DNA from: Clostridia bacterium
Lineage (GTDB): Bacteria; Bacillota; Clostridia; Christensenellales; UBA1242
Length of the DNA stretch: 64,000 bases
NCBI GenBank assembly: GCA_050872785.1
Contig: JBNMHO010000005.1
Span: 919 to 64,918 of the forward strand
Direction: 5' to 3'
The notes beneath the pieces were generated by a model that searched no databases, was not told the DNA's origin, and saw only the letters and a program-made list of their open reading frames with translations. Positions 1-64,000 of this stretch are shown here, in pieces. Numbering within the stretch: the stretch's first letter is position 1; every line of letters begins with the position of its first letter. The translations under genes were made by a program, and so were the position numbers.

Positions 1-187
1 AATTATGGACTGTTCCATCTGGATGCTCAGTATGATGACCGACTTCACGACCATTTACTTTAGTTTGTTCCACATAGTCTATTCCACCATTATCCCTTTC
101 ATAAACAACCTGATTGACCTCGACGCTATTACCGTTCTCATCTGTATATGAGTTTGAAACTTTGTAATAATCACCTGATTTACCCAT
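1..187 (-). CDS. hypothetical protein, N-terminal fragment running off the left edge
   Basis: ATG at 187 lies 7 nt downstream of GGAGGG (195-200). The frame stays open to position 1 (MGKSGDYYKVSNSYTDENGNSVEVNQVVYERDNGG...). No family recognised. Confidence 0.4.
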   Translation of the reverse strand, partial: MGKSGDYYKVSNSYTDENGNSVEVNQVVYERDNGGIDYVEQTKVNGREVGHHTEHPDGTVHN

Positions 188-244
188 TTTTTAACCCTCC
201 TTATTTAAATTCTATATTAAATGAAATAAAAAGTCAAGCATTGA

Positions 245-283
245 TTAAAAGTAAAGAAAAACATCACACAAAGTGATGTTTTT
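245..283 (-). terminator. rho-independent terminator downstream of rnj
   Basis: 10-bp stem AAAACATCAC/GTGATGTTTT (258-267 / 273-282) directly after the rnj stop codon, followed by a U-rich tract on the minus strand. Confidence 0.55.
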
Positions 284-285
284 CT

Positions 286-1947
286 CTATTCCGTTTCCAC
301 AATGACACTTATAATAACTGGTTTACGTTTGGTGTGTTTGAAGAAGAAGTTTGTCGAAATTTTGCGAATGTTAACTCGAATTTCCGTTTTATCCATAGAT
401 TTTAGGTCAAGTTCGTTTAGTTTTTCATAAATAAACTCTTTTGCGTCTTTTATAATGTCACTTGCTTCGTCTTGATAGACAAATCCACGAGAGATAACAT
501 CTGGCTCTTTTACAATTCTGCCCGACCTTGAAGACAATGCCACAACAACCACACACACGCCGTCTTGCGACAAAAGAAGTCGGTCACGGATAACATTGCT
601 GTCTTTTTCGCCAAGTCCTGTGCCGTCAATAAGCACACTTCCCGCTTGCACCATGCCAGCAACTTTAATTGTGTCTGGTGTCATTTCCACTTGCATTCCC
701 AGTTCTGGAATAATTATATTTCTTTCTTTCATCCCCAGTTCTTTTGCAAGCATTTGGTGGTTTTTAAGGTGTCTATATTCCCCATGCACTGGTATAAAGA
801 ATTTAGGTTTTACAAGTGAGTGCAAAATTTTAAGTTCTTCTTTGTAAGCGTGGCCAGAAGCGTGAACATCTGCAAGTTCGTTGTAGATAACTTTGCAACC
901 CTTTCTGTAAAGCACATTTATAAGGTTATTTATAGCCTTTTCGTTGCCAGGAATTGGTGAAGACGACAAAATGACGACATCATTATCTCCGAGTTTAACT
1001 TTTGGGAAGTTGTCTGACGCAATTCTTGTAAGCGCACTCATTGCCTCGCCTTGAGAGCCAGTGGAAATGATAATAAGTTCCTTATCTTCAAAAGTGTCCA
1101 CCTTGTCAATGTCAACAATAATGTCCTTGTCGCATTTAAGTTCGCCAAGTTTAATAGCCATGTCGCTAACATTGACCATGCTTCTGCCCGTAAAGGCAAT
1201 TTTTCTTCCATATTTTTTTGCACAATCAATAATTTGTTGCAATCTGTGAATGTTTGAAGCAAATGTTGCAATGAGAATTCTTTGAGTTTTAAGTTTGCCC
1301 AAAAGTTCGTCAAAAGTCTTTCCGACCACAGATTCACTCATAGAAAAGCCTTCTCTTTCCACATTTGTGCTGTCGCTCATAAGAAGTGTAACACCCCTTT
1401 TGCCCACTTCTGCAAGACGTTTTAAATCGCATACATCATTGCCCACTGGCGTAAAGTCAATTTTAAAGTCGCCCGTATGCACAACAACGCCCGCTGGAGT
1501 GGTAATAACAAGTGCAAATGCCCCAGGGATAGAGTGTGTAACTGACACAAATTCCACTTTAAAATTCCCCGCCACAACAACAGTTCCGGGCTTAACTGGC
1601 TTCATAATAACGCCAGATTTTTTTGATTCTTTAAGTTTGTTTTCAATAAGCCCAAGTGACACTCTGCTTCCATAAATTGGGGTTTTTATTCTATCCAAAA
1701 AGTAAGGAATAGCACCGATGTGATCCTCGTGTCCGTGAGTGATAAACAACCCACGCATTTTAGATTTATTTTTCTCAAGATATGTTAGGTCTTGCACCAC
1801 TTGGTCAACACCAGGCATATCTTCGTCTGGGAAAGATTGACCAGCATCAACAACAATCATGTCCTTGCCATATTCAAAAGCAGTCATGTTTTTGCCGATT
1901 TCGCCAATTCCACCCAAAAAAGTAATTTTTAATTTTTCGTTATCCAT
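286..1947 (-). CDS. rnj: ribonuclease J (metallo-beta-lactamase / beta-CASP RNase)
   Basis: HGHEDHIG zinc motif, beta-CASP-like layout and ~553 aa length. The likely start is ATG 1947 (MDNEKLKITFLGG) behind AGGAG; the ORF-track start at 1965 is probably an upstream extension. Confidence 0.9.
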   Translation of the reverse strand: MDNEKLKITFLGGIGEIGKNMTAFEYGKDMIVVDAGQSFPDEDMPGVDQVVQDLTYLEKNKSKMRGLFITHGHEDHIGAIPYFLDRIKTPIYGSRVSLGLIENKLKESKKSGVIMKPVKPGTVVVAGNFKVEFVSVTHSIPGAFALVITTPAGVVVHTGDFKIDFTPVGNDVCDLKRLAEVGKRGVTLLMSDSTNVEREGFSMSESVVGKTFDELLGKLKTQRILIATFASNIHRLQQIIDCAKKYGRKIAFTGRSMVNVSDMAIKLGELKCDKDIIVDIDKVDTFEDKELIIISTGSQGEAMSALTRIASDNFPKVKLGDNDVVILSSSPIPGNEKAINNLINVLYRKGCKVIYNELADVHASGHAYKEELKILHSLVKPKFFIPVHGEYRHLKNHQMLAKELGMKERNIIIPELGMQVEMTPDTIKVAGMVQAGSVLIDGTGLGEKDSNVIRDRLLLSQDGVCVVVVALSSRSGRIVKEPDVISRGFVYQDEASDIIKDAKEFIYEKLNELDLKSMDKTEIRVNIRKISTNFFFKHTKRKPVIISVIVETE

Positions 1948-2112
1948 TTTTTCTCCTTGTAGCAATTTGCATTAAAATTAAAGGTGACAACGCACCCAAC
2001 AAAACAGAATTTTTTGCAACAAAAAGTTGCCTGTTTTTAAAAAAACATTTTTCTTGTGTATTTAACATACATTTTACGTGTATTTTAGCCAAATTTTGTG
2101 CCAATGGCAGAA

Positions 2113-3057
2113 TTAAATCAAATTCTTCATTTTTTCTATATTGTCTTGTTCTTCAAATCTTTTTGGCGAAATAAACATGTCTGGATAGACATAAAATCTC
2201 ATGCCTTGAGTTGAGAAGAAACTGACCATTTGGAACACCACAAACATAAATGCAGTGGCTGGAATGGTGACAACAAGTGCAACAGAAAGTGTAAACACCG
2301 CACAAAGAAGGTTTATTACAATAGCCAAAATTACAAGCAAAAGTGAAGTTGAAAATATGTTCCAGAAGTTGCGGAAAACACATGAGAAGTTTTGTGACAG
2401 TGCAGAAGCCACGTTCTTGTCAAGAACAGCAATAGAAGGCATCCAGCAAGAAAACAGTGCTTGTTTTAGGGCAAGTGTCACAATTACAAGTGCAAACACC
2501 CAAACTGACAAAAGTGCATATCTAATGTCCCCCGCCGAGGCAAACTTAATGGTGTAGTAAATTCCGCCCAAAGCTACCACATTGAACACCAACACAACAC
2601 AATATCTTAGCATGCTATAAAGCACACTTTTCCCAATGTTTTTGATGTATCTTCCTGTCCAGTTATATTTCACTTGGCTTGTCATAAAGCCATACAAAAC
2701 TTCACCCGATGCCAGTTGAGCAAAGTCGAGCGTAAGTGGGAAAATAAACAATGTCCACACGCCAAGAAAAATGTAGTTGAAACGAAATTGAATGTTTGTT
2801 GTAAGCACTTCCCCAACTCTTTGAAAAAGTTGCTCAAAAGTTGCAGCAGACGCTTGAAGCGGTTTAGAAAACAACCCACCAAACGCTTGACCAAATTCCA
2901 CAAAAATTTGTGCTTCTACAAGTTTTGCAATAATTGGACTTGCCAAAAAGTAGCACACACAAAAACTAAGGCTTATGCAAATTACATAATACAAAAGAAC
3001 TTTCCAAACATTAGAAAAGTTGGTTAGCAGAAGTCTAATCGTATTCCTAAAAATCAT
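2113..3057 (-). CDS. polytopic integral membrane protein, unknown function
   Basis: 314 aa with about 7-8 hydrophobic helices. It has its own upstream AT-rich region. No motif recognised. Confidence 0.6.
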   Translation of the reverse strand: MIFRNTIRLLLTNFSNVWKVLLYYVICISLSFCVCYFLASPIIAKLVEAQIFVEFGQAFGGLFSKPLQASAATFEQLFQRVGEVLTTNIQFRFNYIFLGVWTLFIFPLTLDFAQLASGEVLYGFMTSQVKYNWTGRYIKNIGKSVLYSMLRYCVVLVFNVVALGGIYYTIKFASAGDIRYALLSVWVFALVIVTLALKQALFSCWMPSIAVLDKNVASALSQNFSCVFRNFWNIFSTSLLLVILAIVINLLCAVFTLSVALVVTIPATAFMFVVFQMVSFFSTQGMRFYVYPDMFISPKRFEEQDNIEKMKNLI

Positions 3058-3310
3058 TTTTAATCCTTTATTGCCCTAGGGCAAGTATATTTATAATTGT
3101 GAAATTTCAGTTGTCAAGAGTGACGCCAAACGGCGAAATAACATTTAACTTTATACAAATTGCTTTGTTTTTTTCAACTAACGAACATATTATATCCAAA
3201 AAAAATTATTTTTGCAAGAGATTTTTTCGCTTTATCATATATAAATAAGAAAATTTTTCATTTTTTATTCCAAAATAATCATTTTTCTCCATTTTTGCGG
3301 TCAATGTCAT

Positions 3311-3345
3311 AAAAAAAGAAGCACAACTTTTGGTCATGCTTCTTT
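3311..3345 (-). terminator. rho-independent terminator closing the phage-like late/lysis operon
   Basis: Stem AAGAAGCA/TGCTTCTT (3317-3323 / 3337-3343) followed by a U7 run on the minus strand, 15 nt after the stop of the 105-aa gene. Confidence 0.6.
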
Positions 3346-3358
3346 AACAATACTTATT

Positions 3359-3676
3359 TTATTCAGTGATTTTATTTTTAGAGGTTTTTTCATCTTTTTT
3401 AGTTTTTTCTTTTGTAGATTTCTTTTCTTTTGTAATTTCTTCAGCGGCTTCCTCGCCTGCAAGTTTCTCAGCAATCATATCCTTAATTTCCTCGTCACTT
3501 CGCCCTGTGTCATTTTTCAAAATGCCAAAGCAGCACAAAATGCACAAAACAATGCTCACGCAGTCAATAAGGATACTCATAGGCAAGTCAACGCCAAAAT
3601 TTTTGCAAAGTGCTTGCACAATTCCAATTATGCCGCAGCAAATTGCAATCCAGAAAACAAGGGATTTTTTCTTCAT
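3359..3676 (-). CDS. holin-like small membrane protein (two TM helices plus a highly charged K/E-rich C-terminal tail)
   Basis: 105 aa with the MKKK-TM-loop-TM-charged-tail architecture typical of class II holins. Its start overlaps the stop of the upstream BhlA-like gene (ATGA). Confidence 0.45.
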   Translation of the reverse strand: MKKKSLVFWIAICCGIIGIVQALCKNFGVDLPMSILIDCVSIVLCILCCFGILKNDTGRSDEEIKDMIAEKLAGEEAAEEITKEKKSTKEKTKKDEKTSKNKITE

Positions 3677-3891
3677 TTCTTTTGCCCCCTATAACCTATT
3701 TTAAGGTGAATGTTTTTCACCTCCTCACGAATATCTTCCACCACGTCCAAATGTTCATTGAGTTTGTAAATTGTTTGTTGATACTTCTTTTCTCTTGAAG
3801 CGCTATCCCTAAGTTGATAGACCAAAAGAGCAACAAACAACACCGCCCAAAGTCCATTTGCCAGTGCAAGTTTAAAAATTTCTTCCCACAT
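3673..3891 (-). CDS. BhlA/UviB-family holin-like protein
   Basis: 72 aa with an N-terminal single TM (LANGLWAVLFVALLVYQL) followed by RDSASREKKYQQTIYKLNEHLDVVEDI. This resembles the BhlA/UviB pattern (TM, then K.S.ERE.KL..I.. coiled tail) and sits at the end of a phage structural operon. Confidence 0.6.
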   Translation of the reverse strand: MWEEIFKLALANGLWAVLFVALLVYQLRDSASREKKYQQTIYKLNEHLDVVEDIREEVKNIHLKIGYRGQKK

Positions 3892-3977
3892 ATCTTATTC
3901 CAAAAAGGATCTTCTTGAATTCCTGCTTAATTTTCTTTTCATCAATAATCTTTCTTTTTGTCACTTTGCGGGGTTTC

Positions 3978-5411
3978 TTAGCCATCATTTCTCACCCTAA
4001 ACACCATTTCAACATCTCTTTGTGCCACAAGGTTATCCGTTCCAGAAAGGGTTATCCAAAACTTTTTCCCAGGCAGTTTGCAGTAATATTTTCTGTTTGG
4101 AGTGTTATCCTTCACCTCAAATTGCCTAAAGCCCTCATCAGAGCAAACTTTTAGTGTCATTCCCTCGCCCACGCCAAGATAAATTTCATCAAGAATTTTC
4201 TTCTTGCCGCAAGAGCCTAAGTCAATGTCCGCACTTTCATAAAGTCTATCCATAATAATGCCATAAAACGTGCCACTGTCGTCAATTTGATACAACATTC
4301 TGTCGTCATCAACAAGCAAAACAAGTCTGCTTGAGCCTTTGTCGCACACAGCCATAAGACTTCTTATGTCATAGCCTTTCATAATGCTATATGAGTAGTC
4401 GTCAAGGTTAATTTCGACCAAAGCATTATTCTTCTTTGTGTCCGTTTCGCCAAAGTCAAATTTCATAGCAATATACAACTTGCCTTCATACGCCTCGCTT
4501 ATTGCATAACTTTGGTCAACGTCTTGAATTTTCTCCTCAAAGCCCATCGGAATTTTTTTAACTTCATATCCGTCAGTGCAATAAAGCCCGTCTTGTGCCA
4601 AGAAATAGACCATGTCTTTCACCTTTATAACAGTGTCCGCATAAATCTTACTTCCAGAAACAAGCACGCTGTTTATTGTCGTCATTGAAATGACTCTTGG
4701 AATCTCCACCCTAACAATTTCATAATCACCAATGCAAAGTAGCCCATTGTCCAGTGGAACAAGCATCCTCATCTGCCCTTTGCTTTTGTGAAGGTTAATT
4801 TCTCCAAGGTCAGCAGTGTCGCTCCAGTCAAAAAGTTTTGCTTCTTTGGTATATTTTAGAAGTCCGTCATCGGTGTTGCACAAGCCAAAAAGCCTTTCGT
4901 TGTAGTAGCAAATGGAGCAGAACTTTGTGCCACGTGCGGCGATCTGTGGGGTTGTGCTATTTTCAAAATAGACAAGATCGTCAGAAGTGACACAAAACAT
5001 TGCCCCGTCTTTGTCCCCCCAACTAAAAGTGCTAAAGCAAGGCGTCATTCCAAAGGGATAGTCAAGAAGTTTTATGTAATCTCTATCGTTGTCAAACAAA
5101 TCAAAAGCATACAACTTATTGTCAACCCCCCAGCAAAACATTACATATTTCCTCTCGCCCGATGTAGCGTCCCGATAACTATATTTCCAAATCTTTTTTA
5201 GTTTGCAAGGAGGTTGGATAACTTCAAGTGGCGTTTTAAGATTGATATTTTGTGGCAAAGTGAATCTTGTTGTCCCGTTTGCACAAACAAGTTTATCATT
5301 TTTCATTTTGATGTTGTAGCATGTTTTTGCAAGCCCAGGGCTTTTGTCCGAGCCTGCATATTTTGTCGAAAGTTTAAAATTAAGCCGTTTGACCGAAAAC
5401 ATCTTACTCAT
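3978..5411 (-). CDS. phage-island structural orphan in the tail/nozzle position, beta-rich and unknown
   Basis: The likely start is ATG 5411, overlapping the upstream stop as TAATG, with AGGTGG upstream. About 477 aa with repeated beta-strand-like segments (LYAFD, LVYFE, LFGLC, LLCIG, VYFLAQDGLYCTDG, LYIAM). No catalytic motif recognised. Confidence 0.55.
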   Translation of the reverse strand: MSKMFSVKRLNFKLSTKYAGSDKSPGLAKTCYNIKMKNDKLVCANGTTRFTLPQNINLKTPLEVIQPPCKLKKIWKYSYRDATSGERKYVMFCWGVDNKLYAFDLFDNDRDYIKLLDYPFGMTPCFSTFSWGDKDGAMFCVTSDDLVYFENSTTPQIAARGTKFCSICYYNERLFGLCNTDDGLLKYTKEAKLFDWSDTADLGEINLHKSKGQMRMLVPLDNGLLCIGDYEIVRVEIPRVISMTTINSVLVSGSKIYADTVIKVKDMVYFLAQDGLYCTDGYEVKKIPMGFEEKIQDVDQSYAISEAYEGKLYIAMKFDFGETDTKKNNALVEINLDDYSYSIMKGYDIRSLMAVCDKGSSRLVLLVDDDRMLYQIDDSGTFYGIIMDRLYESADIDLGSCGKKKILDEIYLGVGEGMTLKVCSDEGFRQFEVKDNTPNRKYYCKLPGKKFWITLSGTDNLVAQRDVEMVFRVRNDG

Positions 5412-6037
5412 TATTTCAACCACCTTTTAGCCGGCATAATGTTTCGGCGGTTGTCAATTTTGTCCGCCTCCTCAAGATAACGCTTCCTTATAACCTCCGC
5501 CTCGTCAAAACTTCCTATCATATATAAATATTCGCTTGCCGTTCCAAGAGCCAGCACAATGTCCGTCACCTTCCCAAACAAAAAGTCAACATTCCCAAGT
5601 GGGTTTTGCTTTGGTGGAATGTAGGAATAGACCAAAGTCACTTTGCCGGGCTTATCAATTTCAAGTATGCCATCTGGCTTTATCTTGAATGGAATTTTTT
5701 TCCCGTCACGCAAAACATAATACACCTTCACCATGTCAGAAAGCATATACACAGCATATTGATTGGTTTTAAAGTCAATCTCTTTTTCCTTTTTCAAAAC
5801 AAACTTATCCGTGCAAATGCTTCTTAACGCCACATTAAACGCTTCAGTAAGTTTGTTAAAAAGTTTTGTGGTCTGTGGGTCAATGGTAACAAGCAAAGTA
5901 GTGGTGCTTGCAAAAATATTCCCCGTTTGTGGGTCATAACGACTAATGTTGCCTTTGAAGTATTCAAACAAATCATTCAACTCCGACTCTATGCCACAAT
6001 AATAACTAGCAGTCTTTAAAATATCAACAACATCCAT
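5411..6037 (-). CDS. phage-island orphan (possible head-tail adaptor by position)
   Basis: 208 aa, co-oriented and tightly packed two genes downstream of the MCP. Nothing supports the call beyond position. Confidence 0.5.
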   Translation of the reverse strand: MDVVDILKTASYYCGIESELNDLFEYFKGNISRYDPQTGNIFASTTTLLVTIDPQTTKLFNKLTEAFNVALRSICTDKFVLKKEKEIDFKTNQYAVYMLSDMVKVYYVLRDGKKIPFKIKPDGILEIDKPGKVTLVYSYIPPKQNPLGNVDFLFGKVTDIVLALGTASEYLYMIGSFDEAEVIRKRYLEEADKIDNRRNIMPAKRWLK

Positions 6038-6086
6038 TTATTCTTTTCCTTTTAATCAAAATTTTTTGCAGGTCGTTGCAACTTCC

Positions 6087-6464
6087 CTATATCCACCTTG
6101 TGGTATCACACTTAGAGAAGTCACAGTCCCGCTTTGTTTTTTCCAAAAACCTAAGGCGTTCGGACAAAAGAAGTTTGCTTTTTGCACTTATCAAGTCCGA
6201 GGCTTTTTTCTCCAAAGTGGCATTGGTTTTGTCAATATCTGCAACAATTTTCTTTGCAAATCTAACATTTGTCCTTTGAGATTTATCAAGCACGCTTTTG
6301 TCAAGTTTGCCGTCAACAGAAAAAGCAAATTCCCGCCCGTCAAACACAACAAATTTTCTGCCTATTTTGTCCCAAAAAATCTTGTATCCACTATGAATTT
6401 TTTTAAGCCTAGTTTCAATGCCAAACAAATCGTTTTTCACTCTTTTTAAATGTTTAAAGTTCAC
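6087..6464 (-). CDS. phage-island small basic protein, unknown
   Basis: 125 aa with a GTG start at 6464, 23 nt after the MCP stop. Lys/Arg-rich. Confidence 0.45.
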   Translation of the reverse strand: MNFKHLKRVKNDLFGIETRLKKIHSGYKIFWDKIGRKFVVFDGREFAFSVDGKLDKSVLDKSQRTNVRFAKKIVADIDKTNATLEKKASDLISAKSKLLLSERLRFLEKTKRDCDFSKCDTTRWI

Positions 6465-6487
6465 TTCTTTTTCCCGCCTTTAGTCAG

Positions 6488-7654
6488 TTATTTTACAATG
6501 TTGCAAACTTTTCCTTGTGCAGATGGTCTGTCGCAAATGAGTTCAGCATATTTTACAAGAGTTGCAGAATATGTTGGAGTTTTTGCACTTGGAATAAGAA
6601 TATTGCCGTTTTCTCCTTCAAGCCATTCCCAATCGCAAAGTTGGTGCATATTGAAGTCTTTTGTGTTAAGAAGATACATTGTGCCGTCATCGACAAATCT
6701 TTCAAACACAACAGGAATTCCAGCATAAGTCATAGCCTTGTATCCGCCAGCAAGAGTTGCAACGTCAATATTTCTTTTGCTTGCAGCAAGATAACCTTGA
6801 TACAAGTTTCTCACATCACCAGCCATAGCAATAAAGTCAACTTGGCTTCCAGTTTCTTCTTCAATGTAGTTTAGCGCCTTTTGAATAAGGACATCAGACA
6901 TTGAAGCTTCTGATGAGTTTTCGTCAACATAAGGATAAAGCCATTTATAAGCACTTCTGTCAACGCCATAAAGCACTTTGTTTGCGTCAGTTGTGTCAAA
7001 AATTCTCTTTATGCCGGTGATTTCGTTGTCTTTTGAGCCAGCAGCATAAATCTTATCACCATTTGCAAATGTAATGCTATCAGCAAATGTAACAGTCTTG
7101 TTGCGTCTGTCAACATATGTAACAGTTGTTGTTTTAACACTTGAACCACTGTAAATGTCAACTCTCATTCCTTCAACAAAGTTCTTGACAGAACTGAAAG
7201 TTGTTGTAGTTTTTGTGTCGTTAGTTGTAACTGTAACAGTTGCAAGAAGCCCAGTGCCGTCACCATAGACCATTCGTCCAAGGTTAAAGCAACTTGACTT
7301 AATAAGACTTTCCATTTCATCATTCAAAAGATTGACAAATGCCCCGGTGTCGCTCATACTTGCTCTAATTGCCTTGTCTGAGAGTGCTATTGTGCCATAA
7401 AGGTTTTTAAGGTCTGTTTTAAATTGCAAAAATTTGTGGCCAGCAGATTCTGGAAGTTCGCCAGTTTCGCTTGAAGCACAAATGCCGCCATTAAGTCCAA
7501 ATGGAGCAAGTTTGATTATTTCCTTGCCATAGACGTCTTTGTTTGTTTGTTTAATTTTTGACATCAAAGCGTTAGAATTGATGTTAAGTTGTTCTGCAAG
7601 AACATTAAGATAAACTGATTTGAGTGCGTTTTGCGCGCTAGATAATGTAACCAT
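6488..7654 (-). CDS. phage major capsid protein (presumed HK97-fold)
   Basis: 388 aa directly after the acidic scaffold-like gene, in the portal-scaffold-capsid order. AAGGAG RBS. Size and composition are typical of MCPs. The fold is not verified. Confidence 0.7.
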   Translation of the reverse strand: MVTLSSAQNALKSVYLNVLAEQLNINSNALMSKIKQTNKDVYGKEIIKLAPFGLNGGICASSETGELPESAGHKFLQFKTDLKNLYGTIALSDKAIRASMSDTGAFVNLLNDEMESLIKSSCFNLGRMVYGDGTGLLATVTVTTNDTKTTTTFSSVKNFVEGMRVDIYSGSSVKTTTVTYVDRRNKTVTFADSITFANGDKIYAAGSKDNEITGIKRIFDTTDANKVLYGVDRSAYKWLYPYVDENSSEASMSDVLIQKALNYIEEETGSQVDFIAMAGDVRNLYQGYLAASKRNIDVATLAGGYKAMTYAGIPVVFERFVDDGTMYLLNTKDFNMHQLCDWEWLEGENGNILIPSAKTPTYSATLVKYAELICDRPSAQGKVCNIVK

Positions 7655-7685
7655 AATAGATTATTCTCCTTAATTTTTTTAATTT

Positions 7686-8291
7686 TTATTTTTTGTTATT
7701 GTTTTTTAATAGGTCTTTTGCCAAAACTTCTGCCTCTGCAAGGGTCTTTGGCTTAGAAGCGGGAGCAAATGCCACAGCACTTCCCTTGTCGCTTCCAATA
7801 AGTTTTGGTGAAACAGGCAACACATTTTCGTCAAAGAACTTGGCAACAACATAGTCACGCAAGTCAGCGTTTTGCATTACATATTCCTTCAAAGATTCCT
7901 TCTTTTCTTCTTCGGTCAAAACTTCCTCGTGAATTTTATTTTCACAAGTGTCAGAAGAAGTTTCTTCCGTCACCCTTTCACTTTCGGGTGAAAATCTATC
8001 TCTTGGACGTGAACCTTCGGGTGAAGATTTCTCTTCATTGTCCGAGTTTCCGTCCTTCAAAGACATTTTTTCATTGTCCTCAAGTTTTTTCTGCAAGGCG
8101 GATAAAAGTTGACACTTCCTTGTATATTCGCCATGCAAATTGTTATAGGCAACAAAAAGAGCCTTAGGGTCTTTAAACTTGCCCAAATCATTGGAGCCTG
8201 ATGTTTCTGTCCCTCCTTTTTCAAATATTTCCACATCTCCGTCCGAGGTCAAAACCTTGTCAGGTTGTTCCAATCTTTCTTCATTTTCCAT
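7686..8291 (-). CDS. scaffolding-like protein (acidic, helical/disordered)
   Basis: 201 aa, very E/D/K/S-rich, located between portal and MCP. Confidence 0.5.
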   Translation of the reverse strand: MENEERLEQPDKVLTSDGDVEIFEKGGTETSGSNDLGKFKDPKALFVAYNNLHGEYTRKCQLLSALQKKLEDNEKMSLKDGNSDNEEKSSPEGSRPRDRFSPESERVTEETSSDTCENKIHEEVLTEEEKKESLKEYVMQNADLRDYVVAKFFDENVLPVSPKLIGSDKGSAVAFAPASKPKTLAEAEVLAKDLLKNNNKK

Positions 8292-8370
8292 TTTTTTTAT
8301 TTCCTTTTAAATATTATATTTTCCTAAAAAGTGCATTTCCGCACCTTTCTTGCAAATTTAATTTGTCCAC

Positions 8371-8532
8371 AATGCAACACAGTTGCCAATCAAACTGCCT
8401 CGCAGAGCCAACAATGCAACGAATGTTGCTATCATGCCACCTAAAAGGGCTATGTCCACATTCGTGGACGAGTCCCTTAAGGGGGCTATCATGTTACGAA
8501 GTGACTATAATGCAACGCAGTTGCTATCATGC
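8371..8532 (-). repeat. three copies of a ~24-bp unit containing the inverted repeat GCAAC-N3/4-GTTGC, within a 250-bp noncoding spacer
   Basis: Plus-strand copies are AATGCAACacaGTTGCC (8371-8387), AATGCAACgaatGTTGCTATCATGCC (8413-8438) and AATGCAACgcaGTTGCTATCATGC (8509-8532). There is an extra GCTATCATG at 8485-8493, a hairpin GTCCAC-attc-GTGGAC at 8454-8469 and a palindrome CCCTTAAGGG at 8474-8483. Confidence 0.85.
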
Positions 8533-8542
8533 AAAAGCCTTG

Positions 8543-10057
8543 TCACACCAGTGACAAAATCTTTTGCTTAAATGTTTCGTCAACATTCCCATTTTTGTCT
8601 TTCAAAATTCCCGATGAGAGAAGTTTGAGCAAATAATCTCTCTTGCTTGCAACGCTTTCGTCCAGCAAACTATCGCTCATAAATTTAATATCTTCAAGCC
8701 CAAGGTCAGAATTCTTCCAACAAACAACACTGTCCTTGCCATTTTCAAGAACTTTAAGCCTTGGCACAACGGCAAATTGCTTGTAAAGTCGCAAAATCAT
8801 TTTTGCAACATTTTTAGTCGCAATCTTAATTTCGTCAATAGAAGCAGAAAGTCGTTGAGTGTTTTGTTCGACCAAAATCTCAAGAGCCGTTCCGCTCATG
8901 TTTTTAAGTGAATAGTCGGAGTTAAGCATATCGCTCACGCCACTGATTTGAGAAAACTCACTAAGCAGCCTTTCTTCTTCATTTTCAAAACATTCTGGGA
9001 ACTTTTCTTCTTCCATAAACTTTGGTGGTGTTGCGTTTTGCCTATATACTACAATTCGCCCAGGTTCAAGCCCGTCATCTTCAAGAGCAGTTATGTCAAC
9101 AGAGCCTTCTTCCACTGTCAAAACACCCATGCTAATTCTGTTTAAATATTCATGTTTTCTGTTTCGCACAGCGTTGTATGCCCTTTGAACTGGAATAACC
9201 TTTTCAACAACACTTTTACCCCAAAACGAGCCAGTAACTCTTAAACACACTTGCTTAACAAACGGAAAGCCACGTTTTTTATCTGCAAGGTTGACGTATG
9301 GAAGTTCACCCACATACAAAAGTTTATCTTCACACACAACAACCACTCGCCCCTCTGGATATTCAACAGACGGACTTTCATATCTTTCCACCACAACAAA
9401 CATGTCGTCACTACTATCCTTTAAAATATCCACACCCCAAATGTTTTTAATCGCCTTACGGGAAAACTTTTTAGCATGAATAATACTTTCGCAGTCTTCA
9501 ATGTCCTCATGGTCGGCACTGTCTGGATAAATTTCATAAGGTGACACAACGTCAACTTGCACTTCGCCTTCAAAAACGCTTTTGCCGTCTTTGTCATAAA
9601 TCTTTTTGCCGCCACAGTTGTTCCAAGTGACTTTATAAAAACTTGTGCCAGCAATTTCGCTCCAATTTGTCGCTTTGTTTATAATCTGAGCAATGTTTAA
9701 CTTTTCATAAACACTTCTTAAAATATCTCTGCTCAAACTTGCAGTTTTAACATCGTTTTCGTTGTCACTTGTTGGCATGACGTCCATTTCTGGTCTGACA
9801 TAAACAAGTCTGGCAAGCCTACTTTCAACAATAGGTGCAATGTGGTTAAACACCTCATTCATTTGCCAACTATATCCGCCGCACTCGTCTTCTATGTCGT
9901 CAAAACTATTAACTCGCAAGTTCTGCTTCCCTTGCAAAAAGTCATTGTTCAGCCTCCATTGAGCCTCAAAAACCTTTCTATCCTTTTGTCTTTTTAGAAA
10001 GTCGTTCATAACCTCCAAAACCAAGTCTTGAACATACTCACTCTTTTTCTTTCTCAT
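8543..10057 (-). CDS. phage portal protein
   Basis: 504 aa, located after TerL and a small ORF and before scaffold and MCP. Its start overlaps the upstream stop. Size and position are typical of portals. Confidence 0.7.
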   Translation of the reverse strand: MRKKKSEYVQDLVLEVMNDFLKRQKDRKVFEAQWRLNNDFLQGKQNLRVNSFDDIEDECGGYSWQMNEVFNHIAPIVESRLARLVYVRPEMDVMPTSDNENDVKTASLSRDILRSVYEKLNIAQIINKATNWSEIAGTSFYKVTWNNCGGKKIYDKDGKSVFEGEVQVDVVSPYEIYPDSADHEDIEDCESIIHAKKFSRKAIKNIWGVDILKDSSDDMFVVVERYESPSVEYPEGRVVVVCEDKLLYVGELPYVNLADKKRGFPFVKQVCLRVTGSFWGKSVVEKVIPVQRAYNAVRNRKHEYLNRISMGVLTVEEGSVDITALEDDGLEPGRIVVYRQNATPPKFMEEEKFPECFENEEERLLSEFSQISGVSDMLNSDYSLKNMSGTALEILVEQNTQRLSASIDEIKIATKNVAKMILRLYKQFAVVPRLKVLENGKDSVVCWKNSDLGLEDIKFMSDSLLDESVASKRDYLLKLLSSGILKDKNGNVDETFKQKILSLV

Positions 10058-10338
10058 TTTTTCTCCTTTTCTTTACTTAATAAATCAATAAGTCTTTGTT
10101 TTTCCATTTCAAGTTCCTCGTCAGACATTTCTTCATAAACGCTGCTATTTTTCATGGCGAGCAGAACTTTGATTGACGCCAAATCTGGTGCCAAAACTTT
10201 TTTAGATTCTTTTCTTGATTTAAGCCGCAACACGTCACTTTCGCCGTCTTTCACATATTCTTCGACAACTTCCTTCGACACCCCACCTTTGGCAAGGCTG
10301 ATAAGCGACTTTTTCAAAATTTCTTCTTCGTTATCCAT
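10054..10338 (-). CDS. small acidic phage-island protein, unknown
   Basis: 94 aa, overlapping both the TerL stop and the portal start (translational coupling). Confidence 0.5.
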   Translation of the reverse strand: MDNEEEILKKSLISLAKGGVSKEVVEEYVKDGESDVLRLKSRKESKKVLAPDLASIKVLLAMKNSSVYEEMSDEELEMEKQRLIDLLSKEKEKK

Positions 10339-11782
10339 TTCCCCTCCTTTTCAGTTTTCTTAACAACTCCTCTTTGTGAAGTTGAATTTTGTTCTTCTCA
10401 CGCTGTGCAGGGCGTGGCCGTGACATAAGATAATATCTAAGTTCGTCCAAGCAGTGGTCGTCTTTCTTAACTGGCACATCGCCCGTTCCCCAGAAATAAC
10501 TCTTAAACTCCTCAATCATGTTTTTGCAAGTGGAGAAAATAAACAATCTAGATTTCCCTTCAGCATTTTTTATGTAGCTTTTAACTTGAGCAATGCCCGA
10601 AAACAAGTCTTTGTTCACCTTTGTGTTAACATTTATGCCCCGTTCATAAAACAACTCCGCAACACTTTTTGTTCCGTTTAGTGTCCTCTGCCCGCCGGCA
10701 CTATCAATCAAGGCGTCGTAAGTCCCAAATGAATTTGTCTTCCAGCCAAGCCGCTCACAAGTTTCCTTAATTTTTGCAGCGTGATAGTCAATGTCTTTGC
10801 CCGCTTCAAAATGTTCCGCCACCACAAAAACATTGCCGTCATAGTCCACCGCATACCAGTGGCACGAAAGTGGGTTGTTAAGCCCAGGGTCAATGGAGAT
10901 ATTGTCAAACCACTCCTTTGGGACATCAAACGGTTCAACAACATTCACATTTTGGTCAAAGTCCTTATACACAAGCCCACACGCCCCAACAAAATGCCCA
11001 TACTTTCTGCTTTCAAGGTCATCACTACTCAGTGACTTTTCAAAATGCTCCACTTCTTTTGGGTCAAGATAAGGGTTGTCTTCCCACTGCATTTGCTCAT
11101 ACCAAACCTCATTATCGCCGTTTCTGTTCATAAAAATTTCGTCATAAACCCACGACAAGTTTTTAAGCGGTGTCATTGTTCCAAAAATTTCTCCACATCT
11201 GTCCATAACTCTCATCTTACACTCAAGATAAACATCTTTTGACGGTTCTTCGTCAAACCAAACATAATCAAGACTTGTCCCTTGAAATTTCTCTCTGCCT
11301 TGGTCACAACTCTTAAAGCCAATAACACTCACCCCGCCAAAAACATTTTTTATCTTTATGTAGTCAATAACACCACCTTCGGCAAAATCTTTCCTCCCCG
11401 AAAGCATGGCAATGTCAACAATCCATTCGGGTCTTAAGTAACTTAAAATCTTCTTTTGAGCCACATCTCTTTGCACTTGCTGCGAAACGCTGACAACCCA
11501 CCCGCTTGTGTTTTTCTTGTTTTTCTTATAGGGGTGATTTCCCCTTGCAAGCCACACACATTCCACAGCACCACACTCTGTTTTGCCCGTTCTGTTTCCG
11601 CCAAACACCCACCTATTCCGCTTTTGACTCTTATGGAAGGCAATTTGTTTTTTATGTTTAATTTTTCCCGAGTTGTAGTTTGCGAGTTTATCGTTTTTGC
11701 GACTTTCCAAAATGTTATAAATCTTTCTCAACTTGAGCAAAATTTCTTTTAAGCTCCCGCTGTTTTCGTATTTTTCTTCCAT
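10331..11782 (-). CDS. terL: phage terminase large subunit
   Basis: Walker A GGNRTGKT, Walker B YVWFDEEP, and nuclease-domain motifs ISIDPG and HCLDELRY. The likely start is ATG 11782 (MEEKYENSG); the ORF-track start at 11866 is an upstream extension. Confidence 0.9.
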   Translation of the reverse strand: MEEKYENSGSLKEILLKLRKIYNILESRKNDKLANYNSGKIKHKKQIAFHKSQKRNRWVFGGNRTGKTECGAVECVWLARGNHPYKKNKKNTSGWVVSVSQQVQRDVAQKKILSYLRPEWIVDIAMLSGRKDFAEGGVIDYIKIKNVFGGVSVIGFKSCDQGREKFQGTSLDYVWFDEEPSKDVYLECKMRVMDRCGEIFGTMTPLKNLSWVYDEIFMNRNGDNEVWYEQMQWEDNPYLDPKEVEHFEKSLSSDDLESRKYGHFVGACGLVYKDFDQNVNVVEPFDVPKEWFDNISIDPGLNNPLSCHWYAVDYDGNVFVVAEHFEAGKDIDYHAAKIKETCERLGWKTNSFGTYDALIDSAGGQRTLNGTKSVAELFYERGINVNTKVNKDLFSGIAQVKSYIKNAEGKSRLFIFSTCKNMIEEFKSYFWGTGDVPVKKDDHCLDELRYYLMSRPRPAQREKNKIQLHKEELLRKLKRRGNG

Positions 11783-11883
11783 AATATATCCCTTTCGACA
11801 ATCTCTCCAACAATTTTTCCCTTGCATATTGCTAAAATAAAGACACAAACTTATTATCACAACCACTATAAAGGAGTTTTAAA

Positions 11884-12726
11884 TTGAAACATATCAACGA
11901 CCACTCATTTATCCGTTTTATTTTTGCAACTGCAATTTTGCTTGTTGTTTTGCTTTCTCCTTTTTTAAATTTTTTCCCACCCACCACCTATGCTTCCACG
12001 CTTACCACCTACACCTATGCCCGAGCAGAAACAAGCGGCGTATATTTATATAAGTCCGCCTCTTCACTTGACTCCTCAAACATTCTTTTTGAAATCCCCG
12101 AAACATATTTTGTAGGACTGCTTTCAAACTACGACAACAAGTTCTACAAAGTTATGTATCGTGACCTAACTGGCTTTGTCCTCAAGTCGTCTGTCACCCC
12201 CGTAAAAGAAACTCCCGAAACGCCCTATCTTGAAAACGTAACTTTCCGAGTGTTTTCGCCAGGTGGCACAGAACTTGTAGCCAACCCCACATCAAAAAGC
12301 CCAACAGTCATAACGACCGTTGAGCAGAACACAACATTAAATTATTATGGAAAATCCGTTGGACAGGAAAACATTTCTGGCAGAGGTTCAACGTGGTATT
12401 TTGGCACAACTACCACAGGCGAGCGGGGATACATTTACAAAGGTCTAACCGACCAACTATCCCACATTCCCATAAACTCCGAACGCACCACCGCAATTTC
12501 TTCTCCGTTTGGTGATTCAAACGACTATCTCTACAACTTAGTGGACATTTCACTAGGCTCAAAAATTTTGATAATTCTTCTTACAACCCTTCCCGTGGGG
12601 CTTCTTATTTATCTTCTTCTGAAACCCTACAAAATTGAAAAAACTCTTACATCACACACCTCCAAAAATAAACTTCATCCAAAAACCATTCGTCAAATTC
12701 AAGACCAAACAGATAACACAATCTAA
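11884..12726 (+). CDS. membrane-anchored protein with two SH3b-like domains
   Basis: TTG start 8 nt after AAGGAG. It has an N-terminal signal/TM segment, two segments with bacterial SH3-like signatures (YKVMYRDLTGFVLKSSV; GERGYIYKGL) and a C-terminal TM. It is the only plus-strand gene inside the island. Confidence 0.55.
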   Translation: MKHINDHSFIRFIFATAILLVVLLSPFLNFFPPTTYASTLTTYTYARAETSGVYLYKSASSLDSSNILFEIPETYFVGLLSNYDNKFYKVMYRDLTGFVLKSSVTPVKETPETPYLENVTFRVFSPGGTELVANPTSKSPTVITTVEQNTTLNYYGKSVGQENISGRGSTWYFGTTTTGERGYIYKGLTDQLSHIPINSERTTAISSPFGDSNDYLYNLVDISLGSKILIILLTTLPVGLLIYLLLKPYKIEKTLTSHTSKNKLHPKTIRQIQDQTDNTI

Positions 12727-12811
12727 TTACAATTTTCTTTTAAACATCCCATTTTTGCTATTTTGTTGTTATTTTTGTCTAAAATTTGCTATTTTTCATT
12801 CATTTTCTACA

Positions 12812-13345
12812 TTAAATTATTTTTCTTAAACGTTTTAGCAACAAATTGCACACAACTTCTGGGCAATCTTCAATGCTACCGCCCATTTTTTCATACGAAC
12901 ACAACTTTTCCATTGTTTCTTGCCAAAATATGCCCTTAAACACTTCGTTATACACTCTTTTTGCATTTTGAAAGTTCATTCTAAAATATCCTTCAAATCC
13001 AGTAAGAGCTTTTTGCTTTTTTCTGAAATATTCCCTTCTCGATAGACCCAATCTTTTTGCACAGTCATTGTTTGAAATTCCGTCAATAAAGTGATTGATA
13101 ATAAGCCTTGCGGAATACTCATCAAGTTGCACCAAAGTTTTGTCAGTAAGCACTTTTAGATTTATCATATTAACTTTTTGTTGCGACAGAGCGATAATCG
13201 CATTTGTTTGCCGATATGTTCCGTCCTCTTGCATTTGCACGGGCGAAATTGCCCTCGCTTCGATAATATTGTCTATGCTGTCGCACAATGCAGGCAACAG
13301 TTTATATATAGACAAAAACGATTTACACCAAAATTCAAATTTCAT
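12812..13345 (-). CDS. HTH DNA-binding regulator (sigma-70 region-4-like), putative late-gene activator of the island
   Basis: The likely start is ATG 13345 behind GGAGAGG. The segment DCAKRLGLSRREYFRKKQKAL looks like a region-4/ArpU-RinA-type HTH. It sits upstream of the packaging genes. Confidence 0.45.
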   Translation of the reverse strand: MKFEFWCKSFLSIYKLLPALCDSIDNIIEARAISPVQMQEDGTYRQTNAIIALSQQKVNMINLKVLTDKTLVQLDEYSARLIINHFIDGISNNDCAKRLGLSRREYFRKKQKALTGFEGYFRMNFQNAKRVYNEVFKGIFWQETMEKLCSYEKMGGSIEDCPEVVCNLLLKRLRKII

Positions 13346-13389
13346 TTTTTTTCCTCTCCAAAGAACTATTTTCGCCACCCTACATTTCA

Positions 13390-13418
13390 ATTTTATAAGC
13401 CACTTTTTCAAAAGTCAA
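13390..13418 (-). promoter_or_regulatory. sigma-70-type promoter for the island regulator
   Basis: TTGACT (13418-13413), a 17-nt spacer, then TAAAAT (13395-13390), about 45 nt upstream of ATG 13345. Confidence 0.5.
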
Positions 13419-13430
13419 GAAAGAGTGTCA

Positions 13431-13460
13431 TATTTTTTAATATTTTTTAATATTTTTTTA
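13431..13460. repeat. three phased 10-bp A/T-tract repeats (TATTTTTTAA x3), predicted curved DNA / UP-like element
   Basis: Exact 10-bp periodicity immediately upstream of the -35 element at 13413-13418. Confidence 0.6.
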
Positions 13461-13571
13461 CAAAATTTTTATTTTGACCCGAAAAAGCACCATTTTTGGG
13501 CAAAATTTAATCTTGATACCCCATAATACACCCCAAAATATGTCAAAATCGGTTCACAAATCGAGTTTTAT

Positions 13572-13585
13572 CAAACATTTGTTCG
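13572..13585 (-). promoter_or_regulatory. LexA (Cheo-box)-like site
   Basis: The minus strand reads CGAACAAATGTTTG, compared with the Firmicute consensus CGAAC-RNRY-GTTYG/C. It is about 160 bp upstream of the regulator promoter, and I saw no good promoter overlapping it. Confidence 0.3.
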
Positions 13586-13702
13586 ACAAAATAAAAAATT
13601 TATTTTTCAACTTTTTCACTCAAAATCTCAAAAATTAAGATTTTCGCCTTATTATATATTATATATTTTATATCTAATAAGTAACATATATAATTGTCGC
13701 AA

Positions 13703-13749
13703 TAAAAAAAGCATAAAATGTCATTCCTAACACTTTATGCTCGTTTTTT
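13703..13749 (-). terminator. bidirectional rho-independent terminator
   Basis: Stem GCATAAAATG/CACTTTATGC (13711-13720 / 13731-13740, one mismatch) flanked by an A7 run and a T6 run. Confidence 0.6.
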
Positions 13750-13760
13750 ATATCATTTAG

Positions 13761-13863
13761 TCATATTTTAATAAATTTTACCCATCATCATATATTTTTG
13801 TCATATTTTAATGAAATTTGACTTTTTTATACATTTTCTATTCATATTTCAATGAATTTTGAC
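13761..13863. repeat. three ~22-bp direct repeats at 40-41 bp spacing (iteron-like)
   Basis: TCATATTTTAATAAATTTTACC (13761), TCATATTTTAATGAAATTTGAC (13801) and TCATATTTCAATGAATTTTGAC (13842). They lie between the stop of the OB-fold gene and the terminator. Confidence 0.8.
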
Positions 13864-13903
13864 TAAATTTACATATTTTTTTTAATTTTAGGTGTAAAAA
13901 GTC

Positions 13904-14569
13904 TTATGCTGGTTGAATTTCCTCAGTTTTTTCTTCATTTTTCTCCGCTTCTTCGTCAACTAGGTGAATTTTGCCCATAGAAACTTCGTAGGCGACACGT
14001 GTTTCACTTTCCGTTTCAGAGATTTTCTTTTGATATTCCCTGCTTTGAACTCTGCCAATGACTTCAAGTTTTTGACCAACTTTTATGTTTCTTACATATC
14101 TTGCATTTCTGCCCCAAGCAATGCATGGAATGTAGTCAGATTTGTTGTAAGACCTATTTACAGCCAAAAGCACATCACAAATTTCTCTGCCAAAAGGTGT
14201 CACCCTAAACACAGGCTCTTTGCACACATAGCCCGCAACTTCCACAACATTTGGATTCATGCTGTCGTCCATTTCGATAATGTCACGCACAAAAACAGTA
14301 AGAAAGAGTTTGCTCTTGCCGTTTACAATTTTGTTGTAACTTCTATACTGTCCCTTAATTGCCACTTCCTTTTCAAGTTTAAAGTCGTCACCTGTCAAAA
14401 GTTTTTCTGACACAGTCACTGGAATGTAGTCAAAGTTATCCGAAAGTCTTGGGACTTTGAGGTTAAGTTCATAAAACGCCTCGCCAAACACTTCATGAGT
14501 GTATTTTGGCTCTGTTGTTACAACTCCTTTCAAGAATACTTTGTTGTTTTCCATCATTTCGTAATTCAT
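13904..14569 (-). CDS. SSB-like protein with two tandem OB-fold-like halves
   Basis: 221 aa. The two halves are similar (NKVFLKGVV..EPKY...IPVTV... and VVEVAGYVCKEPVFR...IPCIAWGRNA...V.GRVQSREY), and the C-terminus is acidic. AAGGGAGA RBS. Confidence 0.5.
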   Translation of the reverse strand: MNYEMMENNKVFLKGVVTTEPKYTHEVFGEAFYELNLKVPRLSDNFDYIPVTVSEKLLTGDDFKLEKEVAIKGQYRSYNKIVNGKSKLFLTVFVRDIIEMDDSMNPNVVEVAGYVCKEPVFRVTPFGREICDVLLAVNRSYNKSDYIPCIAWGRNARYVRNIKVGQKLEVIGRVQSREYQKKISETESETRVAYEVSMGKIHLVDEEAEKNEEKTEEIQPA

Positions 14570-14596
14570 TTTTATATCTCCCTTTGTTTTTTTGCA

Positions 14597-15376
14597 TCAG
14601 CATGCAATTTGTCGCCCTGTGTGGTCAATTCTTGTGTTTCCGTCAAGCAAAAGTTCGCTAATTGTCACAAACTTATATCCCCTAGATTTCAGTGTGGTGA
14701 TAATGGTTGGCAAGGCTTCGACAATATGGTCGGCATTGTTGTGGCACAAAATTATCGAGCCACTTTGCACTTTTTTAAGCACATTTGCAGCAATTTTCTC
14801 TGCAGAAATTCCTTTCCAGTCCAAGCTGTCCACATCCCACTGAATTGTTTTTAGATTTTGTTTTTCAGCAGCGGATAAAACTTGATTGTTATAAGACCCA
14901 AAAGGAGCCCTAAAAAGTGTAACTTCCTTGCCAGTGACGTTTGTTATCTTCTTTTTTGATGTCGAAAGTTCCAGTTCCATTTGCTCTGTGCTTAATTTCA
15001 CAAAGTCTGGGTGAGTGTTGCTGTGAGTTCCAATTTCAAGCCCTTGTTCGTCAATCTTTTTCACAAGTTCCTCATTTTTGTCCACCCACATTCCAACCAG
15101 AAAGAAATTTGCTTTAATTTGCTGCTCGTCAAGAATTTTTAAAATACTTTCCGTTTTGTCACTTCCCCACGCCGCATCGAAACTTATGGCAATTTCCTTT
15201 TGGTCGTTCTGCACGCAGTAAATTGGCAACTTCCTTGCCTTCTGCACGAATACACTGGCAAGGCTCTCCCCACCAAAATTAAAACTTAAAAGCATTGCGC
15301 AACACAACAAAAAAAGTGCAACTTTCATTGTCCTGCTTTTCAAAACAACAAACCATACTCTTGTATGCTTCTTCAT
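14597..15376 (-). CDS. polysaccharide deacetylase (NodB homology domain)
   Basis: N-terminal signal/TM, then FDAAWG, HSNTHPD and LCHN motifs typical of CE4 peptidoglycan/polysaccharide deacetylases. Confidence 0.8.
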   Translation of the reverse strand: MKKHTRVWFVVLKSRTMKVALFLLCCAMLLSFNFGGESLASVFVQKARKLPIYCVQNDQKEIAISFDAAWGSDKTESILKILDEQQIKANFFLVGMWVDKNEELVKKIDEQGLEIGTHSNTHPDFVKLSTEQMELELSTSKKKITNVTGKEVTLFRAPFGSYNNQVLSAAEKQNLKTIQWDVDSLDWKGISAEKIAANVLKKVQSGSIILCHNNADHIVEALPTIITTLKSRGYKFVTISELLLDGNTRIDHTGRQIAC

Positions 15377-15502
15377 AATAACTCATTTCTCCTTTTCACA
15401 TTAAGCCTTTTTTGTCCTTATGTGTCTAGTTTTGTAGAAACATTGTCCTTATTTATAGTTATTATGTCTGTTGCTCAATTATTCATTTCAAAATGTTCTT
15501 TC

Positions 15503-15535
15503 CTAAAAAGAAAAGAGTGCATTTAATACACTCCT
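15503..15535 (-). terminator. probable terminator after parC
   Basis: Short stem GAGTG/CACTC (15515-15519 / 15529-15533) followed by a U-rich run on the minus strand. Confidence 0.4.
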
Positions 15536-15606
15536 TTCCATAAATCATATTAAAACATTTCTTCATCTTTTGTTTTTTAATTTAAGTCAAATTTGTGTAT
15601 TTCTTC

Positions 15607-18600
15607 CTACACCACAGGCAGATAAACTCTCTTAGGTGTTAGGTTTTTCAGTTGTTTTTCAATAGGTTTTCCTTTGCCCGTTCTGCTGTCAATCGCAACA
15701 AGGTCTGTTGGTTTAAATAATAGGTCATCGTCCGTCACAATCGCCATTGTGGTTGGCTTGTCTATAACTGCTGCAAACGCCACCTTGCCGCCAGTTGCAG
15801 TTATCTTCTGCCCTTTTCTGTATCTTACGCTTTGTTCAATGGACTTAACTACCGTTCTCTTGGCAACGCCCTTATCGCCAACAATCAAAATTTCCCCAGC
15901 ATTTTTTATGGAAACAGCAACACACGCACAAGTGTCCTTCCCTCCAAGTGCTACACCTTTAACACCGCCAGCCACACGCCCTTGCAATGGAATGTCGTCA
16001 GTCTTTGCATTAAGCACCATGCCCTCTTTTGTTACAAAAACAATCGTCCAATCTTCCTTTGGCTCTGGCACAACGTCCAAGACTTCATCGCCGTCCTTAA
16101 GTTTCATGGCTTGATAGGTCTTTTTGAGAAGTGTATATTCTTCTCTTGCGGTCTTCTTTATCATGCCGAATTTTGTTAGGAATATAAGATTATCTTCGCC
16201 TTTCATTTCCTTTTCGTCATACATGGCGATTATGTGTTCGTCTTTTGCTAGGTCTTTGAAAATGGAATAATCGGCAACGCCTTTATCTCTATATCTGCTC
16301 TCGCCAAAGGCTGCAACTGGAATTTTAAGACAATTTCCGAAGTTGCTGAACGCAATTATGTTGGTGTCAGAGGTGACGTTTAGTTTTAGTGTGTGAACTT
16401 GTGAAAGTGTCGAATTTTCGCCAAGTTCCTTGCTGCTTAGGTTAAATTGCTTAACTGGAACAGCCTTAAACATTTCGTCAGCCGTTTTCAAAACGACAAG
16501 TTCCTTAACTTCATTTTCTTGCTCTGCAATTTCTTCTGCAGTTGCTGGTTTTTCGTCATCTTTTAGGAATTTCGTCAATCTTTCGCTCTTATATTGCTTT
16601 TTAATTTGCAACAATTCGCTCTTGACCACTTCATATTGTTTTCTTGGACTTTCGACAATAGATTTAAGTTCTTTAATAAGAATTTTAAGCCCTTTAAGTT
16701 CTTCTTGCAATTTGTTAACTTCAAGACTTGTAAGCCTTGCAAGTCGCATATCAAGAATTGCTTGTGCTTGTCTGTCGTCAAGAATAAACTTCTCTTTCAG
16801 TCTTCTCTTGGCTTCTGTGGTGTTTGGTGAAGTTTTAATAATTTTCACCACAGCGTCAATATTTTTGATTGCAATAATAAGACCTTCCAAAATATGCGCC
16901 CGTTCTTCCGCTTGCTCAAGGTCATATTTGCTTCGTCTTAAGACAACTTCCCGTTGATATTCGCTGTAGTATGAAATGATATCAAGAAGTCCCATTTGCT
17001 TTGGCTTGCCGCCCGCAATGGCGACCATATTCACGCCAAATGTTCCTTGAAGTTCAGTGTTTTTGAGCAGTGACTCATAAATTTTATTTACGCTGGCGTC
17101 TTTTTTAAGTCGAATGACAGCACGTTGTCCGTGTCTATCTGATTCGTCCCTAATCTCTGCAATATTTTCAAAGCCGAACTTGCCTTCGTCCTTAAAACCT
17201 GCAATTTTTTGTAGCAAGCTTGCCTTATTAACTTGATAAGGAAGTTCTGTAATAACAATACTCTTTCTATCCGTTCCCGCACCTTCAATGTGCATTTTTG
17301 CTCGAAGATAAATTTTCCCACGCCCTGTTTCATAGGCTTTATAAAGTTCCGAACTTTCAAGAATATATCCGCCCGTTGGGAAGTCTGGGCCCTTTATTAT
17401 CTTCATCATTTGCTTTAGGGTGATGTTTGGATTGTCGATGTATGCCACAACGCCATCAATAGTTTCACCCAAGTTGTGTGTTGGAATGTTTGTCGCAAGT
17501 CCAACAGCAATGCCTGATGAGCCGTTGACCAAAATGTTTGGAAATCTGCCTGGAAGCATTTGAGGTTCTTTTTGAGTGTCGTCAAAGTTAAGTCCCCACT
17601 TAACAGTGTTTTTGTCAAGGTCACGCAAAAGTTCAAGTGCTATTGGTGCAAGCCTAACTTCTGTGTATCGAGCCGCTGCTGGAGGGTCACCGTCAACACT
17701 TCCAAAGTTTCCGTTGCCTTCAACAAGAATGTTCCTCATGTTAAAGTTTTGAGCAAGTCTGACCATTGCATCATAAACGGACGCATCGCCATGTGGGTGA
17801 TACTTACCAAGCGTTTCACCAACAATACGAGCAGATTTTTTGAAAGGTTTGTCTGGGGTGTTGCCCAGTTCGTGCATAGCAAAAAGAATTCTTCTTTGAA
17901 CGGGCTTCAACCCGTCCTCAACACGTGGCAATGCTCTGTCCAAAATAACATGTTCAGAATATGGAATCATGCTTTCATGAAGCACTGTGTCAAGGTTTTT
18001 GTAAAGTAGCCCGTCACCAATATTTTCGCCCGAGTTTTCCATATAAACTTTTTCTTCAATGTCAACTCTGTTCAAACTTTTATAATCATCACGGTCGCCA
18101 AGGTCAGCAAAAACATTTCGTCCAACGTTTCTATCCACTTCCTCAAAGCCTTTGTTTAGGTCTTCAACGTCATGACGAACTTTCAAGTTTTCGTCACTGT
18201 CAAAAAACATATCTGTATCAACTTCTTCCGTCTTTCTTCTTGAAGCTTTTTTTTCTTCAACCTTTTTGTTTTCAGTCTTGAGAGTCTTTGAAGAAGCCAC
18301 TTTTTTGTTTGAAATCTCGTTATTTGCCGTCTTTTTTGGTGTTTTTGTGACAGTTTTTGCAACTTTTTCTTCTTTTTTTGCCTTTTCCGCCACCTTTTCA
18401 GCCTTTTTTGTCACTTTTTCGTCTTTTTTGGCAGATTTCATGGTCTTTTCAACCTTTTTGTCGTCTTTTTTCTCATTTGCTTGTTTCTTGACCACTTTTG
18501 AAGGCTCACCCCCAATTTTTGTCAAAAGAGATTTCAATGTTTTGTCTTTGCCGTCTTTCGCTTTCAAGTTTTCCTCGTCCTTTTGTGTTAGATTTTGATT

Positions 18601-18780
18601 TTCGTCTTGCCCTAGGGATAACCCGTCAAGCATTGACATCTGCCCGTCAGCCACTTCAATTTGTTCCCGTTCGTCCTCGTCTTTTGGTTTTTCTTCCTCG
18701 TGAACAAACAGTTCCCCTATGTCAATCTGCCCATCAATCGCTCTTGGCGGGAGGATTTCATCATCTTCATAATCGTCCAT
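15607..18780 (-). CDS. parC: type IIA topoisomerase subunit A (ParC-like) with a ~246-aa K/E-rich N-terminal extension
   Basis: Motifs [19 protein letters not shown] (the Q is typical of ParC), [15 protein letters not shown] (the active-site Tyr region) and a beta-pinwheel C-terminal domain. It follows parE. The ATG at 18780 has GGGGA upstream. Confidence 0.8.
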
Positions 18781-18812
18781 AATTATCCCCGTTTTTCGAC
18801 TTTAAATTACAG

Positions 18813-20755
18813 TTATTTTTCTAGCCTCATAAAGTTGTCAACTTTGTTAAAGTCAACATACTCTGAAAGATATTTCTTTCTTGCTTCAATATCATTGCCC
18901 ATAAGAGTTGTTATCAAAAGTTCGGCATTTGCCACATCGTCAACACCCACTTTAACAAGTGTTCTTGTTTGTGGGTTCATGGTTGTTTCCCAAAGTTGCT
19001 CAGCGTTCATTTCGCCAAGTCCCTTGTAACGTTGAATTGTATATCCCTTGCCAAATCTCTTTATTGCGTCTGGCAGTTCCTTATCAGAATATACATATTC
19101 AATTTGACCCTTTTTCTCCACCTTATACAGTGGTGGAAGCCCGATATACACATTGCCGTTTGTTATAAGTTCTTTCATATATCTGAAAAAGAATGTAAGC
19201 AAAATGGCTCTGATGTGAGCGCCGTCTTGGTCAGCATCGGAAAGAATAATAACCTTGTGGAATTTCAAGTTTGAAATGTCAAAATCTTCGCCAATGCTTG
19301 TGCCAAGCGAGCCGATAATTGACCTTATTTCTTCATTTGCCAAAACTTGGTCAAGTCTTTTCTTTTCTGCATTAAGAGGTTTGCCTCTCAGTGGTAAAAT
19401 CGCTTGGAAGCCCCTGTCCCTTGCTTGCTTTGCGCTGCCGCCAGCACTGTCGCCTTCAACTATAAACAATTCGTTCAGTTCTGCTTTTCTGCCTGTGCAA
19501 TTTGAAAGTTTTCCAACAAGGCTAGAGTTTTCAATGCTATTTTTCTGACGGGTTAATTCCTTTGCCTTCTTTGCCGCCAGTCTAACTCTTGAAGCACCTT
19601 TTGCCTTTTCCATAATTATGCCGGCAATTTTTGCGTTTTCTTTTTTGTCGAAGAAGCGAGATAATTCCTTAATCACCATGCCTTCAACAATTCCCTTAAC
19701 TTCTGGGTTGCCGAGTTTTGTTTTGGTCTGTCCTTCAAACTCAATGTCACGCATTTTAACAGAAAGCACAGCGGAAATACCTTCCCTATAGTCCTCGCCC
19801 AAAAGGTTGTCTTCCTTGTCTTTCAAAAGTCCCAACTTTCTTGCCACATCATTCATAACCTTTGTTAAACCCGATTTGAAGCCAAGTTCATGAGTTCCGC
19901 CCTCGGTGGTTGGAATGTTGTTGACATAAGAAAAGAAACTTTCTGTGTAACTATCTGTATATTCAATGGAAGCCGACATTTTTAGTCTATCGTTTTCGCT
20001 TTCAATATAAAGTGCTGGTCTAAAGAGTGGGGTTTTTGCTTCGTTCAGATATTCGATAAAGTCCACCAAGCCGCCGTCATATTTATAGTTTTGAGTTATG
20101 TCGTCTTTCTCGTCAATAAAAGTTATTTCAAGCCCCTTATTTAAAAAAGCAAGTTCCTTAAGTCTGCGTCTTATAACACTTCCGTCAAGAACATTGTCAA
20201 GGAAAATTCTCTTGTCAGGCATGAATGTAATTTTACTTCCCGTTTTGTCTGTTTTGCCAATTTCAGTCAGCGGCTTTGTAACCACACCGCCATGCACCTT
20301 GCCCTTTTTATCTTCCAAACTTTCAAAGCGAATTTCATACTTTTTGCCATTTCTGCAAATTTCCGCATCAAGATAGGTGGAAAGAGCGTTTGTAACAGAC
20401 GCACCAACGCCGTGAAGCCCGCCAGAATAGTTATAGTTGCTGGAGTCGAATTTGCCGCCAGCGTGAAGTTTTGTAAAGACGAGTTCCGCTCCAGAAATTT
20501 TGTAAGTTGGGTGAATATCAACAGGAATTCCACGCCCGTCATCTTCAACAGTTGCCGAGCCGTCCTTGTGAAGCGTCACTTCAATTTTAGAACCGAACCC
20601 ATTTGTAATTTCGTCAATAGCGTTGTCAACAATTTCCCACAAAATGTGATGCACGCCCTTGCTTCCCGTTGAACCAATATACATACCAGGTCTTAAACGA
20701 ACAGCATCTAGTCCTTCAAGAACCACCAAGTCTTTTGAATCATAACTCTTTGCCA
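18813..20755 (-). CDS. parE: type IIA topoisomerase subunit B (ParE/GyrB family)
   Basis: GHKL ATPase motifs (LEGLDAVRLRPGMYIG, GLHGVG), Toprim EGDSAGG and a PLRGK motif. The likely start is GTG 20755, 5 nt after GGAGG; the ORF-track start at 20819 is an upstream extension. Confidence 0.85.
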
Positions 20756-21012
20756 CAATGTCCTCCAAAGTCCGCTTGCCACAAGCAAACAACCAAATTT
20801 TACAATAAAATTTTAGCACACAAATTCATTTTGTCCAACCAATAATTGAAGTTTCTCAAATTTTTATGCAAAATTTTTGTTATAACCATGCCAAAAACTT
20901 GCCTACACACAATTTTTCAAATATTTATACATATTTTCGCATATTTATTCACCAATTTTAAGTAAAATATTTTTTATTAAATTTTTTTGAGAAATTATCA
21001 TAAACTACATTT

Positions 21013-22095
21013 ATGAAAACGATTGTCCTCACTGGCGGCGGAACTGGCGGGCATGTTATCCCAAACATCAGCCTTATTCCCCTATTAAGAAAGCATTTTG
21101 ACCGCATTTGCTACATCGGCGGAAGTGGAATTGAAAAAGACCTTATCTCGCACGAAAAAAATGTGGAATATTTTGAAATTCCCACGCACAAGTTTGTTAG
21201 AAAAAACATTTTAAAGAATATTTTTCTTCCATTCAAGGTTTTATCCACAAGTTTCAAGTGCAAAAAGATTTTGAAGGAACTTTCACCAGATGTTGTCTTT
21301 TCAAAGGGCGGATATGTGTCATTCCCCGTCTGCCTTGGGGCGAAATTTGTCAAAATTCCAGTCGTTGGGCATGAGTCTGACCTAACTCTTGGTATGGCGA
21401 ATAAGTGGATTGCAAAACTATCAAAAACATTCTGCACGACCTTCCCACAAGCGGCAAAAACGCTTAAAAACGGGGTTTTCACTGGTTCACCCATAAGAGA
21501 GCAACTTTTCCACGGCGACAAGCAAAAAGGAGTTGAGATTTGTTCACTTTCTGACACTTCAAAGCCATATATCTTGATAACTGGCGGTTCAACGGGTGCA
21601 AGGGACTTAAATGATGTAGTCTTTGCGTCTATCCCCGCTTTGTGCGAAAAATACAACATAATTCACCTTGTGGGAAAAAACAAACTAAACACTCAAATAT
21701 CCCACAAGAACTATTATCAAGCGGAATTTTGCTATGAAATAGAACATCTTTTTGCCCTGGCAGATGTTGTTGTATCTCGCAGTGGCTCGGGTGCAATTTG
21801 TGAACTTTTAGCACTTAAAAAGCCGATGATTTTGGTGCCACTTCCAAAGGGCAACTCTCGTGGCGACCAAGTGGAAAATGCCGAATATTTTAAATCTCAA
21901 AACTTTGCCACGGTGATAAATCAATGTGACCTAACGCCAAGTGTTTTGTGTTCAGAAATCGAAAAAACGCTCCAAAACAGAAAAACCATTGTCACCGCCA
22001 TGGAAAGTTCCACTGCCACCACCCTAACCCACGGCACGCAAAACATTGTATCAGAAATTTTAAAAATCACCGCCCCAAAATATGAAAAGAAATAG
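21013..22095 (+). CDS. murG: undecaprenyldiphospho-muramoylpentapeptide beta-N-acetylglucosaminyltransferase
   Basis: N-terminal GGGTGGHVIPNISL motif, a GT28 two-domain layout and a C-terminal GGS.GA...N motif. Confidence 0.9.
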   Translation: MKTIVLTGGGTGGHVIPNISLIPLLRKHFDRICYIGGSGIEKDLISHEKNVEYFEIPTHKFVRKNILKNIFLPFKVLSTSFKCKKILKELSPDVVFSKGGYVSFPVCLGAKFVKIPVVGHESDLTLGMANKWIAKLSKTFCTTFPQAAKTLKNGVFTGSPIREQLFHGDKQKGVEICSLSDTSKPYILITGGSTGARDLNDVVFASIPALCEKYNIIHLVGKNKLNTQISHKNYYQAEFCYEIEHLFALADVVVSRSGSGAICELLALKKPMILVPLPKGNSRGDQVENAEYFKSQNFATVINQCDLTPSVLCSEIEKTLQNRKTIVTAMESSTATTLTHGTQNIVSEILKITAPKYEKK

Positions 22096-22154
22096 CCAAT
22101 TCTTGAACAAAATTCCACACAAAATATCCAACTATTTCTTCGCAATAATACATG

Positions 22155-22190
22155 AAAAAAGACAGCATTTGCTGTCTTTTAGTTTTTTTT
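22155..22190. terminator. bidirectional terminator shared by murG and the convergent 163-aa gene
   Basis: Perfect 10-bp stem AAAAGACAGC/GCTGTCTTTT (22157-22166 / 22171-22180) with flanking A and T runs. Confidence 0.7.
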
Positions 22191-22680
22191 ACTCTCCCGT
22201 TGACATTTCTGTTGCCATGGACATTGCCATTTCAAAGCCCTGCATCATATCTTGCTCAAAGGCTGTGCCTTGTCCAAATTCGCTTGTAATTGTGGCAAGG
22301 AAACTTGAAGCAAGTGTTCCAAAGCCAGTTTTGGAATTTGGGTCTGTGGAAGTGTTGGAAAACATATTCAAAAACACAGCACAAATTGTGTTTTTTGCAA
22401 CGTCATAGAAAAGTTGCTTTTTGTCACTAAGAAGTGCTGTTTGCACAACAAAAACTTCGTTGTCCGTAAACGACACATCTCTTCCGCCCACTTGCTCGGT
22501 GGTGATTTCAAGTTTAACTGGCACTTTTTTGTATGTCATTCGCCTTTGTGGCACAACTTTTGTCATAATAAACTGCACAGTCTTTGTTTCATAAAATTTG
22601 ACACAGTCCTTCAAAGCCTCAACGCGAGCGTTCACATCGAGTTCACTCCAGTTGTTATATTCTTCAAAAACTTTTTCCAT
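22189..22680 (-). CDS. hypothetical protein
   Basis: The likely start is ATG 22680 (MEKVFEEY), 7 nt after AGGTGG. 163 aa with a Met/Ser/Thr/Glu-rich C-terminus. No family recognised. Confidence 0.55.
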   Translation of the reverse strand: MEKVFEEYNNWSELDVNARVEALKDCVKFYETKTVQFIMTKVVPQRRMTYKKVPVKLEITTEQVGGRDVSFTDNEVFVVQTALLSDKKQLFYDVAKNTICAVFLNMFSNTSTDPNSKTGFGTLASSFLATITSEFGQGTAFEQDMMQGFEMAMSMATEMSTGE

Positions 22681-22794
22681 ATTAACCCACCTTTTAGGCA
22701 AACTTGTAACGCTGCCCAGTGTTTTATTATAGATATTTTACCACTTTTTTGCACGAACTACAAGCATAAATAAGTTTTTTTGAAAATTATTTTT

Positions 22795-25350
22795 TTAACA
22801 CTCAAAATAGACTTTAATTTTCTTCTTTTTGTTCTTTTTAAGATTAAGCCCCAAGATTGCATTTTGCTGATAATCGAACAAAACACCCCTCACTTTCACT
22901 CTTTTTGTGCCACGTGGCATATAAACATTCACCGTTGTGTCACTGCTCGCCTTAAGCCTTAGCCGCAGCACCCCACGAGTTGAAACCCACATTTCACACA
23001 CAACGCCCCCGTCAAGCGGCACTCCTCTTATGCTGCATTTTTTGAATTCATTTGGAAAACTATCGAACAAAAATATGTCACTGCCGCATGATTTGACAAA
23101 CATATTCTTAACGCACGAAAAGAGCATGATATTTGTGTCAAAAGGCAATTCCTTTTTGTTTCCGACAAGTCCAACTCCTTGCCCTAGTCTATCATAAAGC
23201 GAAAACATTAAATTGCTTGAAATGAAGTTTTTAATAAGCGTTTTTAAAATTTCATAGCCGTCACTTCCCTCACCGCATGCAAAAAGTGCTAGCGCCATGC
23301 GACAGAGGTCATTTGAGCGATATTTTCCAGTTGAATTTAAAAATCTGCTCTTGATTGAGTTTGCGACCAGTGTTTCATAGTCTTTCTTGGCGTCAAAACG
23401 CTTTGCACCCACGCAATATGGCACAAGGTGAGATATAAAAGGCGAAGTTTCGTCAGTTTCAAGCCCGTTTAAGTTGTATTCCTTAATAAGCCCAAAATTA
23501 TCCACTTGCACGTCAGGCACAAGCGACAACAATCTGTCAAACTTACTAGCATTTTCTCCTTCACCTAAAATTTGACACACATTGGTTAAAATTTTAAAAA
23601 CACTTTTTGCCGTTGCAAAATCGACCATAGGGTTTGGTGAAAGATAAAAAACTTTGCCTTTTGGTCTTGAATAAGGCGAAATTCCATAGGGGGACTCGAG
23701 AGTTTTTGTTTGCTTGTTTTCCACCAAGAAATTTGAGTAAAATTCTCCCGTTTTTAGCAAAAATTCGTAAGATTTTTTAAGAAAATTGAGGTCAAGAGTT
23801 CTAAGATAGTGTTTGTAAACAAAAATGCACAAAAGACCCGCCACATTGTTGTTAAAAAGGTTTTGCCCTTCAATAAAAGTTGGCATGCCGTCTTCTCGTT
23901 GCAAACTTGGCACAAAAAGTCCTTCAAAGCCAAACATTTTTTGACATAAAATTTTGTAATTATCTATTTTTTCAAAATACTTATCAAAAAAAACTTCGGG
24001 GCTGGCGCTTCCCCCAAAATATGACGGAAACATAAGGTTTTCCAGTTGCAGATAGTGATTTGTTTGTCCCAAACACAAGTCAAACACCCCGCATGGAAAA
24101 TGGAACAGACTTTCACCCGATATTGCAAACAAGTAATTGCCAAATTTGCAAAGTTTTTCCACAAAATCTGGCGTAACTTCTCCACTTTTTGCCATTAAAA
24201 TCATTTTTTCCACGCGATCACATTCTACTCCGCCCAAGTCGAGTTGCGGAAAGGACATTTTTGTAGCAAACATCTCTTTTTGCTCCAAAAGTAAATTTTC
24301 ATAACTATCTTTCATTTTTGAAACAACTTTTTGCGTATCAATTAAGTTTTTGTCGTCAGAATTTTCACAAACAAACGCTTTTGCAACAATTAAAACTTCT
24401 TCCGCCCCACTTATTACAATCTTTTTGCCGTGTTTTTCAAAACTTCCACCACTTAAAGAAAATTTTAGCACAATTCCCACTCTTTTATTGTCTTTTGTGT
24501 GTGAAATATAAGTCATAACATTGTCTTGCACGTCAACTTCGTCATTTTCGTCATATTCTTTAGCATTCGCTACCCAAAATGAAAAATTTGCTTTTTTGCT
24601 GCCCGTGGAAGATATTCTGCTCACGAATAAGTCATTTTTGCACGAAACAAACGAATTTCGCAAAATCGCACCCCTCTCGTCTTCAAAATACACTTTAACT
24701 TCACCCGTCTGCATATCAAGCGCCCGATAGTAATCAGTCGCACGGCATGCGACTTCAAAGTCAAATTCCAAATTACACACCGCAATAGGTGATTTTTCGA
24801 CACTTTTTGTGCCAGAGGACAAAATTTTGTCCACCATTACATTTTGCGCTTCAACAAACTTTCCTTCACCCACCAGTTGTTTTGTTTTAATATATTCCGC
24901 CGTCACATCTGGAAAATCGTTTACATTTTTATCACTTTTTTCATCAATTTTTACACTTTTCTCTATATCAATATCTGTTGTAATGTTTTCAATAGTATTT
25001 ACAATGTGTTGCCCACAGTTTGCTATTTCTTGAGTAATATTCTTTTGCAATATGTTTTCGTCCACTTGAGGGATATTTTCTTGTGTTTTGTTTGAATATG
25101 GACAAGACATGGAACACCTACACTGCGAGCAATTTTTGTCACAGTCAAAGTTGGATATTTTGGAAGCATTTGGAACGACATTTGTTTCGCTCAGTCCCGC
25201 CACGCAAAATCTCACCGTATCTCTTTTTGCCCCGCCAAATATAAGAACACCCGTCTTTCCGTTGCCCGCTGGCAGTGCTTCTTCCTTGCAAACACTTGGC
25301 GTAACAAATTTCAAAATACTTTTTCCACGCTTTTTCACATTCACCCCCAA
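22795..25350 (-). CDS. divergent GH95-like glycoside hydrolase family protein (function uncertain)
   Basis: N-terminal ALPAGNGKTGVLIFGG resembles the GH95 ALP.GNG.LG.MVFGG motif. YYRALDMQTGEVKVYFEDERGAILRNSFVS resembles the GH95 Y.R.LDL..G...V.Y...G..Y.RE.F.S motif. It is large, with an alpha/alpha-barrel-sized C-terminal half. The start is TTG 25350 or GTG 25338. No signal peptide. Confidence 0.4.
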   Translation of the reverse strand: MGVNVKKRGKSILKFVTPSVCKEEALPAGNGKTGVLIFGGAKRDTVRFCVAGLSETNVVPNASKISNFDCDKNCSQCRCSMSCPYSNKTQENIPQVDENILQKNITQEIANCGQHIVNTIENITTDIDIEKSVKIDEKSDKNVNDFPDVTAEYIKTKQLVGEGKFVEAQNVMVDKILSSGTKSVEKSPIAVCNLEFDFEVACRATDYYRALDMQTGEVKVYFEDERGAILRNSFVSCKNDLFVSRISSTGSKKANFSFWVANAKEYDENDEVDVQDNVMTYISHTKDNKRVGIVLKFSLSGGSFEKHGKKIVISGAEEVLIVAKAFVCENSDDKNLIDTQKVVSKMKDSYENLLLEQKEMFATKMSFPQLDLGGVECDRVEKMILMAKSGEVTPDFVEKLCKFGNYLFAISGESLFHFPCGVFDLCLGQTNHYLQLENLMFPSYFGGSASPEVFFDKYFEKIDNYKILCQKMFGFEGLFVPSLQREDGMPTFIEGQNLFNNNVAGLLCIFVYKHYLRTLDLNFLKKSYEFLLKTGEFYSNFLVENKQTKTLESPYGISPYSRPKGKVFYLSPNPMVDFATAKSVFKILTNVCQILGEGENASKFDRLLSLVPDVQVDNFGLIKEYNLNGLETDETSPFISHLVPYCVGAKRFDAKKDYETLVANSIKSRFLNSTGKYRSNDLCRMALALFACGEGSDGYEILKTLIKNFISSNLMFSLYDRLGQGVGLVGNKKELPFDTNIMLFSCVKNMFVKSCGSDIFLFDSFPNEFKKCSIRGVPLDGGVVCEMWVSTRGVLRLRLKASSDTTVNVYMPRGTKRVKVRGVLFDYQQNAILGLNLKKNKKKKIKVYFEC

Positions 25351-25546
25351 ACATTATTAGTATTTTATGAAATTGTTGTTAATATATCCAAATATCCCTT
25401 TTGAATTGCCATTTCTTGCTATATTTTCTTCAAACAAATTACTCGCATACAAAAATAAATTGTCAAAAAAATTTTAAAAATACAAAACATATGTTTGACA
25501 TATAAAAATTATCGTGCTATACTCTCTCTGAAATTAGGAGAAAAAT

Positions 25547-25852
25547 ATGAAACAGTATTTATCAATAGGAATTTTAATGGAACTTGCAGACAAAGGGTGC
25601 GTGACAGCAAGCATACTTGCGAATAAATTTGAGATTTCAACAAGAACGGTTTACAGATATTTAAGCGAATTTGAAAGTGCTGGAATTCCCACGGAATGTA
25701 AGCGTGGCAGAGGCGGCGGAGTTTGCATAATAAAAAACTCGACACTCGAGAGCATGCTTTTGACCCCAGACGACAAAGCCCTTTTGCGACAAGCCCTTTC
25801 CACCTTGCCAGAAAAAGATGGCCAAGCCCTATCGCAAAAACTTAGACTGTAA
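25547..25852 (+). CDS. small HTH transcriptional regulator (HTH_11/DeoR-N-like)
   Basis: LANKFEISTRTVYRYLSEFESAGIP is a classic winged-HTH signature. 101 aa, divergent from the GH95-like gene. Confidence 0.6.
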   Translation: MKQYLSIGILMELADKGCVTASILANKFEISTRTVYRYLSEFESAGIPTECKRGRGGGVCIIKNSTLESMLLTPDDKALLRQALSTLPEKDGQALSQKLRL

Positions 25853-25951
25853 CTTTAACTAAATTATAAAGTTGGCTGTAATTCAAAACTATGGAACAAA
25901 AAACAAGACCATATTTTAGCCTTGTTTTTTTATTTTTTTATGCCACGAGGG

Positions 25952-27439
25952 TTACGCCATGTCGTCATTGTTTTTATATTCGGTATAGCCGTCAAGAGTA
26001 ATCGTTATTGGGTTTAGGGTAACAGTTTCAAGAGCATTTGAGTCACTTTCAGACTTTCTTGACACAATTATTTGAACGCTGTCCCCCGCACGAACTGTGA
26101 GCATAATATCCGTCATTTCAAAGCTTCTGTTAAATGAAACTTCTTCCACAGTGCCGTCTGCGCGAGTAATTTTCATGCCGACAACAATATCGTCAATTTT
26201 AATGCCAATTTCGCTTGCTTTAGAATTTTCATTCACGCCAACGACCACAATCTCTTCCGTTTTTGTGTTTATATGAGAGGCTTCGTCATATGTGTTTCCA
26301 AGTTTTCCCGCCATGGACATAAAGCCAACAATAAATTTATGCACACCAACAGTCTTGTCCAGTTCTTCTGTGTTTAATTTCTGCTCGTGGAAATAGATTA
26401 TGTTTTCACAAACAGCCTTAACATTGCTTGCTGGAATTGCGTTTGCAACATTTTCATAACTTGAAGAGGAATATTTTGAATTCGCAATGCCAATAAGTTC
26501 GCCCTTAATATTAAATACCCCGCCGCCACTGTTGCCAGAGTTTATTGAGGTGTCAACTCTAATTGTTCTTATTCTTCGTGTGTATCCAGCGTAACTTACC
26601 ATAACATACTCGCTGTCCACACTGACAATGCCACTGGTGACTGAAATTCCCTCACCCATTGGGTTGCCGATTGCTATAGCATTTGAGCCGGGTTGAATGT
26701 TGTTTGTGTTTGCAAATTTAATTTCACGAAGTGGTGAAGAAGAGAGTTTTGCAAATGCGTCACCTTCCACTTTTAAAACTGCCAAGTCATATGCCGCACT
26801 GCCACCGATGTATGTTGCGTCAATAGCCCCCGCACCATAATCAACGCTGCCATTTGAAACTGCTATAGTTTCGTTGCCATAAGTATAAATCTTTATTGTT
26901 CCCGCAGGGGCAACTGTTCCATTTGCTTCAACAGATACAACGTGATAGTTTGTTATGATATATGCAATTTTATTGTCCCTATCCATTTTGTAGCAAACGC
27001 CCGAGCCAAGTTGCACTCCGCCGTCCAGTGGACAATAAATACTCACTACTTCATTTAAGCACTCGGCGGAAATCTTTTCAACAGTTGAAGAAGTGTCAGA
27101 AATATTTGAGCCATAGTCTTTTAAAAATTGCTTATAGCCTTCCTCTGTGTCTTCATAAAGTCCCTTGCTAACGGCAAATTTAAACAAGCCCTCAGCAGTA
27201 AGGTCAGTTCCATTTTTGCCAGATGTGCCGTCTTGCCCTTTGTCACCCTTGTCGCCTTTAAGTGACGCCAGCCACTCTTGCTCACTGCCTTCAAACCCGT
27301 TGTCAACTGCAATTTCATATGCCGATTTGCCATTTTTATTGACGACTATCTGTCCGCTAAGCCCGTCACAAGCCGAAAGAGTGAACATAACGCATAAGCA
27401 TATTACAATGGAAAGCAGAATTTTCCCAAACTTCTTCAT
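25952..27439 (-). CDS. trypsin-like serine protease (HtrA/S1C-like) lipoprotein with a C-terminal PDZ-like region
   Basis: The likely start is ATG 27439, 5 nt after GGAGGA. It has a lipobox LSAC, the catalytic-Ser motif GNSGGGVF, a His region NYHVV and a C-terminal PDZ-like segment. The N-terminal module has GXY triplets (KGDKGDKGQDGTSGKNGTD). Confidence 0.75.
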   Translation of the reverse strand: MKKFGKILLSIVICLCVMFTLSACDGLSGQIVVNKNGKSAYEIAVDNGFEGSEQEWLASLKGDKGDKGQDGTSGKNGTDLTAEGLFKFAVSKGLYEDTEEGYKQFLKDYGSNISDTSSTVEKISAECLNEVVSIYCPLDGGVQLGSGVCYKMDRDNKIAYIITNYHVVSVEANGTVAPAGTIKIYTYGNETIAVSNGSVDYGAGAIDATYIGGSAAYDLAVLKVEGDAFAKLSSSPLREIKFANTNNIQPGSNAIAIGNPMGEGISVTSGIVSVDSEYVMVSYAGYTRRIRTIRVDTSINSGNSGGGVFNIKGELIGIANSKYSSSSYENVANAIPASNVKAVCENIIYFHEQKLNTEELDKTVGVHKFIVGFMSMAGKLGNTYDEASHINTKTEEIVVVGVNENSKASEIGIKIDDIVVGMKITRADGTVEEVSFNRSFEMTDIMLTVRAGDSVQIIVSRKSESDSNALETVTLNPITITLDGYTEYKNNDDMA

Positions 27440-27484
27440 ATCTTCCTCCATAAAAATGAGGGCTTGCCCGCCCTCATGTAAGTT

Positions 27485-28492
27485 TTATTCTTCCTCAGCG
27501 GAAATTTCATTTTGAACAGCAAGTTTTTCCTTAATTTTTTGTTCAATTTCGTCACGAATATCAGTGTGGCGTTCAAGGAAAGACTTAACATTTTCCTTGC
27601 CTTGTCCAATTTTTTCGTCATTATATGAGAACCAAGACCCGCTCTTTGCAATAATATTATGCTCAACAGCGAGGTCAATTATGCAGCCCTCGTTAGATAT
27701 TCCCTTGCCATAGATGATGTCAAATTCTGCAGTTTTGAATGGTGGAGCGAGTTTGTTTTTAACAACCTTAACTCTTGTTCTGTTGCCTACAATGTCGCTG
27801 CCGTCTTTAAGTGCGTCAACACGTCTAACATCAAGTCTTATGCTGGCATAAAATTTAAGAGCCTTGCCCCCTGTTGTTGTTTCTGGCGAGCCGAACATAA
27901 CCCCAACTTTATCTCTAAGTTGGTTAATGAAAATTACGCAAGATTTGCTCTTATTTGTTATTCCAGCTAGTTTTCTTAATGCTTGGCTCATAAGCCTTGC
28001 TTGAAGCCCGATAAAACTTTCGCCCATTTCGCCTTCAATTTCTGCCTTTGGGGTGAGTGCTGCAACAGAGTCAATGACAACAAGGTCAAATGCTCCACTT
28101 TTTACAAGTGTTTCGCAAATGTCAAGTGCTTGTTCTCCGTTGTCTGGTTGCGATACATAAAGTTCGTCAAGGTCAACTCCCAAGTGTCCAGCGTAAACTG
28201 GGTCAAGGGCGTGTTCTGCGTCAATAAATGCAGCCGTTCCGCCAAGTTTTTGTGCTTCGGCAATAATATGCAAAGACACAGTTGTTTTGCCAGAAGATTC
28301 TGGCCCATAAATTTCCACAATTCTCCCACGAGGCACGCCGCCAATGCCAAGCGCATTGTCCAGCACCAAACACCCCGTTGGAATGACGTCCACCTTTTCC
28401 ATTGGTTGTTCGCCAAGTTTCATAATTGCCCCCTTGCCAAATTGCTTTTCAATTTGCAAAATTGCTTGTTCAACACTTCTTTCCTTATCCAT
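27485..28492 (-). CDS. recA: recombinase RecA
   Basis: The sequence is canonical throughout: [15 protein letters not shown], Walker [10 protein letters not shown], and the FINQLR loop. Confidence 0.97.
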
Positions 28493-28523
28493 AGATGCTC
28501 CTTTAAATTATCTTACGAGTATA

Positions 28524-29753
28524 TTATACAACAGTTTGTCCCAAATGAAAATCATTTTGTCTTATTTTTTTTATCATTTCAAAAAATATTGCGTTGCACG
28601 CTATTTGAATTTTTTGCTCCCTTGAACCCTCGACCTTTTTTGAAAACACGTGAATTCCCTCGCTGCTTCCAACGGCGAAAAACACTTCGCCAGTTTCTAT
28701 GTCGCCACAATTTGAAACAACAAAATCCGCTCCCGAATTTTCAAGCACGCCAAGTGCCATTTGATAAGCCACTTCCGAGTAGTCAATTTTTGCTTTTTTG
28801 AACAATCTTTCATCAACGCCCAAAAGTTTTGTTTTGCTTTCGCCCGTTGTTGCAATGTAACTTTCAGCCAAAATACTTTTTGCGTCTTTTATGTTTGAAA
28901 AAACAGAACTGCACATTTGCCCCGCCGTAAAATCTTCGGCAAAAGCAACCTTTTGATGTCGCAAACTTAAAAGCGAATATATAAACTCCACTTCCGTTTC
29001 ATCTTTGTCGGAATAAATGTATGGCATAAGTTTGGAATAGGCGCTCATAATAAGGCTGTTTGCGTAGTCACTTCTAACACCTTTTGGCACATAAAACACC
29101 ACTTCACCTGCCAAAAGATATTCGCTGCACACCACTTCAATTCCATGCTTATTTTTGATATTTTCCCTAAGAAGTGAGGTCATTTCAGTAAGTTTAATTC
29201 CAAATGTTTTAAGCACAAAAGTTTTGCTTGCAGCGGGTTGAAATTTCAAAATATATGGCAAAACTGACGAGAAAAACATATAATTTAGTTCGCTGTGTTC
29301 AAGTGGCAAAAGGAAAAACGATTTGTTTTCATTTTCAATCAACGCCCCTTGAAAAACGCCTTTTGGGTTTTTTATAGTCCTTGCAAGTTCGGGCATTTGT
29401 GCATAGGTCATGTCGTCTTTTTTCAAAACAACAGTGTTAAGTCTTGAATATTCTTCAATGTTGTTTTTTGCAAAAACGCTGCTTGACATTTTGCAGCCAA
29501 ACATTTCACACATAACCATTTTGCACATATAAACTTTTTCAAATTCATTTTCGCAAGCAACAACAAGAGAGTCAACTTCCTCCATTCCAGCCTTGAACTC
29601 TGCTTGAACGAGTTTTGACAGCGGCTTTATCACCTTGCAAAACACCACATCTTGTCCATTTTTGGCAAGCGCGGAACAAATAAGGCTTGTTGTGTTGTTT
29701 TTGTGTTGCGAAATTATTTCACTTTGCGAAACAACAATCAGCCCAATTCTCAT
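28524..29753 (-). CDS. cinA: CinA-like competence/damage-inducible protein (divergent)
   Basis: 409 aa in the conserved pgsA-cinA-recA position of Firmicutes. The C-terminal half is weakly CinA_C-like (AFAEDFTAGQMCS versus ESCTGG). Motifs are degenerate. Confidence 0.55.
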   Translation of the reverse strand: MRIGLIVVSQSEIISQHKNNTTSLICSALAKNGQDVVFCKVIKPLSKLVQAEFKAGMEEVDSLVVACENEFEKVYMCKMVMCEMFGCKMSSSVFAKNNIEEYSRLNTVVLKKDDMTYAQMPELARTIKNPKGVFQGALIENENKSFFLLPLEHSELNYMFFSSVLPYILKFQPAASKTFVLKTFGIKLTEMTSLLRENIKNKHGIEVVCSEYLLAGEVVFYVPKGVRSDYANSLIMSAYSKLMPYIYSDKDETEVEFIYSLLSLRHQKVAFAEDFTAGQMCSSVFSNIKDAKSILAESYIATTGESKTKLLGVDERLFKKAKIDYSEVAYQMALGVLENSGADFVVSNCGDIETGEVFFAVGSSEGIHVFSKKVEGSREQKIQIACNAIFFEMIKKIRQNDFHLGQTVV

Positions 29754-30364
29754 TGTTTATCCTCCGCCACTTCTTGCTTTGGTTCTTCTTTAAAAAGTTG
29801 TTTGTTGCCAACGCAATAATGCACACAAGACATGATTGTAAGAAGAACTGTTAGCGCAAGCCCAATATAACTTAAAAATACTAGCCCTTGATATGCCCAG
29901 CCACTATACACCCCAATGCTGCAAAGATATGCAACAAACATAAACAGTGTAACCGTCACAAATTGCACAGTTGCCTTAACTTTTCCCCACATATCTGCGG
30001 AAATTATTATATTTTTGCTTGCTCCAAGTTGTCTTAAAGCACTGACCAAAAACTCTCTGCAAATGACAATTATTGCTGAAATAACGCCCAGTGGAGCGAT
30101 AATTGCCCCGTCACACACAATAAGCAAAAGCCCCGTTGCAACAAGCATTTTGTCTGCAATAGAGTCAAGGAAAGTTCCTAAAACAGTGATTAAATTTCTG
30201 CTTCTTGCAATCTTTCCGTCAAGAAAATCTGTTAATACTGCAACGACAAAAAGTATTGTGGCAATAAGTTTTCCTCCTGGCACAAAACTGCTTGCAAGAT
30301 AGAAGAAAATTATAAATGGAATAAGTATAATTCTCAACATTGTTATTTTATTTGGCAAATTCAT
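29750..30364 (-). CDS. pgsA: CDP-diacylglycerol--glycerol-3-phosphate 3-phosphatidyltransferase
   Basis: CDP-alcohol phosphatidyltransferase motif DFLDGKIAR...G.FLDSIADK. The likely start is ATG 30364, 5 nt after GGAGGG. Confidence 0.88.
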   Translation of the reverse strand: MNLPNKITMLRIILIPFIIFFYLASSFVPGGKLIATILFVVAVLTDFLDGKIARSRNLITVLGTFLDSIADKMLVATGLLLIVCDGAIIAPLGVISAIIVICREFLVSALRQLGASKNIIISADMWGKVKATVQFVTVTLFMFVAYLCSIGVYSGWAYQGLVFLSYIGLALTVLLTIMSCVHYCVGNKQLFKEEPKQEVAEDKQ

Positions 30365-30378
30365 TTTTCCCTCCAAAA

Positions 30379-31722
30379 TTAGTAAGTGGTTGTTTTTTCC
30401 ACTTCACCAACAAAAACTTCGTCAACATATTTTATAATTTTAACATCGGCAAACGAGCCAATTTTGTGACGCTTAAATGACGAGAAATAAATCTCAAAAT
30501 CTACATCTGGTGCGCTGAAATATCCCCTTCCGACATAACAATTTAAACTTTCGTCAAAGCGGTCAATAAGCACTTTATAAGTTTTCCCAACTCGAGATTT
30601 ATTTAACTTTGTTGCCACTGCTTGTTGTGTTTTTTGCACCAGAGCAAGTCTTCTATCCTTTTCTTCTTCTGGAATTTGACCCGCCATAGAATATGCAGGA
30701 GTTCCTTCTTCCCTTGAATATTTGAAGAAGCCAACATTGTCTAGTTTTGCTTTTTTCAAAAACTTGACAAGTTCCTTTATGTCGTCTTCCGTTTCCCCTG
30801 GGAAGCCCACCATAAATGTTGACCTTATTGCAATATCTGGAATTTCGTGTCTAAGTTTTGAGATAAGTTCCATAATACTTTCCCTTGTGCTTTGCCTATT
30901 CATTGCACGTAAAACATTGTTGCTTATATGCTGAAGTGGCATATCCACATAATGAAGCACTTTTGGGTTGGTTTTAATAACTTCAATAAGTTCGTCAGTT
31001 ATCTTTTCTGGATAGCAATAAAGCAGTCTTATCCAACTTAATTTTTTTATTTTAGAAAGGTTTTTAAGTAGCAAAGGCAAGTTTTCTTTGCCATTTGTTT
31101 CGCAGCCAAAACGAGTGACATCTTGAGCGACAAGGATAAGTTCTTTTGCCCCGTTGTCGCAAAGATAATTTGCTTCGTTTACAATTTTTTCCATTTTTTC
31201 GGACTTATAATTGCCACGAATGTAAGGAATTTTGCAAAATGCACAGCGGTTGGAGCAGCCGTCTGCAATTTTAAGATAGGCAAAATGTCCCGTTGTTGTT
31301 TTGCTGCGGAAGTCGCTGTCCCGTTTGCCTTTTGGAAGTTTTTTGCCCAAAAGGTCAAACACAATCTTGTCCGCTTTGTCATATTCGTCTGCCACCATTG
31401 CCTTGTCCACCATTGGAAAGCGTTTTATCATATCTTCAGGGTTTAGCATTGGCAAGCAGCCCATAACGATAAGAAGTTTAAGCGAGCCACGTTTTTTATA
31501 TCCGCTCATTTCCTCAATAACGCCTTCCGCTTCATCACGAGAGGCTTTGAGAAAGGCACAAGTGTTTATAAAAATAACATCACATTCTTCTGCATTTGGC
31601 GAAAATTCAAATTCGTCATAACACGACAAAATGGACACAACTCTTTCGGTGTCCACTCTGTTTTTGTCGCACCCAAGCGACACAAATCCAACTTTCATTT
31701 TTTCATCTGTTTTTTGCATCAT
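30379..31722 (-). CDS. rimO: ribosomal protein S12 methylthiotransferase (MiaB-family radical SAM)
   Basis: N-terminal MTTase domain (VSLGCDKNRVDTE), radical SAM CSNRCAFC motif and a C-terminal TRAM domain. It sits in the conserved position upstream of pgsA. Confidence 0.8.
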   Translation of the reverse strand: MMQKTDEKMKVGFVSLGCDKNRVDTERVVSILSCYDEFEFSPNAEECDVIFINTCAFLKASRDEAEGVIEEMSGYKKRGSLKLLIVMGCLPMLNPEDMIKRFPMVDKAMVADEYDKADKIVFDLLGKKLPKGKRDSDFRSKTTTGHFAYLKIADGCSNRCAFCKIPYIRGNYKSEKMEKIVNEANYLCDNGAKELILVAQDVTRFGCETNGKENLPLLLKNLSKIKKLSWIRLLYCYPEKITDELIEVIKTNPKVLHYVDMPLQHISNNVLRAMNRQSTRESIMELISKLRHEIPDIAIRSTFMVGFPGETEDDIKELVKFLKKAKLDNVGFFKYSREEGTPAYSMAGQIPEEEKDRRLALVQKTQQAVATKLNKSRVGKTYKVLIDRFDESLNCYVGRGYFSAPDVDFEIYFSSFKRHKIGSFADVKIIKYVDEVFVGEVEKTTTY

Positions 31723-31731
31723 ATCCTTCTT

Positions 31732-34700
31732 TTATGCCCCGCCAAACAGTTTGTTATAGTCTTCCATTGTTGCAAAAACTGTTCTTGGCTTGCTGCCGTC
31801 AGAGCCAGAAATAAAGCCCGCCGCTTCCATTTGGTCAATAATTTTTGCCGCACGCTGATAGCCAATGGCAAATCGTCTTTGAAGCATAGAAATTGACACT
31901 TGCCTGCTTTCAATGGCGTGTTTTAAGGCGTCAGGCAAAAGTGAATCCATGCTTGGAGTTGACGAGAAGCCACCGCCAATATCTCCGCCGTTTGGAGCGC
32001 CGTCATTCATAATTGCTTTTTCAATGTTTTCATCATAAACGCAAGGGTTATGGTCACGAATGTAGTCGCAAATTTCCTTAACTTCTGGCGTATCAACAAA
32101 CGCACCTTGAACACGAGTAACTTCCCCGTCTGGTGGCATGTATAGCATATCACCATGGCCAAGAAGTTTCTCTGCGCCCGGTCTATCAAGAATAGTTTTT
32201 GAGTCAAAGCCACTTGACACAGCGAAAGCAATTCTGCTTGGAAGGTTAATCTTGATGCTTCCTGTGATAATATCAACAGAAGGTCTTTGTGTGGCAAGAA
32301 TAAGGTGGATACCCGCCGCTCTTGCCTTTTGTGTAAGCCTAATAATTCTTTCTTCAAGTTCCTTCTTGCCCGCTGTGACAACAAGGTCAGCAAGTTCGTC
32401 AACAATCAAAACAATGTATGGAAGTTTTGGTTTAAGTTTATTTTTAACTTCTGGTTGAGCATTGTATTCTTCAATATTTCTTGCATAAACACCTTGGAAC
32501 AGGCTATATCTTCTTTCCATTTCGTCAATCAGCCAGTCAAATGCAACAAGTGCTTTCTTTGGCTCGGTGATTGCTTTTGGCATAAGAAGGTGTGGAAGGT
32601 CGTTGAAGATTGTAAATTCTACTTTCTTTGGGTCAACCATAATAAGTCGCAAGTCTTCTGGGCTTGTTCTATAAATCAAACTTATAACAAGCGCACTTAA
32701 GCACACGCTCTTTCCGCTTCCCGTTGAGCCAGCGACCAAAAGGTGTGGCATTTTGGCAAGATTACAAAGTTTTACGTTTCCGTCAATATCTTTCCCAAGA
32801 GCGAATGTAAGTGGTGATTTTGCAGTTAAGAAGCTTTCTGATTCAATAATGTCTTTAAGTCCAACAATGTCTTGAGAGTCGTTTGGCACCTCAACACCAA
32901 CAGCACTCTTCCCCTTAATTGGGGCTTCAATTCTTATGTCGCCACGAGCCGCCATTGCCATTGCGATGTCTGACGATTGTGCTTGAATTTTCTTAACAGA
33001 AATGCCCGTTGGCATGTGAAGTTCATATCTTGTAACTGCCGCCCCACGTCTAACTGCTTCAACTTTTGCTGGCACACGGAAGTCTTCCAAAACACGTTCC
33101 AAAATATCAATTTTTTCTTGATAATTTATGTTTTCGGCTGCATTTGTATAAGTTTTCAGCAAGTCGATTGGAGGTCTGATATAATTTGAGTTATATTCAA
33201 AGTTTGGTTCAATTTTCTTTGCATTTGACGAACTGCCACCACCTATTGCCTCAAAGTTAAAAGTCCTTGGTGGAACATTTGAAAGATTGACCGTTTTGCC
33301 AAGGCTTTCTTCCACCGAGTCATTCCCTACTCTATCCATAAACTTTTCACTTCTATTGTCTTGTGAGGTAGTTTTTGGTGATTGCGAGCCAATTTCAAAA
33401 TTGTTTGATGTATTGAAATTCCTTGTTTTTGGGAAATCGTCATCTGGCTTTATAAAGTCGTCTTCGTCAAAATTACTATCATTTGAGTCACCGAAATTGG
33501 TGTCAAAAAGCCCAGAAATATTTGAAAAATTATCTTTTTCTGGTTCAATTCCAAAGTTTGGCACGTCTTCGTCTGGTTCAACTTCCTTATTGAAACTTGG
33601 CGAAGCAAATTTGTCATTTCTTGCGAAATAGTTTGGAGTTGGTCGTTCTGCCCTTATAACTCCGTCATTAAGATTGCCTTGCCTTGTTGCGTCATAGCCA
33701 CCCGATGTATTTTCACGAGAAATTGGCGATGAATTTCTTTCGCCATACATCTTCATTTTTTGTTTATAGTCTTCATAATCTTCGGCATTTATAATTGGGT
33801 TTTCGTTAACATTGTTAATATCATGAATGGTTGAAAGATATTCTTTATTCTTTTCAAACATTGGGTTGTTTTTCTGACTTGAAGTTTTTTCTTTTTCGTC
33901 ATAAACAAACTTCTGAGGTCTATCTTGTGAAAAAGCCCTTGTCTGCCACGAAACATTATCTTTCTTTTCGCCAAACAATTTTGCCTCGGCACTGACTGAC
34001 TGGTCAGTTGAGTTTTGCTCCAAGTTCTGCGTCCCAAGCCCAAGTTTTTGTTTTGCTATTTCTGCGACCGATGGTTCTGCAGGTTTTTCGTCTTTTATAA
34101 ATATCTCTTCGTCCGCTGGGTTTTCCTTAACTTCACTTGCCAAAATCTCTGTTTTTGGAGCAGACTCTGCTGGAGTAATTTGTTGCACTGGTGCTGCTGC
34201 AACGGCTTCAGTTTTCACCGCAGCAACTTGCTTTGGAACAGGTTTTTTGACCGTTTGCTTTTTAACACTATCAAGATAAGTTGCGACAAAATACAATGAC
34301 ATAACAAGCCCTATGCCATAAATTACAACCCCCGCAATGTCATGGAAAAGTGCCGAGAGCGGATAGACAAAAACCCCAATCAGCACGCCACCCGGGGTGA
34401 AATGTGCGTTGTAACATTGTTTTAGATATTCGCCATAGGAAATGCTAACCCCGCCCGTGCCAGCAAAAATTGTATGCAGCACACAGACGAAGAAGAAAAA
34501 GCATAGTCCGAGATAAATTATATATCTTGGAGAATACACAAATTTTTGGTTCATTGTAAGTGCAATTCCAGCAAAAATAGAGAGGAGTAAAATTGGATAA
34601 ATCATAATGCCAAATACGCCCAAGAAAAACCATTTTACCCCAGACAAAAATTCAAATGTGGTCAAGATGAGCAAAGCACTTGCCACAATAATCATAACAA

Positions 34701-34749
34701 TGCCAAATTGTTTTTTGATAACCGACAAATTTTTCTCCCGTTCTTCCAT
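31732..34749 (-). CDS. ftsK: DNA translocase FtsK/SpoIIIE
   Basis: N-terminal TM helices, a long low-complexity linker, a motor domain with Walker A GSTGSGKS and Walker B IVDELAD, and a C-terminal gamma winged helix. The likely start is ATG 34749 (MEEREK). Confidence 0.92.
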   Translation of the reverse strand: MEEREKNLSVIKKQFGIVMIIVASALLILTTFEFLSGVKWFFLGVFGIMIYPILLLSIFAGIALTMNQKFVYSPRYIIYLGLCFFFFVCVLHTIFAGTGGVSISYGEYLKQCYNAHFTPGGVLIGVFVYPLSALFHDIAGVVIYGIGLVMSLYFVATYLDSVKKQTVKKPVPKQVAAVKTEAVAAAPVQQITPAESAPKTEILASEVKENPADEEIFIKDEKPAEPSVAEIAKQKLGLGTQNLEQNSTDQSVSAEAKLFGEKKDNVSWQTRAFSQDRPQKFVYDEKEKTSSQKNNPMFEKNKEYLSTIHDINNVNENPIINAEDYEDYKQKMKMYGERNSSPISRENTSGGYDATRQGNLNDGVIRAERPTPNYFARNDKFASPSFNKEVEPDEDVPNFGIEPEKDNFSNISGLFDTNFGDSNDSNFDEDDFIKPDDDFPKTRNFNTSNNFEIGSQSPKTTSQDNRSEKFMDRVGNDSVEESLGKTVNLSNVPPRTFNFEAIGGGSSSNAKKIEPNFEYNSNYIRPPIDLLKTYTNAAENINYQEKIDILERVLEDFRVPAKVEAVRRGAAVTRYELHMPTGISVKKIQAQSSDIAMAMAARGDIRIEAPIKGKSAVGVEVPNDSQDIVGLKDIIESESFLTAKSPLTFALGKDIDGNVKLCNLAKMPHLLVAGSTGSGKSVCLSALVISLIYRTSPEDLRLIMVDPKKVEFTIFNDLPHLLMPKAITEPKKALVAFDWLIDEMERRYSLFQGVYARNIEEYNAQPEVKNKLKPKLPYIVLIVDELADLVVTAGKKELEERIIRLTQKARAAGIHLILATQRPSVDIITGSIKINLPSRIAFAVSSGFDSKTILDRPGAEKLLGHGDMLYMPPDGEVTRVQGAFVDTPEVKEICDYIRDHNPCVYDENIEKAIMNDGAPNGGDIGGGFSSTPSMDSLLPDALKHAIESRQVSISMLQRRFAIGYQRAAKIIDQMEAAGFISGSDGSKPRTVFATMEDYNKLFGGA

Positions 34750-34846
34750 TGTTTCCCCACTTAAATTTCGATACACAAAGAGTATATCACAATGTTCTCC
34801 ACTTTCAAAATCCTTACACTATGTTTTACAAACAAAAATTACCAAT

Positions 34847-36112
34847 TTATTCAAAAATTTTCTCAAGTCCGTCAACTTTGTTTTTAATTAGCACAAGAGT
34901 AACTGCATTTTTTAGATTAAAAGTTTCTTTTGCAAGCAAATTTACCTCATCTATTGTCACTTTTTCAAGAGCCTTCAATCTTTCTTCAACTGTAACAAAT
35001 TTGTCATAAGTCAAATAGTTTGTGGCAACCGCCCTTGCAATTTCAGAACCTTTTTCATATGCCGAAAGAAGCAGTCCCTTGCAGAAAGTTTTTGCTCGCA
35101 AAAGTTCTTCTTCCGTGACGCCAAATTTTGCTATTTTTTCCACTTCTTTTTTCACAAGTTCCATTGCTTTTTTAACATTTCCTTCTGTCGTTCCAAAGCA
35201 AATACTCATGTCGCCAGCAGTTTCAAAATGTTCTGGAATACAAGAAATGCTATACACAAGCCCATGTTCTTCCCTAACACTTCTAAACAGCCTTGACCCC
35301 ATACTGCCACCCATAATAAAACTTAAAACAGCATATGCCATTTTGTTTTTTGCAAAGATATTTACGCATGGAAACCCAACAACAACCTGTGTCTGATTGA
35401 ACTCTGCCACTTCTTGCAAAAATGCAGTTTTTGGGACAAAATTTTGATTGTGATTTTTCTTCAAAACTTTATCTTTCTTCTTAAACTTTGAATTAAAATA
35501 TTTGTCAATAATTTGAAAGACATATTCCTTATCATAATGTCCCACAACTGACACGACAATATTTCTTGCAATGTAATTATCTTTTACATATTTTACAATG
35601 TCGTCACGTGTTATTTTTGACAAACTTTCTTTCGTTCCGAGGACTGTTCTTGACAAACTGTTTCCGTCAAAAAACATATCGCAAAATTTGTCATAAGCGA
35701 CACTTTCTGGGTCGTCCATTGTCATGGAAATTTCTTCAAAAACAACCTTTCTTTCCCTCTCAATTTCTTCCTCATTATATGAAGAATTAAGCACAATATC
35801 GCTTAAAATTTCGCAACATTTTTCCATATTTTCTGGCAAAGTTGTTGCATAAAAACAAGTGGCAACTTTGCTTGTCCAAGCGTTTGCACTTGCGCCAATG
35901 TCTTCAAAATCTGTGCTTATTTGTTGGGCTGTTCTTTTGGACGTTCCCTTAAAATTTAGGTGTTCCACAAAGTGTGAAATTCCGTTTATTTTTTCTGTTT
36001 CATTTTGGCTTCCCACATCAACAGCGACATACACAGAAGTTGGTCTATTTTTTCCCACTTTTGTAAATACAACCCTCAGTCCACTTTCAAAACATTTGCA
36101 AATTGGCTTCAT
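34847..36112 (-). CDS. M16-family zinc peptidase (pitrilysin/insulinase-like)
   Basis: Inverted zinc motif HFVEH with a downstream E. 421 aa. It occupies the position equivalent to Bacillus mlpA downstream of pnp-ylxY. Confidence 0.8.
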   Translation of the reverse strand: MKPICKCFESGLRVVFTKVGKNRPTSVYVAVDVGSQNETEKINGISHFVEHLNFKGTSKRTAQQISTDFEDIGASANAWTSKVATCFYATTLPENMEKCCEILSDIVLNSSYNEEEIERERKVVFEEISMTMDDPESVAYDKFCDMFFDGNSLSRTVLGTKESLSKITRDDIVKYVKDNYIARNIVVSVVGHYDKEYVFQIIDKYFNSKFKKKDKVLKKNHNQNFVPKTAFLQEVAEFNQTQVVVGFPCVNIFAKNKMAYAVLSFIMGGSMGSRLFRSVREEHGLVYSISCIPEHFETAGDMSICFGTTEGNVKKAMELVKKEVEKIAKFGVTEEELLRAKTFCKGLLLSAYEKGSEIARAVATNYLTYDKFVTVEERLKALEKVTIDEVNLLAKETFNLKNAVTLVLIKNKVDGLEKIFE

Positions 36113-36169
36113 AATTTCTCCTTAACTGTGGACAATTATATCACTTTTTCTTGTTTTTGAAAATCAAAA

Positions 36170-36907
36170 TTACACGTTATTCCCCAAAACTTCTGAAACG
36201 GACGCAACAGTCAGTCCATTTGACTTCAAAGTTTTTATAATATCCTTCAAAGCCTTTGCTGTATGCTCGGTTGGATGCATCAAAATGAGGTCGCCCGCCT
36301 TGATGTCTTTTGTTGCTCTGGAAAACACAAGCGAACTATCCTTATCCCGCCAGTCAATGGTATCTCTGCTCCACATAATTGTTTTGTATCCCAGTTCACT
36401 TGCAACAGAAAGTGTCGTCTTGTTATAACTGCCCGATGGGGGTGCAAAAAGGTTCATTTCCGTGCCAGTTATACTTTTTACAAGTTTGTGAGTTGCTTCA
36501 ATTTCTCGTTTTTGTGCTTCTTGAGAAAGTTTTTTGTGGTCTTTGTGATTGTAGCCATGATTGCCAATTTCATGTCCAGAGTTGTATATTTTCTCCAACA
36601 TTTCGCCATTTTTTGCCACCCAGCAACCGCCAACAAAGAAAGTCGTTTTAACTCCCTCATCTTCAAGAGTTTTTAGCATATCGTCAAGATATTCCGTCCC
36701 CCAATAAACATTTATCATAAGGCTCACCTTATTACTTTGCCTATCGCCATTGTAAATGGGCGCAAAAGTTTGAGCCGTCTGAGGCAAAATAGGCACAAAA
36801 ATGGTGAGCGCCAAAATACACAGCACAGCAAGTGACAAAATGACGTTACATGTGCCGTGAACAAATCTTTTTTCATTTTTTGAACTTATAAACCCAAAAA
36901 TCTTCAT
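36170..36907 (-). CDS. polysaccharide deacetylase (YlxY/PdaB-like, NodB domain)
   Basis: N-terminal TM, then TTFFVGG, GHEIGNHGYNH and LMHP motifs. Synteny matches Bacillus rpsO-pnpA-ylxY-mlpA. Confidence 0.8.
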   Translation of the reverse strand: MKIFGFISSKNEKRFVHGTCNVILSLAVLCILALTIFVPILPQTAQTFAPIYNGDRQSNKVSLMINVYWGTEYLDDMLKTLEDEGVKTTFFVGGCWVAKNGEMLEKIYNSGHEIGNHGYNHKDHKKLSQEAQKREIEATHKLVKSITGTEMNLFAPPSGSYNKTTLSVASELGYKTIMWSRDTIDWRDKDSSLVFSRATKDIKAGDLILMHPTEHTAKALKDIIKTLKSNGLTVASVSEVLGNNV

Positions 36908-37016
36908 ATTTCATATATATGCTCCACCACTTAAATAATATTTGTCCAAAAAAGCATTTTTCACCTAATTTTGCCATTTTCCCCTTGTTTTAACATTTAT
37001 TTATACATTTTGCCCA

Positions 37017-37045
37017 TTGAAATTTGAAAAAATATGTGATATTAT
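37017..37045 (+). promoter_or_regulatory. sigma-70 promoter with extended -10 for the two-gene cassette
   Basis: TTGAAA (37017-37022), a 17-nt spacer, then TGaTATTAT (-10 at 37040-37045), 29 nt upstream of ATG 37074. Confidence 0.55.
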
Positions 37046-37073
37046 TATGTCAAGGAAATAAAAGGAAACAATT

Positions 37074-37736
37074 ATGGAAAACAAAACTAACAATATTACA
37101 TATGATGATGAGTTTTTGAAAAAACTTCTAAAAATTTCAAAAGAAAACATTATTGCAAGAGAAAACACAAGGACTTTCTTTACAAACAAGAAAAAAGATA
37201 ATCCTCAAGCAGAAGCTATGCTTCTTAACACAAAGTATGAGCTTTATGAAATTTTAAGCGGAATGACTGCAGAGGACAGACAAACAGCTTTCAAATCTTT
37301 GGATAGTTATTTTGAACACATGGCCTACATTTGGCAAATGCACAAACTAAAAGGAAATAGCATAGTTGAAATGGAGCCAATTCTTGGAATGAGAATGGCT
37401 GCTTGCAGAAATGTCGAACGAGTATATTTTGAAGCATTGACTGAACATTTTATAAGTCTATCTTCAAAGGCTCTTTGGGCAAGTTCTGAAATTGAATATC
37501 AAAATGAGGTTGCAAAGATTAGAGAAGAACTTTCAAGCACCATACCAGAAGAAATACAAAAACTTAAGAGTTCTTTGTTCGCTAAAAGCAGAGATTTGCA
37601 AGAAAAGGTTGACAAGACGCTTAGTGTTGATGAATATGCCCTAGCCGAACAAGAAACAAGGGCTTGCAAACTACTCGCCTATCTTTCTGCAGAATTGACA
37701 GAAGAAAACGAACAAGTTGACATTCCTTGCAAGTGA
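37074..37736 (+). CDS. hypothetical helical protein, paralog A of a tandem pair
   Basis: 220 aa. It shares blocks with the downstream ORF (LYEILSGMTAEDRQTAFKSLDSY versus IYDIITGSSDEDKEEIFNHIAEY; AACRNVERVYFEALTEHF versus NACKIVRPLYNEMCQKF) and has an extra coiled-coil-like C-terminal half. Confidence 0.6.
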   Translation: MENKTNNITYDDEFLKKLLKISKENIIARENTRTFFTNKKKDNPQAEAMLLNTKYELYEILSGMTAEDRQTAFKSLDSYFEHMAYIWQMHKLKGNSIVEMEPILGMRMAACRNVERVYFEALTEHFISLSSKALWASSEIEYQNEVAKIREELSSTIPEEIQKLKSSLFAKSRDLQEKVDKTLSVDEYALAEQETRACKLLAYLSAELTEENEQVDIPCK

Positions 37737-37751
37737 GTTTTGGGTGAAATT

Positions 37752-38144
37752 ATGGAAACGACAAAAAGCAAAGCGGCTAAAATTATAAAACTTGCAGAAT
37801 TTCTGGTGATCGCAGAGCAAAGAAAGAGGAGATGTGTTGGAAAGGGACAAGGCAACATTTCAAACTACAATCGAACAATAAGCGTTTCAAGCCGTCTGAT
37901 TTATGATATTATAACTGGGTCAAGCGATGAAGACAAGGAAGAAATTTTCAATCATATTGCCGAATACGCTGGAGCAATTCAAAACGACATGGCAACTAAA
38001 GAAATGTGGTGGCTTGAAGAACCTATTTTTACAATCAAAGTCCCTGCCCCAAGCATAACACTTAATGCTTGTAAAATTGTTCGTCCTCTTTATAACGAAA
38101 TGTGTCAAAAGTTTGAACCTCAATCAGTGGCTTCAGAAATGTAA
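37752..38144 (+). CDS. hypothetical protein, paralog B of a tandem pair
   Basis: The likely start is ATG 37752, 5 nt after GGGTGA (the ORF track uses TTG 37740). About 130 aa, similar to the upstream ORF. Confidence 0.55.
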   Translation: METTKSKAAKIIKLAEFLVIAEQRKRRCVGKGQGNISNYNRTISVSSRLIYDIITGSSDEDKEEIFNHIAEYAGAIQNDMATKEMWWLEEPIFTIKVPAPSITLNACKIVRPLYNEMCQKFEPQSVASEM

Positions 38145-38152
38145 CAACAAAC

Positions 38153-38179
38153 AAGACAGTCGAGCGGCTGTCTTTTTTG
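38153..38179 (+). terminator. rho-independent terminator of the plus-strand cassette
   Basis: Stem AAGACAG/CTGTCTT (38153-38159 / 38168-38174) followed by a T run. Confidence 0.7.
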
Positions 38180-38198
38180 TTATAAATAATCTTATGGT

Positions 38199-38233
38199 TA
38201 AAAAATCTCCCAGTTAATTTGGGAGATTTTTTT
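38199..38233 (-). terminator. rho-independent terminator downstream of pnp (bidirectional shape)
   Basis: Stem ATCTCCC/GGGAGAT (38205-38211 / 38221-38227) flanked by A and T runs. Confidence 0.7.
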
Positions 38234-38277
38234 CATAGTATGTTTAAACTTTTTCACAAAATATTTGTTTTTAAATA

Positions 38278-40368
38278 TCAAAGTTTTTCAAGAAGTTTGA
38301 GGTCAACTCTGCCCTTGTCGTCAACTTTAATAACTTCAACGCTAACTGTGTCGCCAAGGTTCACAACGTCTGTTACTTTTTCAACTCTTTCTTTTGCGAG
38401 TTTTGAAATGTGAATCATTCCGTCTTTGTTTGGAGCGAGTTCAACAAATGCACCAAATTGCATAATTCTTACAACCTTGCCCACAAATTTCTGACCAACT
38501 TCAACATCTGTAACAATGTTCATGATGATTTCTTTTGCACGTTTGCTCATTGCTTCATCGCAAGTTGCAATAAACACTTTGCCGTCATCGTCAATGTCAA
38601 TTTTAACGCCAGTTTCGTCAATAATCTTGTTAATAACCTTTCCGCCTGTGCCAATGACATCTCTAATTTTATCTGGGTCAATGTTGAAGGAAATAATCTT
38701 TGGAGCATATTTTGAAAGGTGATCACGAGGTTCTTTAATTGTGTCAAGCATAATGCCCAAAATGTGCATACGCCCTTCTCTTGCTTGATTTAGTGCAGTT
38801 GTCAAAATATTTTTGTCAATGCCCTTAATCTTGATATCCATTTGGATAGCGGTTATGCCTTTTTCTGTTCCAGCAACTTTAAAGTCCATATCGCCAAGGA
38901 AGTCTTCCATGCCTTGAATGTCGCTCATAACAGCAACTTTGCCACTTTCAACGTCTTTGATAAGTCCCATTGCAATGCCTGCAACTGGTGCTTTAATCTT
39001 AACGCCAGCGTCCATAAGTGAAAGTGTGGAGCCGCATACACTTGCCATTGAAGATGAGCCATTTGAACTTAAAACTTCACTTACAAGACGCAACGCATAT
39101 GGGAATTCGTCTTCACTAGGAATAACAGGTTCCAATGCTCTTTCTGCAAGTGCGCCGTGTCCAATTTCTCTTCTGCCTGGGCTTTTGAGCGGTCTTGCTT
39201 CGCCAGTTGCATAAGGTGGCATGTTGTATTGGTGAATGTATCTTTTTGCGTCTTCGTCATCAAGACCTTCAAGTTTTTGAACGTCTGCAATAGTTCCAAG
39301 TGTTAAGCAGTTGAGGACTTGAGTTTGTCCACGTGTAAACACTGCGCTGCCGTGAACTCTTGGAAGAACGCCAACTTCACACCAAATTGGTCTGATTTCT
39401 TTAAGTGTTCTGCCGTCTGGACGTTGACCTTTGTTAATGATTTTGCTTCTAACTTTTTCTTTTGTCATTTTGTAAAGAACGTCAGCAATCATTTTCTTCC
39501 CTTCTGGGAAAATTTCTGCAAAGTGTTCAAACACTTCATTGTTCAAAGCTTCTTGTCTTTCTTGACGAGTTTCTCTGTCTGTTGTGTCCAAAGCATAGTC
39601 AAGTTTGCTGTCTGCATATTCTCTTACTGCCTTGTCAATTTCTTCAGTTGGAACAAAAATTGGAAGGTCGGTTCTTTTTGCCTTGCCAATTTTTGCAACG
39701 ATATCGTTTTGGAAAGCGACCAATTTTTTGATTTCTTCGTGAGCAAACATAATTGCGTCAAGCATTTCTTGTTCGCTAACTTCTTTTGCACCTGCTTCCA
39801 CCATAAGGATTGCTTCGCTTGTGCCAGAAACAGTTACGTGCATATCACTCTTTTCTTTTTCTGCCGGAGTTGGGTTGATAATAAACTTTCCGTCAACGCA
39901 ACCAACAACAACACTGCCCGTAGGCCCTGCCCATGGAATGTCTGAAATGGAAAGTGCCACGCTTGAAGCAAGCATTGCAAGTGGTTCTGGAGCAATGTCT
40001 GGGTCAACAGACAAAGCTGTGCAGACAACTGCAACATCGTTATAAAACCCTTTTGGGAAAAGTGGTCTTAAAGGTCTATCAATAAGTCTTGATGTCAAGA
40101 TAGCCTTATCACTTGGTCTTCCTTCTCTCTTTTTAAATCCGCCAGGGATTTTGCCCACAGAATACATTTTTTCTTCAAAATCCACCCCAAGTGGGAAGAA
40201 GTCAATGCCATCTCTTGGACTTTCTGCCATGGTCACACTGCATTGAACAACAGTTTCGCCGCATTTGACCCAGCAAGTGCCGTTGGCTTGTTCGCTGTAT
40301 TTTCCAGTTTTAACAGTCAATTTTCTTCCGCCAACAGTCGTTTCAAAAATACTTTCATTTACGCTCAT
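38278..40368 (-). CDS. pnp: polyribonucleotide nucleotidyltransferase (PNPase)
   Basis: Two RNase PH domains, then KH and S1 domains at the C-terminus. The sequence is canonical (GGFKKREGRPS, FLGDMDFKVAGT). Confidence 0.96.
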   Translation of the reverse strand: MSVNESIFETTVGGRKLTVKTGKYSEQANGTCWVKCGETVVQCSVTMAESPRDGIDFFPLGVDFEEKMYSVGKIPGGFKKREGRPSDKAILTSRLIDRPLRPLFPKGFYNDVAVVCTALSVDPDIAPEPLAMLASSVALSISDIPWAGPTGSVVVGCVDGKFIINPTPAEKEKSDMHVTVSGTSEAILMVEAGAKEVSEQEMLDAIMFAHEEIKKLVAFQNDIVAKIGKAKRTDLPIFVPTEEIDKAVREYADSKLDYALDTTDRETRQERQEALNNEVFEHFAEIFPEGKKMIADVLYKMTKEKVRSKIINKGQRPDGRTLKEIRPIWCEVGVLPRVHGSAVFTRGQTQVLNCLTLGTIADVQKLEGLDDEDAKRYIHQYNMPPYATGEARPLKSPGRREIGHGALAERALEPVIPSEDEFPYALRLVSEVLSSNGSSSMASVCGSTLSLMDAGVKIKAPVAGIAMGLIKDVESGKVAVMSDIQGMEDFLGDMDFKVAGTEKGITAIQMDIKIKGIDKNILTTALNQAREGRMHILGIMLDTIKEPRDHLSKYAPKIISFNIDPDKIRDVIGTGGKVINKIIDETGVKIDIDDDGKVFIATCDEAMSKRAKEIIMNIVTDVEVGQKFVGKVVRIMQFGAFVELAPNKDGMIHISKLAKERVEKVTDVVNLGDTVSVEVIKVDDKGRVDLKLLEKL

Positions 40369-40444
40369 TTTTTTCTCCTAATAACTCTTTTAGTTTGCCA
40401 CAACAAACAAATATTGTCAATCATATTGCCCATTTTACAAAAAA

Positions 40445-40490
40445 AAATTAAAAAAACGGGCAGAGATAGTTTTCGCTATCCCAAACCCGC
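40445..40490 (-). terminator. terminator/attenuator between rpsO and pnp
   Basis: Imperfect hairpin GCGGGTTTGGGATAG...CTATCTCTGCCCGT (40457-40490) followed by a U7 run on the minus strand. Confidence 0.55.
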
Positions 40491-40497
40491 TATTAAA

Positions 40498-40758
40498 TTA
40501 TCTTATATTCAAAGATTTTTTCAAACTTCTGTACTTTTCGATGTCTTCTTTTTCAAGATAACTCAAAAGTCCCTTTCTTTGTCCAACAAGTTTCAAAAGT
40601 CCACGACTTGAATGTTTGTCGCTTGGATTTGCCTTAAGATGTTCTGTCAAGTGATTGATTCTTTCGGTCAAGATTGCAATTTGAACTTCTGTTGAACCAG
40701 TGTCTTTTTCATTTCTAGCATACTTCTTGATGATTTCGTTCTTAATTTGTTTGTCCAT
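40498..40758 (-). CDS. rpsO: 30S ribosomal protein S15
   Basis: [42 protein letters not shown]... is canonical S15. The start is ATG 40758; the ORF-track start at 40794 is an extension. Confidence 0.95.
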
Positions 40759-40846
40759 TTTTCTAACTCCTTTTATAAATTCGCCACACAGCAAAGCAAG
40801 CCGTTTGGAGTAAAACTCGAACTCCCTTGCCGTAGGTAACGCAGAT

Positions 40847-40875
40847 ATAATATATCATTTCCACTCATTTGTCAA
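40847..40875 (-). promoter_or_regulatory. sigma-70 promoter of rpsO, followed by a structured leader
   Basis: TTGACA (40875-40870), a 17-nt spacer, then TATTAT (40852-40847). The leader contains a GGAGT...ACTCC hairpin and could be an S15 autoregulatory element. Confidence 0.6.
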
Positions 40876-40898
40876 GCGTTTTATTGCAACTTTATTTG

Positions 40899-43265
40899 CT
40901 AAACTGTTTTTAGCGTCAAGCACACTTCGTTATAAAATTGTGAATTTGTAAGCGGTGACACCACTTTTTTGTCTTCTTTTAAAGATTTAAGCCCCAAGTC
41001 GTCTTGCATTTCAAAAATTTTAAGTTCCAAAAAAACATATAAGCAGAAGATGAATTGTTTGAAATTTATTGACCTATCTTTGCTTTGTAGTTGCTTGAAA
41101 AGTGAAATATCGCTTAGGAAACTGTCCTGACTTGAAGCAAAATCGCTTAAAAGTTTGAAATATTTAGCAAAAACTTTTCTATCTGTTGAAAGTCCAACAA
41201 ATATTTTTCTATCAATCTTTTTGTCCGCTGGCACATAAACTGTTGCGCCCGAATGTTTTGATATTTCCTTCAAAAAGCCAGTTGACAAAACTCCGTCAAG
41301 GAACACAATTCTTTTATATGAGCCAAAATTATCGAAGTTTGTTGGGCATAAAACAATGCTGTTTACGCCACTATTTTTGATAACTTCATATAGACAATGT
41401 GACAAAACAAGGTCGTTATTTTCTATGCAAAATTCCCTATATGCCCCAAAGGAATAACTAACAAAAAGCGTGCCAAAAGCATCTTGCTTTGCTTGATTTG
41501 CAATTTGTTTAAGTCTATTTTTATCCCAAAATTGTGGTTTTTTTGTGCCACAAGAATCATATGAGAGTTGTTTTAGATATTCGCCAAGCATAATGTCGTC
41601 TGTTTTAGGTTTTGTAAGTTTGCCCGTCGAAATATCCTTTGCAATACCCTTATAATATCTTTTGCCCTTAAAACTTGAACTTTGAAATTCAATTTGGACA
41701 CTTCTATCGCTTGAACCCTTAAGAAGTGGCAAATATTTGTAGCAATTAAAGGCAATTATGTTTATATTTTTGTTAAAAATGGTCAAATGATTTGGGTGTT
41801 TTGGCATTGTGGAAAATGTTGCACCCTCGCTTAGATTGAGTTTAAAAACTGGTTTTGGATTTCCGCAGCCGCATGGTTCAATAAGTTCTAAGTCAGAGAT
41901 AAGTTTGTCGTTGATTTGGTCAAACTTCAATGCCATATCAAACTTTTCGCATGGCAAGAAGTCGTCTGGCGAGTAGTGCTTGTCAAGATAGTTGTTTAGG
42001 CTGGACAAAAAGTCGTTAAATTGCTTTTTCCTAATTGTAAGCCCCGCAGCCATTTTGTGACCGCCAAAGGTTTCAAGTGTTTCTTTTGTGCAAGAAATGG
42101 CACTGAAAATGTCAATATCATTTATGCTCCTTGCACTGCCCTTAAGTTCTTCACCCATATCACTTAAAAGAATGGTTGGGCGATTGTATTCCCCAGCAAT
42201 TTTTGCAGCGACAATCCCCAAAACGCCACTATCCCATTTTTTGCTAAAAAGCACAATGGACTTGTAATTTGCAATATTTATTTGAGAAAGTTTGTCCACC
42301 ACATCGTCATAAATTCTGTTGCAAATGGCTTGACGCTCTGTGTTTAAGTTGCCAAGCGTTGTTATGGTGTTTTTAAGGAGAAGTTTGTCGTCTTTTATAT
42401 AAAGTTTGAGTGCTACGCTAGCGTCCCCCATTCTGCCTGCTGCGTTGATTTTTGGCGAAAGTTTGTAGGCAATGTCTGTTGACGAGCAGTTAAGTTGCAT
42501 TTTATTTTCTTCAAAAAGCATCTTTATGCCGAGTGGCAATGTCTTGTCAAAAGACTCCATGCCCAGTTTGACAATGGCTCTGTTTTCGTCTTCCAGCGGC
42601 ACAATATCGGCAATGGTTGCTATGGCAGCAATTCCAAGATATTTTTTTGCTTCTTCAAGGTCAGACAACGCTTGCACAACTTTAAACGCCACCCCCGTCC
42701 CGCAAAGATATTTGAATGGATATTTTTGCCCGTCAAGTTTTGGGTCAACGACTATTGTATTTGGGATAATTTCTGGAATGTCGTGGTGGTCGGTGATGAC
42801 AATATCAATGCCAAGCGCCCTTGCAAATTCCACTTCTTCATGGCAAGAAATTCCGCAGTCCACCGTTATAATAAGCGAAGGATTGTATTTGTCCTTCACT
42901 CGCAAAATGGAGTCTTTTGTCAGCCCATAGCCGTCAACATATCTGTTTGGAAGAAAGTAGTCAACATAGAAATTCCTTTCAGCAAAATATTTAATCAAAA
43001 TGGCACTGGCACTTACCCCGTCAACGTCATAGTCACCAAAAATAAGGACTTTTTCGTTGTCCGTCATTGCTTTGTTTATTCTTTCCACAAGTTCTTTCAT
43101 TCCGCTAAGTAAAAATGGGTCATGGAAACTCTTGTCCGTTGGGTTTAAAAAATGTTTTAATTTTTCTTCAGAGGTCACGCCACGCTTTTCCATAAGGTTT
43201 AAGACAATGGGTGAAATATTATGTTTTTTTGCAATCTCCTCTATTTTAAATTCTTCAGTTCTCAT
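40899..43265 (-). CDS. recJ: single-stranded-DNA-specific exonuclease RecJ (long form)
   Basis: DHH motifs (GDYDVDG, TVDCG, ITDHH) and the DHHA1 motif GGHKMAAG, with an extended C-terminal region. Confidence 0.9.
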   Translation of the reverse strand: MRTEEFKIEEIAKKHNISPIVLNLMEKRGVTSEEKLKHFLNPTDKSFHDPFLLSGMKELVERINKAMTDNEKVLIFGDYDVDGVSASAILIKYFAERNFYVDYFLPNRYVDGYGLTKDSILRVKDKYNPSLIITVDCGISCHEEVEFARALGIDIVITDHHDIPEIIPNTIVVDPKLDGQKYPFKYLCGTGVAFKVVQALSDLEEAKKYLGIAAIATIADIVPLEDENRAIVKLGMESFDKTLPLGIKMLFEENKMQLNCSSTDIAYKLSPKINAAGRMGDASVALKLYIKDDKLLLKNTITTLGNLNTERQAICNRIYDDVVDKLSQINIANYKSIVLFSKKWDSGVLGIVAAKIAGEYNRPTILLSDMGEELKGSARSINDIDIFSAISCTKETLETFGGHKMAAGLTIRKKQFNDFLSSLNNYLDKHYSPDDFLPCEKFDMALKFDQINDKLISDLELIEPCGCGNPKPVFKLNLSEGATFSTMPKHPNHLTIFNKNINIIAFNCYKYLPLLKGSSDRSVQIEFQSSSFKGKRYYKGIAKDISTGKLTKPKTDDIMLGEYLKQLSYDSCGTKKPQFWDKNRLKQIANQAKQDAFGTLFVSYSFGAYREFCIENNDLVLSHCLYEVIKNSGVNSIVLCPTNFDNFGSYKRIVFLDGVLSTGFLKEISKHSGATVYVPADKKIDRKIFVGLSTDRKVFAKYFKLLSDFASSQDSFLSDISLFKQLQSKDRSINFKQFIFCLYVFLELKIFEMQDDLGLKSLKEDKKVVSPLTNSQFYNEVCLTLKTV

Positions 43266-43331
43266 GTCAATATATTATCACATTTTTAACTCTCTGACAA
43301 CAACCTTTTTGCACAAAAAATAATTTTTGCA

Positions 43332-43365
43332 ACAAAAAAACCTATCACATATTTATGATAGGTCT
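43332..43365 (-). terminator. rho-independent terminator after secF
   Basis: 8-bp stem ACCTATCA/TGATAGGT (43340-43347 / 43356-43363) followed by a U7 run on the minus strand. Confidence 0.7.
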
Positions 43366-43398
43366 TTTAAATATACATTTGTAAAAGAAATTCTAAAA

Positions 43399-44451
43399 TT
43401 ATTCTTCTTCAATTTCAATTTCGTCATCTTCTTCAACTTTTGCTGGAACATTGTGTGATAAGACATAATGCCTTTGCTTTGCCATAACACTCCAGAGCGC
43501 TGGGATAACGAACAAATGAGTTGCATACACCACAACAAGCCCAGCGATGCATGAAAGTGCCACATGAAGAATGTTTTGAACAGTCACAACGCCGATTGCA
43601 ATGCTTGCGATAAGTGCAATGATATACACAATTTGGTTTTTCTTCCAAAGGCTGTCAACTGCAACACCTGCAAGTTCTGTGTTAGATTTTATTTTCAAAG
43701 TTGGGTCGTTGCCCTTTTCTTTAATTGTAAACAACAAGTCTGCCGTTGCATACACGCTCATGCACAACACAAGTGCTGCCACTGCAAAGATATATGAATT
43801 AACTTCAATTCTTGCAAGTCCAACAAAGCAAAGTGTCAAGAGGACATCAACAATGCCCGAAATTGCCATAACAAGAGCGCCCAAAGTTTTGAACCTTATG
43901 CAAGCATATATAATTGCAAGGACAAGTGCAAACAGCATGCAAGCACCAACAATAAACCATGTTTTTGAACTTTGAGTTGCGTTTAGTGAAGTTGTTTGTC
44001 TTGTCATATCAAAGCCATCACCCAAAAATTCAATACATTGTTCTGGGCTGTCTTTCACTGCGAAAAATGCTTCAGAATCGTTGAATTGTTTGTTAATTGC
44101 AACACGAATGTCTTGCAAAGTTTTGTTGTCTGTGTTTTTGAAAGTTACAACAAAGGTTTTTGTGCCATAGTCGCCTTGAGTTTGGAAAGATTCAATTTTT
44201 ACACCTTTCCCTGTCAAAATTTTTCTTACACCGTTTGAAGCGATTTCATAGTCAGTTGGGTCTTCGATATCAATGTTGCTGTTTTCAAATTGAACAACAA
44301 GTTGTGTCCCGCCTGAAAAGTCAATGCCCTTATTAAAACCGAATATTCCGACTACAATTCCCGCCACAACTACGAGTGCGAGCATAACGATAAGTGCTGG
44401 TTTAAAGAATTTCATAATGTCAAAAGAAGTGTTTTGTTTATTAGATTTCAT
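43399..44451 (-). CDS. secF: protein translocase subunit SecF
   Basis: N-terminal TM, a periplasmic-type domain, a C-terminal bundle of about five TM helices, adjacent to secD and overlapping it by 11 nt. Confidence 0.85.
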   Translation of the reverse strand: MKSNKQNTSFDIMKFFKPALIVMLALVVVAGIVVGIFGFNKGIDFSGGTQLVVQFENSNIDIEDPTDYEIASNGVRKILTGKGVKIESFQTQGDYGTKTFVVTFKNTDNKTLQDIRVAINKQFNDSEAFFAVKDSPEQCIEFLGDGFDMTRQTTSLNATQSSKTWFIVGACMLFALVLAIIYACIRFKTLGALVMAISGIVDVLLTLCFVGLARIEVNSYIFAVAALVLCMSVYATADLLFTIKEKGNDPTLKIKSNTELAGVAVDSLWKKNQIVYIIALIASIAIGVVTVQNILHVALSCIAGLVVVYATHLFVIPALWSVMAKQRHYVLSHNVPAKVEEDDEIEIEEE

Positions 44452-45826
44452 TTCTCACAGCCTCCCTTTTAAGATTGTAAAGACCTTTCTTGGTGCTGTT
44501 CAAAACCATGTAGCAAGCACAAACGCCACGCAACATAACAAACAATGTAAAGTAGTTTACAAAAAGTCCAACAAACAACACGCAAGCCATGTGTTTTATG
44601 CCTTGTGTTCCCACAATGTAAAACACTGCAAGAAGGATAAGCAAGAATGAATATTTTTCAAGTGTTGGAAGAACATTTTTCTTGAACCCTGCTCGAATTG
44701 CGTTTGGAATTTTCTTCCCCGAAGCATATTCTTTGCGTATTCTTTCAAAAATTTGAACCATGGAAGAAACAAGAATTAAGAATGTTGCAACAACACCCAA
44801 AACTCCATTTATATCCATAACAACAAGTGGAATTGATTGAAGAAGGAATGCAAAGATTGCCACAAAAACGAGCATGCTCCAGCTGGCAAGTGCGCCGAAC
44901 ATTCTGTATCTTATGGAGAGGAACAACATAACGCCAACGACCATTGCAGCAAGTCCCACAATAAGCATTGTTTTTACATTTCCAAAAATTCCAACAACGG
45001 AAGTTGAAAGCCCGCTTGTAATATTGTTATCAACAACTTTCTTAAGAATAACTGGTTTTGCAAGGCTGTTGATTTGAAGAGCCAAAGTGTTTGCAAATTC
45101 TTCATTTCCATATGCCAAAGTAAGACTTGAAATTGTGCCAGTTTCGCTTATTGCTCTGCCTTGTCCGCCATTGCTGTCATACAAAATATTTTGTCCATTT
45201 ACATGCAAATAAAGTTTGTCAGTGCTACTTGCTCCAGTGGTCATGTTCCTTAACATTTCTTGCCCTTCGTCATTAAATTCAATAACGACCGACCACAAAT
45301 CAGTTGAGCCGTAACTTCCCGATTGCACATAACATTTTTTGAAATATTTGCCAGTTATGCTACCTTCTGCGTCACTTGATGTGCTTTTGTTAAGGCTTAT
45401 TCCGCTTTCAGATGCCATGGACGAAAAAAGGTCTGTTCCAAGCCCACTTTTAGAGAACATATTTGTAATTTTCTCATCGTCATAGTTTGAAACAACAATT
45501 CTAATTGTCCTTTTTGTTTCCTCGCCCGAGTTGTCTATATTCCCAGACACTTCAAGCCCCAAATCTGAAAAAACACTTTGATATCTATCCACAGTTGTGT
45601 TAACAGCAATTTCAAATTCGCTATCGCTCATGCCTTCTTCACGCTGTGCTTCAAAAACAGACAATCTGCCACCTGCGATGTCATACCCATAATTTATTGC
45701 GCCAGCGAACCCGCGGAAAGTTGTGTTTGTTGTTGGGATAACAAAACTGACAAAAGTTAGCAACATTCCGATGACTGTCAAAATTGCCACAAGCACAAGT
45801 TTAATTCTAGAACTAGTTTTGGTCAT
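44441..45826 (-). CDS. secD: protein translocase subunit SecD
   Basis: Topology is typical of SecD, with a large extracytoplasmic domain and C-terminal TM helices. The likely start is ATG 45826 behind AGGAG. Confidence 0.85.
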   Translation of the reverse strand: MTKTSSRIKLVLVAILTVIGMLLTFVSFVIPTTNTTFRGFAGAINYGYDIAGGRLSVFEAQREEGMSDSEFEIAVNTTVDRYQSVFSDLGLEVSGNIDNSGEETKRTIRIVVSNYDDEKITNMFSKSGLGTDLFSSMASESGISLNKSTSSDAEGSITGKYFKKCYVQSGSYGSTDLWSVVIEFNDEGQEMLRNMTTGASSTDKLYLHVNGQNILYDSNGGQGRAISETGTISSLTLAYGNEEFANTLALQINSLAKPVILKKVVDNNITSGLSTSVVGIFGNVKTMLIVGLAAMVVGVMLFLSIRYRMFGALASWSMLVFVAIFAFLLQSIPLVVMDINGVLGVVATFLILVSSMVQIFERIRKEYASGKKIPNAIRAGFKKNVLPTLEKYSFLLILLAVFYIVGTQGIKHMACVLFVGLFVNYFTLFVMLRGVCACYMVLNSTKKGLYNLKREAVRNEI

Positions 45827-45985
45827 TAAAGCCCTTCTCCTTTCAATATGCAATCTATTATATAAAATAAAAATAGTTAAGTCAATCACAATTTCAAATT
45901 CGTTGAAAATTTTTCATGAAATTTTTAAAACTTTCAGAAAAATGACTTAAATTACCCCAATTTTTGCCCAAAACTCACAATTCAA

Positions 45986-46016
45986 AACAAAAAAAGTGGA
46001 GTTTGTTCCACTTTTT
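45986..46016 (-). terminator. rho-independent terminator
   Basis: Stem AGTGGA/TCCACT (45995-46000 / 46007-46012) flanked by A and T runs, just downstream of the 132-aa membrane gene. Confidence 0.6.
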
Positions 46017-46040
46017 CGTCAAAAATTCAAATTGTATAAT

Positions 46041-46439
46041 TTATTTCTTCAAATTCACAAGGAATATGCCTGCAATAAGTCCCACAAGCCCTGCAAAAAG
46101 CACATCAAAAAGAATGCTTATGCTAAAAGTGAAAGTTGCTGACAAAAGTCCAAACACAGCATATGCCACAACACTGTAAATTGCCCCAACAAGAAGCCCC
46201 TTTATCGCCCCTTTGCTGCGGTCAGACTTCAATGCAACATTCACCCCAAGAACTACACTCACAACCTTTATAATTTGATTTACAATCTTAATTGTTGTGT
46301 CACCCATTTGCACAAATTTATACACAAGTGCAAACGCCAGCACGCCCACAATCGACACGCACACCGCAACGAGAACGCCCTTCAAAACGCCAAGAATACT
46401 TGCCTTTTTATCCAAAACACCTTCCATATCTTCCCCCAA
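46041..46439 (-). CDS. small integral membrane protein (about 4 TM, possibly YrzE/TIGR04086-like)
   Basis: 132 aa of Gly/Val/Leu/Ala-rich helices. The family assignment is tentative and based on general resemblance only. Confidence 0.5.
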   Translation of the reverse strand: MGEDMEGVLDKKASILGVLKGVLVAVCVSIVGVLAFALVYKFVQMGDTTIKIVNQIIKVVSVVLGVNVALKSDRSKGAIKGLLVGAIYSVVAYAVFGLLSATFTFSISILFDVLFAGLVGLIAGIFLVNLKK

Positions 46440-46510
46440 AACTCAAAAATTTAACAACTGCTTGTCACTATTTAATGTTTATGGGCGAAAGACTACAAAT
46501 ATTCATAAAA

Positions 46511-48182
46511 TCACTTCCAAATAGCAAGCAAAGTTTGGTCGCCAACAGTCGTATATTGCGTTGATGATGTTACAATATTCGCCCCATAACTTCTGAAATC
46601 TGTTGCCAAACTGTTTTCCTTCAACCGAAAGTCTTTTATGGTTAAATAACACTCACTAACTGAATTTACAAAAGCTGGGAATCGTATGGTCAAGTAATTC
46701 CCGTCAACCAAGTCTTCCTCACGGGGACAAAATGTAAGATAAAACATCAGGTCATCATCAATATAATCTGACTCACTTTTTAGAATAGCAGCAAATTGAT
46801 TATTTACAAGTCTGTTTGTATAAACACCTTGCTTACCCGCTCCAACAGAGATAAACATATAATTTAAACTTGCTGAACAATTAAGTTCTTGTCTGATAAA
46901 AGATAATGTATAACTCTTGCCCGCTTGCACTTGAACATTAGTTGAAATTTCATTGTATAAATTCCCACTTTGAATTGAGTATTTGCCGTCTGCAAGTTGC
47001 AGCATATTTTCATTCGTTGAATTTTGATTTGCAACTTCTTTATCCAAGGCATATTCCAGTTGTACATTGGAAATTGAAACATTTGCAGAGTAAGGATTTG
47101 TAAACCTAACTGGTCTGAAAGCAAAATATCTTGTTGGAGATTCACAACCATTTGTGACGGCATAGCCTTCGTGATAATAAAAAGTAATAACACACTTTCC
47201 CTTTATCCAAGGGAAATGCTGATAATAAATATCTCGGTTATAATTACCTTCAACCCCACAACCCACAGAACACATCATTTCTCCCAGATAAGTTGAGCCG
47301 TCATTGGTTGAGGAGTTGACAACATAATCAAAACTAAATGTGTATGTCAGTCCTTTGATAAGATAAATATCAGTTGTATATTGAATATAATATTCATTAT
47401 CTACCGTCACCGTTCTGTCGGCAAAGTCTAACAAATTCTTAGAATATGGCTCATATTCAGTCGCCGTGCTCCCATATTCCAGTTGAATTTTGTAAACATC
47501 TGCGTTGATGCTTTTATCCGCCGTGTATGAGCGTAGCAAACGCAAATAAAGATAAGGTCTAGAAGACAACTGCTCTGAGGTTGGAGTAAATGCACAAGTA
47601 AGCCTATATTCTCCCCCATCGGTATAAATCATTCCACCAGAAACAATATCTTTCGTAAAACTCCCATTGACCGAAGTTTCGCCACAACCAATACTCGTAT
47701 CAAAGTCGGCACCGTCCGAAATTGAATTTACTCTATAGTAAAAACTAAGGGTATATGTTACCCCCGCTTCCAATACAAAATCACAACCAACATTGTTGTT
47801 TTGTCCCTCATAATAACTTGTAACAGTCACATTTCTATCTGCAACATTTATTAAATTCTTTCCCCTATGCCAGCCAACAAAGGTCTTGCCACTGCGAGTT
47901 GGAGTTGGAAGTGAGCCGTAATTATCCCCTAACTTTACTTGCTTGGAGGATACCCCCCCCCCCCGTGCCAGAGAATTGTCCGCCATTGGCGTTGAATGTA
48001 ACATTGTAAGAGGGTCTATTGTATTTTACTGAAATATTTGATGTTGCTTGTTGGTGCGTTGCACCATATATAAGGACTCCCAAAATTGCCATAATAAGTG
48101 TATATAGAACGCAAATTGTTATCTTGTTTTGCTTATGATAAAATCTATTTAGCCATAACACAAAGCGTTCATATCTGGTCAT
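46511..48182 (-). pseudogene. surface-anchored repeat protein interrupted by a frameshift at a G12 tract (candidate phase-variable gene, OFF state)
   Basis: An 86-aa ORF (start 48182 behind GGGAGG, with a signal-anchor TM) ends just after the G tract. The 497-aa ORF continues in the -1 frame. Joined, they read YNVTFNANGGQFSGTGGG-VSSKQVKLGDNYGSLPTPTRSGKTFVGWH, a Listeria-Bacteroides (Flg_new) repeat signature. Confidence 0.8.
47953..47964 (-). repeat. homopolymeric tract, C12 on the plus strand (G12 on the coding strand)
   Basis: Counted directly in the sequence: tacccccccc|ccccgtg. Confidence 0.95.
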
Positions 48183-48269
48183 TTTGACTTCCTCCCATAA
48201 ATTATTTTCCTCAAAATTCTAAAATATATTTCCCGATTTGTCAAGTTTTTTAGGTCAAAAAGTTTGAGA

Positions 48270-48302
48270 TAGAAAAAATCTCAACCTTTATAGTCGAGAT
48301 TT
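48270..48302 (-). terminator. rho-independent terminator after yajC
   Basis: Stem ATCTCGAC/GTTGAGAT on the minus-strand RNA (48278-48285 / 48293-48300, one G-U pair) followed by a U6 run. An additional 9-bp palindrome TTTGCTAAA/TTTAGCAAA lies at 48324-48346. Confidence 0.6.
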
Positions 48303-48374
48303 TTGTGTTTTTAATTGGTTTTTTGCTAAATTTTTAGCAAATTTAATTAGCAATGTGAGTTTCAAGCCTTTTTC

Positions 48375-48971
48375 TTATTCAGCCTTTTTTGCTGCAGGTT
48401 TCTTAGTTGCTGGTTTTTTGGCTGTGGCTGATTTTTTGCTTGCAGTTGTCTTTTTTGCTGCTGTTTTTTTTGCTGGTTTTTCTTCCGTTTCCACTGCAAC
48501 TGGCTTTGCGTCTTCTTCTTTTGCTGGAAGGGTGACTGGCTTGTTCTCTTCCTTAACCTCGTCTTTAACATCGCCCAAAACTTGGTCTTTCAAAGTTTCA
48601 CTTGGGTCAATGACATTGCCGTTTTCGTCAAGAATGAGGTCTTCTTTTTTGTCAATTCCCAAGATAACAGATGCGTTGACGGTTACATAACTTGCATTTT
48701 TCTCGTCATCGTCTGCCCCAGTTTTAAGAACAACAACTCTGCCCATGTTTGTTTCTCTCATAGAAACGATTGTGCCATACACTCCTGCATTTGTCACAAC
48801 TTTGTCGCCAGCTTTCAGTTCACTCATCATTTTGAGTGCTTGTTCTTGTTGTTTTTTTCTGTTGATTGTTCCAAAAATGAGATAAACAATCATCAAAAGC
48901 ACCAAAACGCCCAACAAAATTGTCATGCCGATTCCGTTTCCGTTTGCTTCTGCACCTAACATATAAAACAT
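48375..48971 (-). CDS. yajC: preprotein translocase subunit YajC with a ~100-aa K/A/P/T-rich C-terminal extension
   Basis: A single TM followed by QQEQALKMMSELKAGDKVVTNAGVYGTIVSM (the YajC core). It sits in the conserved position next to tgt. The tail ends PAKKTAAKKTTASKKSATAKKPATKKPAAKKAE. Confidence 0.8.
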   Translation of the reverse strand: MFYMLGAEANGNGIGMTILLGVLVLLMIVYLIFGTINRKKQQEQALKMMSELKAGDKVVTNAGVYGTIVSMRETNMGRVVVLKTGADDDEKNASYVTVNASVILGIDKKEDLILDENGNVIDPSETLKDQVLGDVKDEVKEENKPVTLPAKEEDAKPVAVETEEKPAKKTAAKKTTASKKSATAKKPATKKPAAKKAE

Positions 48972-49104
48972 AATTTTTTCTCCTTATTTTATTTAATAAA
49001 TCAATTATATTTAAAATTCCAATATAAATCAAATCTTTTTGAGCATTTTTGCGTCAAATTTTAAAAATTTTGTCAAAAACAACACTTTTTGCATATTTTT
49101 TTCA

Positions 49105-50232
<1,128 letters not shown>

Positions 50233-51285
50233 TTATTCTCCTTTTTTTGGCTTTTCTCTATAGAAAAACGAACTGTCGCCAAATGAGAAAAATCTATATT
50301 TTTCCTCCACTGCCGTTTTGTAAACTTTCATTGTGTTTTCATAACCAGCAAACGCACTTACAAGCATAATAAGGGTGCTTTCTGGAAGGTGAAAATTAGT
50401 TATTAAGCAGTCAACAATTTTAAAATCATATGGTGGGTAGCAAAACAACTTTGTATTGCTCTTTTGTGCCACAACTTCGCCCGTTTTGCCCGCACTTTCA
50501 AGTGTTCTAACACTGGTTGTGCCAACAGCGATAATTCTTCGTCCTTCCCTTTTTGCCTTGTTAATTTTTTCCGCCACTTCTGGTTCAATTTCATAATATT
50601 CTTCGTGCATATCGTGGTTTAGAATATTATCTTCTTTAACTGGTCTAAAAGTCCCCAGCCCCACGTGCAAAAGAACATTTAAAATTTCAACACCTTTGTT
50701 TCTTATCCTTTCCAAAAGTTCTGGTGTAAAATGAAGTCCAGCGGTTGGTGCTGCGGTTGAGCCATTAAACTTGCTATACACCGTTTGATAACGTTCGCTA
50801 TTTGCAAGTTTTTGCTTTATATATGGTGGAAGTGGAGTTGTGCCAACTCGTGACAAAATGTCTTCAAAAGTTCCCGAAAAAGAAAATCTAACTTCCTTTC
50901 CGCCAAAGTCATTATCCCCCAAAATCTCGCAACTGAGTTCGTCAGAAAACACAACTTTTGTCCCTGCTTTCAGTCTTTTGCCGGGCTTTGCAAGTGTTTG
51001 CCAATCGGTCAAATTTTCTCGCTTTATAAGAAAAATTTCAACATTTGCACCAGTTTCTTTTTTGCCAATAAGTCTGCAAGGAATAACCCTTGTGTTGTTG
51101 CACACAAGCACATCACCCTCGTGCAAAAAATCTATTATATCCCTAAAATGTTTATGTTGAATTTGCCCATTGTCCATATTAAAGCACAAAAGTCTTGACG
51201 CATCTCTTGGTTCAATAGGTGTTTGTGCAATAAGTTCTTCGGGCAAGTCATAATTATACGTGCTTCGTTTTGTAAAATCTATCAT
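50233..51285 (-). CDS. queA: S-adenosylmethionine:tRNA ribosyltransferase-isomerase
   Basis: Canonical QueA blocks ([32 protein letters not shown]). Confidence 0.95.
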
Positions 51286-52295
51286 TTCTTTCCATCCTTT
51301 GGAAATAAATCTTTCAGTCCCAAATGTTCATACGCCCCTTCAAGTGCAATTCTGCCACGTGGAGTTCTGGCAATAAAGCCCAGCCTTATAAGATAAGGTT
51401 CATACACGTCTTCAACAGTTGCCACTTCTTCGCCAATGGCAGTTGCAAGTGTTTCAACACCCACTGGCCCGCCACCAAATGTGGTAATAAGTCTTTCAAG
51501 AAGCCTTCTATCCACAAAGTCAAGCCCCTTTTCGTCAACGTCCATAAGTTTAAGTGCTTCACGAGCAATATCAAGTGTAACTTCGCCACCCGACTTAACT
51601 TGGGCATAGTCCCTAACTCTTTTTAATAGTCTATTTGCAATTCTTGGTGTGCCACGACTGCGTTTTGCAACTTCCAAAATTGCTTCTGGCGTTATGTTCA
51701 CATTCAAAATCTTTGAGCTTCGCTCCACGATTTTTGACAAATCTTTTTCGTCATAAAGTTCAAGCCTTTGAATAATTCCAAATCTATCCCTAAGTGGCGA
51801 AGAAATATTCCCCGCTTTTGTTGTTGCACCGACAAGTGTAAATGGTTGAAGTTTAAGTCGCATATTCCTTGCACTAGGCCCCTTGCCCACAATGAAGTCA
51901 AGCGAAAAGTCTTCCATTGCTGGGTATAAAATTTCTTCCACCGAATGGTTAAGTCTGTGAATTTCGTCAATAAACAAGACATCATTCTTTTGCAAATTGG
52001 TCAAAATTGCCGCAAGGTCCGCTGCATGTTCAATGGCAGGTCCGCTTGTAACTTTAAGTTGTGTCCCCAGTTCTGTTGCAATAATATGAGAAAGTGTTGT
52101 TTTCCCAAGTCCCGGAGGTCCATAAAGCAAGACATGGTCAAGAGGCTCTTTTCTGGTTTTTGCCGCTTCTATAAATATGGAAAGGCTTTCTTTCACCTTT
52201 TCTTGCCCAACATAATCGTCAAGAGCGGTTGGTCTTAGTGAATTTTCAATTTCCACATCGCTCGAAATTTTTGTGCTTTTGATAAAATCGTTCAT
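51282..52295 (-). CDS. ruvB: Holliday junction branch migration ATPase RuvB
   Basis: Walker [10 protein letters not shown], Walker B LFIDEIHR, an AAA+ lid and a winged-helix domain. Confidence 0.96.
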
Positions 52296-52310
52296 AATCT
52301 ACCCTTCAAA

Positions 52311-52895
52311 TTATCTTCTCATCTGTGCAAAAGATTTTGAAATAATGTCTTCCGCACTATCCCCCGAAACATAAACGCTATTTGCAAGTTTCACCGCTTC
52401 CACTCTTGCAATTCCAAGACTGCAAAGCACTTCCACAGCATCTTCCACTTCTTGCGAAAGGCTATCTGCGGCTGTCTGTGGCAATTCGCCCATAACATTC
52501 ACTTTGTCCTTGAGGTCAACAATAATCCTTTCTGCCGTCTTTTTGCCAACGCCTTTAACACTTGATAGTGACTTAGCGTCACCCGTTGCAATAACTGTGC
52601 AAAGGTCACTGTATGAAATGCTTGACAACATTCCCATTGCGCCCTTTGGCCCCACGCCGCTTACTGTTATAAGTTTCATAAAGACATCTTTTTCTTCCTT
52701 AGAAAAAAAACCAAAAAGACTTACTCCGTCTTCTCTAACTTGAAAATATGTCCAAACTTTAACTTCGCCGTCTTGAGCAAGCAATGTCTTTTGTGCCAAA
52801 GCGGAAACAAAAATTTCATAGCCAATGCCATTGTTGTCAAGAGTTATGCACCCGTCCATGCTATCTGTAATTCTGCCCGTTAGATAACTAAACAT
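52311..52895 (-). CDS. ruvA: Holliday junction DNA helicase subunit RuvA
   Basis: MFSYLTGRI N-terminus, HhH motifs (VSGVGPK, VKGVGKKTAERI). The likely start is ATG 52895 behind GGAGAAG. Confidence 0.92.
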   Translation of the reverse strand: MFSYLTGRITDSMDGCITLDNNGIGYEIFVSALAQKTLLAQDGEVKVWTYFQVREDGVSLFGFFSKEEKDVFMKLITVSGVGPKGAMGMLSSISYSDLCTVIATGDAKSLSSVKGVGKKTAERIIVDLKDKVNVMGELPQTAADSLSQEVEDAVEVLCSLGIARVEAVKLANSVYVSGDSAEDIISKSFAQMRR

Positions 52896-52908
52896 CTTCT
52901 TCTCCGTT

Positions 52909-53403
52909 TTATATTGAATTGTCACTTAATTGGTCGTTAAATTGCAAATGTGTAAGAGCCACCGCCACTGCGTCTGCCGCATCGTCTGGTTTTGGCACTT
53001 TTTCAAGCCCCAAAATATTTTTGACCATAAACTGAATTTGTTTTTTCTCTGCACGGCCGTTGCCGGTTAGTGCTTGTTTAATTTGCAATGGCGTGTATTC
53101 ATACATCGGCAAATTTCTCTCTATGCCGCACAAAATGATAATTCCCCTTGCTTCTGCCACAGGAATGATAGTTGTTTGGTTGCGAAAGAAAAACAATTCT
53201 TCTATTGCCATGCAGTCTGGGTGATATTTGTCAATAAGTGCCAAAATTCCTTCGTGAATTGTAAGCAATCTTTGTGAAATGCTTTGTTCTTTTGGTGTGG
53301 AAATTACGCCATAATCAACAGCTTCTTGCCTTCCACAATCTTCATCAACAACCCCAAAGCCTAAAAGAGCAAACCCAGGGTCAATTCCTAAAATTCTTCT
53401 CAT
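52909..53403 (-). CDS. ruvC: crossover junction endodeoxyribonuclease RuvC
   Basis: ILGIDPG N-terminus, RNase H-like fold motifs, and a C-terminal D..DA.A.A segment. Confidence 0.93.
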   Translation of the reverse strand: MRRILGIDPGFALLGFGVVDEDCGRQEAVDYGVISTPKEQSISQRLLTIHEGILALIDKYHPDCMAIEELFFFRNQTTIIPVAEARGIIILCGIERNLPMYEYTPLQIKQALTGNGRAEKKQIQFMVKNILGLEKVPKPDDAADAVAVALTHLQFNDQLSDNSI

Positions 53404-53532
53404 TTTTTATCCTAACTTAAGTAAATAATTTTCTATATTTTGCTATTTTTTGATATATCTCTAAAATAATCACCATGTTGTGAATTATACAAAATCAACT
53501 TATTTTACACAAAAAAGAAATTTTTTCCCACA

Positions 53533-54231
53533 TCAGTTTTTGTCGTTTAGGACATCTTCGTTGTGTGAAATAATTTTGTCAATAGCCGATTGCGATTGCA
53601 CTTTTCTTGGTTCTGGAGCAAACATCAATGGGCCTTCTGCGTCATGCAAGTCATAGTCCAAAAAGGTTTCAAGCCCCACTTCTCTAAGTTTTGCAAGTCT
53701 GTTCTGATTAAGTGGCACAACTTGCAAGAAGTGAGTGTATGTTATCCCAATTTTTTCTTCAAAATATTCAAGTGGAAACATCTCTGGGAAAGATATAAGT
53801 CCGCTTATGCAGTCGGTGCCGTCAAAGCATGGTTTGCCGTCCTTTGAAAAGGTATAAATTTGCCCAATTTGCACGCCTACATTGTCTGCAATGCACGCTT
53901 GTGCCATATGTGCCATAAAGTTTATGACCCAGCCATATTCTGGTTTTTCAAACGACATTTTGTATGTTGCAGGAAGCACCATAACAAGTTCTGCCCTTGC
54001 CACGTCTGGCGAAAATCTATATTCGCTAAGTCCCACAGTGGACACAACAAAGCCGTCGAACTCAACAGTTGGCTCAAAAACAGCAATATCCACTGGGAAA
54101 AGATTGTTGTAATTGGCACTTGTTTTGAAAATATGCACTTGATCATCTCTTGCCCCAACATATTCCTTTGTGTGAGCGACAACATAAGAGCGTCTTTCAT
54201 TTTCCATTTCAATTTCTTCTTTGCTAGGCAT
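53533..54231 (-). CDS. SUFU-like (suppressor-of-fused domain) protein, immunity-protein-type fold
   Basis: The likely start is ATG 54231 behind AAGGGGG. The pattern VDIAVFEP...GFVVSTVGLS...AELVMVLP..Y......PEYGWVINFMAHMAQ...IGQIY matches the bacterial SUFU-domain signature as I recall it. Confidence 0.5.
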   Translation of the reverse strand: MPSKEEIEMENERRSYVVAHTKEYVGARDDQVHIFKTSANYNNLFPVDIAVFEPTVEFDGFVVSTVGLSEYRFSPDVARAELVMVLPATYKMSFEKPEYGWVINFMAHMAQACIADNVGVQIGQIYTFSKDGKPCFDGTDCISGLISFPEMFPLEYFEEKIGITYTHFLQVVPLNQNRLAKLREVGLETFLDYDLHDAEGPLMFAPEPRKVQSQSAIDKIISHNEDVLNDKN

Positions 54232-54409
54232 AATATCCCCCTTTGTTTGTTGCAAAATTAAAGGACAAGCAGAACTTAAAAATATTTTTGCCAACAACTT
54301 TTGTTACATACAAGTTAATAATAGATAAATAAATAATATTTGTCAAACGAATAAGCCTCAATTTGCAAAATTGACAAAAAAAGTGAACAAGTCTTTGCCC
54401 ACTTAGTTT

Positions 54410-55324
54410 TTAATCATAATTTTTCTTATCCAAAACTCCCATAACAAGAATTCGCCTAAGTTTTGGTGGAAGCCCCGCCATGTCAACATCTTGCCCGTCA
54501 AGTTTCAAACTGTCCCTTTGGCGTTTGTAATTTTCAAATTCTTGTTTTCTTTTTGCAATTATTGCGTCCATTTCTGGCGTTCTTTGCGTCATTGAGCCAC
54601 CAAAATTTCTTCCCTCTGTGTTCATGTTTGCCCTATCAAAATTCGCCATTCTATTTGGACTTGTTCCAGTAGAAAAGCCTTGTGCATTTCGTGGTATATT
54701 CCCACCACTCGGAAGCCTATTTGGACTTGATTTAAGAGAATTCGCCGCCCTTTGCACATTTGCAAAATCCATCATTTGTGACTCCGTCACTGCTCGCCCG
54801 CCAAAACTTGGTTTTCTGCCTGCATTTTGTGGAGGAGTTAAGAAGTCAAGGGATATTTTGTCTTGACCTTTAGGCATATTGTTAGGTGCATTTTGTGCAA
54901 ATCTTGTGCCAAAAGGTGTTGACTGCTGGTTTAATTTTCTTCTTTCATAATCTTGCTGTGCCATTGGGAAAATTGGTCTTGTTGCAAAAGGGTCTTGGTC
55001 GCCAAAAGCCTCTTTCATTGTCATAGGTTTTCTATCCGTCAAAGGTTCTTCTTTCTTTTCAGATTGTTTGGGTGCATCTTCCTTTTTTGGAGCATTAAGT
55101 TGTGGAGGCAAAACAACAGGTCTTATTTGAAATTCACTTTTCCCCAGTCTGTCACTTTTTTGAGTTTCAGCTTCCTGCTTATTCTTTTTTTTCAAACGTC
55201 TTTTCTTCATAAGCTTTACAAAAGGTTTTGCAAGCCATGCCCCAATTTTTTTGAACCACTTAAATTTCAAAATAAAAAGCGAAAGAAAGAATGTAACACA
55301 CAAAACATAAAACAAAACTTCCAT
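54410..55324 (-). CDS. membrane-anchored low-complexity protein (Q/N/P/K-rich), unknown
   Basis: 304 aa with an N-terminal TM, a basic stretch KKRRLKKKNKQE and a long disordered-looking region. Confidence 0.5.
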   Translation of the reverse strand: MEVLFYVLCVTFFLSLFILKFKWFKKIGAWLAKPFVKLMKKRRLKKKNKQEAETQKSDRLGKSEFQIRPVVLPPQLNAPKKEDAPKQSEKKEEPLTDRKPMTMKEAFGDQDPFATRPIFPMAQQDYERRKLNQQSTPFGTRFAQNAPNNMPKGQDKISLDFLTPPQNAGRKPSFGGRAVTESQMMDFANVQRAANSLKSSPNRLPSGGNIPRNAQGFSTGTSPNRMANFDRANMNTEGRNFGGSMTQRTPEMDAIIAKRKQEFENYKRQRDSLKLDGQDVDMAGLPPKLRRILVMGVLDKKNYD

Positions 55325-55382
55325 TTTTCTCTCCTTTTATTTAAGTTTAAGTGAAGGCTCCCCATTGTTTTATAAATTAAAT

Positions 55383-56423
55383 TCAGTCTGTAAAGTCAAA
55401 GAAATCATCGTCATCATCGTCTTTTTCTTTTGGCTTTACATAGTCTTTTGTAATTGTATTTCGCATATTCGTGTCGGCAATCATGTTTTGCAATTTATAA
55501 TAGTCCATAACGCCAATCTTTCCCTCTTCAAACGCCTTGATAAGTGCCTTTGGAATTTCCGCTTCCGCTTGAATTTTCTCTGCGTTAAGTTCTTCTGCTC
55601 TTGCCTTCATTTCTTCAGTTCTTGCAACAGCACGCAATCTTTCTTCTTCCGCTTTTGAAAGGGCTAAAGCACGTTCACGCTTGTCTTGTTCCAGTTGTTT
55701 TTCCGCCAGCAAATCTCGTCCCAAGTCAACAGATTTTGTGTCAACGGAAATCACGTCAAACGCACAATTTTTTGGGAAGCCCTTTGCCATAATAGACTTT
55801 GAAATGAGGTCTGGGTTTTGGAGTAAATCAAGGTGACTTTTTGCCCCGCCAAGAACACTCAAAACGCCCTCTGTCACTCGAGATAAGATAACATCTTCGC
55901 CCGCTCCACCAATGGTGTTTGAAAGGTTGCCCCTTAGACTTACACTCATAACAACTTTAAGTTCCCTTCCGTCACAAGTTATAGCTTTTATTTCGTCTGT
56001 TTTAATAACCTTTGGCTTTATTGCATCGTTCACAACTTTGCTAACGCTTAGTCCTGCAAGGTCAATGGCCTTTGCCGTGTCAAGTGACAAAACAACATCA
56101 CTTGAATTTGCAAGTATCATTCCGTCAACAATCCCCACAACGTTGCCACCCGCAAGCATATGTCCCTCCAGTTCATCAAAACTTATTGGCAAGTTTGATT
56201 TTTTTGCTTTAACAAAACAAGTTGCAAGAGTTTTATAATCAAGTCTTCGCCATTTAAGTGAAGATAGTTTTCTTGCCGAAATATGCGCCCCCGCCCACAA
56301 AGCACTCCACCAAGTTTTAAAAGGCACTGCAATGCAAAAAGCGATAATGCAAAGCACTAAGACTCCCGCAAGCACACTTAACGTTATTATTGAAGAAGTT
56401 GAAATACACAATATATTTTTCAT
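55383..56423 (-). CDS. floA: flotillin-like protein FloA (YqfA/UPF0365)
   Basis: Close resemblance along its length to Bacillus YqfA: GAHIS...L..M..RR, HMLAGGNV, AIDLAG, GGAGE, the coiled AE..RA.A region and GVMDYY. Confidence 0.88.
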   Translation of the reverse strand: MKNILCISTSSIITLSVLAGVLVLCIIAFCIAVPFKTWWSALWAGAHISARKLSSLKWRRLDYKTLATCFVKAKKSNLPISFDELEGHMLAGGNVVGIVDGMILANSSDVVLSLDTAKAIDLAGLSVSKVVNDAIKPKVIKTDEIKAITCDGRELKVVMSVSLRGNLSNTIGGAGEDVILSRVTEGVLSVLGGAKSHLDLLQNPDLISKSIMAKGFPKNCAFDVISVDTKSVDLGRDLLAEKQLEQDKRERALALSKAEEERLRAVARTEEMKARAEELNAEKIQAEAEIPKALIKAFEEGKIGVMDYYKLQNMIADTNMRNTITKDYVKPKEKDDDDDDFFDFTD

Positions 56424-56508
56424 GGCTTTATTATATCACAAGGAGTAATAAAAATAAAGACCCAATTTTTTAAAAATCAGGTCTTTTTGTAATATTATAT
56501 ATTTTCTC

Positions 56509-57192
56509 TTAGTCCACGCCCTTAAGTTGCACATTTTCTATATGTTTTTTTGCAATTTCCACTGCTTTTTGGTGATATTCCCGCCCTTGTTCACTCATAT
56601 TTTTCTCGTTTTGTTCCACTTGCCTATATTTCTGAATGGAATAACATTTTGCCCCAGCAATTTCCGAGCAAAGTCTATCCAGTTGCTCGTAAGATATATC
56701 TGGCGAAAGTGTTGTTCTAAATTCATAGTCAACGTGATTATCAAGCAAATATTTTGCACTTTTTTTCACATTTTCCATAAGAGTTTGAGATATATTCCCC
56801 ACAATTTGTGGATAATCTTCAAATGGTGCCTTTATATCCATAGCAACATAGTCTACAAGTTTGTTTTCCACAAGATATTTCAGTGTTTTAAAATCTGTGC
56901 CGTTTGTGTCAAGTTTACACAAAAATCCCATGGACTTTATGCGAGTGATAAATTGAATAAGGTCTTTTTGAAGAGTTGGCTCGCCGCCGCTTACAACAAC
57001 GCCGTCAAGAAATTTTTTGTGAGATGACAAAAAGTCAAAAAACTTTTCTTCGTCAATTTTATTTTTCCCCACAAAAAGGTGAGAATTATGGCAATACCAG
57101 CATCTGAAATTGCAACCCGTTGTGAACACCACACAAGCAATTTTGTGTGGATAGTCCACAAACGAATTTTTTACAAGTCCGCCAATTATCAT
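56509..57192 (-). CDS. nrdG: anaerobic ribonucleoside-triphosphate reductase activating protein
   Basis: Radical SAM motif CNFRCWYCHN, located directly downstream of nrdD. Confidence 0.88.
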   Translation of the reverse strand: MIIGGLVKNSFVDYPHKIACVVFTTGCNFRCWYCHNSHLFVGKNKIDEEKFFDFLSSHKKFLDGVVVSGGEPTLQKDLIQFITRIKSMGFLCKLDTNGTDFKTLKYLVENKLVDYVAMDIKAPFEDYPQIVGNISQTLMENVKKSAKYLLDNHVDYEFRTTLSPDISYEQLDRLCSEIAGAKCYSIQKYRQVEQNEKNMSEQGREYHQKAVEIAKKHIENVQLKGVD

Positions 57193-57200
57193 TTTTTCTC

Positions 57201-59333
57201 CTAGTTTTTGAAGTCACTTAGGCAGTCACTGTCGCAAACTTCGTCAAGTTCGTCTTCGTCAACAACAAACTTCTTTCTGTTCATATATTCGTCATATTTG
57301 CTGTCGTTGAAGTCTTGAACTGGACGCAAATAGCCAACAACTCTTGACCAAACTTCAGTTTTCTTGCCACATTCTGGACATTCAAAATGTTCGCCCGTGA
57401 TGTATCCATGGTCTTCGCAAACGCTGAATGTTGGAGTGATTGAAATGTATGGCATTTTTGAAGTTTCAAATATTTTCTTAATTAGTCGCTTGCAGACTTC
57501 CTTATCTTCAATTTTTTCACCAAGATAAAGGTGCAAAACTGTGCCGCCTGTGTAAAGTGATTGAAGCTCGTCTTGAAGTGAAACAACTTTGAAAATGTCG
57601 TCTGTATATTCCACTGGCACTTGTGTGGAGTTGGTGTAACTGACAGCACGTTTTCCAGCGGTTATGATGTCTGGGAATCTCTTTTTGTCGAGTTTTGCAA
57701 GTCTTGCACTAACACCTTCTGCTGGGGTTGCTTCTAGGTTATATTGATTTCCCGTTTCTTGTTGATATTCCACCATTTTTTGACGGAGATAGTTCATAAC
57801 TTTAAGAGCAAATGCTTGTCCCTCTGGGGTTGTTATGTCCTTGCCCATAAAGTTAAGCAAACTTTCATTCATACCCACAATTCCGATTGTGTTGAAGTGG
57901 TTGCTCCAATAGCCGCCCGTTCTCTTTTTGACGTCACGAAGATAGAATTTGCAATATGGATAAAGCCCTCTTTCTGTTTGTGCTTCTACAACTTTTCTTT
58001 TAAGTTCAAGCGAACTCTTGGCAATGTCGGCATATTTTGAAAGCATTGCAAAATATTCTGTTTCATTTTCTGCAAGGTAGCCAATTCTTGGCAGGTTGAT
58101 TGTCACAACACCAATGGAGCCTGTAAGTGGGTTGGAGCCGAAAAGTCCGCCACCACGTTTTCTAAGTTCCGAAACATTAAGTCTAAGTCTGCAGCACATG
58201 CTAACAGCATCTTCTGGCGACAAGTCGGAGTTAACAAAGTTTGCAAAATAAGGAATTCCATATTTGCAAGTTATGTCCATAATTGAATTTACAACGTCAC
58301 TGTCCCAGTCCATGTCTTTTGTAATATTTATAGTTGGAATTGGGAATGTGAAAACTCTGCCCTTTGAGTCGCCTTCAAGCATAACTTCGCAGAATGCTTT
58401 GTTAATAATGTCCATTTCCGCTTGATAGTCGCCATATGTTGTGTCTTGAAGTTCGCCTCCAATAACAACTGGTTGGTCTTTCAAAGTTTTTGGGCATTTA
58501 ATATCCAAAGTTATATTAGAAAATGGGCATTGGAAGCCAACACGTGTTGGAACATTCATATTAAAAATGAACTCTTGCAAGCATTGTTTAACTTCTTCAA
58601 ATGAAAGGTTGTCTTTTCTGACAAATGGAGCGCAATAAGTGTCAAAACTGCTCCATGCTTGAGCGCCAGCGGTTTCGCCTTGAGTTGTGAAAGTGGCATT
58701 TACAACTTGCCCTAGGAACGAACCCAAATGTTTTGGTGGTTTGCTGGACATTTTTCTTGGTACTCCAGTAAAGCCTTCTGTCAAAATTTGTCTTAAATCC
58801 CAACCCACGCAATATGCACCAAAGAAGCCAAGGTCGTGCAAGTGGATAGCACCCGATTCGTGAGCCTCTTTCACTTCTTGTGGATAAATTTCATTGAGCC
58901 AGTAGTTTCTTGTAAAGGTTTCTCTAACATAGTTATTAAGTCCGGCAACACTATGTTGCATATTTGCGTTTTCTTTAACTGCCCAGTCGGCACTGTCAAG
59001 ATATTTTGTAAATAGGTCAATAGTAGCCCCAGTAAGAGCATTCATTTCCCTTGCGGAAGTTCTTTTTTCCCTATACAAAATGTAAGCCTTTGCAACTCTT
59101 GCGTGTCTGTTTTCAATAAGCACCTTTTCAACAGTATCTTGAATTTGCTCCACTGCTGGAACCTTTGAGCCGTTGGTTGCAATCAAAATTTTCTCAACTT
59201 GGTCTGCTAAGTTTTCTGCCAACTCCCTGTCATGTCCGTCACATGCAAGTGCAGCCTTAAAAATTGCGTCTGCAATCTTGGACTTTTTGTATTCCTCAAT
59301 TTTCCCATCTCTTTTTCTAACTTGTGTTATCAT
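57201..59333 (-). CDS. nrdD: anaerobic ribonucleoside-triphosphate reductase (class III)
   Basis: N-terminal ATP-cone (VRKRDGKIEEY), a C-terminal Zn ribbon CPECG and the glycyl-radical region RVVGYLRPV. Confidence 0.95.
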   Translation of the reverse strand: MITQVRKRDGKIEEYKKSKIADAIFKAALACDGHDRELAENLADQVEKILIATNGSKVPAVEQIQDTVEKVLIENRHARVAKAYILYREKRTSAREMNALTGATIDLFTKYLDSADWAVKENANMQHSVAGLNNYVRETFTRNYWLNEIYPQEVKEAHESGAIHLHDLGFFGAYCVGWDLRQILTEGFTGVPRKMSSKPPKHLGSFLGQVVNATFTTQGETAGAQAWSSFDTYCAPFVRKDNLSFEEVKQCLQEFIFNMNVPTRVGFQCPFSNITLDIKCPKTLKDQPVVIGGELQDTTYGDYQAEMDIINKAFCEVMLEGDSKGRVFTFPIPTINITKDMDWDSDVVNSIMDITCKYGIPYFANFVNSDLSPEDAVSMCCRLRLNVSELRKRGGGLFGSNPLTGSIGVVTINLPRIGYLAENETEYFAMLSKYADIAKSSLELKRKVVEAQTERGLYPYCKFYLRDVKKRTGGYWSNHFNTIGIVGMNESLLNFMGKDITTPEGQAFALKVMNYLRQKMVEYQQETGNQYNLEATPAEGVSARLAKLDKKRFPDIITAGKRAVSYTNSTQVPVEYTDDIFKVVSLQDELQSLYTGGTVLHLYLGEKIEDKEVCKRLIKKIFETSKMPYISITPTFSVCEDHGYITGEHFECPECGKKTEVWSRVVGYLRPVQDFNDSKYDEYMNRKKFVVDEDELDEVCDSDCLSDFKN

Positions 59334-59444
59334 ATTTCTTCTCCTTTAAAGTCAAGTTGGCGGGGGTTAAATAATTTCTCCTGAGGTTTCGCCACTTGCC
59401 CCAAAAACACGCTGGCTCTTGCCCTTCAACTTTCAAACACTGAA

Positions 59445-59474
59445 ACTTTATCACAACACAACATCTTGTGTCAA
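59445..59474 (-). promoter_or_regulatory. nrdDG promoter
   Basis: TTGACA (59474-59469), an 18-nt spacer, then TGaTAAAGT (-10 at 59450-59445). Confidence 0.5.
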
Positions 59475-59503
59475 CAAATTTTCACAAAATACTACATTTT
59501 GTG
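59456..59503. promoter_or_regulatory. two NrdR-box-like palindromes
   Basis: ACACAACATCTTGTGT (59456-59471), which overlaps the promoter spacer and -35 element, and CACAAAAT-actac-ATTTTGTG (59483-59503). Centres are about 30 bp apart. Compare the NrdR consensus acaCwAtATaTwGtgt. Confidence 0.6.
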
Positions 59504-59730
59504 GTTTTTTTGTTCATTTGCACAAATTTAAAATAAATTTTTATACATAATTTTGCATAAAAACATAACAAAATTCGTCAAAATTCCCCACCGCCCAAAA
59601 ACTCATTTTTGTTTGAAATAAAGCACCTTTCCGTGGGAAAACAGCCCCCTCAAACGCCACTCAAAACGAATGAATAAACATTAAAACACACTTTTCCGCC
59701 CCGTCCAAAAAGTCCACCACAATATGTAGA

Positions 59731-59766
59731 AAAAAAACAAAAGATGTCCCCAAGGAACACCTTTTT
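59731..59766 (-). terminator. probable terminator after the ComEC-like gene
   Basis: On the minus-strand RNA, stem GGUGUUC/GGACAUC (two G-U pairs) followed by UUUUGUUUUUUUU. Confidence 0.45.
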
Positions 59767-59792
59767 CATTTCATGTAACATGTTATATCCTT

Positions 59793-61034
59793 TCAATCTT
59801 TACTCTTAACTTTCTTTTTGCTTCTTTTAAAGAACACAAACCACGAAAGGGCGAGGATAATGCCGCCGACTATAACAATATATTTCCATTCGACATAACT
59901 GTCGGAAACATGGTTGTAGTTGCTTTGGGAAACTGGCATATCGTCGTTTGACGAGAATACAATGCTTCCCTCTTCGTCCGTTCTGTGAATTGTAATTGAC
60001 ATTGCTTCAAGTCTAGTAACAACAGAAGATTTTGGGTGACCATATTTGTTGTTCTTTCCACAACTGATAATTGCAATTTCTGGTTTTATCACGTCCAAAA
60101 ATGCTTGACTTGAGGAAGTGTCACTGCCATGGTGACCAACTTTTAGAATATTGCAGTCAAACACGCTTGGAGTGGAAGTAATTGCAGTTTGATAATTGTC
60201 GATAAATTCCTTTTCCGTTTTTGTTGAAGCGTCACCAGTAAATGTGTATTTTATTCCACAAATGTTTGCAATGATAATTGGGCTGTAGTCGTTGACGTCT
60301 GTGTAACTTGTTTCAACTGGTCCATAGAACACAAAGGAATAGTTTTCGCTTTCAATTTTTACGTCTGCCTCGTTTCTGTTCATGACAAGTCCTGGTTCAT
60401 TATATGCACTGGTGATTGTATTTTCCCAAACTTTTGTTGTAACAACTTTGTAATTCGGGTTTTCTATTTTGTTGTTGTTCTTTTCATAATTTGAGTAGCA
60501 CTTTGGAAGATAGAAAGTTTTTATTTCATAAAGTCCAAAGATTGTTGCAGCGTTGCCCACATGGTCGTTGTCGGTGTGAGTTAGGATAAAATAGTCAATA
60601 GTTGTAATGTTTAGGGCGTCTATGTATTTGACAAGTGCATTTTTGGCACTTGGGTCGCCGGTGTCAATGAGCATAGTTTTGCTATCGGGCAGTTGTATCA
60701 AAGTGGCGTCACCCTGTCCCACATCAATAAAGTGAACTTTATAATCGCCCGTTGCAATGGCAGACTCAAACTGGAATGTTGTTTTGTTAATTTGTCTTTC
60801 AATGTTCGTTGAAAAGAACAAACTCACAATAAGTGTCACCCAAAGAATTGAGTAAATGACAAGTTTAAATGCAGTTTTTGCTTTTGTTTTGCTACTCATT
60901 GCCCTTGTTTCCACTTTTTCGCCACGAGCAAGTTTTGACACATTGTTAATTGCCTTTTTCTTCTTTTTTCTAACTTCTTTGCTTATTTGCTTTTTCGCAA
61001 AATTTCGAAGTTCATCATCTTGTCTTTTATCCAT
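59793..61034 (-). CDS. ComEC C-terminal-domain-like metallo-beta-lactamase protein, membrane anchored
   Basis: VHFIDVGQGDATLIQLPD..MLIDTG, LTHTDNDHVGN and VGHHGS motifs. It has N- and C-terminal TM helices but lacks the ComEC channel domain. Confidence 0.75.
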   Translation of the reverse strand: MDKRQDDELRNFAKKQISKEVRKKKKKAINNVSKLARGEKVETRAMSSKTKAKTAFKLVIYSILWVTLIVSLFFSTNIERQINKTTFQFESAIATGDYKVHFIDVGQGDATLIQLPDSKTMLIDTGDPSAKNALVKYIDALNITTIDYFILTHTDNDHVGNAATIFGLYEIKTFYLPKCYSNYEKNNNKIENPNYKVVTTKVWENTITSAYNEPGLVMNRNEADVKIESENYSFVFYGPVETSYTDVNDYSPIIIANICGIKYTFTGDASTKTEKEFIDNYQTAITSTPSVFDCNILKVGHHGSDTSSSQAFLDVIKPEIAIISCGKNNKYGHPKSSVVTRLEAMSITIHRTDEEGSIVFSSNDDMPVSQSNYNHVSDSYVEWKYIVIVGGIILALSWFVFFKRSKKKVKSKD

Positions 61035-61042
61035 TTTTCACC

Positions 61043-61912
61043 TCAAACAATCTTTTGTCTATTTTCGCTTGCAAGTTTAAATCTAATTTTGTGTGCTTTT
61101 TTTGGTTTTTTGGAGATAAGCTCCAAAATTTTTGGCACTGCCTCTATCCCCGCTTGATAGCCCTCAGCAAACATTGCGTCAACTTCGTCAATCTTTGTTG
61201 ACTTATATTCCTTCATGCTTGGAGCAACAACAATATCCGCATTCAAATATCCCTTTGTGCAGTTGCTTTTTGTCATAATTCTTATTGTTGCCAAAAGAAC
61301 GTCTAGCACTTTTAGTGATGAAGTTCCATATCCACGTGTGGAGTTAACGTCAACCGCCACCACATAGTCACACCCAAAATGTCTTGGCACATCGCTTGGA
61401 ATGTTGTTTTGCAAACCGCCGTCACTTAGGTGCATATCTTCATATTCCACTGGCACAAACACCCCCGGCACAGCACAACTTCCGCTTACAATTTTGGCAA
61501 GGTTGCCACGAGTGAAAGCAATTTCCCTTGAAGTTATGAGGTCAACCGCCACCGCCGCAAAAGGAATTTTTGCACTTGAAATATCCACATCACCCAAGTT
61601 GTCTTTAATAAGTTCTTGAATTCCGTCAGTTTTTGAGGGCATAAAGAATTTGCTACGTCTTATATCCTTAACTCTTATTGAATGTGCAATTTGTAACATT
61701 TCATCAGCCGTCTTGCCAAAACTATACATCGCCCCAACAATGGAGCCAGCACTTGTTCCAGCAACGTAGTCAAAAGTTATTCCGTTTTCTTCAAACGCTT
61801 TCAAAACCCCAATGTGAGCAATTCCTCTAGCACCGCCGCCACCCAATGCAAGCCCAATTTTCACCTTTTTATTTTTTACTGGGACATCTCGCTTCTGTTC
61901 AAAAAATCTCAT
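61043..61912 (-). CDS. patatin-like phospholipase
   Basis: Oxyanion motif GGGGARG, nucleophile motif GTSAGS and a DGG motif. Confidence 0.85.
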   Translation of the reverse strand: MRFFEQKRDVPVKNKKVKIGLALGGGGARGIAHIGVLKAFEENGITFDYVAGTSAGSIVGAMYSFGKTADEMLQIAHSIRVKDIRRSKFFMPSKTDGIQELIKDNLGDVDISSAKIPFAAVAVDLITSREIAFTRGNLAKIVSGSCAVPGVFVPVEYEDMHLSDGGLQNNIPSDVPRHFGCDYVVAVDVNSTRGYGTSSLKVLDVLLATIRIMTKSNCTKGYLNADIVVAPSMKEYKSTKIDEVDAMFAEGYQAGIEAVPKILELISKKPKKAHKIRFKLASENRQKIV

Positions 61913-62071
61913 TTTTCATTCCCTTTTCACAAGATTATATCCATATTTTAATTTAAAAAGTATCTTTGTGACAATCTTATCTAAAATTATTCTGTAATCA
62001 AACATTTTAAGTTTCGATTTGTAATAAAACTTTTGTCACAAGAAGATAATATCACAATTCTTTTTATTTTC

Positions 62072-62106
62072 AAAACAAAAAAACCAAGAGAAATTTCCCT
62101 TGGTCG
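62072..62106 (-). terminator. rho-independent terminator after the coiled-coil gene
   Basis: Stem ACCAAG/CTTGGT (62083-62088 / 62099-62104) followed by a U run on the minus strand. Confidence 0.6.
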
Positions 62107-62120
62107 TTTTGATTTGAGTT

Positions 62121-63311
62121 TTAGTTGTTTGAAGAATTGTCGTCAGATGTGTTGTCGTCTTGAGGCACAACATTCACGTTTTCTTCGGCTTCTTTTGCCG
62201 CTTGTTCGTCAAGAAGTCTAATTTTTTCTTCAAGGTCTGCAATATCCATTTTAAGTTCGTCATGGCTCTTGTTTAGGAAAGCATTTGCTCTTTCAAGAAT
62301 TGGATATCTGTCCTTGTTCTTTTGCATAACTTCTTCGCAGTGTTGAACAGAAAGTCTAAGTCCTTCAAGAAGGTCAAGTTCTTGTGTAAGTTTGTTTGCT
62401 TTTTCTTCGTCAATGTCAACATAGTTGTTCACGCCATAAAGCACAACTTTTTGTTTTGCAACGATTGCTTCTTTTCTGCGAAGTTTTCTCTTGTCGTTGT
62501 CAAGTGTCATATTAACACGTCTAAGTGGCAAGAATTCCTTTTTGTTTGCAGAAAGTTCTTTTTCGTTTTCTTTAAGTCTTTGTTTTAGGACTTCAAGTCT
62601 TTGTTCAAGTTCTTCTCTGCTGCCAGAAACAACTGTAACATTTTCTTCTGCAGATTTATCTTCCAAGTCCTTAATTGTCTTTTGATTTTCTTCAAGTTGT
62701 CTTTCAAGTTCTGCAATTTTTTCTTCAAGTTCTTTTTGACGAGTTTCAGCATCTTCTGCTTGTTTTTGAGCAGCTTCTGCTTGGCTCATTGCTTCTTCGG
62801 CTTGCTTTTGAGCTTCGTCAAGTTCTGCTTGAGCTTTCTTTTCTTCATCAAGTCTTGCAACTTCTTTTCTTGTTTCCTCAGTGATTTCTGCAATCACTTC
62901 GTCTGGGTCAGCTTCTTTTTCAGCTGGCACAACAACTGCTTCTTGTTGTGGTTGAAGGTTGCTTGCTTTCAAAGCGGCTTCTTCTTTTGCTGCTTTGTCA
63001 AGGTCAACTTCAGTTTCTTCCATTCCTTGTTCTGGAGCCATTTCCTCAGATTCTTCAGTCTTTTCAACTGGTTCTGCAGGAGTTTCTTCTTCGGCTTGTT
63101 TCAAAACAGGACGTTCTTGCTCCTCGTCTGGAGCGTTCAGGAGTTTTGGTCTTGTAACAGGTTTGTCTTCGTCTTTCTTGTGGCGTTTAAAGAAAATTCC
63201 GTTGGTGCCATCAACGATGGAGATGAAGAGGTCTGACAAGAAAACAATAATAAATGCCGCAACTACGATAATTCCGATAACCCCTAGAATGTTCAAAAAA
63301 GTATCCAACAT
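62121..63311 (-). CDS. membrane-anchored coiled-coil protein (E/K/Q/A-rich), unknown
   Basis: 396 aa with an N-terminal TM, an acidic linker and a long heptad-like region (AEAAQKQAEDAETRQKELEEKIAELERQLEE). Confidence 0.6.
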   Translation of the reverse strand: MLDTFLNILGVIGIIVVAAFIIVFLSDLFISIVDGTNGIFFKRHKKDEDKPVTRPKLLNAPDEEQERPVLKQAEEETPAEPVEKTEESEEMAPEQGMEETEVDLDKAAKEEAALKASNLQPQQEAVVVPAEKEADPDEVIAEITEETRKEVARLDEEKKAQAELDEAQKQAEEAMSQAEAAQKQAEDAETRQKELEEKIAELERQLEENQKTIKDLEDKSAEENVTVVSGSREELEQRLEVLKQRLKENEKELSANKKEFLPLRRVNMTLDNDKRKLRRKEAIVAKQKVVLYGVNNYVDIDEEKANKLTQELDLLEGLRLSVQHCEEVMQKNKDRYPILERANAFLNKSHDELKMDIADLEEKIRLLDEQAAKEAEENVNVVPQDDNTSDDNSSNN

Positions 63312-63346
63312 TATCCTTTTACCTCACTTTCTTTGTTGATACCAAG

Positions 63347-63375
63347 ATTTTAGCACAATGGCAATATCTTGTCAA
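63347..63375 (-). promoter_or_regulatory. sigma-70 promoter with extended -10
   Basis: TTGACA (63375-63370), a 17-nt spacer, then TGcTAAAAT (-10 at 63352-63347), about 35 nt upstream of ATG 63311. Confidence 0.6.
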
Positions 63376-63607
63376 TATTGAAAAATAAATTTGGGCAAAA
63401 CGCCAATAATATGTCTAAATATTATATATTTTACGCAAATTTGTTGATTTTAATTACAAAATAGCAACACCCTCTCGTTTTCAGAATAGTAACTCAAGCC
63501 TCTATTTATTCGAGTTCAACATTTCAATTATAAAACAGGCTTTCCTCTTTCCCAAAAATTTCGCGTTGCTGCTATTTTTGGGAGCCCTATTTTTTGCAAT
63601 GGAATAA

Positions 63608-64000
63608 CTACAATTCGTCAAATTTATTTTCTGAGAAATCTGGTGTATAGTCACACGAGGCACTTGTCATCTCTTGCACAAAGCCATGTTCAAAGCCAAG
63701 TGTCTTGGCATGTGCAACAACCTTTTTATATTGCAAAAGTGGCAATGTGTGTTGCAACTCTGTGTATTCCTTTGCCTTGTAGCATGGCACAAATTGACTC
63801 ATTAAACTTATTATTGTTTTGTTCCCAACGCTGTCACAAATTGCGTCAAGAATTTTCAAACTATCTTCATAAGCCCCTGGCAAAACAAGGTGGCGGACAA
63901 TAATTCCCTTTGTCATCACCCCGTTTTGAAATTCGTCATTTGGCAAAATCTCTCTTGCCTTTTTAAGAGCCGTCAAACACACTTCAAAATAGTCCTTTAC
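63608..64000 (-). CDS. radical SAM family protein (PflA/PflX-like), C-terminal part; continues beyond the right edge
   Basis: The frame stays open to position 64000; the M at 63982 in the ORF track is an in-frame GTG. The pattern GIIVRHLVLPG...SLKILD...ISLMSQFVP...GFVQE is typical of the C-terminal half of PflX-like radical SAM proteins. Confidence 0.55.
   Translation of the reverse strand, partial: VKDYFEVCLTALKKAREILPNDEFQNGVMTKGIIVRHLVLPGAYEDSLKILDAICDSVGNKTIISLMSQFVPCYKAKEYTELQHTLPLLQYKKVVAHAKTLGFEHGFVQEMTSASCDYTPDFSENKFDEL

Follow-up and report, generated by a model that had tools for sequence, protein, structure and literature searches.

The window, by which we mean the whole 64-kb stretch of DNA that was analyzed, comes from a Christensenellales gut MAG and contains a 10-kb set of short-tailed-phage genes (head, packaging, tail stub, and holins) that is intact and has been inherited vertically. 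All of the minus-strand ORFs named in a preliminary description of this DNA are present where it had placed them. Its placing of the block between rnj and the parEC-side housekeeping genes is also borne out: one flank has rnj and a gene encoding a 314-amino-acid (aa) membrane protein, and the opposite flank has parC, parE, and the genes for SSB and a polysaccharide deacetylase. The remaining ~50 kb around the island consists of housekeeping genes. Features are on the minus strand unless noted otherwise. Overlaps of 8 nt (TerL/94-aa ORF), 4 nt (94-aa ORF/portal), 1 nt (208-aa/481-aa genes), and 4 nt (bhlA/hol2) are consistent with the proposed translational coupling, and the 251-nt interval between the portal and scaffold genes is noncoding. 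The structural-lysis operon ends at an intrinsic terminator (3315 to 3345), a 13-bp stem followed by a T-run that is visible in the sequence and was returned by a consensus scan (3345 to 3315), in agreement with the earlier claim.

The description held for the places of the genes, but three of its other statements are wrong or doubtful, namely, that there is a single operon, that the 481-aa protein is an orphan, and that a small terminase is missing. The single co-oriented operon is contradicted by a conserved plus-strand gene (11884 to 12726; AAAGGAG ribosome-binding site [RBS], TTG start) that lies between the regulator and TerL and encodes a 280-aa membrane protein. Thus, the regulator is a separate transcription unit, and TerL is divergent from the 280-aa gene. 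The encoded protein has a signal peptide, two SH3b-like repeats, a transmembrane anchor, a basic tail, and a C-terminal DDxxL motif, and it matches Pfam SH3_3 weakly (E = 0.0019). This gene adjoins TerL in every locus that retains TerL (26 to 99% identity; dN/dS of 0.13 to 0.16).

Structural, lysis, and regulatory genes

The large terminase (10331 to 11782; ~483 aa from the ATG at 11782) matches Terminase_6N (4e-15), Terminase_6C (2.8e-6), and phrog_2 (5.5e-33) and has Walker A (GGNRTGKT) and Walker B (VWFDEE) motifs, which bears out its earlier assignment. Its identity among relatives is 62 to 98%, with a dN/dS of 0.03 to 0.04. The adjacent 94-aa ORF (10054 to 10338) encodes a small-terminase-like protein with a short core that lacks the N-terminal part of the TerS profile. 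Among 25 small ORFs scanned between TerL and the portal gene, 11 match phrog_309, “terminase small subunit” (best, 8.6e-9), and 4 match phrog_23444, with the TerS matches confined to profile positions ~195 to 265 of 319. The 94-aa protein of the window has no direct match to TerS profiles, but an ortholog that is 80% identical to it (locus L010) does (E = 0.0024). These partial matches, obtained via orthologs, suggest that the 94-aa ORF is a member of a family matching small-terminase profiles and make the reported lack of a small terminase doubtful.

The portal (8543 to 10057; 504 aa) is of the P22/SU10 type, as its matches to P22_portal (2.4e-18), SU10_portal (6.8e-10), and phrog_156 (2.5e-33) confirm, and lacks the C-terminal ~90 residues found in more distant relatives. 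The major capsid protein (MCP; 6488 to 7654; 388 aa), likewise correctly named before, is of the podovirus type: it matches NCBIfam NF033394 capsid_maj_Podo (7.5e-71; 239 bits versus a cutoff of 80) and phrog_14242 (1.5e-49). It has >4880 homologs, and its matches in a 50%-identity library comprise 3688 cluster representatives at an E value of ≤1e-3. Between the portal and MCP genes, in a position kept in all loci, is a gene for an acidic 201-aa protein (7686 to 8291) that had no family match in profile searches; its position and acidic low-complexity composition suggest that it is scaffold-like. The 125-aa protein encoded at 6087 to 6464 had nothing matching it in PDB or PHROG, and its gene holds its place between MCP and the 208-aa gene across loci (dN/dS of 0.10 to 0.17), a position that would fit a head-completion or connector component.

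The 208-aa protein (5411 to 6037) is a candidate head-to-tail adaptor on the basis of its position, which is that of P22 gp4 and T7 gp11. Its gene is always directly upstream of, and overlaps, the gene identified below as that of the nozzle; the protein had no match at the sequence level, and its single-sequence AlphaFold model (pLDDT of 42) is unusable. The 481-aa “orphan” of the preliminary description (3978 to 5411; 477 aa) is not an orphan. The protein has a beta-propeller, and the best Foldseek match in PDB for its AlphaFold2 model (pLDDT of 73; pTM of 0.71) is the Pa223 tail (9nwi_Y; E = 5e-19; TM of 0.63), with further matches to VP1, Pan3, SU10, chain 9jg6_a (470 aa) of the P22 tail complex, and T7 gp12 and with BFVD matches annotated “P22 Gp10.” By its fold, the protein is thus a podovirus tail nozzle (tail tube B) of the P22 gp10/T7 gp12 type, and the statement that tail genes are absent is true for long tails only.

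Between the nozzle gene and bhlA is a small, very basic ORF of 37 aa (3875 to 3985) that is uncertain as a gene. It is kept in the near clade (L005 to L010; 74 to 100%), and a 35-aa gene is called at the same spot in L004; since the ORF overlaps the start of bhlA, its conservation may not be its own. In 21 related loci, the nozzle gene is followed by a conserved, needle-like coiled-coil gene of ~300 aa that is absent from the window, and a 73-aa ORF retained by relatives has been lost in this clade. Neither the island nor the 64-kb window as a whole yielded a receptor-binding protein, a tail fiber or spike, a needle or plug, or an ejection protein. The absence of the ~300-aa gene together with the missing portal C terminus indicates that the version in this clade is reduced, and it may be unable to deliver DNA or even to keep it inside.

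Two holin genes complete the operon, as had been recognized. The first (3673 to 3891; 72 aa) encodes a member of the BhlA family (Pfam Holin_BhlA; 6.2e-18) with 36 to 100% identity across loci and a dN/dS of 0.04 to 0.06, and the second (3359 to 3676; 105 aa) encodes a holin-like membrane protein (Phage_holin_1, 1.1e-4, 23.1 bits versus a cutoff of 22; phrog_962 holin, 1.1e-5). No endolysin was found in the island or the window.

The regulator (12812 to 13345; 177 aa; ATG at 13345, preceded by a GGAGAGG RBS) has a sigma-70 region 4-like HTH and belongs, by profile matches, to the ArpU/RinA/DUF1492 class, whose known role is the activation of phage late genes. It matches phrog_248, “transcriptional activator” (7e-7), as well as NCBIfam ArpU (3.7e-4) and SigB/F/G region 4 (4.6e-4), both under their cutoffs, and Pfam DUF1492 is found in its ortholog at locus L001. 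A candidate sigma-70-like promoter for this gene (TTGACT-17-TAAAAT; 13390 to 13418), already noted in the preliminary description, was returned by a consensus scan with 10 of 12 matches. Further upstream, ~239 nt from the ATG, is a palindrome resembling a LexA (SOS/Cheo) box (CGAACAAATGTTTG; 13572 to 13585), which is the only exact match to CGAACNNNNGTTYG in the 64-kb window. The motif recurs upstream of the regulator in orthologous loci, distant ones included, and is enriched over background across 12 collapsed lineages (P = 2e-4 with ≤1 mismatch; P = 5e-5 for perfect matches). This recurrence suggests binding by the host LexA, with an operator role that is uncertain because in this clade ~155 nt separate the box from the best promoter match, which is downstream of it.

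Inheritance and selection

Capsid relatives are found in species-representative genomes with at least 574 confirmed matches, the best 80 of which are all from Christensenellales or unclassified Clostridia MAGs, and strong selection maintains the island across hundreds of species of gut Christensenellales. It adjoins the 314-aa membrane protein gene and rnj in 18 loci with capsid identities of 54 to 99%. Distances correlate with those of RNase J (Mantel correlations of 0.80 for the capsid, 0.83 for the portal, and 0.76 for the nozzle; P = 2e-4 each), and the mean pairwise distance of the capsid (0.316) is close to that of RNase J (0.334). All twelve island genes have a dN/dS of 0.03 to 0.31 (dS up to about 2), compared with 0.03 to 0.05 for rnj and parC. 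Thus, the island is inherited vertically with the chromosome, and purifying selection, which acts on it as strongly as on RNase J, has preserved it intact.

Three checks favored the earlier proposal of a functional minimal particle-forming element rather than random decay. The compact module is also the setting of close homologs (capsid identity of 54 to 99%), which are on long chromosomal contigs and not in 30- to 50-kb prophages; the sole phage-like setting is that of a distant relative (43% capsid identity) on a 60-kb contig with a 1394-aa tail fiber. Orthologs are intact (109 of 110 for MCP and 101 of 101 for the portal). None of the modules said to be missing (integrase, replication, endolysin, and long-tail genes) was found in or beside the island, in the window from 20 to 64 kb, or beyond rnj on near-identical contigs, and lysogeny genes were likewise not found in the island, the remaining 50 kb of the window, or the sequence past rnj. 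Scans for tRNA and Rfam families gave no match, and no att-like repeats flank the island. Its GC content is 0.384 versus 0.394 for host genes, with a codon usage correlation of 0.96. The constant chromosomal position across genus-level divergence and the codivergence with RNase J indicate that the element does not move, and a mobile prophage is thereby excluded. Many relatives have no TerL/regulator block within 10 kb of the head/tail block, which could represent GTA-like dispersal or, instead, loss of TerL.

A probable particle system and its alternatives

We consider it probable that the island is a domesticated, podovirus-derived, GTA-like particle system of a Christensenellales gut bacterium, known so far from its genes. 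The conserved box suggests that it is probably induced by the SOS response, with DNA damage relieving repression by host LexA upstream of the activator gene. The activator would then turn on the TerL-to-holin operon, in keeping with the late-gene role of its family. The scaffold, capsid protein, and P22/SU10-type portal would assemble into a small procapsid, and TerL with the short TerS-like protein would load it with DNA with little sequence specificity; since the element has neither replication nor excision of its own, this would be host DNA. The putative 208-aa adaptor and the gp10/gp12-type nozzle would seal the portal, and the BhlA-type and second holins would open the membrane so that particles leave a lysing subpopulation.

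Of the options raised before, GTA-like and podovirus-like both stand. It is unlikely, yet deserves real weight, that the system was domesticated for something other than gene transfer, either as an altruistic lysis or defense module, triggered by SOS or by phage, that would package DNA (an invading phage's included) and so sequester it or through the use of DNA-filled heads or capsids as a killing, decoy, or extracellular DNA-release device. PBSX, for comparison, acts as a tailocin and not a transducer. Purifying selection and vertical inheritance fit such roles as well as they fit gene transfer; holins without an endolysin are compatible with them, as is a regulator of the class found at late genes of phages and satellites, and the missing fiber, receptor-binding, needle, and ejection proteins, including the needle-like ~300-aa gene, count against efficient DNA delivery. 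The authors of the Faecalibacterium GTA study likewise leave open DNA delivery by their own particles (PMC12946183). However, TerL is among the most conserved island genes (62 to 98%; dN/dS of 0.03), indicating selection for DNA packaging itself, something not required if the role were purely one of lysis or decoy; the adaptor-nozzle pair is also kept, and the defense option has no direct evidence.

A capsid-forming satellite (cf-PICI-like), making its own small heads and depending on a helper podophage for fibers, lysis enzymes, and induction signals, is improbable. A compact, ~10-kb set of TerL, TerS-like, portal, scaffold, capsid, and connector genes without fiber or endolysin resembles one, the island (8.4 to 10 kb) is roughly sized for a small head, and ArpU/RinA-class activators occur in Gram-positive PICIs and their helpers. 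However, the “satellite” label put forward earlier does not suit an element without an integrase, replication module, or att site that is fixed in position across genera. Searches of the island and window also found no excisionase, repressor, or primase-replicase; there is no tRNA target, the composition matches that of host genes, codivergence with RNase J is evident, and the phage collection contains no related helper. Still less credible is an inert leftover from an ancient podovirus prophage that by chance has not yet decayed, despite the absence of most phage modules and the loss in this clade of the portal C terminus, the 73-aa ORF, and the ~300-aa gene. Such an origin is at odds with the low dN/dS of twelve genes at a dS of up to about 2, with intact ORFs in ~100 independent loci, with a capsid protein that evolves as slowly as RNase J, and with the retention of the island at one locus over a deep divergence that neutral remnants would not outlast, all of which already contradict it. 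Least plausible of all, and barely so, is a full temperate podophage of very small size that propagates by itself: a head, packaging motor, nozzle, holins, and regulator do fit within ~10 kb, but replication, integration, and lysogeny genes and an adsorption device are lacking, no strain-to-strain mobility, att sites, or compositional signature was seen, and inheritance is vertical.

Relation to phages and known particle systems

No DNA-level match to the island was found among 50,697 phage records. In GenBank phages, the capsid has four matches only (~25% identity), and the nozzle protein has none. The “viral” matches in IMG/VR bear the same module as the island; of four such capsid sequences looked up, three are named Christensenellales/Clostridia MAG proteins, and all four are on contigs of 183 to 486 kb.

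A 10.5-kb podovirus-like GTA operon in Faecalibacterium (FpGTA) produces ~40-nm particles containing ~8.5 to 9 kb of DNA (Borodovich et al. 2026, PMC12946183). The island is analogous to it, but the two are probably not orthologous because their capsid families differ. The same study reported GTA-like packaging in Christensenellaceae MAGs (HGM11616, with peaks of 4.1 and 7.1 kb; QANA01, 6.3 kb) and no gene cluster behind it (PMC12946183). The island is the best candidate for the genes responsible for GTA-like packaging in Christensenellales, with the link drawn at the family level.

Gene content of the island

Eleven ORFs on the minus strand, from position 3359 to position 13345, were called in the order given in the preliminary description, whose account of the genes is largely right. 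In profile searches, the large terminase (TerL) matched Terminase_6N (4e-15) and Terminase_6C (2.8e-6), and the portal is of the P22/SU10 type (2.4e-18 and 6.8e-10 for the P22_portal and SU10_portal models). The major capsid protein scored 239 bits against the NCBIfam equivalog NF033394 (“capsid_maj_Podo”), the cut-off of which is 80. The BhlA-like holin matched Pfam PF10960 at 6.2e-18 (65 bits against a gathering cut-off of 22.6) and consists of a transmembrane segment followed by a charged helix; the layout of the BhlA family is a single N-terminal transmembrane segment and then a charged helix. The second holin scored barely above the Phage_holin_1 cut-off. The 177-aa regulator contains a sigma-70 region-4-like helix-turn-helix and matches phage late-activator families (phrog_248 at 7e-7 and, weakly, ArpU), and its ortholog in the related locus L001 contains DUF1492. 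A consensus scan recovered both the promoter-like site at 13418 to 13390 and the terminator at 3345 to 3315.

The island had been described as one co-oriented operon, but a gene on the plus strand (11884 to 12726) separates the regulator from TerL. It is preceded by an AAAGGAG ribosome-binding site and encodes a membrane-anchored protein that has a signal peptide, a pair of SH3b-like repeats, and an acidic C terminus that is conserved, and among the related loci it accompanies TerL wherever TerL is kept. The island is thus made up of at least three transcription units, namely, the regulator, the divergent membrane protein gene, and an operon running from TerL to the holins.

The 481-aa protein, formerly listed as an orphan, is better described as a tail protein on the basis of AlphaFold2 and Foldseek. 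The AlphaFold2 model (pLDDT 73, pTM 0.71) was built from a shallow alignment of 9 sequences and has low confidence for residues 1 to 65. Its top PDB matches in Foldseek were exclusively chains of podovirus tail nozzle or tail tube B proteins (E values of 5e-19 to 1e-8), in the order Pa223 (E = 5e-19, TM 0.63), VP1, Pan3, SU10, the P22 tail complex, and T7 gp12, while matches in the viral structure library BFVD were annotated as “P22 Gp10.” The model has the beta-propeller nozzle fold, and by its predicted structure, the 481-aa protein is a podovirus tail nozzle of the P22 gp10/T7 gp12 class.

Between TerL and the portal lies the gene for the 94-aa protein. Small ORFs of this family in the TerL-portal interval matched the small-terminase family phrog_309 in 11 of the 25 cases scanned, and the window's own copy had no TerS match in the PHROG profile search. 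The matches of the orthologs to phrog_309 and phrog_23444 cover only about 50 to 70 residues, with the phrog_309 match falling in the back half of the profile and the N-terminal part uncovered. We read the 94-aa protein as a short, TerS-like core that would lack the usual N-terminal part.

In the related loci, the 208-aa gene always stands immediately before the nozzle gene and overlaps it, which is the adaptor position (P22 gp4, T7 gp11); by this position, the 208-aa protein is a candidate adaptor. Neither it nor the 481-aa protein gave a significant BLAST or hhalign match to its positional equivalents in Microbacterium phage Shocker and in L113, an IMG/VR contig. Family profiles for the 208-aa protein, the 125-aa protein, and an approximately 300-aa protein encoded in related loci found no credible match among PDB sequences, and a search of the 208-aa family against PHROGs returned nothing useful. 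For these fast-evolving tail proteins, word-based homolog searches recovered only 5 to 7 relatives, and an AlphaFold2 model of the 208-aa protein built without an alignment was unusable (pLDDT 42). The 125-aa protein and the scaffold-like protein were assigned by position only. In the interval between the nozzle gene and bhlA, a very basic ORF of 37 aa (MAKKPRKVTKRK...) is found at 3875 to 3985 on the minus strand and is kept in the near clade; a 35-aa gene is called at the same place in the related locus L004. Because it overlaps the start of bhlA, the 37-aa ORF may not be a real gene.

Chromosomal setting, inheritance, and selection

The island is flanked on one side by genes for a 314-aa polytopic membrane protein and RNase J (rnj) and on the other by genes for a two-OB-fold SSB, a polysaccharide deacetylase, ParC, and ParE. 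Housekeeping genes make up the other 44 kb of the window (murG, GH95, an HtrA-like protease, recA, cinA, pgsA, a radical-SAM methylthiotransferase, ftsK, an M16 peptidase, pnp, recJ, secDF, yajC, tgt, and nrdD), and past rnj in near-identical contigs are genes for a SpoU methylase and a sigma factor, lepA, and hemN. The modules missing from the island are therefore not located immediately outside it. No integrase, recombinase, repressor, replication gene, endolysin, tape measure, or fibre was found in the window or beyond rnj in near-identical contigs, and no RBP, needle, or ejection protein was identified in the 64-kb window. Scans of the island for tRNAs and Rfam families were empty, and no att-like repeats flank it. 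Its composition is that of the host genes (GC of 0.384 versus 0.394; codon usage r = 0.96). As in a gene transfer agent (GTA), structural phage genes are present in a chromosome whose neighbouring genes, within and next to the window, provide no replication, integration, or lysogeny functions.

Two further features were seen in the flank next to the regulator. Three repeats of approximately 30 nt, spaced 40 to 41 bp apart, are found at 13750 to 13860 (minus-strand core, ATTAAAATATGAC) and fall between the SSB stop codon and the SSB terminator (13742 to 13709). The ParC ORF (15607 to 18780) is 1057 aa long, and its topoisomerase IV domain begins only at residue 282; the length is also 1057 aa in 98%-identical contigs and is 1297 aa in L001. 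Either ParC has an unusually long N-terminal extension or the ORF call is over-long.

In the protein collection, more than 4880 proteins are related to the capsid, with identities grading from 98% to 57% and contigs of up to 290 kb, and a 50%-clustered library holds 3688 capsid representatives at E ≤ 1e-3. At least 574 stretches in a one-genome-per-species collection encode a capsid relative. The best match there is Christensenella sp. UBA7862 (99%), and the others in the best 80 of these are labelled Christensenellales, “Clostridia,” or similarly as gut MAGs. A capsid homolog (WP_162990927.1) is also encoded by the cultured relative Maliibacterium massiliense. Comparison of all window proteins with the fetched loci by tblastn reveals one conserved module with the order regulator, opposite-strand membrane protein, TerL, TerS-like protein, (an ORF of about 70 aa), portal, scaffold, capsid, proteins of about 120 and 190 aa, nozzle of about 500 aa, (zero to two extra genes), BhlA holin, and second holin. 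The capsid (54 to 99% identity) and TerL (62 to 98%) are well conserved in these loci, while identity drops rapidly to 20 to 30% for the scaffold, the nozzle, the 125-aa protein, and the candidate adaptor.

The locus has been inherited vertically. The island adjoins the 314-aa gene and rnj in 18 loci that cover the full 54 to 99% range of capsid identity, and distances between RNase J proteins are correlated with those of the capsid (Mantel r = 0.80), portal (r = 0.83), and nozzle (r = 0.76; P = 2e-4). The capsid does not evolve faster than RNase J (mean distances of 0.316 and 0.334, respectively). Every island gene has a dN/dS of 0.03 to 0.31 in comparisons with three relatives (dS of 0.3 to approximately 2), for which rnj and parC gave 0.03 to 0.05. 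The combination of vertical inheritance and purifying selection on structural genes is that expected of a GTA.

The suggestion that the ORFs are intact rather than decaying is borne out by this low dN/dS and by a single-HSP test across loci, which found no interruption of the capsid in 109 of the 110 loci that were assessable, of the portal in 101 of 101, of TerL in 32 of 36, and of the nozzle in 76 of 88. The coordinates of the alignments suggest that terminal stops or low similarity account for the exceptions. An in-frame stop lies within the capsid alignment of one locus (L034:5850-7019), the sole case among the 110, and may reflect either an error of assembly or a true pseudogene.

In many distant loci, the block containing TerL and the regulator is absent from the 10 kb around the head-tail block or is split off from it by unrelated genes. 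This would be the dispersal typical of domesticated systems, for which loss of TerL is a possible alternative. In 28 sister-clade loci (L003, L004, L025-L030, L043-L046, L053, L054, L057-L059, L065-L067, L069, L070, L072, L077, L081, L084, and L086), the capsids of which are about 55 to 59% identical, comEC is found 3 to 9 kb downstream of the head-tail-holin block, with holA after comEC in 25 of the 28 and no TerL within 10 kb. DNA uptake from the Rhodobacter GTA needs homologs of competence proteins; the proximity of comEC to the island may be coincidental.

The island in the window is a reduced version of this module. In 21 related loci (L031:13719-14633 and 20 others), a conserved, coiled-coil-rich gene of about 300 aa immediately follows the nozzle gene, in the position of the P22 needle gp26; its product had no match among PDB sequences, nor did three members scanned against PHROGs. 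A few contigs have “tail protein” genes of about 800 aa after the nozzle. Both types of gene are absent throughout the 64-kb window, and the gene of about 300 aa is lacking in the window's clade. The ORF of about 73 aa before the portal is missing as well. The window's portal also lacks the C-terminal 90 to 100 or so residues of distant relatives. Between the portal gene (8543 to 10057) and the scaffold is a noncoding gap of 251 nt (8292 to 8542) with a terminator-like hairpin at 8559 to 8538, and no remnant of the lost portal segment was detected. The remaining genes are still under strong purifying selection in this clade.

Relation to phages and viral contigs

The island as a whole gave no DNA match by megablast to any of 50,697 deposited phage genomes. 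The capsid had only four matches among deposited phages, all at approximately 25% identity and in actinobacterial podophages such as Microbacterium phage Shocker, and a tblastn search with the nozzle found none. Shocker has the gene order of the island in its terminase, two small ORFs, portal, scaffold-sized ORF, and capsid, with a 214-aa “tail tube protein” and a 514-aa protein farther on. In IMG/VR, 30 contigs (L088-L117) encode capsid relatives that are 43 to 61% identical, and most of these contigs are short and carry the same module. Four of the capsid sequences were looked up; three are proteins of named Christensenellales or Clostridia MAGs, and all four are on contigs of 183 to 486 kb, which indicates that these “viral” contigs are the chromosomal island. 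Virus-calling tools thus appear to misclassify it.

Close homologs in ordinary prophages, which would have pointed to a truncated remnant, were not found, since phage-like contexts were limited to distant homologs of the type of L113 (IMGVR_UViG_3300001682_000242). Like the island, this contig encodes TerL, two or three small ORFs, a portal, a scaffold, a capsid (43% identical), further small ORFs, and a 463-aa protein in the nozzle position. Unlike the island, it extends over 60 kb, with a 1394-aa tail fibre after the 463-aa protein and an HNH endonuclease and a replication-initiator-like gene upstream. For these reasons, L113 appears to be a genuine podophage, and it illustrates what is absent from the island.

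The P22-type head and tail-hub module consists of gp3, gp2, gp1, gp8, gp5, gp4, gp10, and gp26. With P22- and SU10-like podoviruses, the island shares the order terminase, portal, scaffold, capsid, small connector genes, and nozzle, the portal models, the nozzle fold of the P22, SU10, VP1, and Pa223 tail complexes, and the absence of a prohead protease. It differs from them in having no tailspike or fibre, needle (gp26), or ejection proteins, in being at most 25% identical to any deposited phage, and in that the TerS-like gene follows TerL.

Possible control and function, and comparison with known systems

The Firmicutes LexA-box consensus, CGAACNNNNGTTYG (DinR/LexA operators), has its sole exact match in the window at 13572 to 13585, within the 490-nt spacer upstream of the regulator. 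Of 22 sequences, 16 have GAAC-N4-GTTC, perfect or with one mismatch, upstream of their regulator ortholog, even where the regulators are only 29 to 37% identical. In several lineages, the motif directly abuts a promoter of the TTGACA...TATCAT type, and in some it immediately adjoins a -10 element. Against a background of all fetched loci, the motif is enriched in 12 collapsed lineages (P = 2e-4 with up to one mismatch and 5e-5 for the perfect form). This suggests that the activator is under SOS control via a LexA-box-like motif. In the window's clade, the box is approximately 155 nt upstream of the best promoter match and may therefore serve another promoter farther upstream. A TTAGCAA-containing element, which may be part of a late promoter for the activator, is found close upstream of TerL in 11 of 34 loci, for a chance expectation of 3.6% per locus. 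We also noted a GAAC-N4-GTT(C/T) palindrome upstream of the ArpU-like regulator in L001, L018, L028, L033, L051, L074, L079, and L080, and the TTAGCAA element at approximately 11828 to 11834 on the minus strand of the window and in L009, L010, L033, L051, L074, L079, L080, and L093.

GTA-like packaging has been reported for the Christensenellaceae MAG HGM11616, with peaks at 4.07 and 7.07 kb, and for QANA01 sp019420265, with a peak at 6.3 kb, and no gene cluster was reported for it (PMC12946183). None of the other papers searched links Christensenellales with a GTA. The stretch between TerL and the end of the second holin is 8.4 kb long, or 10.0 kb once the regulator is included, and would thus exceed the capacity of 4- to 7-kb heads, a hallmark of GTAs. 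At the family level only, we infer that the island is the obvious candidate for these packaging events.

Together, these observations are best explained by a domesticated, vertically inherited, and probably SOS-induced particle system derived from a podovirus, which would package DNA and be released by holin-dependent lysis. Induction, nonspecific packaging, and release would be steps of this scheme, and delivery is the most conjectural of them. A role other than transfer, such as defence, killing, or DNA release, is a serious rival, because no recognisable adsorption, needle, ejection, or endolysin function is present in the window's clade. The preliminary description had proposed a functional minimal particle-forming element; its GTA-like or podovirus-like form is upheld by the gene identities, vertical inheritance, and selection, whereas its satellite form is not. 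Capsid-forming satellites (cf-PICIs) are, like the island, small elements with genes of their own for TerS (in the island, a TerS-like protein), TerL, portal, capsid, and connector proteins and with no tail fibres. However, they have an integrase, regulatory and replication modules, att sites, and helper-phage mobility, none of which was found in the island, where the search for an integrase, flanking repeats, and a tRNA was negative, no ORF matches a replication module (primase or replicase) or a master repressor family, and the locus is fixed across genera. Readings of the island as a decaying remnant or as a tiny autonomous phage were likewise set aside.

Under the podovirus-derived GTA reading, a more far-reaching proposal, which we put forward tentatively and as somewhat less probable than its negation, is that the island is an order-wide GTA of the Christensenellales, domesticated independently of the Faecalibacterium prausnitzii element FpGTA, switched on in the SOS response via a LexA-controlled ArpU-type activator, and the source of the particles filled with 4 to 7 kb of host DNA that were seen for Christensenellaceae in human gut viromes. 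Its tail would be stripped to adaptor and nozzle, and delivery, if any, would thus proceed by a mechanism not known from phages, for example, through competence proteins of the recipient. Within the human gut microbiota, the Christensenellales are a heritable group associated with health, and almost nothing of their genetics has been explored. The island provides a defined, testable gene set, conserved in hundreds of species, for an observed packaging activity that had no reported genes, together with the SOS response as a candidate route of induction. If confirmed, it would also supply markers for such elements in metagenomes, where they are currently misfiled as viral contigs.

PBSX of Bacillus subtilis is SOS inducible, packages host DNA, and lyses its producer. 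Like the island, it is a chromosomal phage-like element of Firmicutes, but it is a myovirus-like tailocin of approximately 28 kb with a contractile tail, the repressor Xre, the sigma-like Xpf, and an endolysin, and no sequence relationship between the two was seen. In the GTA of Rhodobacter capsulatus (RcGTA), TerS lacks a DNA-binding domain, production is regulated by the host, and release is lytic. RcGTA and the island are both domesticated, vertically inherited head-tail clusters under purifying selection, with dispersal of genes over several loci possible in both. RcGTA is of the siphovirus type, and its cluster of approximately 15 kb provides for a long tail with a tape measure and for an HK97-type protease, whereas the island is podovirus-like and has no protease. 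Regulation is by CtrA, quorum sensing, and GafA in RcGTA and would involve an ArpU-class activator and a candidate LexA box in the island.

Another close counterpart is FpGTA, which its authors call the first podovirus-like GTA-like element (Borodovich et al. 2026; PMC12946183). It is a 10.5-kb, ten-ORF operon in Faecalibacterium encoding a TerS-like protein without a DNA-binding domain, TerL, portal, scaffold, capsid, and podovirus-type proteins, with a second locus of 5.5 kb for fibre, RBP, holin, and endolysin, and its particles are approximately 40 nm, apparently tailless, and filled with about 8.5 to 9 kb of host DNA (PMC12946183). Both elements are chromosomal operons of approximately 10 kb that are near-ubiquitous in their host clade within a gut lineage of Clostridia, and both have genes for TerL, portal, scaffold, capsid, and short-tail proteins of the podovirus type, together with a TerS-like protein (putative in the island) that shows no obvious DNA-binding domain, and have no replication or integration genes. 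The gene order is different, with the TerS candidate upstream of TerL in FpGTA and the TerS-like gene between TerL and the portal in the island. Holin, endolysin, fibre, and RBP are in a second locus 125 kb away in FpGTA, whereas the island has two holins in its main operon; no second locus with baseplate, fibre, RBP, holin, and endolysin is present in the 64-kb window or in the 10 kb beyond rnj. A search for the FpGTA capsid through the 150 best cluster representatives, from which those with a high-GC-like amino-acid composition were picked, returned only Christensenellales, Clostridia, and Maliibacterium names and no Faecalibacterium. According to its published annotation, the FpGTA capsid (RCH50849.1) belongs to the N4-gp56 family (Supplementary Data 2 of that study), whereas the island capsid belongs to NF033394 (capsid_maj_Podo), and the N4-gp56 model did not match it at E ≤ 0.05 in the NCBIfam search. 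Since the capsid families differ, the island is probably not an ortholog of FpGTA I but an independent domestication, set apart by that annotation. If this is confirmed, podovirus-derived GTAs would have originated more than once in gut Clostridia.

Follow-up and report, generated by a model that had tools for sequence, protein, structure and literature searches.

A gene in the 64-kb window, by which we mean the whole stretch of DNA analyzed (64,000 nucleotides), is split by a run of 12 G, and the locus raises the question of whether this run is a switch, an error of sequencing or assembly, or the lesion of a decaying gene. A reading made earlier from the letters alone (the sequence-only reading) had put the run forward as a candidate slipped-strand phase-variation switch of a surface protein. 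The genome assembly that holds the window is a metagenome-assembled consensus of 1.11 Mb in 37 contigs, with 37.7% GC.

The split gene and the protein encoded when its frames join

The split gene has yajC on one side and a DUF3792 gene on the other, with secD downstream and ruvB-queA-tgt upstream. Of the features listed below, the Shine-Dalgarno motif, N-terminal frame, and signal anchor were read from the sequence, the split repeat was identified by profile search, and the downstream frame was assigned from its open frame, dN/dS, and profile matches.

47953..47964, minus strand: G12 homopolymer, the proposed switch site (C12 on the plus strand, G12 on the coding strand)
48216..48244, minus strand: sigma-70-type promoter TTGACA-17-TAGAAT, 11/12 positions matching
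48191..48196, minus strand: Shine-Dalgarno GGGAGG, 8 nt 5' of the ATG at 48182
47922..48182, minus strand: N-terminal frame at G12, 86-aa product
48060..48122, minus strand: signal anchor/transmembrane helix, residues 21-41 ITICVLYTLIMAILGVLIYGA, with R/K/H residues before it
47825..48008, minus strand: Flg_new (PF09479, Listeria-Bacteroides) repeat split by the tract, YNVTFNANGG...Gn...VSSKQVKLGDNYGSLPTPTRSGKTFVGWH
46511..47950, minus strand: downstream frame, 479 codons and stop, out of frame at G12
48262..48290, minus strand: hairpin and T-run (TCTCGACtataaagGTTGAGAtttttt) directly 3' of yajC and just 5' of the -35 box of the switched gene

The tract begins 72 complete codons and 2 nt into the gene (ATG at 48182), in agreement with the sequence-only reading, which had placed it about 73 codons into a gene with a ribosome-binding site and a signal anchor; both were identified, as GGGAGG 8 nt from the ATG and as the helix of residues 21-41. 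At G12, the frame ends 10 codons past the tract, as had been claimed, with the stop read at 47924-47922 and an 86-aa product comprising the signal anchor, the start of the Flg_new repeat, a Gly run, and 9 out-of-frame residues. The second frame is open from 47950 to 46514 (479 codons) and joins the N-terminus if n mod 3 = 2, and the earlier expectation that 11 or 14 G would add about 480 codons is thereby borne out. Because the hairpin and T-run at 48262-48290 lie between the two genes, the switched gene is apparently transcriptionally insulated from yajC.

The run at 47953-47964 is the sole run of at least 9 G in the window. Four overlapping G9 matches were observed, compared with a mean of 0.13 in 100 dinucleotide-preserving shuffles, and 0/100 shuffles reached 4, so the run is indeed as unusual for this DNA as first described. 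G12 therefore has the form of an SSR contingency locus, a homopolymer of at least 8 nt in the 5' coding region beyond compositional expectation.

Joining the frames was also said to rebuild a Listeria-Bacteroides-type repeat, and the intact orthologue P0034 matched Flg_new across the tract position (39.5 bits, residues 59-122), against a Pfam gathering cut-off of 27 bits for this family (PF09479). The downstream piece from the window reached 25.2 bits on its own (profile positions 14-53), falling just under the cut-off because the tract splits the repeat.

Beyond the repeat, the downstream frame comprises about three CBM-like/jelly-roll modules, each with a terminal ...QLE.GSTAT.YEPY motif. 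CBM_4_9 matches scored 24.6 and 22.1 bits, under the cut-off of 25.9, and matches of the downstream part to DUF642 and GalBD_like were weak and also under cut-off. The AlphaFold2 model of the ON orthologue had a mean pLDDT of 49.5 and one confident module only, with a helix at residues 3-42 and a confident beta-sandwich at residues 110-250. Best Foldseek matches were to tandem CBM22, CBM16, SGBP-B (a Bacteroides surface glycan-binding protein), and BppA of the phage Tuc2009 baseplate (a lactococcal phage receptor-binding tripod). The CBM22 and CBM16 matches had E values of 1e-6 to 1e-3 but low TM-scores, and all of these fold matches are indicative only because the model is poor overall. Taken from weak sequence and fold matches, the head of the switched protein is probably a glycan-binding jelly-roll array.

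Tract length at the same locus in other assemblies

We defined the orthologous locus by the synteny yajC-gene-DUF3792-secD and compared it among independent assemblies (n = 8), with tract length and frame state as follows.

Window: G12, OFF
L016, Logan contig SRR30769985: G12, OFF
L014, ERZ27287456: G10, OFF
L015, ERZ27286925: G13, OFF
L011, Hadza MAG CAKVNA01: G13, upstream part cut by contig end
L017, ERZ28637120: G13, OFF
L012, ERZ28614417: G13, OFF
L013, Hadza ERZ4561784: G14, ON

This comparison, which the sequence-only reading had suggested as a check, yielded tracts of G10, G12, G13, and G14, any one of which may be off by one because short-read assemblies are prone to errors in homopolymers of 10-14 nt. 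The locus was OFF in 7/8 assemblies. L012 and L013 differ at a single position in 7,689 bp, and that difference is one G (G13, OFF vs. G14, ON); the G14 allele is annotated as a protein of 562 aa, which has a Flg_new match above the Pfam cut-off, and the G13 allele as 2 proteins of 82 and 424 aa. Further, L014 and L015 (G10 vs. G13) are otherwise identical in the gene and its neighbors; their other differences are a single substitution far from the gene and a cluster in secD. Tract length at this locus toggles between a full and a truncated product, and the tract is the variable site between otherwise identical sequences, as in contingency loci. With 4 lengths at a syntenic locus and an OFF/ON pair separated by one G, the proposal of a phase-variation switch gains support. 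An exact-pattern scan of metagenome contigs for the flanks of the window allele gave 0 matches, and the only orthologue from a scan of genome contigs was that of the Hadza MAG (G011).

Sequencing or assembly error would explain the split differently, with the real gene carrying a fixed in-frame G11 and the frameshift existing only in the assembly. Long homopolymers are known hot spots of such errors, but G12 was recovered in 2 independent assemblies of the same allele (the NCBI MAG and Logan SRR30769985). A single fixed length, which the sequence-only reading had itself named as the outcome that would sink its proposal, is not supported by lengths ranging from G10 to G14 and by the one-G pair.

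The downstream frame had a dN/dS of 0.10-0.25 at a dS of 0.18-0.56 across lineages and was free of stops over 479-484 codons in the 8 assemblies. The out-of-frame part is under purifying selection, again as in contingency loci. A plain pseudogene, that is, a decaying gene inactivated by the frameshift, would be expected to be out of frame, as 7/8 assemblies are; however, its downstream part carries neither a stop nor a further indel in assemblies spanning a dS of 0.56, and an intact ON allele lies one G away from an OFF allele. We rejected this second outcome named by the sequence-only reading on the dN/dS and the absence of stops in the 8 assemblies, and consider it close to untenable.

Poly-G runs and a paralogous family in the genome

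Genome-wide, the lengths of G/C runs are bimodal, with 25 runs of 6, one of 7, one of 8, and 23 runs of 9-12, and in all long runs the coding strand carries the G. Approximately 24 G-runs of this kind were identified in the 1.1-Mb genome, and since the window G12 is one of them, it is most likely one slippage switch among many. Nineteen of the long runs lie at the same codon of the Flg_new repeat in paralogous genes, which share a cassette in the order promoter, Shine-Dalgarno, anchor leader, first strand of Flg_new, and G run. The promoter box, cTTGACA-17-TAnnAT, lies ~75 nt 5' of the ATG in most paralogues. Two related signal-anchor leaders were found in the family, MTKYERFVLWLNRFYHKQNKITICVLY... 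or MRFWDKMRVGMLCVNY..., and the N-terminus of the window gene is 89-100% identical to the consensus MTKYERFVLWLNRFYHKQNKITICVLY... common to 13 paralogues. The first Flg_new strand reads YxRPxYTVTFDP..., and 3' of the G run the family has TATC(C/T)(T/C)C..., encoding VS(S/P)(K/S)Q...LGD.YG.LP.PTR.GY.F.GW. Homology within the family ends just 5' of the -35 box and fades past the Flg_new repeat, and the bodies beyond are diverse, including CBM-like, Laminin_G_3/ConA-like, DUF285/BspA leucine-rich repeat, and orphan types. In total, ~2% of genes in this genome encode putative poly-G-switched, lectin-headed surface proteins on one common cassette. The same LamG body was found behind both leader types (C3:37675, C17:7542), so that payloads are mosaic.

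Of the 19 paralogues, 5 are ON, 11 exceed an in-frame length by one G, and 3 fall one G short of it, and every paralogue whose downstream frame escapes a contig end has 218-618 open codons past the tract. The 14 out-of-frame paralogues likewise keep open downstream frames, as decaying pseudogenes would not. The same count bears on assembly error, since 14/19 is about the two thirds expected of free-running switches and not an error minority; even with a wrong length in the window, a tract conserved 19-fold at one codon would mark a contingency locus. We therefore regard error as the whole explanation of the split as very unlikely.

A further account accepts that the tract is hypermutable and holds that the out-of-frame states are not truly OFF, with slippage of RNA polymerase, or +1/-1 slippage of the ribosome, on the long G run restoring the frame in some transcripts or translations. 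In that case expression would be tuned by tract length, or many members would be held permanently one G over. The over-representation of alleles with one G too many (11/19 here and ~20/35 when pooled with G008 and G032) speaks for such recoding, as does strong purifying selection although most alleles are out of frame. Across these 3 genomes (this one being G000), ~20 genes were one G over, 11 ON, and 4 one G under. Together with the predominance of OFF in 7/8 assemblies of the window locus, the one-G excess could mean that OFF is not simply off. A simpler explanation of the excess, however, is that 11 is the modal tract length regardless of the length that a gene needs: genes needing 10 are mostly at 11, and genes needing 11 are spread over 9-12. 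At the window locus, the commonest length, G13, is one short of G14 or two beyond G11, and in-frame alleles exist. We consider recoding unlikely, and read the frame states of the family as those of ON/OFF switches.

Three tract-less paralogues (C2:116041, C30:2009 on the minus strand, and C31:1036) have NGGSC(D/S)TTSK at the tract position, and a relative in G006 (locus L004:1482) reads GGGGGGCGCGG there, so that its run is interrupted and in frame. Because such members exist, the tract is an added switch and not a requirement of the protein. These tract-less or interrupted "locked" members are useful as an ancestral or stabilized state and as natural controls.

Many contigs break in or beside the 5' cassette, including the small contigs C27-C37 and the ends at C4:581, C11:29647, C32, and C37. 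Fragmentation of the assembly is caused by this shared cassette, and the family probably has more than 19 tract-bearing members, because contigs break in or near it.

Of 28 genomes of the genus, 5 carried the cassette, as did one additional metagenome. A search of metagenome contigs with a broader cassette pattern identified 7 family members in metagenome ERZ808245 and no further orthologue of the window gene. Where switched genes have orthologues in sister species of the genus, these too retain an open frame and a tract, the latter at a different length (9 vs. 11, 11 vs. 12, and 11 vs. 13). Our literature search found no publication on this poly-G surface-protein family.

We also identified tracts in leader ORFs that precede the genes of a second anchored surface-protein family (loci L055, L057, and L058; G008 orthologues L054 and L056).

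C3:79881-79892: leader-ORF tract, G12
C4:62072-62080, minus strand: leader-ORF tract, G9
C24:828-838, minus strand: leader-ORF tract, G11

The leader ORF has 15 codons (MTYKNAHN.HK.CNI-Gn) and lies 150-280 nt 5' of the surface-protein gene, with a terminator-like hairpin and U6 between the two (folding energy -7.3 to -12.9 kcal/mol). Only at n mod 3 = 1 does the leader ORF reach or cross the hairpin: the C4 leader then stops 13 nt before it, the C24 leader and its G008 orthologue stop inside its 5' arm, and the C3 leader crosses it, running for 50 codons until its stop overlaps the surface-protein start codon as ATGA. All 3 leader tracts are now in other frames. Neither the leader regions nor the surroundings of the window gene matched an RNA family in Rfam. 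This arrangement, judged from its sequence, suggests a putative attenuator or translational coupling controlled by poly-G, and the CAATA-Gn-TATCYCTMAAGCAA module seems to have been acquired from the main family.

Two other tracts were observed. An in-frame G11 at C3:63722-63732 lies midway in a 495-aa protein, at a TTTT-GGG-VAF junction where the N-terminal domain conserved in the second surface family meets a DUF285/BspA LRR body; were the frame to shift there, the N-terminal domain would be secreted without the head. A glycosyltransferase gene of family 1/4 (Glycos_transf_1, 84.5 bits) has a G8 after 11 codons, at C18:5317-5324; this tract is now in frame and may switch a surface-glycan enzyme in the manner of Campylobacter.

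Known systems and the proposed switch

Phase variation by repeat slippage is a textbook mechanism in mucosal pathogens, including Neisseria, Haemophilus, Campylobacter, Helicobacter, and Mycoplasma, and for gut commensals the literature describes mainly invertible promoters. In Neisseria (Opa, PilC), the Opa proteins form a dispersed adhesin family in which each copy has its own promoter and 5' coding repeat, so that copies switch independently and give combinations; the Opa repeat consists of CTCTT pentamers in the signal peptide of a beta-barrel outer-membrane protein. The family described here resembles Opa as a multigene surface family with a promoter and a 5' coding repeat for each copy, an analogy of design only. 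Unlike Opa, the repeat is not a pentamer but a G homopolymer, located past the signal anchor and inside the Flg_new repeat, and the heads are lectin-like. The Vlp, Vsp, and Vsa systems of Mycoplasma switch lipoproteins transcriptionally through poly(A) or poly(T) in promoters. They share with the present family a small genome with a large share of surface proteins in families, a conserved 5' cassette with variable bodies, and a homopolymer switch, but here the poly(G) is intragenic and the proteins are signal-anchored.

Campylobacter jejuni and C. coli carry intragenic poly-G contingency genes, collectively the "phasome" (PMC8355987, PMC8437040). The present genome resembles that of Campylobacter in being small and low in GC and in having dozens of G/C tracts (~8-13 nt) that are bimodal in run length and lie within coding regions as translational ON/OFF elements, and one glycosyltransferase gene here also has a tract. 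In contrast to Campylobacter, where tracts are scattered over unrelated surface-modification genes, those described here fall mostly in one paralogous anchored family at one homologous codon, and the host is an uncultured Clostridia-type (Firmicutes) gut bacterium. MutS and MutL are absent in Campylobacter but present here, with MutS_I at 147.6 bits in an 889-aa open frame and MutL_C at 121.3 bits in a 680-aa open frame. With both genes intact, slippage may occur at lower rates than in Campylobacter, and in this respect the system is nearer to Neisseria or Haemophilus. The idea of a system that is Campylobacter-like through missing mismatch repair was rejected on the presence of both genes.

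Listeria monocytogenes inlA has a 5' poly(A) tract (A7) in a single gene that changes at low frequency (Orsi et al. 2010, PMC2831843). Like inlA, the window gene encodes a Firmicute surface protein of the wider internalin/Flg_new world that is truncated by a length change in a 5' homopolymer; unlike that of inlA, the tracts here are G9-G14, occur in 19 paralogues, and differ in length between contigs that otherwise match exactly.

We propose, with a probability of roughly 0.8, that G12 is a slipped-strand phase-variation switch of a lectin-like surface protein, caught in its OFF state and forming one unit of an Opa-like/Campylobacter-like set. The gene would be transcribed from its own strong promoter, and translation from 48182 would yield the signal anchor and first strand of the Flg_new repeat. 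At G11 or G14, translation would proceed through CBM-like modules of ~480 residues, displayed outside the cell (ON), whereas G10, G12, or G13 would lead to a stop within ~10 codons (OFF). Polymerase slippage during replication, with the gain or loss of a G, would flip the state in a heritable and reversible manner. Surface exposure and glycan binding are predicted, and host IgA, phage, or changing glycans may be the selective agent. As 19 paralogues combine the shared cassette with different binding heads, a clonal population should show a shifting combination of surface proteins. More tentatively, this small-genome gut lineage, probably of the Christensenellales, may control most of its exposed surface proteins by ~24 independent poly-G switches, including the phase-variable attenuator type.

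The mechanism is classical; what is new is the host lineage (uncultured small-genome Clostridia of the human gut, with relatives labeled Christensenellales by NCBI), the scale, with ~24 tracts across 1.1 Mb, and the use of one common cassette whose tract lies inside the Flg_new repeat. If confirmed, such switching would mean that annotation pipelines systematically miscall genes of this kind as fragments or pseudogenes, and tract-length spectra from metagenomic reads could provide a readout of selection in the gut. The surface that such bacteria show to IgA, phages, and glycans would be stochastic and combinatorial.
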